Part shown: one piece after another, positions 1 through 64,000 of the stretch
Numbering within the stretch: the first letter of the stretch is position 1
Layout of the letters: each line of letters starts with the position of its first letter
DNA from: Bispira polyomma
Lineage: Eukaryota
Assembly (NCBI GenBank): GCA_965649765.1
Contig: OZ287752.1
Coordinates: 58,404,001-58,468,000, forward strand
Length of the DNA: 64,000 nucleotides
Direction of reading: 5' to 3'
Notes under the pieces: model-generated
What the model was told of the DNA's origin: nothing
The model's database searches: none
The model's input: only the letters and a program-made list of their open reading frames with translations
Program-made: the position numbers and the translations under genes

Positions 1-255
1 GTGGAGTCTGGACTAAGGCTTTGCTGGCCATTCCCATGGGCGAAGTTGTGCTGGTCTTGGTTTATTATGGTTTTCTTCACAGCTGTAACACCTTCTAACC
101 ATACCTTTAAGCTCACCATCAATGCCAGACCACCAGACATACATTCTGGCTAGGCTGGATACACCCAGGCTTAATGCAGTGCCTGCAGAACAGCAGCATG
201 TCCCTGCAGTGGCACTATAACGCGGTTCCCTATACCAGGCAGCCATCTTGAACAC
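1..255 (-). mobile_element. Ty3/Gypsy-type LTR retrotransposon integrase remnant (zinc-binding region)
   Basis: Minus-strand ORF contains SLARMYVWWSGIDGELKGMVRRCYSC...LRPWEWPAKP, then TAG followed by SRLH, where the family normally has W-S-R-L-H. Degenerate. Confidence 0.85.
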
Positions 256-1967
256 TCAATTCAGCATTCCGGTGGAAGTATGACTTTAGATTATTTTTCA
301 ATATCTTCCTACCACCCATATATGGCATAGCGTAATACCTTTGCCAATAATACATCTCTGTTCACAGACTGATGTGGTTTGCTGTTATTGGTGTCCCCTC
401 ACGGTGTTATAGTAGATGGACTGTTTCAGTTGGCACTGGTGGGACTTTTATACATTGTACAGTCACTCTCTTATCACCTTGACCTTGTTACTTTGACCTT
501 GCCTTTGAATATAATATATTTTTATCAAATACTTTGGTTGATACTTCAAAGCAATCAACTGTACATCCTCAAGTAATCATATCAGCTTTATAATCCTAAA
601 AATTAACTGTGCATTAAGAATAATTTTTTTTATCCTTTTGTTAATTACTTTATTTGAAGCTATCATTTAATTATAAGAAGACACCAGGTTATATTTAAGA
701 ACAATTTCTAGGGTATCATCGGAAGCCAATGAGGGTTCTAACTTGAATTATAAAAAAAATATTATTCTTACTAATATTACGGTAATACATAATATGTATA
801 ATCCCTCATAAGAAAATTGTACACATAAATCAAATATGTGAAACTGAACAGTTATATTTGTATCTAAAATTAATTCGTTTTTATGTGAAAATGACTTTTA
901 TCCCTTACACATATTCACTGAATTTAATTCAACTACCTAATAATATCAGGGAATATGAGTATTCCCTGACCAAAACAGGAAATACCAATATCCACTGATA
1001 TTTTTAGGGAATATGCATATTCCCTGATTACATATATTCACTGTAACATATATACATATCATTGTTATTGTGTTCACTGTATTTAAATTCATAAGCAATA
1101 TTAGTTCAGTGGTTTATGAAGTTTTAAAGCCACTCCGTTTAAAATGTATTGGAAATCCATTCCTTTGGGACAATCAGTTACATGTGTCTAAAGGCCTTAA
1201 AAGACCGCCCACGACACGTCACGTCACGACTACATAATCCATCTAAAGTATAATACAGCAACAAAATTGATGTATTTCTTTTGCAGCCATTTCTGGAAAA
1301 ACATTATGCAAATACGACTCTTTTTTTAAGAGATTTCTCTTAAGTTAAATTGTTGTGCATTGTCAAGAGCAGTCTATATAATCTTTCTATATTTCTAAAT
1401 TTTTGTCGTATAGCCGGCGGTCTATAATAATCCTTACTTATTATCTGTTTAAAAAAGTTTTTTCATGTCTGTGTGTATTTTGGAAGGCTTGTGTTACTCA
1501 GATCACTGTATTTATAGAGTAAATTCCATTCTGCCAATGATTGCTATAAACTTATCTTAGTGACTCACGAGTATCTGAGGGTTTTTTTTCGGCTGTTCAC
1601 AGGTGCATTGGTGAATTTGAAACTGTTGCTTTTGTAAATAGACTTAAATTTATCAATATTATATCACTGAATGATGAGCTGTGTCAAAGTCGTCCTTTGG
1701 GTTAAGAAAGTACATGTGATAATGTCAAACTGAAAGAAAGGACAAATACACTGTGATATTATAGTCAATACCATGTTATAGTGTACACTTTGGCTGGGTC
1801 CAGTGAATGTTTACTATGTGGAGATTTTATTGTAAAATATGTCTTCTATTTTTCATAACCGTAATATAAAATTAACTCATTATGAATAATTCCAGCAAAC
1901 CATATATATAATCAGTAAATTATTTTCGTTAAAGTTAAGGTTATGGAAATTTTTTTGTACTTTTCAG

Positions 1968-2090
1968 ATGGATAACCGTGGCAACCGCTTGATGGTGACA
2001 GATGATTCTGAAATCAACACTCCAGCTGTTTCTGCAGGTCATGTGACAAAGCGGTACACTGGTCAAGCTCCAGATGAACTGACCATACAG
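1968..2090 (+). CDS. ARHGAP32: RhoGAP exon (end of PX linker / start of SH3)
   Basis: MDNRGNRLMVTDDSEINTPAVSAGHVTKRYTGQAPDELTIQ; ttttcag/gtact. Confidence 0.95.
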
Positions 2091-5000
2091 GTACTACTTT
2101 TTGTACTGTAATTTGATTCCATATTTTCGCTGAAATTGTCGGTGGTAATATTCACCATATTTGTAGAGTTTAGTTAGGTGCCAAAAAATAATGTCAGGGT
2201 ATCTCAAACATCTAATTGACTTAAATCCACACATTGTAGTAGAAACCTATGCAAGAAATTAGTTTTCCTCCTAGGTTTTCTGTGTAATGTAAATTGTTAT
2301 TTCTAGATTTTTAAATTGCCTTAGTGATACTAGGTATTAGGTGTCTCCCAAAGTGCTATATCGAAATCAATAAACTATTAATGACAATCCTAATATATGG
2401 GCCAGTTGGTCGTCATCAGTAGAGCAATTGCGTGTTCACATCTAACCCACGGATGTTATCCCCCCCCCCCCATTATGGTGTTATCAGGAATCTAAACGAC
2501 AGGTACCTTCTGAGTTCGTTCTTTAAACCACTAGGCCACTGGAGACAAGATTCTCATCTTAGTAGTCTCAGCTCTACTAAAAGGCCAGTTTGACTCTACT
2601 GTGACCCTTTTTTACGGCCAGATGACGTCACATGTGACATGTGACTTGTGGTTTGATATTTGGTTTGAATATTGGGTTGGGGTTCTAGTCGTTGCAGATT
2701 TTTTTTGGTGGTGATAGGTGTAGTAGTTCTGGAGATATTAGTGTTAATGTGTTTTGTGGGCATGTCCTATTTGATTGACACTTCTAGTCTATATAGTTCT
2801 GTGTATAGAATATTTTATTTATAGACTGGTTGGTTTGTTCCTGTGATTTAGGTAGGGGACATCATTTCTATCATTGACATGGCACCTGGGGAAGAGACAG
2901 TTTGGTGGAGAGGAAAGAACCAATATCAGGTAAGATATTACAGCTAGGGATCTAAGTATGTACACGTCTGATGTAGGGATCTACACCACCTTCAAAATAT
3001 GTCCATGTCTGATAGGAGTGGAAATGCAAGAACAAATGTTAAGCCAATAAACTACCTAAAAATGTGAACATGTGCGTTGTTTGTGGGGTGAAAAAGAAAG
3101 AATCAAAATTAGATAAATATAGCTATAGGGATCTACATTACCTCAACAAAATGTGTAATATGTGAATTTATGGAAGCTTAAAATGCATTACAACCTGATT
3201 TATACTTAAAAGAGTCATTTTAGTGTGAAACAACAGGAAACTGTAAATGTGAGGGATGAAATGTGTATTCAATAAATTGAATATTCAGATAACAGAAGTT
3301 TGGATAGTAGAGGTTCGACTGTACTTTTGTAAAACTGAAAAGAAATACTTTTCGGGTTTTTTTTCTTCTTTGAAAAGCCCACAGATTATTTAGTATGTAG
3401 CATGTAAAATCTGAATTCCTAAGAACACATAGTATTGGTAATGCATAACTATAAAATGATACTTTAATAGTACATACATATAAAAAGTTCACATATAATA
3501 TTTACTAGTAAAGTGTCCATTTTAAGGGATATTTATTTCCCTACAGGTTGGTTTCTTCCCCTGTGAGTGTGTGGAGTTAATCAGTGATAAGTCTATCCGT
3601 CAGTCTATGGAGGGAATGATACCAGAGGCCGCTACAAAACCAGGTACGTACTACTTAATGTGGGACAAATGTGGGACAATTGCAACTGTAATTGTACAGG
3701 TGAGAACGGGGGTATCGAGGGTTGGGTGGGCCGCGGTGTCCTAGTGGTTAGCAAGCATTGTGCTTCACAATCACTGGTCTCTCACCTCTGGGATCAGCTG
3801 GCGTGGGTTCGACTCCTGTCGATGCCTATGTGGGAAAGGTGGTAGTTTCTTACTGTGGGTCGCTGGTTTCAGTGCAGAACCTTGATCATCTATATGCAAT
3901 GTTTCCTCCAGCGTTTCCAACTACCCGTCCTAATATAGCCTAAACAGGTACTAGAGTGGACGTTAAATATCCCAATTCAAAAAATAAATAAAAAATCGAG
4001 GTTTGGGTGACCATAGTGCAGCTATAGCTTTCTCCTGTCAGGTGACAGTTGTCGGTGTAAGCAGCTGTTTGTTAGCACACTAATGTAATTGATGATTTAA
4101 CCATAATTCAGAAAAAACATAAATTTTATTGCGTAAACAAAAAATCACGACACTACCTAACCTGACCCTTTTAGTATACACCCCAGTTGTTACAAATGTC
4201 ACTCCCGGAACCTATGTCTGTCGGCAAGCAGTCGACACCCCAAAAATATAAACTCCTTTGATCAATAATTAAGTAGTCAATGGTGTGTGTTTTAGTAACT
4301 CCAGCTATTTGTAACCCTCTACCAAATGTTTCCTTCAGTTTCCGGCAATAGTTTTCTCCTAGGGTGGAAAGGGTTAAAATCTGGCTTGATGTCAGTTAAT
4401 TATGTCCAAATAAATGTCACTTGCCAAAAAAATACATGTAATAATAATTAGCAATAATATTTTAGTTTAGCCCAAATCCCTAGTTTCGCTTTGATTTTCC
4501 GATAATTAGCAATAATTTTTTAGTTTAGCACCAAATTGCTACGTCCGCTTTGATTTTCCAACAAATTGGGTTTGTGTTCAGCTGAGTACTCTGTAACAGC
4601 CTTGGTTAAAAAATAAGGAAATGCCATAAACAAAAAAAAAAATATAAAATTACAGTACAGCAGAGGGTTACCACTTCATGAGTCATGTAGTGGGAGTAAT
4701 GTGTCAAGTGATAATAAGCATAATGAAAACAGAAGCATCATTTCCCTTATAACTCAGAGAGGAAGTCTATATGTGGCGGCTGTATTTTAACTGGGAACCA
4801 TTGATTAAATCTGCTAATGACTTTTTATGTTTTTCTGTTGGTTTGATGGTTACCAGGATTTTTACAGACAAACCGTTGAATCCATATTTACATACATTTT
4901 GGTAGTAGGGTGATAGAGCTCAGGCCCGTGGATGGGTACATGAACTCATATAGTTAATCTAAATAGAATAGCGGATCCAGAAATTTCTCTTGTGTCAATT

Positions 5001-8000
5001 ATTTTGACTGTGAAACGTTGGGGAGATATATACCCTTGTGATTGTAATACGTTTCATATTTGTCCGAGAGTTTAACCACATTGAAATGAAAATAGCAGAA
5101 GCAGAATGTCAGGGTTTTAAAGTTGTCTACTGTAGGATATCTATTGATACCTTAATTTTATGCAATCCCAGACCTGATTCCCATAATTTCTCAAGTTAAA
5201 CTTCTATTAAAAAGTTTTATGATCCAATATATCGCAATATGTATTGTGAATACGACTGGAATATCACAATATATCATAATACGATTTTCAGGCACTATAA
5301 CTTAACCCCTAAATTTGAGTGTAAATCGTGGTCAACTTTATCTTGAAAATAAGAGCCTAGTGTTCAGGGTATTGTGCACTCACACGCAGATAGAAACACT
5401 GACACACATGGAGCACTCTCCAGTGTATTCCTGACCATACCACGGAACACCCATTGCAATACACAGTGCTACTCCAGTGTCTATTGAAACCCCCCACTTA
5501 ATCTAATTTTGGTGGGACTGCTATTGACTCCAGCCTTGTTAATCTCACAATAAACTCCATTTGTAGCTTTAGTAGAAGGAAATATCTGTGTTTTTATTGT
5601 CTTTGTTATGTGGATTGGATTTAGTATACTGATCAGCATCCTCTTTCAGTTATGAAAACCATCATTTTTGTTTTACTGTGTATTGTGATAAAGTTAAAAT
5701 ATGAATAAAAACAAGTATTTTGTTGTTTGCATTTTGTTTTTATTCAGCAGCTTTGGTATTACCGTAAAGTCTCTCCGTAAAGCCCATGGGCTTTTAACTC
5801 AGACTAAATAATAAGCAGAAGCATGAGCTCTTGCGAGATTGTGGTTTTTCATTTGAAATCTTCACTATATAGAAAATTCAGGGGTGGGCTGTTACTGAGA
5901 GGGTTTCCTGTAAATTTAGACAAAATTAACTGCTTATGATTTACGGCTGCAAGCGAGCCTCCGGAAAGTGGGCCTTATAGGAATCGGTATGTGATTCTCG
6001 ATTCGGGGCCGAGTACTCACTAATTTTTATCGCCAACAAATTGAACAATGTTATAACATGTAGTCATCCTAAAAATAACTCAAATTTACTCAAATATCAC
6101 TAATCAACACTTTATATACACAAAAATAAAGATATGTAACGATTTCAAAATGAGGCTAGTGTACTGTAATACGGCAAAGACTAAATTTAGTGAGTAATCG
6201 GCTTCACTTTTGACTCGGGCCACAAGGCGAAGGAACTGCTCCATCAGTCATTTAACCGACTACTCATCCCACCTTTAATAGGGTTATATATCTTATTATT
6301 TACAGTGCTATTAAAAATTTATATTAGACCACACAAATACACCACTATGAGCACTATGTGGTGGAGTGTGCGTTTTTTTGTGTCATTTTATATGCTGTAA
6401 AATCCTGGTACTATTTTGACAAACAAAGAACATCAAAGATCCATAATTACACTGTTTATAAAAAAAAAAGAGTAAATTGCTGACCACAAATGTAACACTC
6501 TCAGAAATAGCCATCTGTTTTACCATCTGTATTTATTGTTAACAACTGTTAGCAGGCAAGTGAAAAGAATTTGAAGTTAAAACAACTATACTAAATACAA
6601 TTTTATCTAAAAGTTTATTTGAATGCAAAAAACACAATGAAGTTTTGTAATGTTAGTTTAGTGTATCATAGTATTTAGTATTGTGAAGTTTATTTCTTTG
6701 CCAGTATAAGCAGTAAAAAAAACCTGTAGTTATTCATTTGTGAACTCAATTAGTTATGATAAATCACAACCTAGTATTGTGCAAATTAATATAAAGACTG
6801 TGCTAATTGTTGTAATTAATTGTCGTCTCATTTCACCAACCACCATCCCATAATGTCACTTCCTATTGTTAATATAAACATGTTTGAATTAATCCCACTC
6901 CCCTCCTCTACCACCAGACTGCATATTTACCCTCAAGCCACCCCCCACCCCTCTTCTTTTTATCCCCCCCCTCCCCTCCTCACACTCACTAATTGACTCT
7001 CTTCCCAGAATTCCATTACATCTACTCCATCACTTTTTGTTTAAAACCCTCTCTCAATATTTTTTTCCCCTTTATTATATTGTTTATTTTTTTTATACTC
7101 TCTCCATCTGTACACAGTATTACGCAAGCGGGGGAAGCTGATCTCCTTTCTAAGGGCTTTCTTCACATCGAGACCTGCCAGAACACAATTACAAAGGACG
7201 GGCATTGTGAAGCAGCGCATCTTTGGTTGTGACTTGGGGGAGCATCTCTCCAATTCAGGGCTGGAGGGTAAGATTTATATATCACTTACTCTAAACACTC
7301 TCAGTGGTTACAAAACACACAGTATGAGGTTATCAAAATGTAGTAGAGACTTCTCTTAACCAAACTTCTATTATCCAGATACAGTAGAACCTCTGTTATC
7401 TGAACTTCTATCATCCAATTTCAGTAGAACCTCTATTACATAAACTTCTGTTCTTCAAATACTGTTTCAACTATATTATCCAAACTGCTATTTCTAAATA
7501 CAGTATAACCCTCTATCATCTGAACTTCCATTATTCAAATACAGTGGAACCTCTATTATCTGAACTTCTATTATCCTAATACAGTAGGACCTCTATTATC
7601 CAAACTTGTATCATCCAAATTCAGTAGAACATATAATACCCAATCTTCTGTTATCCAAACTACAGTAGAACCTCTATTATCCGAACATGTTGGAAGAGAG
7701 AAAGAATTTGTTTAGATAATAGAAGGTTCATAAAATCAAAAGAATTATTTCTGTATAAAACAATAGGAAAACAGAAAAGGAGTTGATCAAATTGAATATT
7801 CGTACAACAAAAGCTTGGATAATAGAGGTTCTACGGTATTTGATTTTATACTTGTATTTCCACGCATGCATATGTCCTTACTATTTTATACTAAAATATA
7901 ACTTCTATTTTATGAACCTTCTTCTATTATCCAAATGAAATCTTGCTTTCCCTACCTGTTCGGATAATGGAGGTTTTACTGTATTTGCGCCTGTAGCCAA

Positions 8001-11000
8001 AATATACGTCAAAGTACTAAAAAAAACCTCTGTTATCTAATAGTTGAATGACACATTTTTCTGACACATTTTTCCACTCCCCCCCAAAGTTTATCTTTCC
8101 TTACTGTTTTTTATAAAATTGGCTGTTCCATTATCTGAACAAAATCTTGCTCTTCCAACATGCTTGGATGATAGAGATTGTATTTAAATACAGCATTGGA
8201 ATCTCTTATCAAAATGATATATGATGGACTAAATCAGTAGAAGAAATAACTGTAATTCTGAATTTGAGACATGAACCGTAGGTGGGTTTTTGTTTAAGAA
8301 ATTTTTTTAACTTTTTTTTTAAACCTCACAGTTAAATTGTTATTGTTTTTATTATAGGCTTGGTTCACTCTGATGAAAAATGTGTAATTTGCTTATCACT
8401 TTCCAGATGAGAAAAGAGAGACAAAGCCCAATCAGAACAATGATAGCAAAATACTAATAAAATGTCAGCAGTTCTTATGGGTGTGCCATTTGCAGCCCAA
8501 AGTACCAGAGAATTAACTGTAGCAAAAATGTTGAATATAGTTTAATGGAATGCGTGTGGGTTTTTTCTGTGATTAGAATACATGAAGGGATATCCAAGGG
8601 CATTTAGTGGAGATCTGTACTTGAACGGAGAGTGTTTGTGAGAAGAATATTCAATCACTGGTCTTGTGTGCCTGTTGCCCTTTTTTTAAAAAAAAACCAT
8701 GTTAGCTTTAAGGAATTCTAGTAGCATCAGTAATTTGGGATTTTTTACTTTTACCCGGTAGTGTTATGTCACACAGTTGAGTTGACCCCATTAATCACAA
8801 TGGGAATGTTTTTGTTTTTGTCTTTTAAGTTTTCTCAAATTAGCTTTGAGTACTCAGGAATTTATTATGGGGAAAATCAGAAACAATTTTTTTTTTCAAC
8901 AAACCAAAGTGGCAGCTCTCAGAGATCTAGTATCTAGTCAACTTGCACAAGTGGAAATTTTAGCGGAAAGAAGTATTTTCTTACTAATTTGCCATTTTGA
9001 AGAAATTTAGTGGAAAGAGTTTTCACTTTGAGATATCTGTTGCCTAGTAATAGATTAATACAAATAAAAATTTTCTGTAAGAATTTATTTTCAGTATCTA
9101 AACTCGCTAGCTAAAATAGCTAAAATTAATTCCAAGTGTAAATGTCCAGCTTAGCCTTTTTCTTAATGTTTTTGATTTCTTCATTGTTGGCTTTGTACAG
9201 TGATCCTCTTACTGCTCTCTCTATTTGCTTATATGTAATAAAGTAAAGAGGATTTTTGGGTTTAAAGTCACTTTAAATACCTGTGTATTATATCAAAAAG
9301 GGCAGTTGACGATCAAAAGGAAACCTGTAGACATTAGGTGGTAAAGATTTCTGTACTTTAAACCACCAACATTTAGCAAGTCCACAACCAACTTTGTGTA
9401 CCGTGCCCTAATGCTTCCACAAGTCACGTATTTAAGTTTTGTCAAGGAAACAACAAAAAAAATTTGACTCCTGATTAAAGTCACAAACTTTCATATATAA
9501 AATTAAAGGAAACCCTTAAAAACCAAGTACTACTAACATTGTCCAATATTGTTTAGAACGTCTATTATAGAAGTAAAATGGTGGGTACAAAATTTCCAAA
9601 CTCAAATTTATTTCTTTTGACTGGTTTCCAGCCCCAGTCTGAAGCTTTAGTGGGTGGTTGCATGTATGCATCTTGCCGTTGCATCTTGCGGTTATTAAGT
9701 CTTCTGCTTCTGGTTAAAACGGTGAAAAAATTTCAAAAATCCCCCTGCACCAGAATTAAGAAAGTGCTTATTATGTGGGGGGTGGACATATTATTTTTGT
9801 TTTGTCCGGCGTCCGCTGTCCATCACGCTTGGTTTCCGGTCATTTCAAGGAAAAGTATGTATCCTATGTTTACCAAATTTGGTATAGGTGTTTATTGGGT
9901 TAATAGCTTGCATGGGATTGCTTTTGGTGAAGATAGCTCTATAGCTAACTGAGTAATAGCTACTTACTTACTTTTATGTATTTCTTTCCGGGCATTTTAA
10001 GGAAAAATATTTGACATATCTTTACCAAATTTGGTATGAGCAATAGTTAGGTCAATAGCTTGTTTGGGATTGCTTTTAGTGATAATAGCTATATAACTGA
10101 CTCAGCAATAGCTACTTATTTTAAGCATTTTGAAGGAAAAGTATTTCACCTATGTTCACAAAATTTAGGATGGAGGATTATTGGATCAGTAGCTTGCTTG
10201 GGATTGCTTTTGGTGATAATACCTTTATAGCTAACTGAGTAATAGCTTTAACCTCCTGAGTAATAGCTACATAGCAAAAAACATAAATATGTCTATCTCC
10301 TAAACTGTGCAAGATAGAGCGATTTCGTCAAAATTTTCGACCCTCAGGGTATTTAAGCAATGTACTCTTGGCAATTTTGCAAAAAAAAAATTTACACTCC
10401 CCAAAAATGGCGGCCATTTTGAATTTTCAAATTTTAGCCAAAAATGGAAAAGCGTAAATTTGCTTCTATCTCCTTAACCGTGCGAGATAGAGCGATTTCG
10501 TTGAAATTTTAGACCCACAGGGTATCTAATCAATGTACTCTGGGCAATTTTCAAAAAGTTTTCCCCTCCCCAAAAATGGCGGCCATTTTGAATTTTTGAA
10601 TTTTCGCCAAAAATGGAAAAACACAAATTTGCTTCTATCTCCTTAACCGTGCCAGATAGAGTGATTTCGTCGAAATTTTCGACCCAAAGGGTATCTAAGA
10701 AATGTACTATAGGCAATATTCAAAAAATTTTCCTCTCCCCAAAAATGGCAGCCATTTTGAATTTTCGAATTTTTGCCAAAAATGGAAAAACACAAATTTG
10801 AGTCTATCTCCTTAACCGTGCGAGATAGAGCGATGTCGGCGAAAATTGCTGATAGCCAATTTTCCTAATATAATGTTTTGCTGATGGGATTCACTTGATG
10901 GACATTTTTCCTGATGGGCTTTTTTCAGGAATCTGTTACATGGTGTACACTACTAGGCAGTGCTTGTGTAAATGTGTTATGTACCATTTAGTTAGACAGC

Positions 11001-14000
11001 ATTTTGTCCCCCCTTGCAATTTTGACTCCGGTTTTGTCCCCTCGGTATTTTGTCCGACGACATTTTGTCCATGCAGTTGAAATAATTTACATGTATACTA
11101 ATAAATTTTGGAGCATCGTTGATATATTTTACAAACAAAACAGTCCTGTAAGACTACTGTGCAATTGTTCCAAAAGGTTCATGGGGTGGACATTACACAT
11201 GCTAATGTGTGTTTTTCTATGCTATCCTGTTTCTTTTCATATATTGCAGCTACTCTTAACAGGGCGTCCTATTTCTAGTTTTTGAAATAATATGCCATAT
11301 TTGGTGTATCTTATCTGTCGCACAATTATAACTGCAAGCCACAACTGCAGGCCAAAACCACAAGCCGCGTATATAGAAATAGCCATTAACTAGTCAAAAT
11401 TTGAGCTGGCAAGTTATTGTTATAAAGAGGAGTGAGTTGTAACCCGTTGTGTTTGTGTTCAGTTCCCAAGGTGCTGACCAGCTGTGCAGTAGTCATAGAA
11501 GAACATGGGATTGTAGATGGAATCTACCGGCTCTCAGGAGTGGCCTCCAACATACAGAAACTAAGGTAAAATCTATAGATACATTAGGGTGGGTAACCTT
11601 AAATATACAGAAATCTAACTAAAGTATGACTGACCTTAAATATACAGAAACTGAAATAAAGTCTATTGGTAAATTAGGGTTGGTAACCTCCAATATACAG
11701 AATTCGAGGTAAAGTATGAGTGAACTCAAATATACAGAAATGGATGTAAAGTGTGAATGAATTTAAAGGTACAGAAACTGAGGTAAAGTATGAGTGAACT
11801 TGAATATATGAAACATTAAAGAGCCTAAGTTTAAGTTTAGTGACCTAAAACATGCCATAAATTGACGTTAAATAACCTACATATTAATTCACAGTGACCT
11901 AAATCATACAAAATCTTAACAATTGTCACCTCAAAGTTATTGTTCCAAAATAAAGAAATTCCATGTCTACATGTTAAATTGACTGTCAAACTTCTTCTAT
12001 CTGAGTTCATTTTACAGACTTTAAGATGATCAGTCATTGTTTGTCTTGCAGACTCCCAACCTTGTGGTTTATTCATTATATTTGGACAGTTTTAGTGTTG
12101 TTTATGGCAGAGCCACATTATCGGAAAAGTAAAGTTGTTACTTGGCATTGATTTTATCACTTGTTTTTTGGACAAAGTGCATAAACTCATGAATAGTGTT
12201 ATTGGTTGCCCAGTTGCCCCACAGACCTCATCCTAGTTTCTTAGAATAATAAAATATGAGACTTTGGAATGAAATCTGATGGATTTTATTTAGTTAATTT
12301 GAAATCCAAATAAAAATGTTGAAAGCACTCAGAATGTCTGAAAGGACGTCCAAGAAGAGTTTCATATATTCGCAGATACTGACATAGTTAGAATTGGGAG
12401 AATATTTAGTTGTTTATGAATTTTATTTGATCAAATGTGAAATCCAGCAGAAGTGTTGAAAAGCACTCATAATGTTTGAGAGAACATTAGAAAGGAATAG
12501 GGATATAATTTAACTGTGTATAGTCTAAGATATTAGTATGGGTCATCAGAGGTGCTAGTTACAGAGATTGTTATTCTTAACTTTCTGTTTCGATAACTTT
12601 AATTTTAGAAAATGCTTAAAATGGCAGTCAAAGAATGCTTGTAGGTAATGTAGGTAATGCATGCCATGGTCTGACCTTGATTGAATGACCTTTTGTGTTA
12701 TGTTTGTCAGAAGTACCTGATTAGTAGTTCATGTAAACAAGGTCATGGTGTGACCTTGGTTTAACCTTTAGAATTGTTGACTGTTGGAAATGCCTATTAA
12801 GCATTGTATATAAATAAACAAGGATATCATGTGACCTTAAATTGACCTTTGACCATTTTTTAGGTCAGATATTTTTCCCCTAGATGTTAGTGAGTGGACG
12901 ATTTGACGAACGTCTAAGCATTCGTCGGTCTATTGAACCAAAGACATCGATCGGTAAAGATCATCAGAAAATTGATCATTACAAACCAAAAACGCAGCAA
13001 AGTTCTGAACTTCAACTAATATATATTTTGACGTTTTCATGTTATTTAAGATAGATTTTAAGTCAAATAAAGCAATTTTTGTCACTGTTATACCTGTTTT
13101 CGTTTACTGCCATTGTTTACCGGAAGTCATATACGTTAGCGGTTGATACTAAATGTCGAATGTTTGAATTTCACCAAATTCTTTCCGGATCACAAGATAT
13201 TCGGCCTGGGATGGCAGGATGGGTAACTTAACAATAAAAAAAATATATACTTATGTGAATAATCGATTACAGGTCGATCATCGGTCAGACAATTAAGCAA
13301 TTAATTGACCTGCAAAATACAGACCAATTCCACTCACTACTAGATGTGAAGTTTTGTCATCGTAGATACAATTTTAAACAAAGTAATAAACCTCAGTTTT
13401 AGTACAACCGGAAACCTATTTTAGATACACATACATGTACAGTGTACCTGGTAAGTCTACCATTTTTAGGACCATAAAAATTGATTCAATATAACAGAAA
13501 TTCTAGTTGTTTTGTTTTTACAGAAATGATTTTGATGATGAGAAGGAGCCGTGTCTGACTGATGAGATTTACTTACAGGACATACACAGCATCAGTTCAC
13601 TACTCAAGGCTTACCTCAGAGAACTCCCCAACCCACTGCTTACCTATCAACTCTATGACAAGTTCTCTGTAAGTACAGCCTCAGCCAGGCTCAGATCTTA
13701 GTCATTTAGGCTGTGACTGTAATTTAGGCTGTGACTGTCATTTAGGCTGTATGTAACCTAGCTTTGAGTATCGCCACACAGACTATATAGCGGTGCGAAT
13801 CGATCATGTATATTTCACTCTTTAGTGGCTGAATTTTAGTATGCACCCAAAACCACATTGTCGCCAAGGAAAAACATAAATAATTAGATTGATAACATAG
13901 TAACTTTATGTTCATGATACACTTAAATTTAAATTTATACTGGTGGAAAACATAAAACATAGGTGAGTTTGGGTATTTATCAGCACTTTATTTAGGTGAG

Positions 14001-17000
14001 ATTGGTTTTTCAATGCATCAAATCTATGTCGGCCATAATCTATACAAATGACATAGTCTGACTCACAGCCTTAGTTATTGATGACAACCGTGGAAAATAT
14101 CTGGGAAAAAAAATCAAATGAAAGAACCAGTGTTCATAAAATAGCTGTCATTTTAATAAGCTGGCCACTTAAAAAAAAATCAAAAACAAATCATGCTTTC
14201 TTGTGACAAACAATGTTGATTGTATGACTCACCTTTCTTGGAAAACAAGGAACCTACAGGATGCATTGCCATCGTTTCTGCTGGGCCATATAAATGCTTC
14301 AGACAAAAATAAAACTAATAATGGTCTTGTGGATTTAGACAAAGTTCAAGTACTTGGCTTCTGATTAGAAAAGGTGATTGCAGTAAGAAATGTTTTTTTG
14401 CTGTTTTATAACTATTGGTGCAAGCAAAGTTATGACAAATTATTGGGAATGATTTATTTTTGCTATATACATAACAGGAACAGCTGAAGAACATTTATAA
14501 GCAAAACAAGTAGAAGAACAAATGATAGCTTTCCTATAATTCAGTAGAAATTTAAAGAATGTATTTAGAGAAATAATATTAAAGCCAGTAAATGGTAGAC
14601 CATTTGAAGAATACATTAGCTATGCGTTTGATTTATATATAATTCATTGATTATGTTAATACAACAGTAGACGTAAACAATGTAAGAGACATTTTGTTTT
14701 AGTATCAGTGTTTGTATATTTAGGTAAAAGTGTTGTTATATTTACTTTATCAGGAAGCGGTTTCTGTGGAGGAACATAAGCTACTTAAGATTCATGATGT
14801 CATCCAGCAACTTCCTCCCCCACATTACAGGTACAAACCTCTTCCTTGTGGTTATAAATGTGGTTTTATGATGCAAACTTTGGGTACACATGTGTGGTGT
14901 TGTAACATAAAGCTTCTAAGCCTTACAATGCTGAGTGTAAAAAAAAAAATGTAACATTTGAAAATTTTGTATGGATTTTTAACCAAGTTCTCAATAAAAA
15001 GAAAAATAACTATTCATCTATATAAATATGGTTTTTTAATACAAACTGTGGTTATATGTATGGTTTTCTAATTCAATTGCCAGAGCCAGAAATTTTCAAA
15101 ATAAAGCTACATTGTTTGCAAAAAAATATATTTGATTTCAAACTTAAGATTTGACTTTAGAATTTAAAGCTGTGTTTTGATAAATGGTCACCTGATGTAC
15201 TGTTGAAGTACTACCACAAAACCTGCAAAGTTATTTGTGCTCAAATGTATTTTTGAACATACAGCTCTTAAAATTACATTAGAACCTCTATTATCCAACA
15301 TTTTATTATCCAAATATTCAATTTTATGAACTCTATTCCACTCTGCCTGTTGTTTTATATACTTAAATATCTCTTCTTTTGTATGAACATTCTATTATCC
15401 GAACAGATAATAACCATTGCAAGATGTTCAGATAAAAGAAGTTTAACTGTATTAAGTTTCCCAAGTTGAGAATCAATAGAGTAAACATCTAGCTTTATAG
15501 ATGTTTTGCACTAAATTACCTTGATTTAAAAATAGGAGCTTAATTAATTGTAATACAGTTGTTCTTTTCTTTGATCTCTATTTTTATTAAATATGTTAAA
15601 AAAACTTGGGGAATAGAAAACAATTATATCAATATATATACTAAATAATAATGATTTAAACTTGAGCATCTTACTGCTATTTTACTTACAGGACAGCAGA
15701 GCACCTGTTCAAGCATCTGAACAGAGTGTCTAAGTTTGGTAGAAAGACGGGCATGCACTGTAAGAACTTAGCCATAGTGTGGGCACCCAACCTGATGAGG
15801 TGAGTGGAGAGGCATTATGTCAAGGTTTTTTTAGTGCATTTTTGTGTGTGTGTTACAGAACAGTAGAAGGGCCACCTAAAAGGTTATTTTTTCTCTATTT
15901 GTTGACGTATTATCTCGATAAATTGACGTAGGTATCTTGATTTATTGACTTGCTATCTTGATAAATTGACTTAGCTATCTTAGTATATCGACTTAGTATC
16001 TCGATTTATCGATTTTAAGTTCACAAATCAAAAGGAAATAGCTAAGTCCATAAATCGCGATAGCTAAGTCTATTTATCGAGATAGTAAATCAATTGGTGG
16101 CCCTTCTACTCTTCCATAGTGTGTATATGTAGTTCTACAGTAAATGTGGCTTGTGGTTTTGTACTACGAGATGTAAAAAAAAAACAATTCTGTTTATTTA
16201 CATGTCTAACTCTTGTCAGCAATAATAATAAAATATCTGTGGTCTGTCTTGTGGGATTTTATAAGGTGTGGACATGGGTTTTAGGAACGTGTTTATTTAT
16301 TGGTTGGTTACATTAATTATATACAACTAGTTATGATATATGCCCAATTGAACCACAAATTATATTGGTTTTACTGGCTTGTTTATCTACAGAATACAAA
16401 AGTAATAATTTACTAGTTGATAACACAGCTAGTTATGATCTATGCATAATTTAACCACAAGCTATGTTGGGATTATAGTCAAGAAAAATGGGAGGTCTAG
16501 CTTAAGAAATTATCTTTTCTAGAACCCAGGGTTTTCATCAATACCAAAAACATTGCCCCATTAACCCCCCCGTAACCTGCATATTCATATTATAGATTGT
16601 GTAAATTCAACATATTAAAGGGATGTGTAAACTTTGTTTTCATGTTTTATTCACATTTTTTACGGCTGATGATGTAATTTCTACTGGAAATGACATAATC
16701 AGCTGTTATACCATCTGTAGGGTGATGGCTATGCACTCTGGCTTGTCGTCAGGCTCTTCTCGTTCTAATTTTGTAATAACCGGTTACTAAAATAACTAGT
16801 TGTCATTTGTTTTTACAATTGAAGGAGGTCTAGTTAAGGAAACTCCAAGCCCACTGCGGGTCTTTTGAATGTATAACTTTGTGTATTGTTTACAGATCCA
16901 AAGAGTTGGAGAGTATGTGTAACACAGCCATGTTACAGGGAGTTGGGGTTCAGGCCATTGTAACTGAGTTCTTGATACAGTACGCAGATATCATCTTTAG

Positions 17001-20000
17001 TGACAAGCTTCAGAATGTACCAAATGACACTGGTAAGATTTTAACTAGGATCACATTCACAATGATTCATGTTTTCATATCTGTAGATAAAAGTCGCAGT
17101 TACACTGGATGTAGTCTTTTCATGGATTCCATTCATGTATGTATCACAGTTTATTTACTCATAAAGATAGTTACAAAATAGTTAAAAGTTAAAAATAAAA
17201 GTAAAAGTTAGGTAAAATTGCAAATAGATTTAAGTAAAACCTCTGTTATCCAAACAGAAAGAGAGAGCAAGCTGTTATTTAGACAATAGAAATTCATGAA
17301 ATAGAAGACAGTTAAGTTTTAAAAATCACTGAGAAATCATCAATTGAGGAGTGTGAAAGTGCCTTCATAAAAGCAATTATTCAGATCGTTGAAGTTCCGG
17401 TAATAGATTTTCTACTGTAGGAGGTTTTACACCACCCACTCATATGTAGGCTATATGGTACTGTTTTCACCTAGGTCAGTTAGAAGGTTGGCAACGTCTG
17501 CCAAAATTTGTCTGGGCTAGTTCTCTTATATTGTGTGGCCGAGGAAGTTCAGATTTAGTACAACTATTCAATTAGGTGTGCAGCATCATGGTCTGAATTC
17601 ACCGGAAGACTGGGGGAGAAGTCTTGGCATCTCTGATGCTATCTTTTTACTTGTGTTGTTTTATCCCTCACAGGATCCACAGGAAGAAGACAGAGACCCA
17701 AGTCTCTGGCTATCTCTACACCTACTAAGTTACTGTCTTTAGAGGAAGCCCGTGAACAGATGCTGACAGGACCCTATAACGAGTCCCCTAAACAGAAATT
17801 CATAGAAGTAGGGGGTGGCCCCTCCAACCTGCCTGATTACCACACTGTGATAGACCTACCCACCAAGTAAGGACTAATAGAACACTTTGGTGGTATATAT
17901 ATATATATATATATATATATGTAGAGCGGTGTTTATAAATATGCCATAAGTTTGTGGAATTTCCATATGTCTTCAAAATAAACATAAAGTTTCATTAACC
18001 CCTTTGACGACCTTGTCTGTCGTCTAGTGGTCAATGGACAAGTGTTTTCACCAGTGCCATGTCTGTCAGCCAGCAGTTTGACAGTACAAATTATTATTGT
18101 ATAGCCCCCCTCAGCACACTGGAATAAAATCTATGTGGTACACTGCATATGACAAAAAGAAATTTTTTTTTTTTCATTTGTGATGTAATCAGTTCTTCAA
18201 AATTGTAATTTGTGATATTATCAAAGTGTGTCAAAGTATTTTCCCTTGGTATAGTGGAATTCCTCTTAAAATAAAACCCAAATAAATTCAAATTCCTCTT
18301 CTTCAAGAAGTTATTGCTCCTGCAACGACTAAGTTTAGATTCAGAAACCTATTTTACGAGCCATATCTCCCATTCGTATTTCAGGAAAAAGAATCGTAAA
18401 GAGCGTCGATCCCCTGCGTTGACTCGTGAGCAGTCGGCTCCTCAGCCTGGCTCTGGTTGGAAGAGTATCTTCTCCAGAAAGAAACAGGATTCCTTGAAAT
18501 CCAATTCATCTGAAGTACGAGGTGAGTCTAGTGAACGAAAAACCTTTAAATTAGTGAACAATGCATCAATTTTACAGATATTTATTGTCAAGTGTTATTT
18601 ATTTTTGTTTAAACACCTAGCATGGCTTGTAAATATTGTGGTTAACTTGATTTAACAAGTGCTTTGACAGGGTTATGTAGGACCCAGCTATTCGCATAGA
18701 TACGGAGGTGACCAACGATCTTATATTGAAGAAGTGTCTTTGAAACAAATAGTTGTTAGTTGTTTTTTTTAGCCATTAGGTGGTGCCAAAATTTTGAAAT
18801 TGACGACGTCTCGTATTTAGAATTAATCGGAGGCTATATTTTGTTAGTGTGAGTACCTTAATATAAGAAAGTTAATCACTAACCAGGTAGAAATTTTGTA
18901 GGGAATAACCGAGACCTTAAATTTAATTTGTTTCAATAAAGTTTTCTCACTTTTAATTTTCGTTATGTTTAATTTAAATTCCTTACTCTAAATATTTTCC
19001 ACTTAAGCTTGAAGTTGACGCTATATATTCACATAGCTTGATTTTATATGGCGAATATATTAAAGCTATTAGTGTGTTGTGCAGGTCTAAATCTGTATTA
19101 TGTGCATCACACAGGTCATCGGTATTTTGAACAAAAAATATGTTTTGCATCATACACAAATGTTTACAATTGTTGCCCAAGTAAATTTAATAGCTTTCAG
19201 GCTTTATTAGACAATTTTAGGATTAAATCAGAGGATACAACAATGTTTCTAAAACAGGTACCGATTTTAAAAAGGTCTTGTTACTTTCTTCAGTTATTGG
19301 TTTAGTCACTGTTTCATGCATTTTGTCCTAATTAATCACAAAAATGTGTGAAATTTGTTCAGAAATACTGACGGCTGTATACTGTATTTTATTGTGGGAA
19401 CATGTACTCTCACTTGATGAAAAAATAAGCTGAAGAGTTTGGAGAGATAGTTATAAAGTATATAGTTACACCTGTCTTATTTAAATGAAAAATAAATTAA
19501 AAAAAAAAAAAAAACATTTTAAAAATTCTAAAATAAAACAAGACAGATATGTTGTCTACTCGTGATAAACTATGACATTTGAGTATTGTAGCATCTTTAG
19601 GTATGTGACCGATTGATTGGTCACTGAATGCTTGTTGTATATAAAATGCACCTTGTTTATTCCAGTATTATTTTTTGTTGTTGTTTTATTTTTCAATAAA
19701 CTTGCCTTTTTAGTAAATTTTTTTTTCAGTTTAGCTGCTGTTTCTTTTCAGTTGAATGCATTTTATGTTTTGGGTTATTATTTTGGTTTTTAGTAAGCGC
19801 TCAGGTTTCAGAGCCGGCAGTATCTAAGCACAGGAAGTTACGCACTGTACGGAGTGCCGATTCTTTAATAAGTTCCAGCAATTCTGAACAGGGAGGAAAA
19901 TCTAAGCCCAGTGGAAAGTTTGGCAAAGGTAGAGTTTTACAAACAAACCCAGAGATTCTTGAACACTGGGCTTACATTTGAGTCAGATAGTATTATACAG

Positions 20001-23000
20001 AGCTTCTTTTTATATCTATACATCATACAAGCCACCTTATATACATAGCAAGCAACCATTTATTGTGCTTTGTGATTTTGTACATAGAGTTTGATTAAGT
20101 TAACTCTTTTTAACTATTTATAAATACTTCAATTTTGATGTTTTTCTGTGTTGTGTTAAAGTTTTCTCTTTGATTTTATTTTGACTTACTTGCTTAAAAA
20201 ATTTACTTTAGTAGAACTGCTTTTAATATTAAAAAAAACAATTGTTTTTCCTATCATGTGTGCATTGTTTATTTTTCTTGCATTTTCTTTTATAATTACT
20301 GTTGTGTGTTACATTGCTTTTATTCCAGCATCAATAAGTCTGTGATGCTTTGTAAATGTTAGTCTATTTTCTTCTATCTTGCTTGGATTGATACTAATGA
20401 ATTAGGCAATGTTTTTAACATGTAATTGTTCCATACAGACTTGTGGATAAAAGAAATGGGATTTTCTTTTTATTAATTTTAGATGAAGATTTCCCACCGG
20501 TGAGACCTAAAGCTTTGTACCAGACTAAGGATGGCCACAGGACCCTGTCCTATGACTTAACCCACAGTGAATCTGACATGAGTGAGCCTGAAAGTTAGTT
20601 TACTTCAAATTCAGAAACATCAACTTGAGATATCGTTAGTTGGATCAGTCAACTGTGACTAATATGGCAATGCATCTAGTCATGGCTTTCGATAATGTAT
20701 AATTTACTCCCTATTGGAAGAATTTTAGTGTCCACCCAAAAGCACATTGTCGTCAAGGCAAAATATAAATAATTAGATAGATAAAACTGTAACTTTATGT
20801 TCATCTTATAGTTAAAGTTTTTCTGTGAAAAACATGAAAAAATTGTTTAGTTTTTGTATCAGCATAGATGTTAGTATTATCTCAAGAAATTAACTTGATT
20901 CATTCATTGGATTCATTGTTCATTGTTATCGGCACCCAAAAACTCGAACAAATATTGTTGATTGTCGCTCACAGCTATGGTTATTTCCATGGAAGCAGAG
21001 CTGGTTCCCAGACCAGCCAGTGCTAGTGCGGAGCTGACTGGCCACAGAGGAGAGTTGATGTCAGAAATAGAGCACACTCTATCTGTGAAGACAAAGACCA
21101 AGAAAGGGAAAACGGGCAAAGACTTGAAAAAGTGAGAGAAACAGGAGAGTTGTATTGTATTATAGATCTACAACATGCATTATTGATGCTAAGATACTCT
21201 AAAGCGCAAAAACCCAAAGAATAGTCTGAAAAACAAAGATCATAAAAACACCTAGAAGTTTATATAAGAAAGAACATCTTGAAAAGAAAAAAGACCTTTA
21301 AGTTTATTGAACATGTGGTGTCATATTTTCTGCCATTCTTAGAATAAAGTAAATAGTTACCCAATCAGATTTCTTCTTTTAGTTTTGGCTAGCCAATGAG
21401 ATTTGTTGACACTTGAAAATTGACAGAGTAAGAACTTGTTTGATTGGTGCTATTCTTGTTTTTTGTAGATCTAAGAAGAAGCAGAGGTCCGCCTCAGCAG
21501 GTCAGCCAATAGAGGGCATTCCTGCAGCAGCAGGTGTCAATCTACATAGTAGGTCTAAGTCTACCAGTCACACGGAACATCACTATGCAAGTAAGGGAAT
21601 ATAAGGGCAGCGCTTAATGATATATTCTATTACAACTACAGAAAACAAGGGAGTTACAGGCATCTCAGCCCCTACTGCAACTCACAACCAAAGAGATTTT
21701 AAAAGTATTTTACTGTTAATTCTTTAGAATGTTGATTAAAATTATTTGGCATAAATTTGAATTTAGTTGGGGTTTTATGTCAATTTCAACAGCTGAGAGA
21801 TCATATCACGACTGCCAGATTTATTGGTGCAATAAGCAAGATATATTGCCAGTTTTATCAGTAAAATTGAAACAGTTGATGTCATTTAAAATACTATTTA
21901 CCTTAAAAATGTCTAAGAGTCTTGAACCATGGCTTTCAACATATAAAACATAAAGACCGGAAGTGTGCATAGAACACATAAGCCATCATTGCGCAATTCG
22001 TAGCCGTACTTTATTTGGGAGAATAGATCACGGGAAAAATAGTTCCGTCAGTAGCTACAAAAATAGTTCACAGTAAGTTGGGAAATATCTTATTTTTTGC
22101 TTTAAAATATATTATTGTCAGTCTTTATAATAGAAATAAAGTACACAGGCTTGTACTTTATTGGAGAATCAAGGACAGGCTTCCGGCATAATGGACTCGG
22201 GCCTGCCGGCCCTCGTCCATTATTCCGCCGTAAGTCAGTCCTTCATTCTCCAATAAAGTACTCGCCCTTGAACTTTATTTCTACAATAAATAATTTGCTC
22301 ATTTCTTACAGTATGTGTGTGTCATTGGTAAATAAGAACTACACATATGATGTGGTATTTTAATTTTTCAAGTACCTACATTTGAATAACATTTTAATCT
22401 TGGGTACGGGTTGCCATGTGTGCAAGTTGCCTATATCCTGAAATATGAAGGGGTGGGTCGGATGCATAAAAAAAGGACTCCAGTACTCGTGTAGTGCAAC
22501 TCGGCCCGATTTGGAGTAATTGCTGAGTTTAGTATTTACTACTGACAATAGGGTGACCTCTGACCAAATAAAATTTAGAGCAAAAACTGGTGAAAAGATT
22601 TTGCTGGATATTTATTAAAATGTTAAATATTTGAAAACTGAAACACTAGTTGATATTATTGCGTGGAAATTTAGATATATATAGAATGTATTTTATGGAT
22701 GTCCACATTAGGTGAGTGATAATCTAATATTTTCTTGGATTACAGTTGGAAAGGTCTAAACAAGGCCTTTTCTTCCTCGCAAAAATGAACCATAGAAGTA
22801 AATGAAACATAAAATAATGAATGTGATTTAATGTGATTGTTTTGTTGTTAGATAAAGTATCTGTTGATTTATGTGCAGCTATTAATAACTACTGAATCAT
22901 GGCAACTTAATCAATATTGTTTGTCTTCATTTAAATGTCCTTGTTATGTAGGTGAAAGTTGTTTTCTGTAATTTTTTTGGCTTTGAAATAATAGATTCCA

Positions 23001-26000
23001 TCCAAATTTGCCTTGATTAAAGCCGTTATGCTGTCATCACTCAATTCTTTTTATCCTTTTTTTCTCCAGAGGGGCTAGAAAGGTAGATAGAAAATTGTGC
23101 ATATCCTGCAAATTCTCTGATATTCTTGATGACTGTTTACAGCAGACTGTATAGTCCTTTATATTATACCAAATTGCTTTTAGTGAAGAAGTGTCATTGT
23201 AAAACCAGTTGTCAGTTTAATTTATTTGAACAAAGTTTTAAAGTGGTGAAAGATTACATTTGTTGCTAGAGCAAGAAATATTTTTTAAAAATTAAAAAGG
23301 GAAGGAGGATTAACATTTTATAAAAGGTTATGTCAGGAAATGCATGTATTTGTGAAAAATATCCTGGAAATTAAAGCTACTATGATACCTTGAAATATTC
23401 CTTCTTTTATGTAAGTACCTATGGTGTGCATGATAAATGTTTCGCATGATGTCTGTGCTTCAAATAATCTATCACAGGTGGGAAGATAAAGGATGAGAGA
23501 ATTTATTGTTAATTCATGCTTTATTATTGGAGTATCTAAAAAAACAACCCAGAGAGGTTCAATAAATAGAGCACTACAACATGTATTCTTCCACATCACA
23601 AAATGATAAACTGACAGCTGGATAAAGAATTTCAATCAAGCTTTCTCTATCTTTGCTTTGGTAAAAGCATTGTTTCGCTTTGATATGATTTACAAGTTAT
23701 TTAAATGGTGCATGAGACACTAAAATTAGCCACAAACCGTAAACTTTACGAACCTTCCTATATTCAAAACCATCACTGCATCTTTGCAATAGTTGTACAG
23801 ATTACCGCATGTAATTTGTACACTCAGCGTGCTCTGCACTCTCTTTGCTTCAATTGTACATATCCTGTGTAGTCTCCTGTGGTCTAGTGGTTTGAGAGTT
23901 GGTCTGGTAATCAAAAGGTCCCTGGTTCGACTTTCTGTTAAAGCTTCATTGATCAGTGTGGGTAACATCTTTGGGAAAGGTCACGTTATGAAGTACACTA
24001 CAGTGGGGTCCTGTTAACTCAAATCTGAAGGGGCCATAAAAATTTGTTGTACTTAATAGAAATTCTACTTAACAGGGTAAATTTTAATTAGAGTAAATGT
24101 AGCAATGGGACCTTTAAATAACTTTTATTTAATAAGTAATTCTAGAGTTCTACATAAAGGGGTTATGATTGTACTTCCTTCCGATGACGAGCAATGCTAT
24201 ATTGTAAGACTGTCCCTTCTCTGAGAATGCACACTTGAAGCTATATAGAAATGCTTAAAGAAATTGGTTTGTGGCAAATTTTAAGTGTTTTACTGTATTA
24301 GGGCTCTACACTTTCATAAGTCCAACAGCTGGAGACAAGTAAAACTTAACCACTAACTTATAACTTTGATGACGAGAACCAAAAGAAAAAAGGCGAGGTT
24401 TGGGATTAAATTAAAATTTTACCAGCCCTACCAGACAAGCAGATAAAAATGTTTATGTAGAGCCAGTGTTCGAAATTCCCTCCTACCAGCCAGGTTTAGG
24501 TTCGCCAGCTACATGTATCTTTACAGAGTTGCCAGTCAACCTTGCTTGTAAGTTAAGATAAATGTTAAATTAAATGAAACATTTGACATAAATGTTTGCT
24601 TAAAAACATTACAAGAACTGCTTGATTCACCAGCTTTTTCATTTCTCACGACTAATTTCTTGCAGACTATTGGGGTGACAACTTATGCTTGGACTTGTAA
24701 CTTTTAAGAGTTACCAGCCCCCTGGGCAACATATAACTTTTTTAATGATAGCTTTGAACACTGTAGAGCCCTGTGTTTAATTGTATATAGAAAACCAATG
24801 TGATTGCTTCAATGTGCTTTAGCTTCAGAACCCACTGCTCCAGTGGTGGGACACCCGCCCCCTCCTAGCCCCTCCCTCAAAGATCGTCTGGTACAGGCAC
24901 TCACCCCAACATCGCCACGGAAACGGATCAAAGGACCCGCCCCCTCTCCCCCTCAGTCTCCTCCGACAACACTCACCGAAGGAGCGGCAAAGATCAAGAA
25001 GAAATCTGCGTCTGGCAAGAGTAAATCGCTACCTAAAACTCTGCCGACATTTGATCAAGTTCAAAAACATTCCAAGTCTGAGATAAACCAAGGTAATAAT
25101 TACACACTGTGTACTGTGTCAAGCTGGTTTACTGTGTGTTTGTTATTACTACTGTGTCTTCTTAATGTATTTGCGTTTGTTTGGCTGGATGTTTTGTGTT
25201 TAAGGTATGTCTGTATTTATTGTTACGTGATGGTATATAGGTACATCACACAATGCTTCTTTTTGTATATTTGATCATTATACAGCGCAACTACTTTCAT
25301 CCGTAATATCCAAACACTGTGAGAAGAATATATATATAGTACAGTAGAACCTCTATTATCCAAACTTATATTCTCAGAATATTCAATCCTCACACCTTTA
25401 ATCTCATAAATTTACATTTTTCCTATTGTTTTATACTTAAATGCCTCTTCTATTTTATGACAAAATCTTGCTCTCCCAGCATGTTGGGATTACAGAGATT
25501 TAAAAAATGTACCAACTCGGTGGAGAGAAAAGGCTAGCGTTTGTAAAACTGAATATGTCGGTTCAGATATTAAAAGTTCCACTCTATATCATATGTTTGT
25601 GTAGTAGAACCTATATTATCCGAACATCTTAGGAGAGCAAGATTTTATGTTCGGATAAGCGAAGGTTCATAAAATAGAAGAGGCATTTCTAAATAAAAAC
25701 AATATAAAAACATAAATTGGGATAGAGAAAATTAGTTAATGAAATCAAATGAAATCAAATATTTCAAATATCTGAATTTTGGATTAAATTTTGTTTTGTG
25801 CAATTATTTGGTGCCTTTACGTAATTGGAAATGATTGTCCAGTCTGTCGTTATATTATCTCTCAAGCTTGACTATAATCACCTGTGCATTAAATTTTATT
25901 TCATAGGAATTATCAAAATTTTGCCCAAAAATTCTGTGTATTTCTAATATGAATTTTAAACTTGTATGTGGATGCTTGTGCTTAAAATCATTGAATTTGT

Positions 26001-29000
26001 GTTTTTCTTTATCACGCTAATGTACATATTATATACTCATATGTGTGTTTCTTTGATTTTTCATTTGAAAATTACTTTTTGGGCCAGTTGCGCCTAACTA
26101 ACGCGCCATTTTAGATTGATGTGTCCGACGTCCGTCCGTCTGTCTTTCCGTCCGTCAACATTTTGGTTTCCAGATATTTAAAGGAAAAGTATTGCAGCTA
26201 ATATCACCAAATTGGTTGTGGAGGTGTATCATGTCAATAGCTTGGTTGAGATTGTATTTGGGCCCATTCCAAAAAACAAGATGGCCACCACGGCCGCCAT
26301 CTTGAAAACGATTTCCGGAAATTTAAAGGAAAAGTATTGCAGCTACAAATTAATAAACTTGAAATTTGTTGCTGGACCCTATTCCTGATACTAATTGTGC
26401 AACCCGCCTGCTTGGGGTCAATAACCCCATTTGTTAATTTCTCAACCATAAAAATAATACTTATTAGATCAAAAGTAAGAATGTAACAAAGATACTGATG
26501 TACTGATCGCTGTGACATGGGAGTTTCTACGATTTTCAGTAAAACACATAATATCGCTCACCAAGTTTGTCCGTTAAACAGAGGGCAGATATTTGTGGTG
26601 CTATTCTATTATTTGTATTAATTACAGGAAGTGGATCAGAGAAGTACACTGTTCAGACAGACCAAGGGCTTCAGAATCCATCAGAATCCTCCCATCTCGC
26701 TCAATTATCCCCCATTGAAGAGGCACTGCAGTCTGACATAAGTTCTACACCCGATCGGGAACAACAGTTTCTCGCAGCCAAGCTACAACAGAGCCATTTA
26801 CAGGTAAAGTATGAAACTACTGATGGGGATGTAACCAGTCCCATATTTTCCAAACTTCTATTATCCTTATATTTTTACTGTCACAAACTTATAATTGTAA
26901 TTCTGTGTATATCAGCTCATTAAGCACTCGGCCTTCTCGGGTTTTCCCTTTAGCTCAACTGTTAGTATACTAAACTAATAATCTGCAAGGTCCACGGATT
27001 GAATCCCAGCAGAGGCAAGCCACTTTAACTTTGCGTAATGGAGTTCAGTGGCAAGATCCTCCACCCCCCTCTCATAAGCCAGGCAAGTTAGTGGAGTCAT
27101 GGTGTAGTAGTATAAGACCTCAAGACAGGTCTTCGTGGGGAGAGGCATGTAATATCCATGTCCTCAGATCGAATTCCAGCAGAGTTAAAGATAAGTACTA
27201 TAATCTAGGTACTAAATTTAGCATGAACCAGTCACAGAAACCAGTCTAGCACTATGGCGGCTCATGTAAACAAAATCTTTCGAACAAAAAATGGCGAAAT
27301 TATGAAGAAAACATATGTTGGATGCTAGAATTAGACCAAAGTTATTGCTTTGATAAAGTGAATTGAGATAATAGATGATAATGTTAGATTTTTGCTACAA
27401 AAGTATAAGTTTTCAAGTTCCCAAATAACTAGAGTCACTTCTGTTTCTTACAAAAATTCGGCCCATTTTCCAGTAACTGGGTGCCCTGTCTTATCAGTAG
27501 TATAATCCTGACTGTAATCTTGCAGACATGATTCAAATCACAGTATGAAGCACCAGTACAAGTATTTTGACTCCCTGAATCACTAGATTCATTTCAGTTT
27601 CCAAACACATTCAGCTCATATTCCATTAATTGGAAGCCCTGTCTCATCAATAGTATAATCTTGACTGTAATCTTGCAGACATGGTCCAAGTCACAGTCTG
27701 AAGCACCAGTATAAGTTTTTGACTCCCTGAATCACTAGATTCACTTCGGTCTGTCTCATAAGCAATATAATCTTCACTGTAATCTTGCAGACATGGTCCA
27801 AGTCACAGTATGAAGCACCAGAAGGAGAGACCATGTCTTTTGGGAACTTGACTGATCAAGACGTCTTCCAAGAAACTGAGAAAAGACTGGAAAACCAAGC
27901 CAGTTATAACTCGTCCAGATACAGTACACCATCATTGGGACAGCAGAACGAATACCAGTCTAAACCGGTAGTTGCAGGATACAACAAGCAAGAACCGGAT
28001 TACTCTGGTTTTAACCGAACTGAGCAGAAATTGTCACGAGAAGACCGCTATAGTGGTAGAAGTAACAGGAATGATACCAGAGCTACAGAGGGCCAGTTAA
28101 GTAATACTGAGATGTCCATGTCACTAGACAGTCTGCTGAAAGAGGTTGTAGGTTCAGAGAATTACCAGAGCGACTTTGGATCAAACACTAGTTTTAGGAC
28201 ATTTGGTAAATCTACTGAAAATACCACTGTTGAGCACAGTAATAAGAATGTGATGCCCACAGCTCAGCAGCCTCCTCCTCCGCCGCAACAGTCGGCTGAC
28301 GTATCACATGACCTGGTAAGTTTTATTAGTTTATATGTCGATGTGACCTAGTGGGTAACACACTGGCTTGGGATCACAAGACGACCTGGGTTTAATCACA
28401 GCCTGGGTTCACCAGATTGGCAGTCCTCTGTCATTGGTTCCTGTCCCCAGTGGCAGGCTAAAGATCCTTGATAAAATTCTCATCCTCACTTAGGGGTATG
28501 ATAGTTAACTAATGCTGGTTGGTTGTTTGGCACTCAAGGAAAGGTTTATTAGCGCTTTAAACACTGAATATAAATTTGAATACAATGCAAGAACTTCCCC
28601 ACCACTTAAAGTCCTGCCCGAGATTTGCACTGGGACCCTAGAGGTGGGATGTTGTGATAATAGAGGGTTCATAAAATAGAGAAGGCACGTTTCATGCAGC
28701 ATGAAAGAATATAAGAAACTGTATATTCAAATATTTGGATAACATAAGTTGAGATAATAGAGGTTTTGCCACATACACAGATCAAAAGTCCATTTCAATC
28801 ATAGTTTCTTAAACGCTGCACCCAAGTTATAGAATGACCTACCACAAAATATTAGATATCACCTTCTCTTTCAACCTTTATAAGCAAGCTCATTACCTAT
28901 TTCTTTCAAAAAGCTTATCCCTCCTGACACAGTCTTACCATCACTGACTCCCTCTCTGGTAACGACTTTTTTCTGTCCAGCACAACATAATTACTGAATG

Positions 29001-32000
29001 ATGATTTTGATTGTTGTGGCTGAGAATCTGCCAGTGCAGAGATTAGGTGCCATTACATGATGATTAGATTAAATACTATAGTTTTGTACAGTCGATTCCA
29101 GTTGCTATACTAATTTTGTATGGTCATCTTTTAGCAAACCTACAGAACAGAGGAGTATGTAGGCAAAAGTTTGGATGTCTCAGAACCCGCAGCTTATCCT
29201 AGAGATGATAGAGATTTTATAGATGACCTCAGCACAGAACACATCACCACATATAGTACTCATAGTACAGATGAGGAGGTGGAGGAGGAGGAGCCTGGGA
29301 TGATTGACATGGATCAGAGGTCTCTAGCCACACCCACCAGTCTACTGGAGACAGATCTGGACTCCTTTGATGTTACTGCAGAGACACCAGAGGAATTCCT
29401 AGAACCCACCGAAAGGGTTACAGGTATGGCAATTTGAGTTCTATGCTATGCTATAATTATTTGTGACTCAAAGCAATATTGATATTTCTGTTACTTAGAA
29501 TTGTATTCCTATTTCCTGACAAGCAAGAGTCATCAGGCAATAGTGTGGGACCCTTGACAGTAAGGTTAACTAAAAAAGAAAGATTTGGGTTTATTTCTGA
29601 AAAAGGTAGATGAACTAGTCCTGGTAGCTAGAGTAGGGGAATTCCACAACGCTGGTGCTGTGTGAAAGAATGATTTAAAGAAATGTTTTTGACTTCTTAT
29701 ATTCCCTTTCATCAAATTTAGGGACTTGGAGATATTTAAAGTATATGGGCTACTTGGGTTTTGTTTCAATTTACATATCTTTTAAAATCTTTAGTGATAT
29801 TATAAAGGCCAGATTTAAAAATGGATGAAACCAGTACTCTTTGTACTAGAAACCAGCTGATCTAAGACAAATACCCGGCAAATTTTCACGCATGAAGAAA
29901 GCAGTGGGACTCAAACACTGTCCTCAAATGTTTGGGACTAGTGATATTAACACAGCTGCTTATAACCACAAGGCCACTGCGGCCCACTCAGATATGGAAA
30001 TAATACAGAGTCAGCAGTTCTCGGGTTCAAATTTTAATGTCTAGCTTTCCAACATTCCTTCATTTGTAGAGTGTTTTTAAAATAGAAGAGGTAATGATGT
30101 GTTAAATAATAGTAAAATATAGGAGGGTAAGCATATTTTAAGAATGAGAATTTGTTGAGATAATAGAAGGTTATAAAATAGGTGACCTGCATGTAAGCAC
30201 TATTGTAAAGCAAAATAAAATAAGAATAGTATAAAAACAGTTTTAAATATTTTAGTTTGTAAAATAGTGTTAATGTAGCAGTTTAGGCTTAACAACGCTT
30301 AAATAAAGCCCACACTGTTTTTGACTTGACATAAATCTTTTAAAGGCTGCTTTTCAAAATATGATTCTCAGAGATATTCACCATCAAACTGTTAGACCTT
30401 AACTGTTAGTGAACCTTTACTGCTCAATCACTGCTAGAAAAATTTAAAAAAATTGAAGTTTTAGACTAAACCATGTTAATAAATAATCAATTTGTATGTA
30501 GTTCTTTGTATTGTATTTTCAAAGTTCACCGAGCAGAGCTCTCTCCCAGTGAAGAGGAGCACAGAGCTGAGAGTCAACATTACATTGCCCCCTTGCCAGG
30601 AGATATCCACATGATGTCTCAGTATCCAGACCTCATTCCACACAATGTCCTACAGCCGCAGATTGACCTCCAGGACTCGGATGTACAGTATGTGGATCCA
30701 CGCTCACACGACATCCAGCAAACCAATCCTTACCAATGGGTGCCTGACGTATCCTTAGAGGCCGAGGCTAAAACTGCTGACTACAATAAATTGACTATGT
30801 CGCCTACCGAGGTCAGGGAAGACAGGACTGTCTTTTACAGCGAGCCAGAGCCAATGGTCACTATAGATAGACAGTACGGTCAAGTGACCACTGACCTATT
30901 AATGACCCGTGAGGACCCACATCATTACCAGTCAGACATAAAAGTAGGTCAGGATGACCAGCACTTTAATAACCTCCGGTCGGAACGAGGTGAAATTGTG
31001 ATTCGTAAGCCTCTGGATGACTCTTCAGAGGGTAGTACATTCATTCCAGTTAAAACGCGTGTTGTACCGCCACCGCGACAGTTTGCCTACAGTGCGCCCC
31101 CTACTGCGGCTTCTGAAGACGGGGAAGAAGAAGGACCAGTGTTGATACGTGATCATGGACAGGAGATTCTAAGTGAGGATGATGGTGAGACTGCTATAGA
31201 TACCCCCTCAGATGAATTCCCTCCACCCCCGCCCCCCTGTGTGGTAGACAAGGAATTGGAAGAGGTTCACATGGCAACCGATGGTTACCTGGCCGACAGA
31301 AGTGGCTCTACCAGCCCAGCCAATAACACCATGGAAACCAGAGACCATTTCCAGGCGAAACTCAAAGCAGCAGCCAGCCAACCGGTTACTATAGATGAGG
31401 AGGAAGTTGCCATGGTGATTAGCCCTACCTGTAGTGTATCATCAAAGACGCCTGAGTCGGACAGCGTCATGGTAACCAGTTCTTTTGAGAGTGACCACGT
31501 GTTGGAAGGTTACAAGAGTCGTCGTGATTTCGGTATGTATTCTCATGATAGGGATGAAAGGAGTTTACAACAGACGACGGAGGATGCGCAGCATCACTTG
31601 TCAGAAACAATGGAGAGCGAGCTAGTGTTTCAAATGGACGATGTGAAATCTAAGACAAGCTCGCTGTCTAAATCTGTGGACTCCTTACAGAACTTGTCGA
31701 TGTCCAGTGAGGATCCAGAGAGTACCTTACAGGACGGCGGACTACTGGAAGAGGACAGGGATCTGGTGATCAGGGAAACTAGGGAGTCCAAGGAGGCATG
31801 TGAAGAACGGGAGTATGTAATAGAGGACACTCAAAGTCAGGTAATAAACACACTGGAAATTGTCAAGTCTTCTGGTAGAGTAAATGTAGGCAAAATGAGA
31901 ATAAACGTGTGACATATTTTATACACGAAAGAGTGTTGAGGAGTCAGGTAATTTTATAGTCAAATGGTCCTAAATCCGTTCCATTTCAATTTCCGGTCTA

Positions 32001-35000
32001 AACTTTTACATAATTACTTATGAAAATCCAAAGCCAAAATCTTTGAAATAGGAATATTAGTTAATATTAATACACATTGTGGTGACAGGTAAGTGCTCTC
32101 AAATTTTTTTAAATGCTATGACATAAAAAGATGTATACAAATTTTGTAATGGACTGAAAAGTGGTACCACCATTATACAGTGGGACTGTGGGAATTGTCA
32201 AGTCTGAATATTCTGGTAAGAGTAAATGTAAGCAAGATGAGAATAAACACGCGAGATACTTTATACACAAAAGAGTGGCAGAATTAGCACTCAGATTCAG
32301 GTAACCAGACAACTGAATGGTGATGTATAGTCAGAGTTCCCACATGGAAAATGAGAACCCTTAGTTTCTGAACAAACTCAACTTCGATATAGTCTTTCTG
32401 CAAGTCCCTGTGTTTGGAAAGAACCTATACTTGCGACCATTCATTTTGATAGAGCTTTTATTGCTAAATTTAAATATGCAGAGTTAGTTTAAACTTCCAG
32501 ACCTTCGAATGGAGTTTAAGTGTAAATTGAGCTTCGGATTTTGAAGAATATGGTCACTAGAAAACAAAGTTGATCATGGAAAAGTTGTGTACTTTTAAAC
32601 ATTTAAAAATGGAATTTTTAAGCTGTGATAAAATTCTGCAAAAAACGGCAAAATGTCTCTCACTGTGTCACATGTCTGTATTACTTTTGACGTGCTATAT
32701 TTGAAAACATAAGGTGTGGAAGTAACGACTGTAATGGTTAACGCAATACTACACTATATGTACTTGTAATAGACTTAAACAAATCAAATATCACAAAATT
32801 CAAAGATTAACACCTGAAATGATAACATTTTGACAGTAAAAGTCAAATTTTTCAGTATTTGTGTTAGTACATGTAAGCAAAATGTGAATGAACATGAAGA
32901 CACTTTTTTGTGTCGAGGCTGAATTAGCACAAAATCAAGAAAAAGAAGCAAGATTATCAATTGTTTTAAATTTTAAATGCAGGCTAAACACCTATATTTC
33001 GAACCTAAAGAGATTGAAAAAATACCTATACATGCGCAGAATTTTTACTTAAAAGGAGGGTGGATTAAAAAATAAATACAGTTGTTTTACCAAGGTCTGC
33101 TTGAAGGGGTTTGACTGTATTCTGAAAAAGTTTGGTATTAAAAATGGACAGTTTGAGTTTAACACTCCAAACAAAGACTAGTACATATATCTGTTTCATT
33201 TACTAGATGTATTAATTTATTAAAGTGAAATAGTGTTTTCATTTTCTCCAGTTGACCACACATATTGAATATTTGCTCTTACTTGTCTTTTCAGCTTGAC
33301 TACTACTTCACCTATGGTAAAACCCATGAGGAGGATCAGTCCAAGCCTTCAGAGGACTTCTCCGAGGTTCTGGGCAAGTTTTCAAGTATCAGTACTGAAG
33401 CGCTTGTGTCCACTATTACAGTGGAGGATGTAGAACAGAAAGAACTGGAGCCTAAAACCGGTATTATTGACGATAAACCTAAGACGACAGTTATCGAGAG
33501 AGTTCAGTCACAGGAAGAGCCTTCCTCCAGTAAAATGGGCCAAACTGAAAAGAAAGCCACTCCAGTGAGGCGAAAAAAGAGCGTCAAAGAATTACTCTCA
33601 AAGTTTGAGGTGGCAGGTGGAAGTAGTCCACCAAGTGATCAGGAGGTGGGCAAGAGCAAGCCACAAGTCTTTCAGAAACCGCGGGTAGTACGGCTACATT
33701 CTCTGAACAAGTCCAGTGATGTAGAAGACACACTAGAAACGGAGATTTCAAAATCGCCACCGAAAAAGGACGACGTCGTCCTGATGAGTGCTTCTTGCCC
33801 CGATACATCAAGGCTATTGTCACTGTCGCCAAGACCTATTGACCTGGAGAATGAAGCGAGTCCTGTGACGACTTTCCACAGATCTAACACGGACATTAAA
33901 GCACGAGAACCTCCAGCCGTGTCGAAGAAACCTTCAATCAAGAACAAGATCCAGCAGTTTGAATCCAGTGAGTCATTAACGAGTGATACTGAACATCAGG
34001 TGAAGTCTGTATCACCTGGACGAGTATCTTACAGAGAGGAGGAGTCTCCTTTACGGGGAGGATCGGGTGTCAAAAAGGAGCGGGCATTTAGTCCTATACC
34101 TCCAGCCAAGCCTGTCATTATCCAAGAAAGGACATCCCCAAAACAGGCAGACTCCAACACTTCTCAAACTACTACTACCACCACAAGAAGTGAGAAGAAA
34201 GATTCACCAGTAAAAGAGGAATCTAATTATTCTTTTCCTCAGTCACAGAAATCTGAACTATCCCCTAAGTTTACCCGTAGAAGTTCCGGAGGTGGAAGTG
34301 AAAGCAGGACTCCTGCATCCTTTCAACTGAGGGCAGCAACTTTAGGGCTATCGAGCGGTATTTTGAAAGAGACCCAACAGCCTTCAAAGTCTGAGGAAAC
34401 TTCAGAGAAGAAACTACAGAGCTTAACCGAGAGGATGAAGCGCTTTCAGAGTACATCTGAAGAGGAGAATACTACTAGTAGTAGTAATATCGTCAAGGAC
34501 AACCCCTACAGCTCCATAGATAGGAGCTATACCAATAGATCATCTGGAAATTATAATAACAGACGTGCCAGTGTGGAGCCTAAACAGTTGTTTGACACCA
34601 GTGTATCTATGAGTATACCACCCAGAGATCACAGTGAGGCTACTGTAGTGGTCAGTACACATGACCAGTACTCCAGGTCATCCAGTGTGCCAAATGCATA
34701 TAGTGGTAGACTGAGTTATAAGTCAACACCGTCTTCCGAGGGCCCAGGAGTAGCCATGGATACCGACGAGAGCGTCCCCTTAAAGCCGAGTCAGCTGCTT
34801 TCTCGGAAAGCCAAGAAACCTGGTGAGACGCCAAGTGTAGATATAGACAGTGTCGAACTGGGGAGTAAAACTAACAAAGACGATGCTAACCTCATGAGCA
34901 GTAGTTTCTCAGACAGGCGTAAACTCTTTGAAAGCTCCACCGATTCCGGGATCTCTACTTCAAGTCACGGAAGTCTGAAACGCAGCGAAGTGTTTGTCAA

Positions 35001-35439
35001 GCCAAAGCAGCAGAATGCAGAAGCGAATGCAATGCGAAAAGATAGCAATAATGTCACACATCAGGAGATAAACCTGACTGCTCACCAAGGGAAGGATACT
35101 TCACTTGACATGCAACGACAGGTGGGGACGGCCGCGGACTACACAAGTAAAATACGTCAGTTTGGGAACAAGACGGTCGTCATAGAAGCTGGCGATAGCA
35201 ACAAGAGTGGCACTGCCTCTCACAAACTGAGCAGCTCGGGGATGCACACTGGCACCACGGGCAACGGTAACCTTAGCAACAGGGCCAAACCTTATGAGAG
35301 GGATCAGAAGGAGAATGTGAAGCCCGCCGCAGTGTTCAAGTCGTTTGACAACAAAGATACTGGAGTAGGAACTACAACAAAGGAAAGATCTGGCACCGTC
35401 AAGGATCTGTGGCGCAAGTTTGAGCAGCAGAATCAGTAA
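1968..35439 (+). CDS. ARHGAP32: ARHGAP32/33-like (CdGAPr) SH3-RhoGAP, 5'-partial; 21 exons, about 2197 aa in window
   Basis: All 21 exons have AG/GT boundaries with compatible phases; summed length 6594 nt. Contains an SH3 domain, a RhoGAP domain with intact arginine finger (GIYRLSG), and family motifs RPKSL..KLLSLEEA and IEVGGGP. ARHGAP32 versus ARHGAP33 orthology cannot be resolved; probably a co-ortholog. Confidence 0.92.
2852..2929 (+). CDS. ARHGAP32: RhoGAP exon (SH3)
   Basis: VGDIISIIDMAPGEETVWWRGKNQYQ; ag/gtaag. Confidence 0.95.
3547..3643 (+). CDS. ARHGAP32: RhoGAP exon (SH3 end)
   Basis: VGFFPCECVELISDK...ATKP; cag/gtacg. Confidence 0.95.
3729..3994 (+). mobile_element. tRNA-derived SINE (family 1), full length with TSD
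   Basis: A-box-like TGTCCTAGTGG, B-box GGTTCGACTCC, A-rich tail; TSD atcgag(g/t)ttgggtg at 3714-3728 and 3995-4009; near-identical copies at 43447 and 58312. Confidence 0.9.
4190..4377. repeat. Dispersed repeat ending in piggyBac-like GAAAGGGTTAA; second copy at about 62225-62477
   Basis: Both copies share ggcaagcagtc.acac.ccaaaaatat...ttcagtttccg.ca...gaaag(g/t)gttaa. Confidence 0.55.
7118..7267 (+). CDS. ARHGAP32: RhoGAP exon (pre-GAP)
   Basis: LRKRGKLISFLRAFFTSRP...QRIFGCDLGEHLSNSGLE. Confidence 0.95.
7340..7690 (+). repeat. ~40-bp minisatellite built from the MITE TIR
   Basis: About 8 tandem units of (t)acagtagaacctctattatc(c/t)(a/g)aacttctattatccaaa. Confidence 0.8.
7661..7838. mobile_element. 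TA-flanked Tc1/mariner(pogo)-type MITE, TIR CAGTAGAACCTCTATTATCC (very abundant family)
   Basis: TIRs tacagtagaacctctattatcc / ggataatagaggttctac(t/g)gta; further copies at about 15280-15452, 17235-17418, 25340-25500, 25603-25780, 48008-48180, 52720-52870 and 62540-62690. Confidence 0.85.
9740..11280 (+). mobile_element. Non-autonomous Helentron/HINE-like element with internal tandem repeats
   Basis: gtccggcgtccgctgtcc microsatellite-like head; about three ~145-bp units, then about 3.3 ~170-bp units (AAAATGGCGGCCATTTT palindrome); ends in ctagtt. Confidence 0.65.
11463..11565 (+). CDS. ARHGAP32: RhoGAP exon (arginine finger)
   Basis: VPKVLTSCAVVIEEHGIVDGIYRLSGVASNIQKLR. Confidence 0.96.
11544..11812 (+). 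repeat. Minisatellite seeded on the RhoGAP exon donor site
   Basis: About six degenerate units of (cctcc)aa(c/t)atacagaaactgaggtaaagtatgagtga. Confidence 0.75.
12888..13338. mobile_element. MITE with TIR TAGTGAGTGGA
   Basis: tagtgagtgga at left, tccactcacta at right. Confidence 0.6.
13524..13668 (+). CDS. ARHGAP32: RhoGAP exon (GAP domain)
   Basis: NDFDDEKEPCLTDEIYLQDIHSISSLLKAYLRELPNPLLTYQLYDKFS. Confidence 0.96.
13742..14073. mobile_element. MITE, TIR TAAGGCTG-like (Harbinger-like); other copies at 37440-37762 and partial at 20700-20870
   Basis: Shared body cacccaaaa.cacattgtcgccaaggaaaaa.ataaa; ends taggctg / cagcctta. Confidence 0.7.
14754..14830 (+). CDS. ARHGAP32: RhoGAP exon (GAP domain)
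   Basis: EAVSVEEHKLLKIHDVIQQLPPPHYR. Confidence 0.96.
15692..15799 (+). CDS. ARHGAP32: RhoGAP exon (GAP domain)
   Basis: TAEHLFKHLNRVSKFGRKTGMHCKNLAIVWAPNLMR. Confidence 0.96.
15854..16118. mobile_element. MITE with TIR AGTAGAAGGGCCACC and internal inverted ~22-bp repeats
   Basis: agtagaagggccacc / ggtggcccttctact; internal tatctcgataaattgact units. Confidence 0.75.
16896..17032 (+). CDS. ARHGAP32: RhoGAP exon (GAP domain end)
   Basis: SKELESMCNTAMLQGVGVQAIVTEFLIQYADIIFSDK. Confidence 0.95.
17674..17866 (+). CDS. ARHGAP32: RhoGAP exon
   Basis: RPKSLAISTPTKLLSLEEARE...KFIEVGGGPSNLPDYHTVIDLP; an alternative in-frame acceptor lies 9 nt downstream. Confidence 0.93.
17894..17920. repeat. (TA)n microsatellite
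   Basis: Direct; another at about 39075-39101. Confidence 0.95.
18385..18521 (+). CDS. ARHGAP32: RhoGAP exon
   Basis: KKNRKERRSP...GSGWKSIFSRKK; tttcag/gtgag. Confidence 0.88.
19794..19928 (+). CDS. ARHGAP32: RhoGAP exon
   Basis: ...KLRTVRSADSLISS... resembles the family LRSAKSEESL motif; phase 1-1. Confidence 0.82.
20483..20593 (+). CDS. ARHGAP32: RhoGAP exon (donor could instead be after 20581)
   Basis: DEDFPPVRPKALYQTK...SESDMSEPE; strong polypyrimidine acceptor, phase 1-1. Confidence 0.72.
20975..21131 (+). CDS. ARHGAP32: RhoGAP exon
   Basis: Open frame MVISMEAELVPRPASAS...KGKTGKDLK; acag/gtgag, phase 1-2. Confidence 0.78.
21469..21590 (+). CDS. ARHGAP32: RhoGAP exon
   Basis: SKKKQRSASAGQP...TEHHYA; tag/gtaag, phase 2-1. 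Confidence 0.82.
21953..22292. repeat. Dispersed repeat with long imperfect hairpin; inverted copy at about 48557-48888
   Basis: About 170-bp palindrome centred on gggcctgccggccc; homologous reverse copy in QDPR intron 3. Confidence 0.75.
24299..24773. mobile_element. Nested hAT-like MITEs
   Basis: Outer TIR tagggctctaca/tgtagagccctg; inner element cagtgttcgaa...ttgaacactg (about 24464-24763) duplicating tagagc. Confidence 0.6.
24823..25092 (+). CDS. ARHGAP32: RhoGAP exon (Pro/Ser-rich)
   Basis: SEPTAPVVGHPPPPSPSLKDRLVQAL...EINQ; GC-rich coding-like, phase 1-1. Confidence 0.85.
26075..26540 (+). mobile_element. HINE-like element
   Basis: (gtcc)n tract, caagatggcc...gccatcttg palindrome; body similar to 9830-10140. 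Confidence 0.6.
26628..26803 (+). CDS. ARHGAP32: RhoGAP exon
   Basis: GSGSEKYTVQ...LQQSHLQ; tacag/gtaaa, phase 1-0. Confidence 0.82.
27485..27820 (+). repeat. Triplicated intron/exon junction
   Basis: Three copies of tataatc..actgtaatcttgcag|acatg....aa.tcacagt.tgaagcacca. Confidence 0.85.
27791..28315 (+). CDS. ARHGAP32: RhoGAP exon
   Basis: TWSKSQYEAPEGET...VSHDL; tgcag/gtaag, phase 0-0. Confidence 0.85.
28345..28535 (+). mobile_element. SINE-like dispersed repeat (family 3); second copy at about 63315-63470
   Basis: Both copies share ctgtca(t/c)tgg(t/g)tcct(g/a)tccccagtggcaggcta(a/g)agatccttg; degenerate A/B boxes. Confidence 0.6.
28780..28925 (+). mobile_element. L2/CR1-clade LINE 3' remnant
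   Basis: Translates SFLNAAPKL*NDLPQNIR..., followed by KLITYFFQKAY. Confidence 0.65.
29135..29423 (+). CDS. ARHGAP32: RhoGAP exon (acidic)
   Basis: QTYRTEEYVGKSLDVSEP...ERVT; tttag/gtatg, phase 0-1. Confidence 0.83.
29566..29720 (-). mobile_element. L2/CR1-clade LINE 3' remnant
   Basis: KSFFHTAPALWNSP..ATRTSSSTFFRNKPKSFFF. Confidence 0.65.
30525..31840 (+). CDS. ARHGAP32: RhoGAP large exon (disordered, contains EFPPPPPP)
   Basis: Within the 479-aa ORF; aag/gtaat, phase 1-0. Confidence 0.85.
33295..35439 (+). CDS. ARHGAP32: RhoGAP terminal coding exon
   Basis: Within the 724-aa ORF; tttcag acceptor in phase 0; TAA at 35437-35439. Confidence 0.88.
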   Translation, partial: LDYYFTYGKTHEEDQSKPSEDFSEVLGKFSSISTEALVSTITVEDVEQKELEPKTGIIDDKPKTTVIERVQSQEEPSSSKMGQTEKKATPVRRKKSVKELLSKFEVAGGSSPPSDQEVGKSKPQVFQKPRVVRLHSLNKSSDVEDTLETEISKSPPKKDDVVLMSASCPDTSRLLSLSPRPIDLENEASPVTTFHRSNTDIKAREPPAVSKKPSIKNKIQQFESSESLTSDTEHQVKSVSPGRVSYREEESPLRGGSGVKKERAFSPIPPAKPVIIQERTSPKQADSNTSQTTTTTTRSEKKDSPVKEESNYSFPQSQKSELSPKFTRRSSGGGSESRTPASFQLRAATLGLSSGILKETQQPSKSEETSEKKLQSLTERMKRFQSTSEEENTTSSSNIVKDNPYSSIDRSYTNRSSGNYNNRRASVEPKQLFDTSVSMSIPPRDHSEATVVVSTHDQYSRSSSVPNAYSGRLSYKSTPSSEGPGVAMDTDESVPLKPSQLLSRKAKKPGETPSVDIDSVELGSKTNKDDANLMSSSFSDRRKLFESSTDSGISTSSHGSLKRSEVFVKPKQQNAEANAMRKDSNNVTHQEINLTAHQGKDTSLDMQRQVGTAADYTSKIRQFGNKTVVIEAGDSNKSGTASHKLSSSGMHTGTTGNGNLSNRAKPYERDQKENVKPAAVFKSFDNKDTGVGTTTKERSGTVKDLWRKFEQQNQ

Positions 35440-38227
35440 CGTGAAGTGTGAACTTTTTGTGAAGGGGTAATTGGTGTAATATATATAAGAGAAACTGAGG
35501 GACCAAACCGAAACATGGGGGGGTGGTTGTTTGTGTGTCTATGGATTCTCAAAACTGGGATATTATGTTATATACAGAATGTAGTAAGGTGGGTCTAATG
35601 GGGTTAGCATATTAACAGTTCCGTAGACTCTGCATCAGTTGAATGTCCAGTGTCCACTGGATTTGCTTCTGGTTATTGTAGCTAACAGTAACTGGCACTT
35701 ATACCTAATTTAAAACAAGTATTTTCGAGTGCTGGAACCAGAAAATTAGTTCTAGTTATGGAGAAATTGGCTCATACTGGTTCTAGTTACAGAAAGTTTA
35801 CTGTGTACTGCTTGAACTTTCCAATATTTTTTACAAGTTAGTACAGTAGGGCAATTAGTGGGTATTGTAAATGATGTATGATCGCACACAACAGATCAGA
35901 TATTTCAAAGTGCACTGAAGTTTTTCACTTGATATCGGTTAAACAATTCCCACATTAGTAGAATTACAACAGAAGCAAAATCAAAATTTTTCAAATGTAG
36001 AAATATAGCTAAAGCTGTGTTCATGTGATGTTTAATTTAAATAATTAAGATTAAATGTAAAATATTTAAACAGTAATTTTATGCGATTGTATTTTCTTAT
36101 GACTGCAAAATTGTACTAGTTTTAGAAACTAAAACTTAACTTTCTGCAGAACAATTGCTTATATTTTTGTAAAACAGTACTGTCAGTTGCTACTGGTTAC
36201 ATTTGAATGGTTTACACTTCGTCAGGATATAGAGTAAAGAACGTAACATTGTCACAATCTAAAATTAGCTGTAGACTATAAAATGTTCTTCAAATAGTTA
36301 ATTGTATTTCAAAACCTCATGAAGTGAGAAAGATGTAGAGTAAGGAATCTAAAATTTGCCACTGTATCTGAAATTTGCCTCCCCCCCTAACATTTAAACC
36401 AAATCAATAAACACTGGCGAAAAATAACTGGAATTTAGGTAAGTGAAGTAAAATAGTCTCAAAAATCTCAATTTCAGAAAATAGTTTCCACAATTCTACC
36501 AAAAGCACAACATTTTGTAGGTGGCGAATTTCAGATTTCTTACTCTAATATTCAGCAAAGAGGAAGGAAAATATTAAAGATTGCAAATTTGGGATTGGTG
36601 CCAATGTTGGGATCTTTTTCTCTTCATAGTAAAAACTGCTGAGATTGTTTATTGAACTGAAACTATTAATCTTCAACACATTTATTGTTGTAGTTGAAGC
36701 TGCTTCTCTTATTAGTTTATAAAGTAATGATCTGGTTTAGAATTAAAATTTTTTTTTCCTTGTCAGTATTCCTTCGTTATACCGCTGTATCGTTAATATT
36801 TTTTCAATCTTAGCTTGTATTCAAAGATATATATCGGATGTTAGATAACATAAATGTTAAACCTGGTCAAAATCAAAACCATTGGAACATCGCTTTCTTG
36901 CACATAAATGTGTATATGTATAATACTGATAAGGTTAATATAGGTTCAGGTAAAAAGATTACAAGGTAGATCTCATTATTTTGAAAAGAGATAAGTTGAT
37001 GCGAGTTTCTATCGTATTTCTAATTTTCTATTGACCTATCTCCACAAATGTTTTTCAGACCGTCATTCTTAAAGTTTCTTGGTTTTTAGACAGTTAGATT
37101 TTTTTTTTTCATTCAATTTGCCCAACGAATGTAACTTGTTAGCACAAAATTAGGACCAGTTGTGGGTACTAGCTGCGATATCAAGTTATAAACTTTGTAG
37201 TATCGGTAAATTACAGATATTAAATTAACTTTAGTCAAGACACAGTTAAAATAGAAATGAAACAGTATGTACAAGTGGAGTAGATTACAAACAAACACAA
37301 TAAAAAAAAAAAATGCCATATTCTCTAAAATTCTCAAGGTCAAATCCAAGACCTTCATATCTCTTGGTTGTAGTGAAGATTGGTAAAAATCTAGGTGCAA
37401 CATATTTTAATTCAGCCCTTCTAAAATACATGGTTACAAGTAAAGCTGTGACGATTAGTCTAGAGATCGATGCATCAGTCGGCCTGGAATTTGCGACTCG
37501 ATCATGTATATTTTATTCCCTATCAATCAAATTTTGGTGTGTGCCCAAAAGCACATTGTTTGCCAAGGAAAAATATAAAAAAATTAGATAAATTTAAAAG
37601 TTATGTTTATCTTCCAATTAAATTTGTGGAAAGCAACACCCAAAAATAGATGAGTTTAGGTATGTATCAACACTTTATTTAGTTAAAATTGACTTTTTGA
37701 TGCGTCATTCTGTGTGGGCGATAAGCAATGCAAATGACACTCACTCCCACTCGCAGCCTTATAGTTACAAGTATTAGATTATTTCCACATTTAGGGTTTT
37801 ACACAGTCTTTATTCAAGCTTGAACTGCTTTGAAGGATTAGGGGCCAGTTCTGTATGATATAATTTAGAGATTAGCTTCTAACTAATGACTCAGTGAGGC
37901 ACAATCTATTACACTGTTAAAGGGTACATAGGATCTCGTGTATATATGTGTGTATAAACTGTTATTGAATGACCTACTGGCTTTACATCTTGGCTATTCT
38001 TGATTATATTGGGCTATTTTCCAACTGTAAAAATCATGTAATGATATTAATCAAAGTAATCAAGTCTGTGTACCTTTTTCAATGAAAAGCAGTATTAGGA
38101 CTATGGTTGGTACTTTTCTCAATAGTATTGCATATTATTGCTTCATTAAGTCTTGGGATAACACTGACAAGCCTCGCTAAAGTACTATTCATTCTGGTTG
38201 GGTATGGTTCTATCTTAGGTTGCACAG

Positions 38228-38420
38228 GGGCCTAGTGGTTAGAAGCGTTTGCTTACAATCACTGGTCTCTCACCAATGTGGGTTTAAATGCCATTCGTTT
38301 CTTCATGTGATAAAGTTTGTCATGTACTTGCCGTGGCTGGTGGGTCAGCAATGATTTCTTCGAAACTTAAATCTGCCTGTCGTAATGTTTTTAAAAACAA
38401 CGTAAACCCCAATTAAATTT
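38228..38420 (+). mobile_element. Older related SINE copy
   Basis: ggcctagtggttag...caatcactggtctctcacc head; aaacccc-aatt tail. Confidence 0.65.
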
Positions 38421-39070
38421 AAGTTTAATATTCTATCTTGTGTCGCTGGTATTACTTAATCGATAGTACCTTTCTTAATGTTACAGTCAGGTACAGCCTA
38501 GTGTTGCGATTGAATTGTTATTTTAGAACTGGTTTCCTAAATCAAATTTATGGGAAATTCCAGTGATTTCTAGCGTAAACGTCCAGTTATACGTAAAACA
38601 TATACAGAAGTGTATGACAATTATATCTATCTGTAAACAAATGTCGATCTCTGCAAATTTTTTTTATGCAAAAATATATTAATTGACCCTTTATGTTACA
38701 CCATTTGTACCCTAATGGATCAACAATGGCCTCAAAATTGCTCTGTTTGTTGCCCTGGTCATATGATCAGGAATCAAATCCTACATAATACAATGGTGTT
38801 AGCTGTACATCAGAGTTTTCCAGTAAAGGTTTCCACCAGTATGGACTGTTGACAGTACAGTACTTGTATTTTGTCTTTTTTCCCACCATAAAGAATACAT
38901 GTTTTATTGTACATCTCCTTGTGTAAGCTTGTTTTTCATGCTACATTACACACTGTTCGTGGTTAAGGCTACATGTATGCTCTTATTATTGCAGAAAGTT
39001 ACACTGCAGTTTGTCTATTGGTCAATATATTAGACAAGATATATTAACAAATATCTAAATGGCTAAAACA

Positions 39071-39105
<35 letters not shown>

Positions 39106-41439
39106 CAATACATTTATATGTGTTTTTCAAGCTGCAGGAAAACATTCCAAAAAAATGTGTATGCATTTGTATTTAGTTTTCTTGTATATAAAACAACATG
39201 ACTTTAATAAGGTGTTTGTGGTAAATCTTCGCTAAACTTGGCAACTATTCTGAGAAATACTCATTTTAGTGTTAGTAACCAATAACATCATTCGATTATA
39301 CCAAAAAATTAAATGCCATTAATTTAAAATGGTGTAGTTTCACAAAAAGAAACTAGTGTTAATTGGCTACTATTCCATGTAAACTGCAACACCAGAGTTA
39401 TAGTGTAGGTAGTGTTTACCTTATGCCTTGACTAGATGATTTTAATGTACATGTATAATCGAACCACACACTTTGTGACTAATGCTCAATTTACCCTTCA
39501 GTATAAATGTAGAGAGCTAAGTATTAGATTTATTATTCTTGTCTAACAGTATTATACAGTAAATGTTAATGGAATGAAGAATGGAATGTTTTAATGATGT
39601 GTAATATATGTTAATCACATATGTGGGTTGATGGATAATAAAAACCATACAATTGACATTAAGGTATGGTATTACATGATGCATGGAATATTTTGAGTGT
39701 CAAGTCAGGTGCGTGCAAGCATAATATGGTAGATTCTTTGTTGCCTAACTTATCATGGGAGAGTAAGATATTGTTGTAATAACATACAGGGTTTACAAAA
39801 TAGAAGAATTGTGTAGGAAACTAGAAGGAAATAAAACTAATATTGGCCATTTGAGTGCATAAAATTTAAAACCCATTACAATAGCAAGTCAGAAAATTAA
39901 GTATTTTTACACTAGAAACGTCATACTTCCTATATAGGAAGTATTGCTAATCGTTCTGTAACATCTCGAAACATGTAATTAATTTGGCGGGGGGTTAATG
40001 TTTTACTCGTGTTTAAGTACTAGTCATTCAAAAATGTGCAATAACTCCTCTATAAATAGAACTATTAATTCTTATTAAATTTAGCAAAAGTGCGTACAAT
40101 TTGAGCCTTTAGCAGTAATTTTGCTAATATGAATGAACCAACATCAATGTGAAAGTACCTGAGACAGTATGCGTTATTGTTTGTTTTTTTTTGTGAAATT
40201 GTTGCAGAAAAGTTATAAAATATACTACCTTAAAATGCCTTAATCTGACAAATCCGTCTAATAACTAAATTGAACAAAGCTGTAGCACAACTTCTTTGGT
40301 AACTGCACAATATATATAGGAATAAATTTGGGGACTTGTACAGTGTAGGTTAGCTATAAATTGACCAGAAATACCTTTCTTTATAGGCTAAAATACTTTG
40401 TCAAATAGACAGATGTATCCTGTTTTACATGTGAAAAGTAGCACATTATTGGATTGTAGTTAAGAGTTGTTGGATCCATCTCGCCTAATGTTGTAAATAG
40501 ACTGCTGAAGATGCGATAGGGTCTGACAGTAAATGACAAAATAAAACCTGTGTTCATTCAAAAGGTGTGAAAACCTTGAGTTACTGTTCTTGTTGTTATT
40601 CCTTAGTGTGTGTATGGATGTAGAGTATGGGTTATAGATGTTGCATGTGTCATATTGTGTAACTTTCAATGGTAAATGCTATTCAATGAAACTTTTTTTT
40701 TTTTTTCTTTTCTTTTTTCTAAATGCTTATGTGAAGAAGAAGAATAAACTCGTGTATAAATGCTTCTGGACAAGTGTAGAAAGATGAATGTACATTTACG
40801 TTGTTAATACTTTAATGCAGTGCTTGTGTTGTTAATATTTATAAATATCAATTTGTTTGTTTTGTACAATATTAAGTGCATTGCTAATACTTGTGCTACA
40901 TGTCATTATTATTATAAATTCAACTAAGAAAATAAAACATGAAAAATGTACATTATGCTGTTGTTTACTGTAAAAACTTGATCGTATCTCTTTATTTAAG
41001 GTGCTTATATACAATATTTTTGTTTGTTAAAATTATTTCCAGATATTTTTTCACATTTCCTATCCATATTTTACTGATTGTGTTCTATTGACATTGACAA
41101 GAATCTTGTGTTTACCTTCTCAATATTGTGATCTTTCCACTCAGATATGTACACCTCACCTGGATCATTATAGTGTCAAGGAAGATAAGATTGAACAATT
41201 GTGGACACCAAGTACCATGATCAAGTCTAAACAAAAATTATGCAGGTACACTTTCTTATGCCAGCATATGGGGCACTAATCTGCAATAGGACACTATGTA
41301 CTGGTTAGTGAATACAAAGTTCTTAACATAAACTGCTCATCTGGAACCCTAGGCTATTGGAGAGTCATCAGTTGCAATAAATATTGTATACCACAGGAAA
41401 ACTCCCCTAATCCAACAGATTTCATTTGCTATTGGGTTG

Positions 41440-41655
41440 AATCGCATTCAACATATTGTATAGGTTATATCATGACAGGCAGTTTTAGTGCTAGAGGAAA
41501 CCAGTGTATACTAGTTAGTCAAGATTCTACACTCTAAACCAGCGACTATTTGCAAGTAACTGCAAAGTTTCCCACTTAAAACCCTGTCCGAGATTCAAAC
41601 CAGGACCTTCGAGGTGGGAGGCAATTGTGTTAGCACTGCTTCACCGAGGCCCCTC
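41440..41655 (-). mobile_element. tRNA-derived SINE, degenerate
   Basis: Reverse-strand B-box (gagattcaaacc) and head (caccgaggcccc); body similar to the family-1 tail. Confidence 0.6.
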
Positions 41656-42479
41656 TAATACAGTAGAAAACAAGGGGCAAGATAACTGGGGATAAATAAC
41701 ACCATAGTTTGTACTGGTCAAAATAAGCTGCTGACATTAAACTGAACTTGTGTTTTACATGTTTTGTGAAATGGTCACATGATAATGCCAAATTATAGTT
41801 TAAGCTTGCTGTATAATTAATATTTGGCTAATAGCATAGGATGGCTATGTCTATCTGCATGTGCTCATTTCATTTTTTGGAAGTTTATTGTTTGCTTTTA
41901 TAATTTGAACCGTGTGCCTATAATACTGCATATTAAGGTTTTGAGATAAAAACAGTCACAAAGATGAACAATTATTCAGTCCACAGCTTGTAAGTTTTTA
42001 AATGCGGAATCACCAAACTTGCTTCCTATAGCCATACAACAGTTGTGAATTTGAGGTCAAACAATTAACTTGTCAATGAGCTGATCAGACACTGACATTG
42101 AAGTTTTAATATATATGGAGATTTAGCGCCATTACGGATTTGATTAGATAGTCCGGTTTCAACATATTTAAAAACAAGAGGAGTTAGCCACAAACTGACA
42201 TTCAATTTTCTTTTAGCAATTTGGTTACAATCATATAGAAATTTAAAAGATGCCAAAGAGGCCTTTTTGGCATTGGAGGCAAAAAACAACTCTTGTGCCT
42301 GTCATATAGTTAACACTACAAATGTACCAATGTTTAGTTGTTGAGAGATGATGTATCAGATTTTTGTATGTGGTTTGCTAGGCATCTTCTAAAGTTCAAC
42401 ATTCGATTAAGTGATCCAATTAGGAAGTCCACAGGCATAGCAAGGCCGTGAGGATAGATGAGGGTTCATACAGGAGGGA

Positions 42480-42660
42480 AGCTAAGGTGGGTCAACAAGG
42501 TTAAAAAGATAGGTTTTGAGCTTTTTCCTAAAACCAATAAGTGTATCCACTGATCTGAGGTCAACTAGGAGACTTCCATAACAAGAGAGCTGCAGTGGAG
42601 AAAGCTCTGGATCCTGCTATCCTAGAGGGTCTATCTGAAGAAACAGAGAGTCTGTTGCCT
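42480..42660 (-). mobile_element. L2-clade LINE 3' remnant
   Basis: Minus-strand GSRAFSTAALLLW... and, after a frameshift, LRSVDTLIGFRKKLKTYLFN. Confidence 0.65.
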
Positions 42661-43446
42661 CATTTTAGGTTATTAAAACCTGATAATTGATTTAAAATTA
42701 ACCTGCTCTTTGATAACATAAACCACATGTGCACTGGTTTTAACACCTACCAGAATAAAGAATTACAAACAATTAAACTTGGGTTACTATTTCAATTAAA
42801 CAACTTTAGTTTCCATGAAACAACTTCAGTGAAATATACTCTTGTAATTCTATCGGTAACAAGTAAAAAAAGGTTGAACCATAGAAAATTTTATAACAAT
42901 AATAACTACCAGAAAAGGAGTGTTCAAAAAAATTTTTTTTTAGAAGGAAGCAAATTTGAGATTAAAGATTTAAGCATGAATAGCTTGAGTAATTATGGGA
43001 TATGGACACAAATGAACAGATAACCCTTTAAAAAGTTTGGAAAGGATGTCAACAGCCTTATTTTCTTAAATAAGCAGTAACTATTAGATGACAGGCATCT
43101 TGTTCTTTGCAATGGCTCCAAAATATGTACCAAATGGGAAATGTCCATAATAAACAAATAAACAATAAAATTGCAAATAATTTGACTAGAATATAGGCAG
43201 GATATATGTAAATACAAGTGTAAAAATATTTAAAAGTTGTCGAGCTTCTCTGAATATTAAATAAAAGCACATAATATTTATTCCATAACCTTCATAGGGA
43301 CATGCTTCTTATACTAAAGGACTTTGATAGTAAAAAATCTCTTAAAAATTGTAGATTACTGGAATCTTATTCCAGTTCAAATTTCAGAACTATGTAATGC
43401 AAGTTTACATTTGGTCTTTGTTAGTTATGCCCATACACATATAATG

Positions 43447-43710
43447 GAGGCTGTGGTGGCTTAGGAGTTAGCAAGCATTGCGCTTCACAATCACTGGTCT
43501 CTCACCTCTAGAGTCGGCTGGCGTGGGTTCGACTCCTGTCGATGCCTATGTGGGAAAGGTGGTAGTGTACTTCCTTACTGTGAGCTGCTGGTTTCAGTGC
43601 AGAATCTTGATCAACTGTATGCAATGTTTCCTCTAGTGTGTCCAACTACCCGTCCCAATATCACCTAAACAGGTACTAGAGTGAACCTTAAATATATAAA
43701 TAAAAAATCT
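43447..43710 (+). mobile_element. tRNA-derived SINE (family 1) with TSD
   Basis: High similarity to 3729-3994; TSD at(a/g)cacatataatg. Confidence 0.9.
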
Positions 43711-44199
43711 ATGCACATATAATGACTTAAAGCTTTGATGGTTGTTTTTAAGATATCAAGTTATTTACTATGCCAACAAATTATCTACTATGTTTTATTT
43801 ATATGTTATTATGAAGTCATTATTTTTAATATTACTACATAGCATATAAAATATATTTAATTATGGTTTAGTCTTTTTGATTATTACAGGGCCTCTTGTT
43901 AATTTGCAATGCCTTAAAATAAAGACCTCACTGGCAAGAAACAAAGTATTTGAAAAAAAATCACTCCAAACCATCACAAGAGAAGTTTACAATTTGCAAA
44001 AAGATATCTTGCCAAATATATTATACGATGCACATATGCACCTCTCTGAGTTCTAGTATACACGATTTTAAGCGATTGATGACCTCCTTAAATATTAGAT
44101 GGTACCTTAACTAGGGTACAGTTAAGCGCACTTGACTGAACACCATTATACTTTAGTGTTGACCCTGTTCTGTTCGATTTAAATTTCTATTTTTTTGCC

Positions 44200-44286
44200 A
44201 TGGGTTCTGCTAAAAGAGTTTTAGTTTATGGTGGAAAAGGTGCACTTGGATCTGTATGCGTGTCTCATTTTAAATCCAAGAACTGG
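44200..44286 (+). CDS. QDPR: QDPR exon 1
   Basis: [29 protein letters not shown]; gccATGg Kozak context; gtaac donor. Confidence 0.95.
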
Positions 44287-47200
44287 GTAACTCTTATGTA
44301 ATCTGTTTAATCGTTATTAGATGAAATCTTTAATTATCGCCCAGTACAATCACTTCCTGGTTTCTGAACCGTGCTGGAAACTCATGACATATTAGGTGTA
44401 TTTTGCAGACGAGAATCCGTTGAATCTGTGCAATCTAGGTTATGATCCGGTTCCGTTGGGTTAGCCAAATTTGTGAAATGCAAAACGTTGATTGTTAGAT
44501 TAAAAATGGCTTCAAATGATATCGATTTTAGTATTACACTAGTATTTAAATGTACTGGTAGTACTCAAGTTCATTTGATAATATTCAAGTTTCATTTGTT
44601 CTAGTGTATTTGAGTACATGTAGTAACTATCTAACTGTTATTTGACTTTCCCTCTCTTTTTGCAATGAATTTTGGGTAATCCATTCGTTCTGAATCCATT
44701 GGACAACTCCTTGAGGAAGATCAACAGATCACTGAACCAGTTCACTATTTGGTAAAATTTGCAACCAAAACCGTTGAACTACAAATCTAGATTTGACAGA
44801 TTGTGTCTGTTAAATACGCCTACTGCCTGTATAGTTTACCCCACCGTCTAACTGACATTTATCGCTGGTTACCAGTTACTGTCACATAGAAATGCATTGG
44901 CCTTGGAATACATTAAAAAAAGCACCAGGCCTTTTTTTCAATTTTTCAAAACAGACTAGCTTTTTTCCCACTAGGTGTTTCTTCCGCCAGGCACTTTTCC
45001 CTGGATTCAACAAACCAGGTGAGGAAATTAGATGAGCGGTTTCCATATGGATGTTATGTACTAAACAGATAACCAGGACATGCCCCTCTACACTGTGTTG
45101 TACATCAATGGAAATGTGGAAACCCAGGTTGCTGCATCCTTTCTCCTACAAAAAGAAGATGGGACATCTGTAAGGAAGATGGTGGAACTGTTCAAATAGG
45201 CCAACCCCAAATGGAGCTACCTTAAGGTGTTCATGATGGACAAGGATATGACCTAGAGGGCCATTATCAAATCTGAAGTTTTACACCAGATTTGCTTCTT
45301 CCACGTATTACGCACATTTGGGAGAGAAATCACGATTGACAAGTTGGGGATTACTTCTGTGGAAAAATCCACTGTACTAAGCCAGATCCAGAAGATCACA
45401 TACAGTAGGAACAAAGAGATATTCCATAGAAAGTACAGTACTCTTGTAATGTGATGCCTGACAGAGTGACGGAATGCTACAATGCCAACTAGCATGGCTT
45501 TTCCCACTTTTAGAAGTCTATCGTCATGAGAGGAAGTTCGAGGGAATTCTTTGAATGCTTCATGATGCACACTAAATATTTTTATTGATATGTACATTTA
45601 ACACGAAACTTTGATACCTACCTTAAAGTGTTTCTCGGGATGAACTTTAATGAATTGAGCGTTTCTCAAAATCGAACTGTATTGTTACATACCAGGAATT
45701 TTTAACTAAAAACTGAGGATTTGAGGACCCGAATCTCGACCTCTTGTGATCATAATTGATAAGCAACCAGTAGCAATTATGGTCATAGAGTCAATCACAA
45801 ATGTCATAATTTTATGATGATTATTTATAAATTATAATGGTACATGTATATTAATCTAGCTTACTACTTGATTAAAACAAGACTCTGAAAGATTCAGAAT
45901 TTATCTTAAGTAACAAAAATGTTGTTTATAGTCAAGGTGACCATAATTGGTACATTTGCAAAAATGGTAGCCTAATTGTTTGCCCAATCTACATCTCAAG
46001 AGCTAATTTTAAGCAATTGAATTCCAATTAAGTGCTCTATATATAGTGTTATAGGTCTGAAAACGGCAACACTGCCTATGTAATACTGGTATATCCAATT
46101 GTCTTTAATATCTGCAGCTTATTTAGTTCCTGGGATAGAAATAATACTTTAATTACATTTCTCACATTATTGAAAACTTTACCCCGTACATTATGGAGAC
46201 ACCAAAATATAATTTCAGCCTTGTCTTTTTTTTCTACAAAACTAAATCCACGTTTGATATAGACTTTGGTCTCTTTCTTTAAAACAAAATTGCTGCTACA
46301 GTGGAATAATTTTTTTTTATATTAAGGCTCTAAGAGACAACTATTGCAGCTAGCCTTACAAAAATTTCAGGATATATTTACTGCTATGATATCTTGCTGT
46401 AGCTGAACTTTGGCTTCATTTTGAACAATAAAAGGGCCGCCAAAACAAGTTATTAAATGATTTTATCTCATTTACAGACAAAGCATTACATATGAATATA
46501 TAATAACCCAATTTGATATACAAATTACCTGTATAAAGAATCCCTAAAGTGAACTTTGACTGTGTTCTGAAAAACCCAAATGACTGCTGTAGGCTATTTG
46601 AACATTTACTTCTTTAACAATCTCAGAGGAAATTACTACAGATACTCATATAGCCTTACCAAATTTTCAGGATATGTTTACTGCTATGATATCTTGCTCC
46701 TGCTAAACTTTTAACTTATTTGAAAACAAGATGGCCACCATGACAATTTCTATAAAAATAATTTTTATCTCAATCACAGACAACCTGTTGCAGATATGTT
46801 TTCTGAATTTAAATGATAGTTTGTCTATATAAATATTTCTAAAACTGAACTTTACCTCAGTATTCCACATCAGAAGAATCCATTCGATGCAATTAATCGC
46901 ATCTGAGGCAATTTGTCTTGTTAAAATTAGTGTTATCTTTGTTGAACGACGTACTTTATTTTAAAGGGAAATGTTTATGCAGTGAGACTAATTCATGTTC
47001 CCATTCTTTATTATAGTTCGAGAAGATTATTCTGTACAAACAAATTAAGAAAACAGAAGTTCATAAACGGACATGATTTCTTAAATTTGAAAACCCATAC
47101 ACGTATTTTATTGTTGTGATATGTCATTGTGTGTCATTGAAGTGCAATTCCTTTACTGTATTCTTTCTGAGAGCATCTTTACGTCCACATGACAATCTAG

Positions 47201-50200
47201 ATGTTTTTATTTAACAGATACTGTAAAATCGTTTTGTAATATTTTTCAAGTCATATGTTTTTTTTATCAAGTTAAGATTTAGCATTTATAGAATATGTGT
47301 TAAATAAGATCCATACATTAAGCTTTAATGAATGTTAAATATATATAGTGTAGAAGTATAAATCAGTGCAATTTTGAACTTTGTCATTTAACTCTTGTCA
47401 TTTCATGTAATGGGTTAACTAGAATTTCAGTCATTACGCAAAATGACTGCAAATTTTAGGCATTACATGCAGTAATGATTACACATATTAATTTTAACAT
47501 ATATAGATGTTTTTCTGTATTGTACATTTTGTGTTGTATACATTTTGCAGTGGGTAGCTTCAATTGACCTTTTTACTAATGAAAATGCTTCTGCAAATGT
47601 GGTTATTAACCCGGCTGAACCCTGGGAAAAACAAGAACAACAGGTTTGTTTGTCTTACAGTTTATTACTTTGATCTTGGTATTAAATTATGAAGTGAATT
47701 TGTATGGACTGGTATTTGGAATGATCAGCTGAACATGTGTTTGTGGAAGCCTTTACATATTATAGAGCAAGATGTAGCTTATGATTCTATAAACAAGTGT
47801 AAGACATTCTGTTTAAATACCTACATTCAAATTCAAGGAATTAATTGTTTAGAGATTAATTCTTAAAAATAGAATTCAGTTGTTATAGTTCTTGCAAGCT
47901 AGGTAAATACTCCCACTTTCTATGTTGAATCAGTTCATTTCCTTGCAATAAATATATAATAAATGTACATCAATGGAGCCACTTAGTCAAATGTAAGCTC
48001 AAAGCTTATACAGTAGAAACTTGATTATCTGAACATGTTAGGAGAGCCAGATTGTGTTCGGATGATAAAAGATTCATAAGTATAAAACAGAAGAGGCATT
48101 TGTCTGCAAATAATAGGAAAATATAAATTTGGGAGATTCGAAAGGAGTTCATAAGTTTGGATAATAGAAGTTCTACTGTATTGCTTCCGATAGGTGAGCC
48201 AAAAAGTTGAAGAAAGCCTGAGTGGAGAAAAGGTAGATGCAATTTTGTGTGTTGCTGGAGGATGGGCCGGTGGAAATGCTGATTCTAAAGGTAACACATA
48301 AAGTTATAGTACATGTATGTGAATAATCATAAAGTAACTACTGAAAATGATCTTACTGAAAGTTATGCCGAATATTACCGAAAATGGTCCAAAAAATGTG
48401 GTACAAATGTGGTTATTATTCTTTTGACGATAACATTTTTAGATAAATTTGACAAATTATGCATTATTCTATTTGTTATTTCACATGCAGAATAGGAAAC
48501 CAATTAGAAAACATGTAGTGACTTCATAAAGAGTTTTAACATTCGTTTCCTGCTTTATGTTGTAGGAATGAAGTTCAAGGGCGCATACTTTATTGGCGAG
48601 TAAAGGACTGAATTATGGCAAAATAATAGACAAGGTTAGGCTTGAGTCTATTATGTAGGAAGACTCCTTTATTTGCCAATAAAGTAGAAGCCTAGGTACT
48701 TTATTTATTTTAGAAAGACTGACAACAGTATTATTTAAAGCAAATAATAAGATATTTTCCAACTTACTGTGAACTATTTTTGTACTTACTGACGGAACTA
48801 TTTGTCCGTACTCTAATCTCCCAGATAAAGAAGGGCTACGAATTGCGCACTGATGGCTTTTGTGTTAGATGGACCCTTCCGGTCTTTCTAATGACTCATG
48901 TTATTGACTGACTTTAAAAACATAAATGCAAAAGTAGTTATAAAAATAAAAAATACCCATACTGTATTTATTGTATTTAAACGCACTTTATTGATGTGAG
49001 GCATCTTTTACTAAAAGCGCAACAACCGAATCAATTAACCAACCATAAATTCGAAACAACATATACTATATTTTACAATTTGTTTACTGTATATTTAACT
49101 GCTATATATATATAAAAATCACCATTTCTATAACCATTCTACTGATACATAGATATTAATGACCGTTTTTGCCATGACATTCATTTGGTAGTGTTTAGTA
49201 TGTACTGTACAGTAAGACCATGAAAGAAGCTTTAGCTTATTTATTACTACCTGTGACTTTGTAAGTAAAAAAACATAGTTTCCTTGAACATGTTATGCAT
49301 GTAATGTATAGGTAACATACTGGCTCCCACCTCTGCAGTTGTGGGTGTTGATATTTGAGTTTATGGTTAAAATCTCTATTAAAATGAATGGTCACAAATA
49401 TAGATTTTTTCCATGTACAATGATTTCCACATGGCCTGTATTTGAGTTGAGTATGAGTTTAAGCTGAGTATACGTTCGAGAATACCAGCCCAGGTGTTTA
49501 TGATGACATAGTTGGCCCAGCTTCAAGTTGCTCCACCAGTGAACTGTCTGTCTTGACATGACACAAGACGTGATTGAAAGTGACACTGAAAACCCAAACT
49601 CAATTAGAATTTATAAATGTTAAAGAGATTCCTTGTTCTTTGTTAACTTTTAGGGGCCCCAAAGGCCAAGTAGTTATAAGCATATGCTTTAAAATCACTG
49701 GCCTCTCACCTCTGGGGATCGAATCCCACAGAGTCATTCTTCATGTGAGAAAGTTTGTCAGATACTTGCTATAGGTCGGTGGTTTACAGTGCATGAGCAC
49801 TAGTTTCTCCACCACCAATGCTGGCCATCACAATTTGACTGTAGCTGTTGAAAAATCCCAAAATAAATTCAAATTCTGTGTAAACTTTAGATCTGGTAAA
49901 GAACAGCGATCTGATGTGGAAGCAGAGTGTGTGGTCTTCCACTATAGCTGCACACCTAGCCAGTAAACACCTAAAGGAAGGTGGTCTCCTTCAACTGACT
50001 GGGGCCCAGCCCGCACTCTCTAGTACCCCAGGTAAAAATTAAATGTAAATTTTTGGTTTATAGTCTGATATCACCTCTATTGAGGTATCAGCCGACTTTA
50101 CAGTTTACACCCCCAGCCAGGGTTGTTTCACTTATCAACCAATTGTTCATTCTCAGCTCCCTCAGGGAGCATACTAGCCATGCTGCCATATGTGGCGTAC

Positions 50201-53200
50201 AAAGACTAACACCCGTTAAGGGCCAAGTACCCATTTATACACCTGGGTAGAGAGGGACAACTTTGTGTAAAGCACCTTGTCCAAGGGTACAATCTCCAGG
50301 CCGCAGGCGAGGATCGAACCCTGGCTCTTAAGATCCAAAGTCCGACACACTAACCATTAGGCCACAGAGACCACAAAAGGTAAGAATACACTAATAAAAA
50401 ACACGGGGGATTTCTAGATTAAACTCAAGTGAAGACTATGTATGTAACTCCTGTAAAAGGAAATAACCTCTATTTGTGACTATTCATTTTGATAGAGCTT
50501 TTAGTACTGAATTTAAATGTGCAGTCAGATTTGATGTATATTCCCTATTCTATTTCTAGAGGTTGGCAGAGCTTAGATTTGATCTGAATTGAGCCAGAGG
50601 TATTTGGAGAAAACGTCTATAGGAATGGATTGTATTTTGCATTTTTAATGTGGCTCATTGATGTTAAGCATCTTCTAAGGCACAACAATAGAATCAATTA
50701 ATCAATTGAGAAGTCAAAAAACAACAACATAGCCACAATAATAACGAATAATGTGGTGGTTTACAGGGAGGGAATTAAGTGGGTTAAGTATTTTTTGCGA
50801 GAAGGCTCTTAGTAAAGCTACACCACACTAAATAAATAGATTATCTGGGGTGTGGTTCACAAAATATCTTAAGGGGCTATGAACGTAACCGCATAAACTG
50901 ATCACTGATAACTTCCACTTACACCTACGAAAATACAGCATTTTTCTGATGTTGAGACCTTAAAACTGGTTCCACTTATATCTAAATTCCACTTACACTG
51001 GTTCTACTTATACAGAGTCTACTGTATCTTCGTATGTGTTGGAGCAATACTCGTATTGTGTCATGATAGAAAGGGCTCTCTGTGAGAATTGTTTACAAAT
51101 ATGACATTCCCATATAGATTTTAAATTGTGTGACGTCACAATATAAGAATCATTATAGGACTGTTTTAATCACTTTGCAACAAAATAGTAAAGTTTTAAA
51201 TGGTATCTGCATATAAAAATGATTTATACGGTCACTAAAGAACCATTTTATGGATGCTGTATTAAGTATATGTACCAAAATGAAAATTTGTAAATGTAGG
51301 ATAATATTTGGGCAGCGCATTTATGGGTTTACATTCATAGCCTCTCAAGCTTAAGCTCAGACTTAAGTTCTCAGAATTTGTAAAGGGTTTTGACCAAATC
51401 AAACTTAAGTCTTGTCTGAAGTTGAAGACCTCTAGCAGGGTGATTTAAGACTAATTGTTGTGGTCTATCCCATATTTCTAAGATATTAAACATGATTCCT
51501 ACCAATTTATGTTTATAATTCTATATTGTATAGTACTACTACAGTATATTAAACCCAAAATTTAATCAAAATATTTGAAAATATATATTTAAGCTGAACT
51601 TTGTCTATGACGTGATTTCTTGCACCAAAATAGTCCTAAGTAGATAGCCCTGCTATTAATATATTGAACTATATGGGATTGTGACGTAATAAAAATGTGT
51701 GCTTTATGCACAATTACAGTTAGAAAAAGTATTTTTAAAATCTTATTTTAACTGGAATTCAAAATGGTACAGTTAAAGTCATTTTTTCCTAAATTTTTTC
51801 ATGGCAGTTTACGTGAATCAACTGATGACAAATCTTAGCCAATAAATCTGTCTGGTCCTAGTAGAATAGAGGCACTATATTTTTCTACCGCTCCCCTCCA
51901 AAAAAAACTCAAACACAAAAACAAACGATTAAAATCGGCATTGTGGTTTCATTTTGATGCCAAAAGAATTGGAATTGTTCAGCACCTCGAGATGTGTGAT
52001 CAATAAGGTGACATAAAAAGGGTGCATATATATGTACCGGTATGTGAATCTTTTCCAAATGTAACAATTCATAGCAGGCAAGATCCAGACCAAATCGCTT
52101 GACGTAAAGGTAGAGCATTGAAGATAGGTCAATGTCTTAATTAACTTCAGTGGATTGCTGGCTCCTATATGAAATATAGGAAAAAGCATGAAAAATGCTT
52201 CTGTTTCTGCAGACTGAGGATGTTCTAACTTGTAATTATCGAAGATTTGGAACCACGTTGGACTAATAACTGAGGATCTACTCTTACACCCAAAAAGTAA
52301 TAAGAAGTCGATAGTTGACCATAGTATTGGTTTGTATTTATGTCCATATTTTATAATCAAAGTTCCGTATAGGAGATTGTTTCCTTTTCTATGGTACTGA
52401 GGATCTACTCTTACACCCAAAAAGTAATAAGAAGTCGATAGTTGACCATAGTATTGGTTTGTATTTATGTCCATATTTTATAATCAAAGTTCCGTATAGG
52501 AGATTGTTTCCTTTTCTATGGTACCGGACTTCCTATTTCATTCTTGTAGTGAAGTTGTTATGTATATAGGATGTGCTGTAGGAGGATGTAAAATGGGTGC
52601 TAGGGTATGAATATTAAGCAAATTTACACTGTACAAGCTTGTGTTTATTGTATCTCTGGATCTCATACCTTGAAATATGTATACTGAGTTTCTGTGTTAT
52701 TATCTTAAATAATAATACAGTATAAACCCCTTTTGTTCAAACGTCTATTATCCATCCTCCCAGAATTATGTTTTCGTATTATTTTATGTATAAAAATGCT
52801 TCTCCTATGTCTACTATTCAAACCAGCTGTTGCTCTCCGAATATGTTTACATAATAGAGGTTCTACTGCATACACAGTAACACAGGTGGTCCAAAATTGC
52901 AACTACAGTTGAAACCCTTTACCCTTAACTTAAGTGACCACGATAAATGCTTTTACTTAAGCAGGAAGTCCACTTAACATGGTGTGTTTTAAAAGAAAAT
53001 GCCTAACTTAAAAATACTACGTTTCAATGTACACAAACAAATATAGAGAGCAACAAATAAATAACCAAAAATAATGTACAAAGTTTTTAATCTATTAAAT
53101 AAAGATTTTATTATGAACACTTTTTACATTGTGTCAGTACATGTGCAGTTGAAAGTGTGGAAGTATGGATATAATGTAGCACTGTAGCTTGTGAGTAGTC

Positions 53201-56200
53201 GTTTCCTGAGAGTTTTTGGTTTCCTCTGCCGTAGTCAGTTCTATTATTTCCTAGTATGTCGGGACTTAGGTATTATAATATTTAATACATCAATAAAGCA
53301 AATGAGGTTCTTTTTTCTTTTAAACGTTTTTTTGCAATTTGAATGGAAGCTACTACTTATATAAATATACTGGATATTTGAAAGAATGGCACATATAGTA
53401 GTAGAAATTCAAGTTTTTTAAACAAGTTTACACTTTGGGTAAGCTCCCAAAAAATTGTTCTTTAAACGACAACTTTTTAAACCAAACTCTCAGAATTATC
53501 TATCAGATACCTACATAATATCTGTCATCATTTCTTTGCTTAGGGACACTGTTTTTTTTGACAAAAACCTTTTTCTAGTTTAAATTAGTGTAAGTTTGAA
53601 CAATTATTGTTCTATTGCACTCCTTAAAGTCCAGGGGCTGTGCACAAAAGGGATCAACGAAAAATCAGCTAAAGTAGAGCCAAAACTCAGGATAAGTTAA
53701 GCCAAAAATTAGCTGAGCCAAAAATCAGCTCAAATTTTTGGATCGAATCAAATTTGGTATTCACTAAAAAGTTAAGCTGATTTTTCGCTCATCTTTTGGC
53801 TTAACTTTGATCTATCCATTTAGGTGGATCAAGATTTAGATCAAAGTTAGGAGCTTTGTAATATACAAACTAAGAATGCTTGCATAAAATAAATCCTTGG
53901 TAAACTATATCTGATTCTTTAACTTTACGTATGTCATTTAAGAGTAACTATTTACAGTTCTATGTTGGTTTAAATTGTTGTGAAAAGAGGCTATGTTTTG
54001 TGTATTTTTTGCAAGGATCAAAAGTGGATTGAGGTTCAGTTTTTCCATTGAATCAAAACATATTTAAAATATTCTTTTGCTTACAATAATCAACCTGATG
54101 CACAAAAATATACTTGTAATGGAAATATGTTCATATTACAGCTGTTTAAGATGTATAAAAAACTTAAACCTGTTTTTTTGTGGTTAATAATTATATAAAT
54201 TTTAGCTAGCTGATCCTTGCTTTGTGAGTACTGATTTGATCTAAAGATCAGCTGAGCCTTTTTTTTTAGCTGATATTCATCCTGAGCTGATTTTTCGCTC
54301 AGCTTGGTTTATCTTTGTGAATACGGGCTAAGATTGAAATGGTTAGTCAATTTTGTTCGCCAGTTAACCGTTTGAAGTCACCACCGAGTAACCGGTTAAC
54401 CTTGAACTGTATGTATACAGACTGATTCATATTACCACAACGTAAACTATCTACTGTGGGTTGTGTAAACACCTCAGTATAAACTATAATAAGGGGCTGT
54501 GAGATTTATAGCAGTTAACTGTTCTGACAGACCGGTTAACATTCTCGCAACCTATTACTTAAGTACTACGGTTAACCCTTTCAACCTTAATACTGGCGCT
54601 GTAATAAAAATTGGAAGTCTATAGTTGGCCATAGTATAGGTTTGTAGTTCGTGTTTTCTAACATTATTCACCTCATTTTATGAGTTTCCTTGCTATGGTA
54701 TCGGACTTCCACGCTTAATCTGTGTAATGCCTGTATATATACTGTGTCATAGTGTCGTTTTCAAGATTATGGGTGTAACTTTTTGAATATTTAACAGCAA
54801 TTTTATCTTTGGGTATTGTTATGTTTGGTATGTATTTGTTAATGTAATTATGATTCACCCCAAGAAAATGGTGTGTTGGTTAATAGAATTACTATTTTCT
54901 GAATATTCAATAAGTAGGGTCCCGTATCATGTTTTCGACGCACTGTATTGATTTTGTACTATTTTATGATAATGTATATTTTTATTAAGTACACCGAAAA
55001 CCCTAACGAACTTTATACTAATAATTCATTTTAAATAATTGAAGGATTTATAAAGCGCCAAAGTATAGAGTGCCGGTATTACATAATAAAATCGATAAGA
55101 AAATGCGGAAAATAAATGAAAATTCTTGAGTAACTTCTGTTTTCAAGTGACGCTGTGACCTTTTAGAGCTCCCACTTTAGAATTAATGTATTCAGAATAC
55201 TTGTAGCTTTACTATAACGCTGGAAAGTGGATGACTACGACAAAAAGGAAGTCTATAGTTGACCATAGTGCACTTTGTGATAAGTTACTTTATAAATATA
55301 TATTTTCCTCTAGTGTGAAGATTTCTTTACTATGGTGCCGGACATCCCAGTAGTTGCAGGAGTAATTCAGGAATTTATATACATTATGTGAAGGTGTTTT
55401 TGCATTATGGGTAACAGAGTTTGAATGTTGTGGCATGAATACCTTCTTTTGAATGTGGCAAAACAAGTGTTATCCAATTCTGATCATCCTGAAATTTTTA
55501 TATTATTATTTCATCCCATATCCCATTTTATGTCTTTTATATCAACTGTTTATTATTCAGGGAAACTGTCATCATCATTGTTCAAAATTGTTGAGTGCAG
55601 AAAAGATGCACATTTGATTTATGAAAATGTACTATCAGTAGCAGGATTTTTCCTGGTCAAAAATAGATCTATGTACCACATGGCTGCTGAGAACAGGGCT
55701 AATATTCCCAAGGTGTAATTCTTAAATTTTTATCTCAATTAATTTGATCAGTTGAAAATATTGTCTCAAAGAATTCGTTTGGCTGAGACTAAGAAAATTC
55801 TAAGAATTGCTTTCTAAGAATATGTTTGCCAATACGGCCCCAGATGTCTGTGTGGAAAGAAAAGAATTATTGTGAGAGCCTGTTGTCGAGGTACATTTTG
55901 TTTGTACCCTGTTTGTTCCTCCAGCACCATTCAGCTGAAAAAAGTGACAGTCAGGCTTAGGATAAAATAATATACATGTGAATCAAATTTGTTAAAGTAA
56001 ACGATACAGTTGGACCCCTTTAACTCGAACCTCAAGAGATCAGGAGAAATACCTCCACATAAGCAGGATTTCCACTTGACAAGGTCAATTTTAAAAGAGG
56101 AGGCTTTTGTGGGACTATCATATTTTTTGAATTTAGCCAAGTTTTAGGCTTAAATCTAGCACAAAAGTATTCTAGATTTAAGACTAAGACGTGGCTAAGT

Positions 56201-59200
56201 CCGTTAGTGAATACCGCCCCTGGACTTTAAAAGGAAGTCTATAATTGACCATAGTATAGGGATGTGTATGATTTTATATTTAAAATTTGTTTGTAATCAC
56301 TAAGTGACTATGTCTTTGTTATGGTACCGGACTTCCAAGTATTGGTTTGTTAAATTGATGAATTTATACTAGTAACCATCACACAGTTCATTTTTATGGT
56401 TTAGAAAGTTTGAATATTTATGTCAGTAATGCTTGTGCACTGACATTTTTTGTGTGACAAATTTAGTAAGTTTGTACAGGTAGTGTTTCAATTACATGTA
56501 GTAAGATTGACTTTACTTGTAACTGCCAGCTGTATTGGCAGGATTAATGTTCTAAAGTATTCTTATTAACTGTGTAATTGTATCCACCGATTAGGTGGAT
56601 ACTTTGGGTTTTTTACGCCGTCGCAGAGAGATTTTTGCCGTTAACACTCTCAGCGGAAAACTAGACCAGGTAGCTTCACCAAATTTGCAGGATATCTTAA
56701 TTGGGAGGTAAGCTTCTCTGCGACTGAAATAAACCTCATTCTGAAAAACAAAATGGCCGCCATCAGCATTTCTTTGAAAATGTTCCACCTTTTTCTACTG
56801 GCTGGTTCTCGTAACTAGAAGGTTAAATCTCTTCAAAGGTGATATGTATAACATATATATGTCCTCAACAAAAATGCAGACATTTGACCTTGAGGCTCTT
56901 CATTCAAGGTCATCCACGGAGTGCCAAAGTACCCCACATAGTGAACTTTAAAAGTGCCTATATCTCCCTTATTATTGGTCCAAGAAGTTTGGCATGTGAA
57001 GCCTACCTATAGAAAATCATGGGATGGGAATCTTCTGATGTGGTCAGGTTTGACCTTGGGCCCCTCATTCAAGGTCAAACAATGTATCCAAACTTGAAAG
57101 TGCTTATAACTCGCTTATTATTGGTCCTAGAGGTTTGCATTATGAAACCAACTTATAGGTAATCATGGGCTGGGAATCTTCTGATGTGGTCAGATTTTAC
57201 CTTGGGCCCCTCCATCAAGGTCAAATGGCAATAGCTAAACTTAAAAGTGACTATATCTCCCTTATTATTGGTCCTAGAAGTTTGGCATGTGAAGCCTACC
57301 TATAGGAAATCATGGGCTGGGAATCTTCTGATGTGGTCAGCTTTGACCTTGGGCCCCTCATTCAAGGTCAAACAAGGTATCCAAACTTGAAAGTGCTTAT
57401 AACTCGCTTATTATTGGTCCTAGAGGTTTGCATTATGAAACCAACTTATAGGTAATCATGGGCTGAGAATCTTCTGATGGGGTCAGATTTAACCTTGGGC
57501 CCCTCCTTCAAGGTCAGACGAGGGTAGCCATAGCTTGGCTGCTTCCTACCTAGGGTGCTCTGTCTTTCTGGTGGATACAAATATGCATTGGTTTTCTGAT
57601 GTGCTGGAGTCTAGTTAAGTATGTCTTCACCTATTAACACTTTTCTTTTTTTGGTGTATATTTTGTACTTTATTTTTGTACTCCTATTTCTTGTGGATTT
57701 TTGTGTTAGTCAAGGGTTAATACATAGTTCATATTGGGTGTGATTAAGTCAGTCAAATATTTATGTTGCAAGGAAAACTGAACACAAAACACAAGGTCAA
57801 CAAATTGACTATACCTTATTTTAGACCAAGTTTATTGTTGTCGTTTAGTGGCATTTCGTAGCCACTGACGACAGAGTGGTTACCAATCACAAAACTTATG
57901 AGGCACTCTATATACATCAATGTTACACTTAACTGAGTTGACAAATATTTTCAAACATATATGAAACACTGATTTAAACAGAAATACTGGGAGGTATTTG
58001 CTATATGTGCCTACAGATCATAAATATAAGTTAAAAACATTTAAGAAATAATAACACGTACTCATACTGTAACATAATCATATTTTTATGTATTTTAAAA
58101 ATTTCCGAAAGATATTCACCAAAGTTATAATTTTCTTTATATTTGCCAAAGTTATAATTTCTTTATCCATATAGTTATTTCATTTTTCAGATATTGACAT
58201 GTTATCCCATGTATGATATTTTTGCTTCATAATATTTTCTAAAGTTTTCTGGTTTGCAAATATAAATACGGCAATTAAAGACCAAATAAATTTAATTTTC
58301 AACATCGAAACTTGAATTTGAATTTGGATATTTAACATCCACTCTAGTACCTTTTAGTAGGTTATATTGGGACGGGTAGTTGGAAACACTGGAGGAAACA
58401 CTCAAGGTTCTGCAGAGAAACCAGCGGCCCACAGTAAGGAACTACCACCTTTCCCACATAGGCATCGACGGGATTCGAACTCATGCCGCCCAGAGGTGAG
58501 AGACCAGTGATTGTGAAGCGCAATGCTTGCTAACCACTAGGCCACTGCGGCCAACATCGAGACAACAAAGCTTACATATAACTTATAATATGACACCATT
58601 ACAAATCTATTCATACAATAGTACACTTTGTTCAATACAAAATGGTGGTAATGTTTTAAATATTAAAGAGATAAAATTTTGAAATACTTCTACACGGCAG
58701 ATGTTTGCAATTAGTTTTGATGTGAAAAGTGGGTTTGATTTCACAAACTTCGAAAAATAAAATCAATAAACTCAAATCTGTTCAAGTAAACGATAGAGTT
58801 GAACCCCTTCAACTCGAACCTCAAGGGAATGAAAGGATTAGGAGAAACACCTCTACTCATAAGCTGGATTTCCACTTACCAGGGTATATTTTAAAAGAGA
58901 AGGATTTTGTGGGACAACAGTGTTTTCTCCGCATAAAAGAGAATCAACTTAACAGTGTTCTACTTATAATTAAGGGTTCTGACTTTTAATTTATTTAAAT
59001 TATCTAATTTTTGTGCATCAGTTAATTCTGAAAACAGTTTACATACAATTTGAACTCCTTTAAGCAGAATCTCAAGGGACAAGGTCAAATATCTCTACTC
59101 AAGCAGGATTTTCACTTAACAGGGTAGATTTTAAAGAGAAAGCTTTTCTTGGACTACTATGTTTTTTGCACATAAAAGATAAATCGACTTAACAGACTTC

Positions 59201-62200
59201 TACTTAAAGGGGGTCAGTTTAATCTGAAAATAGTTTACTACAGTTTGGACTCCTTTAAGTAGAATCTCATGGGACAAGGTGAAATATCTACTTAAGCATG
59301 ATTTCCACTTAACAGGGTAGATTTCAACACTTTTGTAGGACTACAATTTTATAATTAAAAGGAAGTCTATGATTGACCATAGCATAGGGATGTGTATATA
59401 TTTATGTTTAACATTAGTTTCGTAATCACTAAGTGAATATGTCTTTGTTATGGTACCGGACTTCCAATTTTATATTTGTTAACTTGATGAATTTATACTA
59501 GTAACTGTCATGCAGTTCATTTTTATGGTTTAGAAAGTTTGAATATATAGGTCAGTAATGCTTATGCAGTTATTTTTTGTGTGACAAATTTATTTATCAA
59601 TTAGTAAGATTGACTTTTCCTTTAACTCCCAGCTATATTGGGAGAATAAATTTCCTAAAATATGCTTATTAACTGTATGAAAAAATGAATGAATAAATTA
59701 ATAAATCAAATAAACTGCCTGCAATAAGTAATAAGGATCCAATGATATTAAATTTAACTAATACTCTTATTTTTTGTAAGATTTTTTTTGATAGTCAAGG
59801 GTTAATATATAGTTGATATTGGGTATGATTAAGTTTGTTGAATATTTGTGTTGCAACAACAACTGAACATAAAACACAAGGTCAAAAAATTGACCATACT
59901 TTATGTTAGACCAAGGTTATTGTTCATATTTTGTGGTATTTTGTAGGCACTGGCGATAGAGTGGTTACCATTCACAAAACCTCAAAAAAAATCTAACATG
60001 GCTATTTTTCTATCTTCGGTATAATAAAAGTAAACATACATATATTTTCTATATAACTTTCTTTCGAAATGTTAATATTAGTGTCTATTTTATCATGAGT
60101 ATAAGTACTTACAGGTGGGGTAATATTAATTGTAATATTGTGCATGGTTATTGTGTATTCATTATTACAACCACAAACTATATGGTAAAGTGATAATTTT
60201 TTGCACGTTCTTGTACTATGACAGATTTGTGAAGTTTTGCAAACTCTGGTGGCTACAAAAACTACAAAACTGCGTCTAACCTCATTCATAAAACTTCTTA
60301 ATTTTTACTTTTAAAAATAACCCACTCGACGACAGTTAAATCAACATTATGATTACTTATTTTGGAATTAGTTTCTTTTCTCTTCAAAATGTTATTCTAT
60401 AATTTTACAATGCTGAAATTTATATGCTGTATATGTTAATAAATATGTGTATGGAAAACTAATTTTCATACACACAATATGTACAAGAGAAAGGCTATGA
60501 TTGGCCATAATGCAGAGATGAGGGTATTTTATGTTTAAACATTATTCTTTAATCACTAAGTGAGCTTTCCTTATTATGGTACCAGACTTCCAGTTAATGT
60601 TTGCTCTGCTATGTGTATTTATACTAGTACATACTGCACAGCTCATGGTTATGGTTTGTAGGGTTTGAATATTTATAGTACAATCACACTAGTTTGTCAA
60701 TACTTGTACTCGTTGTTTTAATACAAAACTGCTTTCTACTAAATGGTTACAAAACATGGACTTCACAGACCATAGGAAGTATTCACAAAAGGGCTAAGTC
60801 TAGACATTGACTTAGATCTAGTGTACTTTTGTGCTACATTTAGGACAATGTCTAGATTTACCCTTTTGTCAATACTGCCCCAGATGTTCTCTTGAAATGT
60901 TTAACTAATTTTTCTTCTAGTGTAGATTTTTTAGTGGGGATCCTATCTTCTGATTTGTTTAGTTTTGGAATCCGAACTAAACTTTCAGCCTCAAATAGTG
61001 TTAATTGTATAACAAAGCCCTTCAAATGCATTTCTCCAAAAAAAGTTTCTGTGAGAAGAACAGAAAAAGGGAAGTCAATAATTGACCATAGTGCACTGGT
61101 TTGTTAGCTTATTTATATTTCATTATTTCCGTTTGTGGAGATTTCTTTACTATGGTACCGGACTTCCATTATAGTGAGTAAAGTTGCACTAAATTATGTA
61201 CCATAAGAAGAACAATTTCCTACATTATGGTTGAAGTGGTTTGAATATAAGAAGAGGTATATATTTTTTCTTTTTTAAACCAGTTTAAAAATTTCCTGTA
61301 TTTGGGATGTTGGGTATTTAAAAATAGAATTTAAAATATTTGCAATAGATATATAAACACCTATACTAGGATATACCAGTATGTGTTTTTTTTTACCAGA
61401 AATCCTTGAGAAATTACTATATTCTAGAAATACACTTGTCTTCGATATAATATAAGACCAGACTCACCAGAGTAGGTTTCTACTTTTGATGATTTTTATT
61501 GTAATCTATCCGACACATCTTAAGGTTCAAATATTCCCCGAGTAGATAATACAGTCCAACCCCTTTAAGTAAAATTATCTGTTAAGTAGAAGTTATTTTA
61601 AGATGCCATTTAGTATATTTGTAATTGATGAAATTTACCCCGTTAAATGTAATAAATTTTCTGTGTTTCACAAGAATCAAAAGAAGTCTATAGTTGACCA
61701 TAACATGGGGTGTTTTTGTATTTCAAACATTTCTTTCTGTCACTTTGTGAGCTTGTCTTTGTTATGGTACCGGACTTCCATCTATTGTGATACCACTACA
61801 AATCCATTTATATAATAGTACACTTTGTTTAATGCAAAATGGTGGCAATGGTTTGAATAATTAAAGAGGTAAAAATTTTAATACTTCTGTGTGACAGATG
61901 TTCATGGAAAAGTATTTGCAAAGTATTAATTTTAAAAGTGGGTTTGATTTTACAAAGTATTCATATGAAAAGTGAAAGAAATTAACAAACGGTCTTTAAG
62001 TCTTAACTTAGTCTTCAGTTTAACTAATTAACTGATTAAGATAGACTGCATTTATACAAGTAAAATAACAATGGAAAAATTGAGTATGTGACAAGCATCA
62101 GTATATATCTAATCAGTTAGTAACATTTATTGCTTGCTGTAGTAACATTCATTGCTTGCTATTTGTCTAGTGTATACTGGTATTTGTCGTGACAGACATT

Positions 62201-63856
62201 CCAATGTAACAAGATTTGAAATTTTGTCGACCGAATGTTTATTGGCAAGCAGTCAACACTCCAAAAATATTATTTTATTTTCCTTCAGTTCCTCGTTATA
62301 GGAAATTGTTAGTACAGCAGATTTCCCCGTTTTAAAAGTTATATTCGAGGTAGTTATTAATTGCCAGCAGTAGTGTGTGGTGTATTTTTTAGTGACTTTA
62401 TCTTTGTGTATTAACCTATTGCCGAAAAATCTCATTTCAGTTTCCGTCAGTTTTTCTCCCAGTCGCGAAAGTGTTAATAGAAAACAGTGGGTGAGCTGTT
62501 AAGAAAGCATTTCCTGTGTATTCGTGTTTGTGGCTATGGTACAGTAAAACCTCTATTTTACGGACATCTTGGAAGAGTGAGAATTTGTTTGGATAATATA
62601 GAAGGTCCGTAAAATATAAGTAGCATTTTAGTAGAAAGCAATAGTGAATATTTTGATAATAGATGGTCGGATAATAGAGGTTCTACTGTACTTATGTTTT
62701 AGGGGGTTATGTTACCAGTCACTGGCTCTCTAGGTCAGTGTTGTTTACTAATGACTATTCATCTTGTTTTGTCAGGTATGATTGGCTATGGCATGGCAAA
62801 GGCTGCAGTACACCAGCTGGTAAAAAGTCTGGCTGCTGAAAATTCTGGTTTACCAAAAGATGCATTTGTGGGTGCAATATTACCGTAAGTATTCGTCAGA
62901 TGGTAGAATGTCAATGTGCAGGAATGAAAGTTTAACTCAGTATGTCAATAACATTTTGCAACCCAGGAAAGAATATCTCAGGTCGAGGGACCTAACTAAC
63001 TACCTACATTAGAACCTTTCTTATACAAAGTCCTGTTATCCATTTATTTAATTTGTTGAACTCAATTTCCCTCTCCCAACTTAAATAAATAAGTTTCAAT
63101 AAGGGGAATGCCAGTTACTGGGGCTTGTTGGCTGTACTTGAGCAGTCAGGAAAACGTTAATTAGCACTTTGAATACCAGATAAAGATATATGAATAAATT
63201 TAAACAAAATATAATACAAGTATCATCTTTGTGAAATTTTGAAATATGTGATTGCCAAAAGGCGTGTCCACACTTTTTTTACCAATGACTACAATTGGGC
63301 AAGATGTCTACAAGTAGTGACTCGGATGACCACTTAAAATGCGATCGTCTGTCACTGGGTCCTATCCCCAGTGGCAGGCTAGAGATCCTTGGGGACGTTG
63401 ATAAACAGTCATCATCAAGCCTCTCTCTTCAGCTAGGGGAATGACAGTAACTGATGCAGTTGACTGTTAAGAGTTAGAGAAGGTCTATGCAAATACCAGA
63501 TGACGGTAGATAATTCACCGAGTATAAATATGAATACAAATTGCTAGGCAAGCGCCAGTTTATCAGATACAGTCAAACCACTTTTAAGTAGAATTCTGAT
63601 AAGTGGAATTACCTGTGAAGTACAAGTTATTTTTAGGTCCCATTGCTTTATTTATAATTAAATTTTACCCTGTGAAGTAGAAGTTCTGTTAAGTAGAACA
63701 AATTTTGATGGTCCCCTCAGATTCGACTTAACAAGGTTGCACTGTATTTTGTTTTTGTGACTATTTGTACAGGGTGACATTGGACACTCCTAATAACAGG
63801 AAGTGGATGCCCGAGGCTGACCACTCGTCCTGGACACCATTACAGGAAGTGGCAGA
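44200..63856 (+). CDS. QDPR: Dihydropteridine reductase (quinoid), exons 1-6, 3'-partial
   Basis: [17 protein letters not shown] / WVASID / [14 protein letters not shown] / [11 protein letters not shown] / [15 protein letters not shown] (YxxxK) / [20 protein letters not shown]; all splice phases are compatible. Confidence 0.97.
45047..45453 (+). mobile_element. MULE (ZSWIM3-like) transposase remnant in QDPR intron 1
   Basis: [22 protein letters not shown]...[24 protein letters not shown]...[16 protein letters not shown]; CxxH motif, three in-frame stops. Confidence 0.8.
47551..47643 (+). CDS. QDPR: QDPR exon 2
   Basis: [31 protein letters not shown]. Confidence 0.95.
48008..48180. mobile_element. 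MITE (CAGTAGAA family) 13 nt upstream of QDPR exon 3
   Basis: tacagtagaaacttgattatc...ggataatagaagttctactgta. Confidence 0.85.
48194..48290 (+). CDS. QDPR: QDPR exon 3
   Basis: [32 protein letters not shown]. Confidence 0.95.
49652..49875 (+). mobile_element. Older related SINE copy ending just upstream of the QDPR exon 4 acceptor
   Basis: ggccaagtagttataag...aatcactggcctctcacctctggggatcgaatccc. Confidence 0.65.
49891..50031 (+). CDS. QDPR: QDPR exon 4
   Basis: [46 protein letters not shown]. Confidence 0.96.
50110..50372 (-). mobile_element. tRNA-headed SINE with CORE-like central domain (family 2)
   Basis: Minus strand: tggcctaatggttag...ggttcgatcc...cccttggacaaggtgcttta...cccaggtgtataaatgggtac. 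Confidence 0.75.
52292..52397 (-). pseudogene. 5'-truncated, promoterless duplicate of small RNA copy A
   Basis: Product of an exact 127-bp tandem duplication (52271-52397 = 52398-52524); lacks the 5' GGAAGTCCG. Confidence 0.75.
52419..52533 (-). ncRNA. Y-RNA/sbRNA-like Pol III small RNA, copy A
   Basis: GGAAGTCCGGTACCATAG...CTATGGTCAACTATCGACTTCT-TATTAC-TTTTT; upstream elements at conserved spacing. Confidence 0.72.
52558..52612 (-). promoter_or_regulatory. Type-3 Pol III promoter (PSE-like + TATA) of copy A
   Basis: ATTCATA at -79..-73, CCCATTT at -64..-58, TATATACATAA at about -35..-25. Confidence 0.65.
53634..54328. mobile_element. Harbinger-like MITE (GGG..TATTCACAAA TIR family); related pieces at about 55790-55842, 56135-56222 and 60775-60881
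   Basis: ggggctgtgcacaaaag ... ctttgtgaatacgggc with internal inverted aaaaatcagct repeats. Confidence 0.6.
54329..54590. mobile_element. hAT-like MITE with repeated CGGTTAACC
   Basis: Ends taagattgaaa / tttcaacctta; several ccggttaac subterminal motifs. Confidence 0.5.
54606..54710 (-). ncRNA. Y-RNA/sbRNA-like Pol III small RNA, copy B
   Basis: GGAAGTCCGATACCATAGC...CTATGGCCAACTATAGACTTCC-AA-TTTTT. Confidence 0.72.
54734..54788 (-). promoter_or_regulatory. Type-3 Pol III promoter of copy B
   Basis: ATTCAAA at -78..-72, CCCATAA at -63..-57, TATATATA at about -31..-24. Confidence 0.7.
55242..55347 (-). ncRNA. Y-RNA/sbRNA-like Pol III small RNA, copy C
   Basis: GGATGTCCGGCACCATAGT...ACTATGGTCAACTATAGACTTCC-TTTTT. 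Confidence 0.7.
55374..55426 (-). promoter_or_regulatory. Type-3 Pol III promoter of copy C
   Basis: ATTCAAA at -79..-73, CCCATAA at -64..-58, TATAAA at -32..-27. Confidence 0.75.
56229..56336 (-). ncRNA. Y-RNA/sbRNA-like Pol III small RNA, copy D
   Basis: GGAAGTCCGGTACCATAAC...CTATGGTCAATTATAGACTTCC-TTTT; has one internal T4 run. Confidence 0.68.
56363..56415 (-). promoter_or_regulatory. Type-3 Pol III promoter of copy D
   Basis: ATTCAAA at -79..-73, ACCATAA at -64..-58, TATAAA at -32..-27. Confidence 0.75.
56578..57616 (+). mobile_element. HINE-like element with four alternating ~146-bp units
   Basis: Subterminal inverted repeats tgtatccacc/ggtggataca, 3' hairpin, CTAGTT end; absent from the paralogous segment upstream of copy E. 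Confidence 0.75.
58312..58551 (-). mobile_element. tRNA-derived SINE (family 1) with TSD
   Basis: Reverse complement of the same family; TSD caacatcga(a/g)ac. Confidence 0.9.
58610..58661 (-). promoter_or_regulatory. Orphan, decayed copy of the copy-H promoter with no RNA gene downstream
   Basis: About 58590-58750 aligns with about 61787-61953, with mutated TATA (TATGAA) and ATTTAAA. Confidence 0.6.
59357..59465 (-). ncRNA. Y-RNA/sbRNA-like Pol III small RNA, copy E (paralog of D)
   Basis: GGAAGTCCGGTACCATAAC...GCTATGGTCAATCATAGACTTCC-TTTT. Confidence 0.72.
59492..59544 (-). promoter_or_regulatory. Type-3 Pol III promoter of copy E
   Basis: ATTCAAA at -79..-73, ACCATAA at -64..-58, TATAAA at -32..-27. 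Confidence 0.75.
60485..60591 (-). ncRNA. Y-RNA/sbRNA-like copy F (degenerate, possible pseudogene)
   Basis: GGAAGTCTGGTACCATAAT...ATTATGGCCAATCATAGCCTTTC; bulged C changed to T, lower stem disrupted, no adjacent T4; promoter intact. Confidence 0.55.
60618..60670 (-). promoter_or_regulatory. Type-3 Pol III promoter of copy F
   Basis: ATTCAAA at -79..-73, ACCATAA at -64..-58, TATAAA at -32..-27. Confidence 0.72.
61064..61167 (-). ncRNA. Y-RNA/sbRNA-like Pol III small RNA, copy G
   Basis: GGAAGTCCGGTACCATAGT...ACTATGGTCAATTATTGACTTCC-C-TTTTT; carries the Y-RNA-type GUCCG/UUGAC pair. Confidence 0.74.
61194..61246 (-). promoter_or_regulatory. Type-3 Pol III promoter of copy G
   Basis: ATTCAAA at -79..-73, ACCATAA at -64..-58, TACATAA at -33..-27. 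Confidence 0.7.
61679..61779 (-). ncRNA. Y-RNA/sbRNA-like Pol III small RNA, copy H
   Basis: GGAAGTCCGGTACCATAAC...GTTATGGTCAACTATAGACTTC-TTTT; compensatory AAC/GTT in the upper stem. Confidence 0.72.
61807..61858 (-). promoter_or_regulatory. Type-3 Pol III promoter of copy H
   Basis: ATTCAAA at -79..-73, ACCATTT at -64..-58, TATAAA at -33..-28. Confidence 0.72.
62776..62884 (+). CDS. QDPR: QDPR exon 5
   Basis: [37 protein letters not shown]. Confidence 0.96.
63568..63746. mobile_element. Second TA-flanked MITE family (TACAGT...TTAAGTAGAA)
   Basis: tacagtcaaaccacttttaagtagaat...attcgacttaacaaggttgcactgta; related copies at about 23999-24172, 52905, 56006, 58795, 59045, 59238 and 61550. Confidence 0.75.
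63773..63856 (+). CDS. QDPR: QDPR exon 6
   Basis: [27 protein letters not shown]. Confidence 0.96.
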
Positions 63857-64000
63857 GTAAGGATATAATTAGTGTTTTTAATATACAAAATATTATTACT
63901 TCATACCTACAGATGCTTTAGGCGAAAACAGGTCCACATAATAATGCACATGGCTACACATAAGCTAGAATACCGAGCATTTTACACCTATGTTAAGGGG

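Follow-up and report, generated by a model that had tools for sequence, protein, structure and literature searches.

What are the eight short minus-strand units, of about 100-115 nt each, that all lie inside intron 4 of the QDPR gene in the window, i.e., the whole stretch of 64,000 nucleotides analyzed here? The original prediction took them for Y-RNA-like or stem-bulge-RNA (sbRNA)-like genes transcribed by RNA polymerase III (Pol III). Its eight +1 positions proved to be exact: the 5' motif occurs eight times in the window with 0-2 mismatches, vs. a chance expectation of 0.11, and the shared 3' motif is found 97-104 nt after it in 8/8 units. The terminator claimed for seven units, a run of T4-5, indeed follows seven of them (T4 or longer), the exception being the unit at 60591, where no T run occurs until about 30 nt further on. 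Mean pairwise identity is 88% in the 5' stem and 82% in the 3' stem, 70% in the PSE and 65% in the TATA box, 58% in the loop and 39-47% in spacers and flanks.

The host gene was identified exon by exon. Exon 4 (about 49891-50031) matches proteins named dihydropteridine reductase, in agreement with the proposed QDPR identity, and exon 5 spans about 62776-62884. The full-length QDPR search gave vertebrate matches, and homologues of exon 4 were traced to compact unrelated genomes.

Table 1. Predicted RNA genes, their promoters and the host intron (positions in the window).
Feature	Positions	Strand	Evidence or remark
Intron 4 of the host gene QDPR, flanked by coding exons 4 and 5; units are on the other strand	50032-62775	+	
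Ninth copy, promoterless, without first ~9 nt; 127-bp tandem duplicate	52269-52397	-	100% identical; 59 bits
RNA gene 1 (+1 at 52533; stem end 52430; T5 at 52419-52423)	52419-52533	-	5' and 3' motifs; model score 88 bits
Gene 1 PSE (-81..-57) and TATA-like box	52558-52614	-	promoter pattern
RNA gene 2 (GUCCGA variant; T5)	54606-54710	-	5' and 3' motifs; fold z -3.7
Gene 2 PSE and TATA	54734-54790	-	promoter pattern
RNA gene 3 (T5)	55242-55347	-	5' and 3' motifs
Gene 3 PSE and TATA	55372-55428	-	promoter pattern
RNA gene 4 (T4), recent paralog of gene 5	56229-56336	-	5' and 3' motifs
Gene 4 PSE and TATA	56361-56417	-	promoter pattern
Orphan promoter without RNA body, 76% like gene 8 promoter	58586-58705	-	promoter pattern
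RNA gene 5 (T4)	59357-59465	-	5' and 3' motifs
Gene 5 PSE and TATA	59490-59546	-	promoter pattern
RNA gene 6 (+1 at 60591), probably decaying	60489-60591	-	C8 replaced by U and GAC by GCC; adjacent T4 lacking
Gene 6 PSE and TATA, intact	60616-60672	-	promoter pattern
RNA gene 7 (T5)	61064-61167	-	sole window copy with UUGAC on 3' strand
Gene 7 PSE and weak TATA	61192-61248	-	promoter pattern
RNA gene 8 (T4)	61679-61779	-	5' and 3' motifs
Gene 8 PSE and TATA	61804-61860	-	promoter pattern

The upstream motifs were said to stand at a fixed distance, and they do. Exact matches to ATTCAWA-N8-MCCAT number eight in the 64 kb, one per unit at -79/-60; with one mismatch allowed, there are 10 matches vs. 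3.2 expected. Near -32, the units have a TATA-like box, which is weak in those at 52533 and 61167. In this genome, the U6atac genes have a two-block PSE and a TATA box at the same distances as in the window units, CCAT and TATA blocks lie upstream of U6, and a match to the PSE pattern occurs 79 nt upstream of one RNase MRP copy. These resemblances support the type-3 Pol III promoter originally claimed. The species' own PSE also offers a search route that reveals Pol III genes missed by Rfam. A high-copy tRNA-headed SINE-like repeat (58312-58552) lies about 30 nt past the +1 of the orphan promoter.

The 5' and 3' ends of the units pair into a lower and an upper stem that enclose a variable loop (35-54% A). 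Within the stem, 89.9% of alignment cells are paired and 9 of the 18 pairs show changes on both sides, a count that overstates independent events, the paralogs being related. Stem covariation is 0.339, vs. 0.158 in shuffled alignments and at most 0.146 when slid, and two copies outside the model-building set keep the stem with different bases. The end-to-end stem is maintained by compensatory changes. The paired ends of the original prediction are confirmed, its single bulged C only in part, C8 usually facing three unpaired bases. A single bulged C requires that G9 pairs with the base 5' of GAC; since that base is A in 13/17 family members, the canonical bulged helix is usually absent, and G9 is able to pair beside C8 in 4/17 members only. 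In the better-paired register, the 7-bp lower stem is followed by C8 opposite three unpaired bases (1x3 loop), a 3-bp helix, a 2-nt 3' bulge, and an upper stem of 6-8 bp (ACCAUA/UAUGGU). C8 is unpaired in 7/8 window copies, and both registers are populated in some copies. Gene 6 does not fold better than its shuffles (z +0.5); this copy is probably decaying, though its PSE and TATA box are intact.

A model built in this analysis retrieved at least 17 further copies on six chromosomes, and the family amounts to about 27-30 or more copies genome-wide, in mini-clusters. The eight-unit cluster in the QDPR intron is real, but the family extends over the genome. Since the family expands and decays through local duplication, the intron appears as a mere landing site, and the location there is probably incidental. 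Eight of the matches of model R2, six with E no higher than 1.1e-4 and two less strong, are putative copies identified by model score. A sister subfamily of seven copies has a GGUUUGA/UUAACC helix, the paralog at C1:39307557 has the canonical GGUCCGA/UUGACC helix, and some C4 copies carry AGCCG in place of GUCCG. One DNA-run contig over gene 5 differs; its differences look like paralog mixing and were left out of account.

Neither the window nor single units gave a relevant match in Rfam scans, even at E 10, nor did the canonical paralog or the sister subfamily, and the RF00019 model found no match when run over the genome. It had been anticipated that standard models may miss the family, and also that the GUG/CAC motif and the pyrimidine-rich loop are not conserved; GUG-CAC is found in 0/17 members and the loop is A-rich in the proportions given above. 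The UUAUC loop motif occurs in 1/17, in mid-loop. Searching seven environmental metagenomes with model R2 gave no scoring match; one of two metagenome pattern scans had no matches, and those of the other were treated as chance. No internal A/B boxes were seen in the family units, nor consistent TSDs around the family copies. Vault RNA was ruled out on the lack of internal A/B boxes, and telomerase RNA as the units are too short and have no conserved template. SL RNA was rejected too, given the TATA box, the oligo-T and no Sm-type layout.

Ro60 contacts GGUCCGA, binding mainly the 5' strand (PMC4201824). That strand is the most conserved part of the family, and its GUCCG(G/A) motif agrees both with the contacted sequence and with the C. 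elegans sbRNA/CeY ends. RGUCCGR is found in 6-7 of the eight window copies and exact GGUCCGA in one paralog. As for Ro60 itself, the RNA quality-control protein whose partners are the Y RNAs and which the original prediction had proposed to look for, the genome holds an intact gene (552 aa, E 2.6e-178 to Xenopus Ro) with a Y-RNA-binding surface and a D-x-x-R-x-x-H segment including the H187 equivalent. The protein groups with annelids, which bears out a lophotrochozoan host, probably an annelid. A second, multi-exon TROVE gene lies at C6:61.86 Mb. Ro60 is present across animals, and because it is nearly universal there, its presence is weak evidence.

The match to C. elegans sbRNA/CeY ends, the canonical-helix paralog, and the intact Ro60 uphold the Y-RNA likeness. 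Judged from sequence, the units probably represent an expanded, diverged Y/sbRNA-like family, transcribed by Pol III and bound by Ro60 and La. Each unit would be an independent Pol III gene, with SNAPc on the PSE (-81 to -57) and TFIIIB on the TATA box (-32). By promoter identity with U6atac, U6, and MRP, Pol III would start at the first G and stop in the T4-5 run, yielding an RNA of about 100-115 nt. The ends of this RNA would fold, as covariation shows, into the 7-bp lower stem, unpaired C8, a short helix, and the 6-8 bp upper stem. Following vertebrate and nematode precedent, La would sit on the 3' U tail and Ro60 on the GUCCG(G/A) strand. The RNA may gate the access of Ro60 to misfolded RNAs, as CeY and the Y RNAs of vertebrates do, and its variable A-rich loop may tether other proteins. 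A role in the initiation of DNA replication is unlikely, because the motifs needed are absent. With somewhat less assurance, we favor the view that these are the first annelid Y-RNA-family genes, at least 30 in subfamilies with differing Ro60-site geometries (canonical, opened 1x3 loop, U-bulged), so that either many RNA adaptors specialize the one Ro60 or a new partner has taken its place for some subfamilies.

The units might instead be sbRNA-type homologs of Y RNA descent that are mostly not Ro60-bound and work via another protein, as has been proposed for the sbRNAs of nematodes, perhaps with only the canonical-helix paralogs as Ro60 ligands. We hold this to be rather unlikely. GUCCGG and CAACU..GAC do match nematode sbRNAs, and the C. 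elegans sbRNAs, with their GUCCGG form, are absent from Ro60 (ROP-1) immunoprecipitates (PMC4726728); some 30 genes in mini-clusters recall the 18-19 sbRNAs of C. elegans, and neither the opened 1x3 loop nor the GGUUUGA subfamily fits the Ro60 consensus. However, the upper-stem UG-CA and loop UUAUC that define sbRNAs are absent, and it is the 5' Ro60-contact strand that is best conserved. Less probable still is a separate type-3 Pol III RNA class, convergent on Y RNAs and bound to another protein (e.g., the second TROVE-domain protein, or vault). The short common motif (5-7 nt), the lack of any Rfam score, and the existence of the second TROVE gene would suit it, but the family agrees with Y/sbRNAs in the motif and where it sits (nt 5-10), in the 3' partner of the motif, and in length, promoter type, and terminator, and the A or B box of vault RNAs is missing.

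That the units are non-functional repeats (MITE, SINE, or retro-pseudogene copies) is largely refuted, even if decayed copies exist and many of the 519 PSE-pattern sites genome-wide lie within dispersed repeats. Contrary to the hundreds of copies with TSDs and without upstream motifs expected of a MITE, there are about 27, without consistent TSDs or A/B boxes, with compensatory changes in the stem, and with an external promoter that has stayed at a constant distance despite spacers diverged to background. Depth over the units is single-copy in DNA runs, vs. about 1e6 for the neighboring SINE; the runs found to hold the stretch were three DNA-like contig sets from one study, none of them an RNA run. 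The antisense position of 8/8 units in one QDPR intron could suggest that they act on QDPR as antisense regulators or as precursors of a microRNA-like kind, an idea that we reject: other chromosomes hold twice as many members, with the same promoter, complementarity to exons is not implied, and the long open loops are unlike pre-miRNA hairpins.

Y RNAs have been reported in vertebrates and nematodes, whereas insects and amphioxus have yielded scattered candidates (PMC4726728); in flatworms and Trichoplax, they were looked for and not found. The literature that we searched, of incomplete coverage, held no report of Y RNAs in annelids or molluscs, which makes the family members candidates for the missing Ro60 partners in these animals. 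A family in spiralians opens three questions to test: do all animals with Ro60 also have Y RNAs, does Ro60 need the canonical bulged helix in order to bind, and is the replication motif that vertebrate Y RNAs have in common with sbRNAs an ancestral one?

Among known systems, vault RNAs are likewise Pol III RNAs of about 100 nt with paired ends and are reported in lophotrochozoans (PMC2770079), whereas the worm family has a purely external promoter and no Rfam vault match. Vertebrate Y RNAs (RF00019) share its size, clustered independent genes, PSE and TATA box, oligo-U end, and 5'/3' stem with GUCCG; unlike them, the worm family has no RF00019 match and no GUG-CAC, its loop is A-rich rather than pyrimidine-rich, C8 usually lies in a 1x3 loop, and genes are many more. 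Nematode sbRNAs are also multi-gene, with individual Pol III promoters, a variable loop, and 5' GUCCGG and 3' CAAC..GAC motifs. In most C. elegans sbRNAs, GGUCCGG faces the 3' strand CAACUUGAC, vs. CAAYYAUAGAC in the worm (primer sequences, PMC8477234). In contrast to sbRNAs, the worm family is devoid of upper-stem UG-CA (A/GUG-CAC/U 0/17) and GC clamps, has UUAUC in a single member, and possesses a 3' linker two bases longer and an ACCAUA/UAUGGU upper stem. CeY RNA (yrn-1) is a single gene in C. elegans vs. about 30 here, most worm copies have GUCCGG and their 3' strand carries AUAGAC, and Ro60 binding is established for CeY and predicted for the worm family. Nevertheless, CeY is also about 100 nt long, with a GUCCG lower stem containing an unpaired C and an oligo-U end; like the worm family, it has no upper-stem UG-CA replication motif (PMC4450293), and the paralog at C1:39307557 shares its GGUCCGA/UUUGACC helix.

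The eight units (genes 1-8 in ascending window coordinate) are recovered by both of their ends: the 5' 17-mer has eight matches in the window where chance would give 0.11, and the 3' motif lies 97-104 nt downstream in each unit. Terminators are established as runs of four to five T after 7/8 units. These T runs, the unit positions and the minus-strand location inside QDPR intron 4 (see the table) all agree with the original prediction. Identity among units is highest in the 5' (88%) and 3' (82%) stem strands; the PSE (70%), TATA region (65%) and loop (58%) come next, and spacers and flanks fall to 39-47%. Drifting repeats would not produce such punctate conservation.

Positions of the features discussed (window coordinates unless a chromosome, C1 to C11, is named; L-numbers are stretches of the same genome examined separately)
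Feature	Position	Remarks
Genes 1-8 (+1)	52533, 54710, 55347, 56336, 59465, 60591, 61167, 61779	minus strand
QDPR intron 4	~50032-62775	units antisense; flanking exons translate to dihydropteridine reductase motifs
Short hairpin-like inserts	53694-53808, 56133-56198, 60788-60867	
Tandem copies	56938-57516	two of 293 bp at 95%, inside longer repeat
SINE-like repeat	58312-58552	minus strand; tRNA-headed, very high copy; just beyond orphan promoter
Orphan promoter	58586-58705	no RNA body behind
RNase MRP copy	C1:88336881	ATTCAWA-N8-MCCAT pattern 79 nt upstream
U6 array	C1:64682093-64713083	tandem, about 45 copies, 702-bp period
U2 array	C11:29516668-29638583	tandem, at least 45 copies, ~1.3-kb period
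U6atac	C3:16.27 Mb	two tandem genes
PSE pattern sites (examples)	L062, L063, L077, L078, L089, around position 1500	L062 vs L063: 1.2 kb at 92%
L066, L067	C1:14081049, 14084089	two PSE + TATA units, T6 run within ~25 nt
Sister subfamily (L069-L074)	C1:14849169-14852922 (~14.85 Mb)	seven copies
L068:1500-1700, L075	C1:14629446, C1:16318806	PSE + TATA, then 5' end resembling sister subfamily; no 3' stem; within ~2 kb duplicated segment
L059:1501-1572	C11:53478114	~70-nt promoterless copy of gene 3 5' part, beside G run
CeY-like paralog	C1:39307557	
Second TROVE-domain gene (L032, L033)	C6:61856408-61866062	multi-exon

Promoter identity is established by comparison with other small RNA genes of the genome. 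Each unit has one perfect match to ATTCAWA-N8-MCCAT (W, A/T; M, A/C), and these eight are the only ones in the window. Both U6atac genes carry ATATTCAAA at -81, CCCAT at -64 and a TATA box near -32, the positions found in the units; U6 has ACCAT at -64 and TATATAA at -32. In the U2 genes the CCATA block lies nearer to the start than in the units, as expected for Pol II snRNAs. Since blocks and spacing are shared with U6atac, the CCAT and TATA blocks with U6 and the PSE pattern with the RNase MRP copy, and a search of family members for internal A and B boxes was negative, the units are by sequence type-3 Pol III genes, as had been proposed from three upstream motifs at fixed distance; from the promoter spacing, transcription would start (+1) at the first G. 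A search for RNA runs containing the stretch turned up none. Across the whole genome the 24-nt PSE pattern has 519 matches, compared with 17 for a reversed control. Many of these sites lie within dispersed repeats, in which PSE and TATA precede a short segment that is in many cases closed by a T run, and a G+C-rich hairpin sits ~200 nt beyond; these are possibly a transposon family with a type-3 Pol III promoter. The L066 and L067 units may give very short Pol III transcripts or may be decayed genes.

A model built from the eight window copies detects further members elsewhere in the genome, and a second, from 17 sequences, gives 28 matches, a lower bound. Nine of these lie in the window; of the others, 17 reach E 1.1e-4 or better and two are weaker. 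The 17 are spread over C1, C2, C4, C5, C7 and C8, and most of them sit two to four together. The structure of the family is established: the predicted cluster stands as an eight-unit group, and the family extends beyond the window. All full-length members examined outside the window share the promoter, and the PSE is present in all 11 of these 17 that were read directly. A MITE, the alternative raised originally, would imply hundreds of copies without fixed upstream motifs; what was found is 28 matches, with the PSE kept at the eight genes and at every outside match read, and, in DNA runs, single-copy depth over the units vs ~1 million for the adjoining SINE-like repeat. Genes 4 and 5 have 165 nt in common at 88%, gene 1 has a clipped duplicate without promoter, one promoter is orphaned, and gene 6 has lost C8 (counted from +1), one stem pair and the terminator; the window copies thus show apparent birth and death of genes. 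The L059 fragment is a putative retro- or repair-inserted piece of gene 3. The sister subfamily, found via its promoter rather than its RNA, scores 20-29 bits with the family model. Its helix, GGUUUGA/UUAACC, has a bulged U replacing C, its upper stem AUGC/GCGU recalls the sbRNA motif, and two of its copies appear decayed.

The conserved stem is likewise established. Pairing holds in 89.9% of the stem cells of 17 members, 9/18 pairs show changes on both sides (paralog kinship inflates such counts), and the covariation score, 0.339, exceeds every shuffle and every slid control. Compensatory changes affect pair 4 (A-U to G-C), pair 15 (A-U to U-A) and pair 17 (A-U to G-C, C-G and U-A), and two copies left out of the model retain the stem with different bases. 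The end-pairing stem of the original prediction is therefore upheld, but its single bulged C is not usual, G9 being opposite A in 13/17 members. An alternative register places C8 opposite three bases, with G9-Y (16/17), R10-Y (13/17), U11-A (15/17) and a 2-nt bulge. Because a nearly invariant U two bases before GAC is able to pair with the purine at position 10 (G or A), and the Y-like register is populated in genes 1, 2 and 7, the C8 region may switch between registers, or open as Ro60 binds; in the Xenopus structure, Ro60 separates the helix (PMC12135203). A small hairpin at ~nt 28-42 is present in 8/8 window copies (individually p 0.007-0.22) and absent from most dispersed members.

The partner gene, whose presence was to be checked, is established: an intact, single-exon Ro60 gene of 552 aa (TROVE + vWA_Ro60, E 2.6e-178 to Xenopus Ro) retains the segment around H187, reported essential for Y RNA contact. 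In a one-gene tree it groups with siboglinid annelids (support 95/98), in keeping with the lophotrochozoan host suggested earlier. The second TROVE-domain gene is possibly TEP1-like; for one of its exons no solved relative was found. In the mechanism we propose, SNAPc/TFIIIB would drive Pol III transcription of the units, La would bind the U tail and Ro60 the lower stem, the RNA would gate Ro60, and the loop would tether partner proteins. The units very probably form a functional Pol III RNA family, and its descent from Y/sbRNAs is likely.

Reports of Y-like RNAs cover vertebrates and nematodes, and two insects and amphioxus have candidates (PMC4726728); schistosomes and Trichoplax were searched for them without success, and a literature search covering mostly non-subscription papers found no annelid or mollusc Y RNA report. 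No Rfam family matches the units, which the original prediction had considered possible for standard models. The upper-stem GUG-CAC/UG-CA motif, already thought not to be conserved, and the loop UUAUC motif, both needed for replication activity (PMC4450293), are absent from family members; CeY also lacks the upper-stem features (PMC4450293). Xenopus Ro60 contacts GGUCCGA, mainly via the 5' strand (PMC4201824). From C. elegans primer sequences, CeY has GGUCCGA/UUUGACC and most sbRNAs GGUCCGG with CAACUUGAC (PMC8477234); the window copies have RGUCCGR with CAAYYAUNGAC. Most copies here resemble C. elegans sbRNAs, which were not found in Ro60 immunoprecipitates (PMC4726728), and this is the chief doubt over Ro60 binding, which we nonetheless somewhat favor for most members. 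The C1 paralog has GGUCCGA/UUUGACC, as CeY. The units are therefore not members of RF00019 or nematode sbRNAs as defined, but in their build they follow CeY-type Y RNAs.

Follow-up and report, generated by a model that had tools for sequence, protein, structure and literature searches.

The 64 kb of Bispira polyomma DNA analysed here (the window; assembly GCA_965649765.1, contig OZ287752.1, positions 58,404,001 to 58,468,000 of the forward strand) carries on its minus strand eight genes for stem-ended RNAs of about 100 nt, designated copies A to H. In window coordinates, the predicted +1 G lies at 52533 in copy A, 54710 in B, 55347 in C, 56336 in D, 59465 in E, 60591 in F, 61167 in G and 61779 in H, and all of the features described below for these copies are likewise on the minus strand.

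A T run begins 0-2 nt past the 3' stem in six of the copies. It is a T5 run in B (gene at 54606..54710; run at +101..105), C (55242..55347; +102..106) and G (61064..61167; +100..104), and a T4 run in D (56229..56336), E (59357..59465, where it abuts the stem) and H (61679..61779; +98..101). In copy A (52419..52533) the stem ends at +104 and a T5 run is found 7 nt further on, at +111..115. Copy D contains a second T4 run inside the RNA, at +52, which could bring the transcript to an early end. Copy F (60489..60591) has a weakened lower stem and no T4 run before +134, and is possibly decaying. A covariance-model match (65.6 bits) at 52299..52406 also revealed an incomplete tandem duplicate derived from the 3' part of copy A; a pattern search of the window gave no match to the PSE pattern upstream of this duplicate.

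The RNAs resemble Y RNAs and nematode stem-bulge RNAs in their length of about 100 nt, their paired 5' and 3' ends and a bulged C past the lower helix, and their genes resemble those of Y and stem-bulge RNAs in being clustered and multi-copy, with a putative external promoter and a T-run terminator. They are referred to here as Y-like. With Rfam, on the other hand, no Y_RNA (RF00019) hit reached the gathering score anywhere in the window, and neither Y_RNA nor any other family gave a match at E up to 10 between 52000 and 62500. Because of this, and because the internal loop (C opposite AUA) presumably differs from the Ro-binding helix of Y RNA, Y RNA identity is put forward as a candidate only.

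A composite element upstream of all eight genes

Each gene is preceded by the same bipartite motif. ATTCA[AT]A occupies -79..-73 and [AC]CCAT(AA/TT), the core, -64..-58 in seven of the eight copies, while in copy B the two blocks are found at -78..-72 and -63..-57, a 1-nt shift; this is exactly the register given in the original prediction. The site reads ATTCAAA-N8-ACCATAA in copies D (56394..56415), E (59523..59544), F (60649..60670) and G (61225..61246), ATTCAAA-N8-CCCATAA in B (54767..54788) and C (55405..55426), ATTCATA-N8-CCCATTT in A (52591..52612) and ATTCAAA-N8-ACCATTT in H (61837..61858), spanning -79..-58 in every copy except B (-78..-57). When both strands of the window were searched with ATTCAWA-N8-MCCATWW, eight matches were returned, all of them the eight gene sites, compared with a shuffle expectation of 0.02 matches and a maximum of 1 in 100 shuffles.

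Over the 28 pairs that can be formed from the eight copies, the 20 motif columns have a mean identity of 0.82, compared with 0.33 for the six columns of the inner spacer and 0.35 for the 78 other upstream columns, the last value being close to the chance identity of 0.30 calculated from base composition. The claim that spacer sequence is unrelated between copies while the spacing is kept was thus borne out, with the exception of the recent duplicates D, E and F, which are the outliers outside the motif (D/E 0.83, D/F 0.53, E/F 0.47). A sliding-window comparison of seven copies, from which copy E was omitted as a near-duplicate of D, ranked the 26-column window spanning core-18 to core+7 highest of 175, with an identity of 0.70, the runner-up non-overlapping window reaching 0.36, and no conserved block was detected between core-136 and core-19.

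A covariance model built on the RNA only recovered six further family members dispersed on four contigs. All six carry ATTCA[AT]A-N8/9-[AC]CCAT.., with the two blocks at -78..-82 and -63..-66. These observations bear on whether the motif might be a duplication leftover or a mobile-element fragment without promoter function, a reading suggested by the paralogy of the eight genes and by the presence of a perfect motif 22-mer in a repeat dispersed through other parts of the genome. It is extremely improbable, given that the flanks have decayed nearly to chance around a motif that is still well conserved, that the element stands in register both at the six dispersed paralogues and at the unrelated U6atac, MRP, RNase P and tRNA-Sec genes considered below, and that the flanks of the dispersed repeat were not found around the window copies.

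TATA boxes and internal boxes

A TATA[AT]A hexamer starts between -35 and -29 in seven of the eight copies. TATAAA is located at -32..-27 in copies D (56363..56368), E (59492..59497), F (60618..60623) and C, and at -33..-28 in H, the boxes of C (55374..55381; -34..-27) and H (61807..61814; -35..-28) reading TATATAAA in full. Copy A has the TATA-like TATATA at 52563..52568 (-35..-30) and copy B has TATATATA at 54734..54741 (-31..-24). No such hexamer was found between -40 and -20 in copy G, which has the A/T-rich ATAATTTA instead. A TATA-like box at about -32, as originally predicted, is therefore present in all copies but G. The complete predicted pattern, ATTCAAA-N8-(A/C)CCATAA-N25-TATAAA-N26-GG, is exact in only four of the eight, because the sequence and position of the TATA box differ among the copies.

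Inside seven of the eight RNAs there is no A or B box within two mismatches of the consensus. Copy B has a B-like string with two mismatches at +3..+13, in the 5' stem, and is devoid of an A box. The prediction that no internal B box would be visible holds with this one qualification. Activity need not extend to all copies, given that G is without a TATA hexamer, F without a nearby T4 run and D has an internal one.

The element at other Pol III genes of the genome

U6, 7SK, U6atac, RNase MRP and RNase P genes were located by Rfam alone, and their upstream DNA was then inspected. The proposal that the motif represents the PSE of the species would have been undermined by U6 and other snRNA genes without it; the core was in fact found to start at -62..-64 in U6, 7SK, U6atac, MRP and tRNA-Sec. 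ACCATAA occupies -64..-58 in the two identical U6 array copies inspected (of 45), in the C12 copy of U6 and in 7SK, and a third dispersed U6 copy reads AGCATAA from -64 on. In both U6atac genes the core start lies at -64, and in two of the three MRP genes at -63 and -62. In three of the four RNase P genes it starts at -68, -68 and -67 as counted from the Rfam model start, which leaves RNase P 3-4 bp out of register if that start is taken as +1. The tRNA-Sec genes, which were recovered by the motif scan (L088, 80.8 bits; L111, 78.2 bits), begin 63-64 bp past the core start, at the predicted +1. Overall, core starts fall at -62..-64 for the 11 known genes of the Pol III class other than RNase P, and at -62..-66 for the 15 Y-like genes. 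The TATA start follows the core start by 29-34 bp in those U6, 7SK, U6atac, MRP and RNase P genes that have the core, and in U6 and 7SK TATATAAG/A begins at -33/-32. One MRP, one RNase P and one U6 copy without the element provide natural negative controls; all of them score lower against the Rfam models, and a run of A residues comes after the U6 copy.

The promoter appears to be of the ordinary external Pol III kind, since it is also found upstream of U6atac, RNase P, MRP and tRNA-Sec genes. Each of the eight genes very probably has its own gene-external (type 3) Pol III promoter of the snRNA kind. Judged by its sequence, this is the PSE plus TATA type-3 Pol III promoter of the lineage, with predicted start sites; a known kind of promoter is thereby spelled out for a little-studied lineage. 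The three sequencing runs found to contain this DNA, kept as contigs, belong to a single study, and none is registered as RNA.

The use of the motif as a finder of other Pol III RNAs, suggested in the original prediction, proved worthwhile, as the scan returned tRNA-Sec, MRP, RNase P and U6atac genes together with several unannotated small-RNA clusters. The motif with TATA gave 125 matches in the genome compared with 3 for a reversed-pattern control, an excess inflated by one unexplained family on contig C7 that makes up around one third of the matches listed. Without TATA there were 1375 matches compared with 52 in the control, and this excess is inflated by an interspersed repeat with an identical 22-mer (47 of the 100 matches listed, by hand count).

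The upstream half-site is more variable in its distribution than the core. The U6atac, MRP, RNase P and tRNA-Sec genes have ATTCAAAC-N7 ahead of the core and with it the full bipartite motif, but ATTCAAAC is absent upstream of U6 and 7SK, where TGACTAAAC adjoins the core instead. The predicted extra half-site is therefore real and its description as an extended PSE fits, although its lack in U6 and 7SK indicates a common module and not an obligatory one, nor one indispensable for Pol III transcription. ATTCAAAC may be bound by something other than SNAPc. An alternative is accordingly that ACCATAA is the SNAPc site and ATTCAAAC a separate site for another activator, a very proximal enhancer outside the SNAPc footprint. 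Core and ATTCAAAC can be uncoupled, since ATTCAAAC is missing and the core is kept in U6, 7SK and two dispersed U2 genes, where a different conserved block, TGACTA(A/G)AC, adjoins the core. Moreover, if ACCATAA is taken to correspond to the first bases of the fly PSEA, its distance of 31-34 bp to TATA fits the 33 bp from PSEA start to TATA in the fly (PMC1761439), which would place ATTCAAAC outside the canonical PSE. The gap between the blocks, exactly 8 bp in genes of both polymerase classes, argues the other way, as does their joint shift by 8-9 bp relative to +1, expected of one rigid complex; in addition, the element of 22-25 bp is no longer than the fly PSEA of about 21 bp (PMC1761439). 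A separate site is on balance doubtful, while being a possibility to be taken seriously.

Under the composite-site reading, which we favour, the PSE would be a 25-bp block, WTATTCAAAC-(N2)CTAR(N2)-AMCCATAAT, extending from -81 to -57. What all snRNA-type genes of the genome have in common is its ACCATAA core, on which SNAPc presumably docks. ATTCAAAC, always 8 bp 5' of the core, would be an added upstream module of the same site. The TATA box, at about -32 and 31-34 bp past the core start, would be the binding site of TBP together with a TFIIIB of the Brf2 type. Pol III, the predicted polymerase, would initiate at or near the G located some 26 bp downstream of TATA, produce the stem-ended RNA of about 100 nt and stop at the T run after the 3' stem.

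Spacing, polymerase class and comparison with known promoters

U1, U2, U4 and U5 RNAs are Pol II products in other animals. The same element is present upstream of these genes in B. polyomma, 8-9 bp nearer to +1 than in the Pol III-class genes, with the core starting at -54..-56 in all ten promoter types examined (U1, three types of U2, U4 and five types of U5). A TATA-like box starts 23-27 bp past the core start in nine of the ten types, about 7 bp nearer to the core. In approximate terms, the distances from the core start to TATA and to +1 are 32 and 64 bp in the Pol III class, compared with 25 and 55 bp in the Pol II class. The Y-like genes group with the Pol III class on both distances.

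The element is shared by known Pol III genes but is not specific to them, and since the composite PSE occurs in both classes the motif alone does not name the polymerase. It might be argued that the eight genes are themselves snRNA-type genes transcribed by Pol II, like U1-U5, which share the composite PSE and even a TATA-like box. This is very unlikely, as a core start at -63/-64 followed by TATA 29-34 bp later matches U6, 7SK, U6atac, MRP and tRNA-Sec and not U1-U5, T runs lie past the 3' stem in seven of the eight copies, and neither an Sm-site-like sequence nor a 3' box was noted in the eight genes. A run of at least four T residues within 12 nt of the 3' end was found in 11 of 12 Pol III-class genes vs two of nine Pol II-class genes.

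What marks polymerase class seems to be spacing, not whether TATA is present, because U1, U2, U4 and U5 use the element closer to the start and most of them have a TATA-like box. Whether spacing, and not TATA, also sets the choice of polymerase, with the same grammar marking several families of Pol III small RNAs not described before, is a more tentative matter, to which we would give a little less than an even chance. If true, it would mean that an animal uses a spacing code like that of plants but in the reverse direction, and the undescribed families would comprise at least four clusters of stem-ended RNAs of about 100 nt and the contig C7 family, with at least 30 copies.

The vertebrate type-3 set comprises U6, 7SK, H1/RPPH1, MRP, Y RNA and tRNA-Sec genes, with a DSE, a SNAPc-bound PSE and a TATA box bound by TBP-Brf2-Bdp1. 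The promoter described here is similarly gene-external and is used by U6, 7SK, U6atac, RNase P, MRP, tRNA-Sec and Y-like RNA genes; as in vertebrates, SNAPc-type elements are common to Pol III and Pol II snRNA genes. The core CACCATAA presumably agrees with the PSE consensus of vertebrates in its 5' half. Unlike in vertebrates, there is a second conserved block, ATTCAAAC, upstream of the core and nothing conserved 3' of it, where the vertebrate PSE continues. According to PMC11696126, the vertebrate type-3 promoter is gene-external with a PSE between -40 and -70 and TATA near -25/-30, and in humans the presence or absence of TATA decides the polymerase, at a PSE-TATA spacing of 15-18 nt. In contrast to the human case, nine of the ten Pol II-class promoter types examined here have a TATA-like hexamer, and the two classes are about 7 bp apart in spacing.

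The insect PSEA, bound by DmSNAPc, is paired with PSEB in Pol II genes or with TATA in Pol III genes; here too a long element (about 21-25 bp) serves both polymerase classes, and ATTCAAAC is presumably similar to the conserved 5' half of PSEA in the fly. In PMC1761439, snRNA promoter sequences are said to differ strongly among lineages, the fly TATA box lies at PSEA positions 34-41 (Pol III) and PSEB at 30-37 (Pol II), and polymerase choice in the fly depends on PSEA positions 19 and 20. B. polyomma is like the fly in having the downstream element farther from the PSE in Pol III genes. It differs in a class shift of 7-9 bp instead of 4 bp and in a TATA box at about position 47-50 from the first base of ATTCAAAC instead of 34, and a class-specific base such as those at PSEA positions 19 and 20 was not seen.

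Plant snRNA promoters, according to PMC9845283, have a USE (RTCCCACATCG) and TATA in both classes, the spacing deciding between Pol II and Pol III. Both classes in B. polyomma likewise consist of an upstream element and a TATA-like box at differing distances. The USE sequence is unrelated to the PSE found here, and the direction is the reverse of that in plants, the PSE of the Pol III-class genes being about 7 bp farther from TATA.

Eight window genes and their upstream motif

A gene of roughly 100 nt is present eight times (A–H) on the minus strand of the window, between 52.4 and 61.9 kb, with the predicted first G (+1) at 52533 (A), 54710 (B), 55347 (C), 56336 (D), 59465 (E), 60591 (F), 61167 (G) and 61779 (H). 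The RNA begins with GGAAGTCCGGTACCATA and finishes with CTATGGTCAACTATAGACTTCC, followed by a T run. Based on an alignment of A–H with one paralogue from contig C4 of the same genome, it folds into a lower stem of 7 bp, a bulged C facing AUA, an upper stem of 11 bp with compensatory changes in four pairs, and a freely variable loop, and it looks like a Y or stem-bulge RNA. Rfam gave no match in the whole window at gathering score and no family on A–H at E up to 10 across 52000–62500, where the weak matches to miRNA and snoRNA models all fall on hairpin repeats. Function may be impaired in three copies: G lacks a TATA box, F has no terminator close by, and D contains an internal T4.

The original prediction placed ATTCA(A/T)A at −79 to −73 and the core (A/C)CCAT(AA/TT) at −64 to −58 in seven copies, both one base closer in copy B, and these positions were confirmed. 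The TATA box claimed at about −32 to −27 was exact in C, D, E and F (TATAAA), shifted in H (TATAAA, −33 to −28), A (TATATA, −35 to −30) and B (TATATATA, −31 to −24), and absent from G, which has no TATA hexamer. Searched on both strands of the 64-kb window, the spaced motif pattern matched eight times, always at A–H, against 0.02 in shuffles.

That the spacers are unrelated while the spacing is kept was also borne out. Mean pairwise identity among the upstream regions is 0.82 in the motif columns, compared with 0.33 for the inner spacer and 0.35 for the other 78 columns, where 0.30 is expected from base composition; the motif has been kept and its surroundings have drifted to noise. Recent duplication is still apparent only in the pairs D/E, D/F and E/F. 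When seven copies were compared in sliding windows, E being excluded because it nearly duplicates D, the block that runs from 18 bp 5′ of the core to 7 bp into or past it ranked first of 175 windows (identity 0.70), the next best non-overlapping window reaching 0.36. The motif itself, its register and the constraint on it are direct observations. A relic of duplication, or a fragment of a mobile element, was rejected as an explanation given the identity of 0.82 in the motif against 0.35 in the flanks.

Several other features were noted around these genes. A tandem duplication of about 129 bp (52271–52406) covers the 3′ part of copy A but includes neither its 5′ end nor its promoter. At 53693–53808 and 56121–56213, long and nearly perfect hairpins (MITE-like inverted repeats) match several miRNA models weakly, far under gathering scores, and a stretch at about 58350–58550 with the tRNA-like B-box string GGGATTCGAACTC may be a tRNA-derived SINE.

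The element at known small-RNA genes

The 1.04-Gb genome (75 contigs) was searched with Rfam models, and upstream DNA was taken by coordinates. Matches were found for U6 (48, of which 45 form a tandem array with a 702-bp period), 7SK (1), RNase MRP (3), U6atac (2), RNase P (4), U1 (42), U2 (48), U5 (48) and U4 (42). The upstream regions examined comprised five U6, two U1, five U2, eight U5 and three U4 genes, together with all copies of the small families.

As expected of a proximal sequence element (PSE) of this species, the core is present at U6, 7SK, U6atac, MRP and RNase P genes. At U6, ACCATAA occupies exactly −64 to −58 with a TATA box at −32/−30 in two array copies, whose upstream regions are identical, and in a copy on contig C12; AGCATAA stands at this position in another dispersed copy, and the 7SK upstream region is laid out as in U6. 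The full bipartite motif was found at −79 and −64 in both U6atac genes, at −78/−63 and −77/−62 in two of the three MRP genes, and at −83/−68 or −82/−67 from the Rfam model start in three of the four RNase P genes, the last offset suggesting that the true RNase P start lies 3–4 nt upstream of the model start. The proposed ATTCAAA extension of the PSE is present at U6atac, MRP and RNase P genes; U6 and 7SK lack this conserved upstream half-site (ATTCAAAC). In these, and in two dispersed U2 genes, TGACTA(A/G)AC directly abuts the core in its place, the U6-type upstream region being a TGACTAAAC-core block.

The element is missing from one MRP, one RNase P and one U6 copy, the last with an A run behind it. 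Each of the three gets a lower score from its Rfam model, and they look like dead copies. The MRP copy (L036, C3:90453801–90454048, minus strand) is a natural promoter deletion: its flanks match a sister copy, the PSE stretch is gone, and it scores 100.9 compared with 142.5 bits against the MRP model. As a separate observation, RNase P and RNase MRP genes stand divergently, head to head, at two places (L035, L037, L040 and L041; C3:98916066–98917039 and C1:88336643–88337492), 428 and 315 bp apart, each gene with its own PSE and TATA box.

The U1, U2, U4 and U5 genes carry the same element, including ATTCAAA, ATTCAGA or ATTCAAC with the 8-bp gap to the core unchanged. Here the core starts at −54 to −56 in all ten promoter types examined, compared with −62 to −64 in U6, 7SK, U6atac, MRP and tRNA-Sec. 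A TATA-like hexamer occurs in nine of the ten Pol II-class types, so that TATA presence does not separate the classes in this genome; it lies 23–27 bp after the core start, as against 29–34 bp in the Pol III class. The two classes therefore differ by about 7 bp in core-to-TATA spacing and by 8–9 bp in core-to-start distance. A run of T4 or longer within 12 nt of the 3′ end agrees with this split, being found in 11 of 12 Pol III-class genes and two of nine Pol II-class genes, both of them U2 genes in which the run straddles the Rfam 3′ end. The sharing of the element with known genes, like the separation of the classes, is read directly from the DNA.

By core-to-start and by core-to-TATA distance alike, A–H fall into the Pol III class, and their assignment as Pol II snRNA-type genes was rejected on both distances. 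That they are driven by an ordinary type-3 Pol III promoter is well supported by this layout.

Proposed promoter architecture and comparison with other systems

The ACCATAA core, in its extended form CTAR-NN-AMCCATAAT, is shared by all snRNA-type promoters of the genome and is hence the best candidate for the site on which SNAPc would dock. The absence of ATTCAAAC from U6 and 7SK could mean that it serves a separate factor, which is the less likely but still quite plausible reading. A single composite site of ATTCAAAC and core is favoured, since the half-site keeps its distance of 8 bp upstream of the core and moves with it between registers. TBP, together with a Brf2-type TFIIIB, would be bound at the TATA box that lies about 32 bp after the core start; transcription by Pol III would begin some 26 bp beyond this box, at the G, and end in the T run. 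We infer the bound proteins, the polymerase and the start site from this arrangement.

The core presumably fits the vertebrate PSE consensus, and we take ATTCAAAC to resemble the 5′ half of the fly PSEA. In humans, the PSE lies between −40 and −70 with a PSE–TATA spacing of 15–18 nt, and the TATA box is described as the only determinant of polymerase choice (PMC11696126); the Pol II class of Bispira polyomma differs in carrying TATA-like boxes. An ACCATAA string in the human U6-2 scaffold of the same source was discounted as support, as it appears to lie 5′ of the PSE proper (PMC11696126). For the fly, the source describes a PSEA of about 21 bp with PSEB at positions 30–37 and TATA at 34–41, a PSE centre about 50–55 bp upstream, and PSEA positions 19 and 20 as deciding the polymerase (PMC1761439). 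The fly distance from PSEA start to TATA (33 bp) is similar to the 31–34 bp from core to TATA in the Pol III genes of this study. The consensus, the extra upstream block and the size of the class shift differ from human, fly and plant.

A search of the freely accessible literature turned up neither a PSE nor a U6 promoter described for an annelid or a mollusc; there are papers that deal with upstream elements of 7SK and snRNA genes in invertebrates. The consensus, register, TATA position and terminator of an external Pol III promoter are now given for this lineage, and intact window units, or U6 and U6atac units, are candidate drivers for guide RNAs or short hairpins in Bispira polyomma. It is a matter of continuing debate how SNAPc commits a promoter to either Pol II or Pol III. 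A clean register difference of 8–9 bp, with TATA-like boxes in both classes, offers a natural system for spacing-swap work, and the spacing difference is a feature deserving experiment.

Searches with the RNA model and with the motif

A covariance model trained on the RNA portions alone, with no promoter sequence, found 16 places in the genome: the eight window genes, the partial duplicate of copy A that has no promoter, the C4 gene used in the model, and six new dispersed family genes on contigs C2, C4, C5 and C8. In each of the six new genes both half-sites are in register: five genes carry them at −78 to −80 and −63 to −65, the sixth at −82/−66 with a 9-bp gap. The stems of these genes show further compensatory changes. 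This in-register promoter is evidence independent of the motif search. In a metagenome scan for the core with the RNA 5′ end, the RNA model matched none of 62 loci at E up to 1, and these are taken as chance matches.

Without a TATA requirement, the motif matched 1375 times in the genome, compared with 52 for the reversed pattern. By hand count, 47 of the 100 matches listed are one identical 22-mer, ATTCAAACCCTAGCAACCATAA, a perfect PSE match inside an interspersed repeat of more than 440 bp (L068–L075, L080 and L085 on contig C1, e.g. C1:1780065–1780086) whose TATA-like stretch lies out of register, 44 bp from the core start. With about half of the listed matches due to this 22-mer, the excess is mostly a repeat. 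When a TATA box was required 21–28 bp after the core, 125 matches were obtained, compared with three for the reversed-pattern control, and the 100 listed represent 93 distinct sites. Among those listed are five of the eight window copies (A and H were missed by the strict pattern because their cores deviate, and G because it has no TATA box), MRP, RNase P, U6atac and four tRNA-Sec loci. Three of the last were confirmed by Rfam (80.8, 78.2 and 36.1 bits) and L109, the fourth, was identified by visual inspection only. The claim that the motif can find other Pol III RNAs is upheld by the recovery of tRNA-Sec, RNase P, MRP and U6atac without use of their sequences. Moreover, transcription of tRNA-Sec begins at the mature 5′ end of the tRNA, and in the two strong-scoring loci the tRNA starts 63–64 bp after the core start, so that the predicted start is calibrated independently.

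The motif scan thus serves as a gene finder, and it also points to several small-RNA families outside Rfam. Of 51 motif-found loci, Rfam recognised only tRNA-Sec (three loci), the other downstream RNAs matching no family at E up to 0.1–1. Other families of about 100 nt have the same promoter, paired 5′ and 3′ ends and a T-run terminator, likewise with no Rfam match at E up to 0.1–1. They include clusters of stem-ended units at C1:14848930–14852730 (L084, five copies) and C2:78.67 Mb (L091–L093), three similar units at dispersed sites (L086, L097 and L098), a pair (L083 and L087) and a single unit (L089) whose ends read like the canonical Y RNA stem, the closest of these families. A crude detector of terminal stems and T runs, applied to 60 motif loci, was too noisy for unit counts and was left out.

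Another family, with no Rfam match, has at least 32 copies among the matches listed, at 55.2–68.8 Mb of contig C7 (e.g. L116, L124, L126 and L127). Its near-identical PSE and TATA units are tens of kb apart, with the TATA box 33 bp from the start of the core, which is the Pol III register; a C-rich stretch then follows, without T4 for at least 200 nt. Finally, a pair of units on the minus strand of contig C8 (L118 and L119, at 35407327 and 35408387) has the PSE with a TATA-like box 26–28 bp after the core start, which is Pol II-class spacing, and a stretch resembling AUUUCUGG, a possible Sm site; the two may represent an snRNA outside Rfam's recognition.
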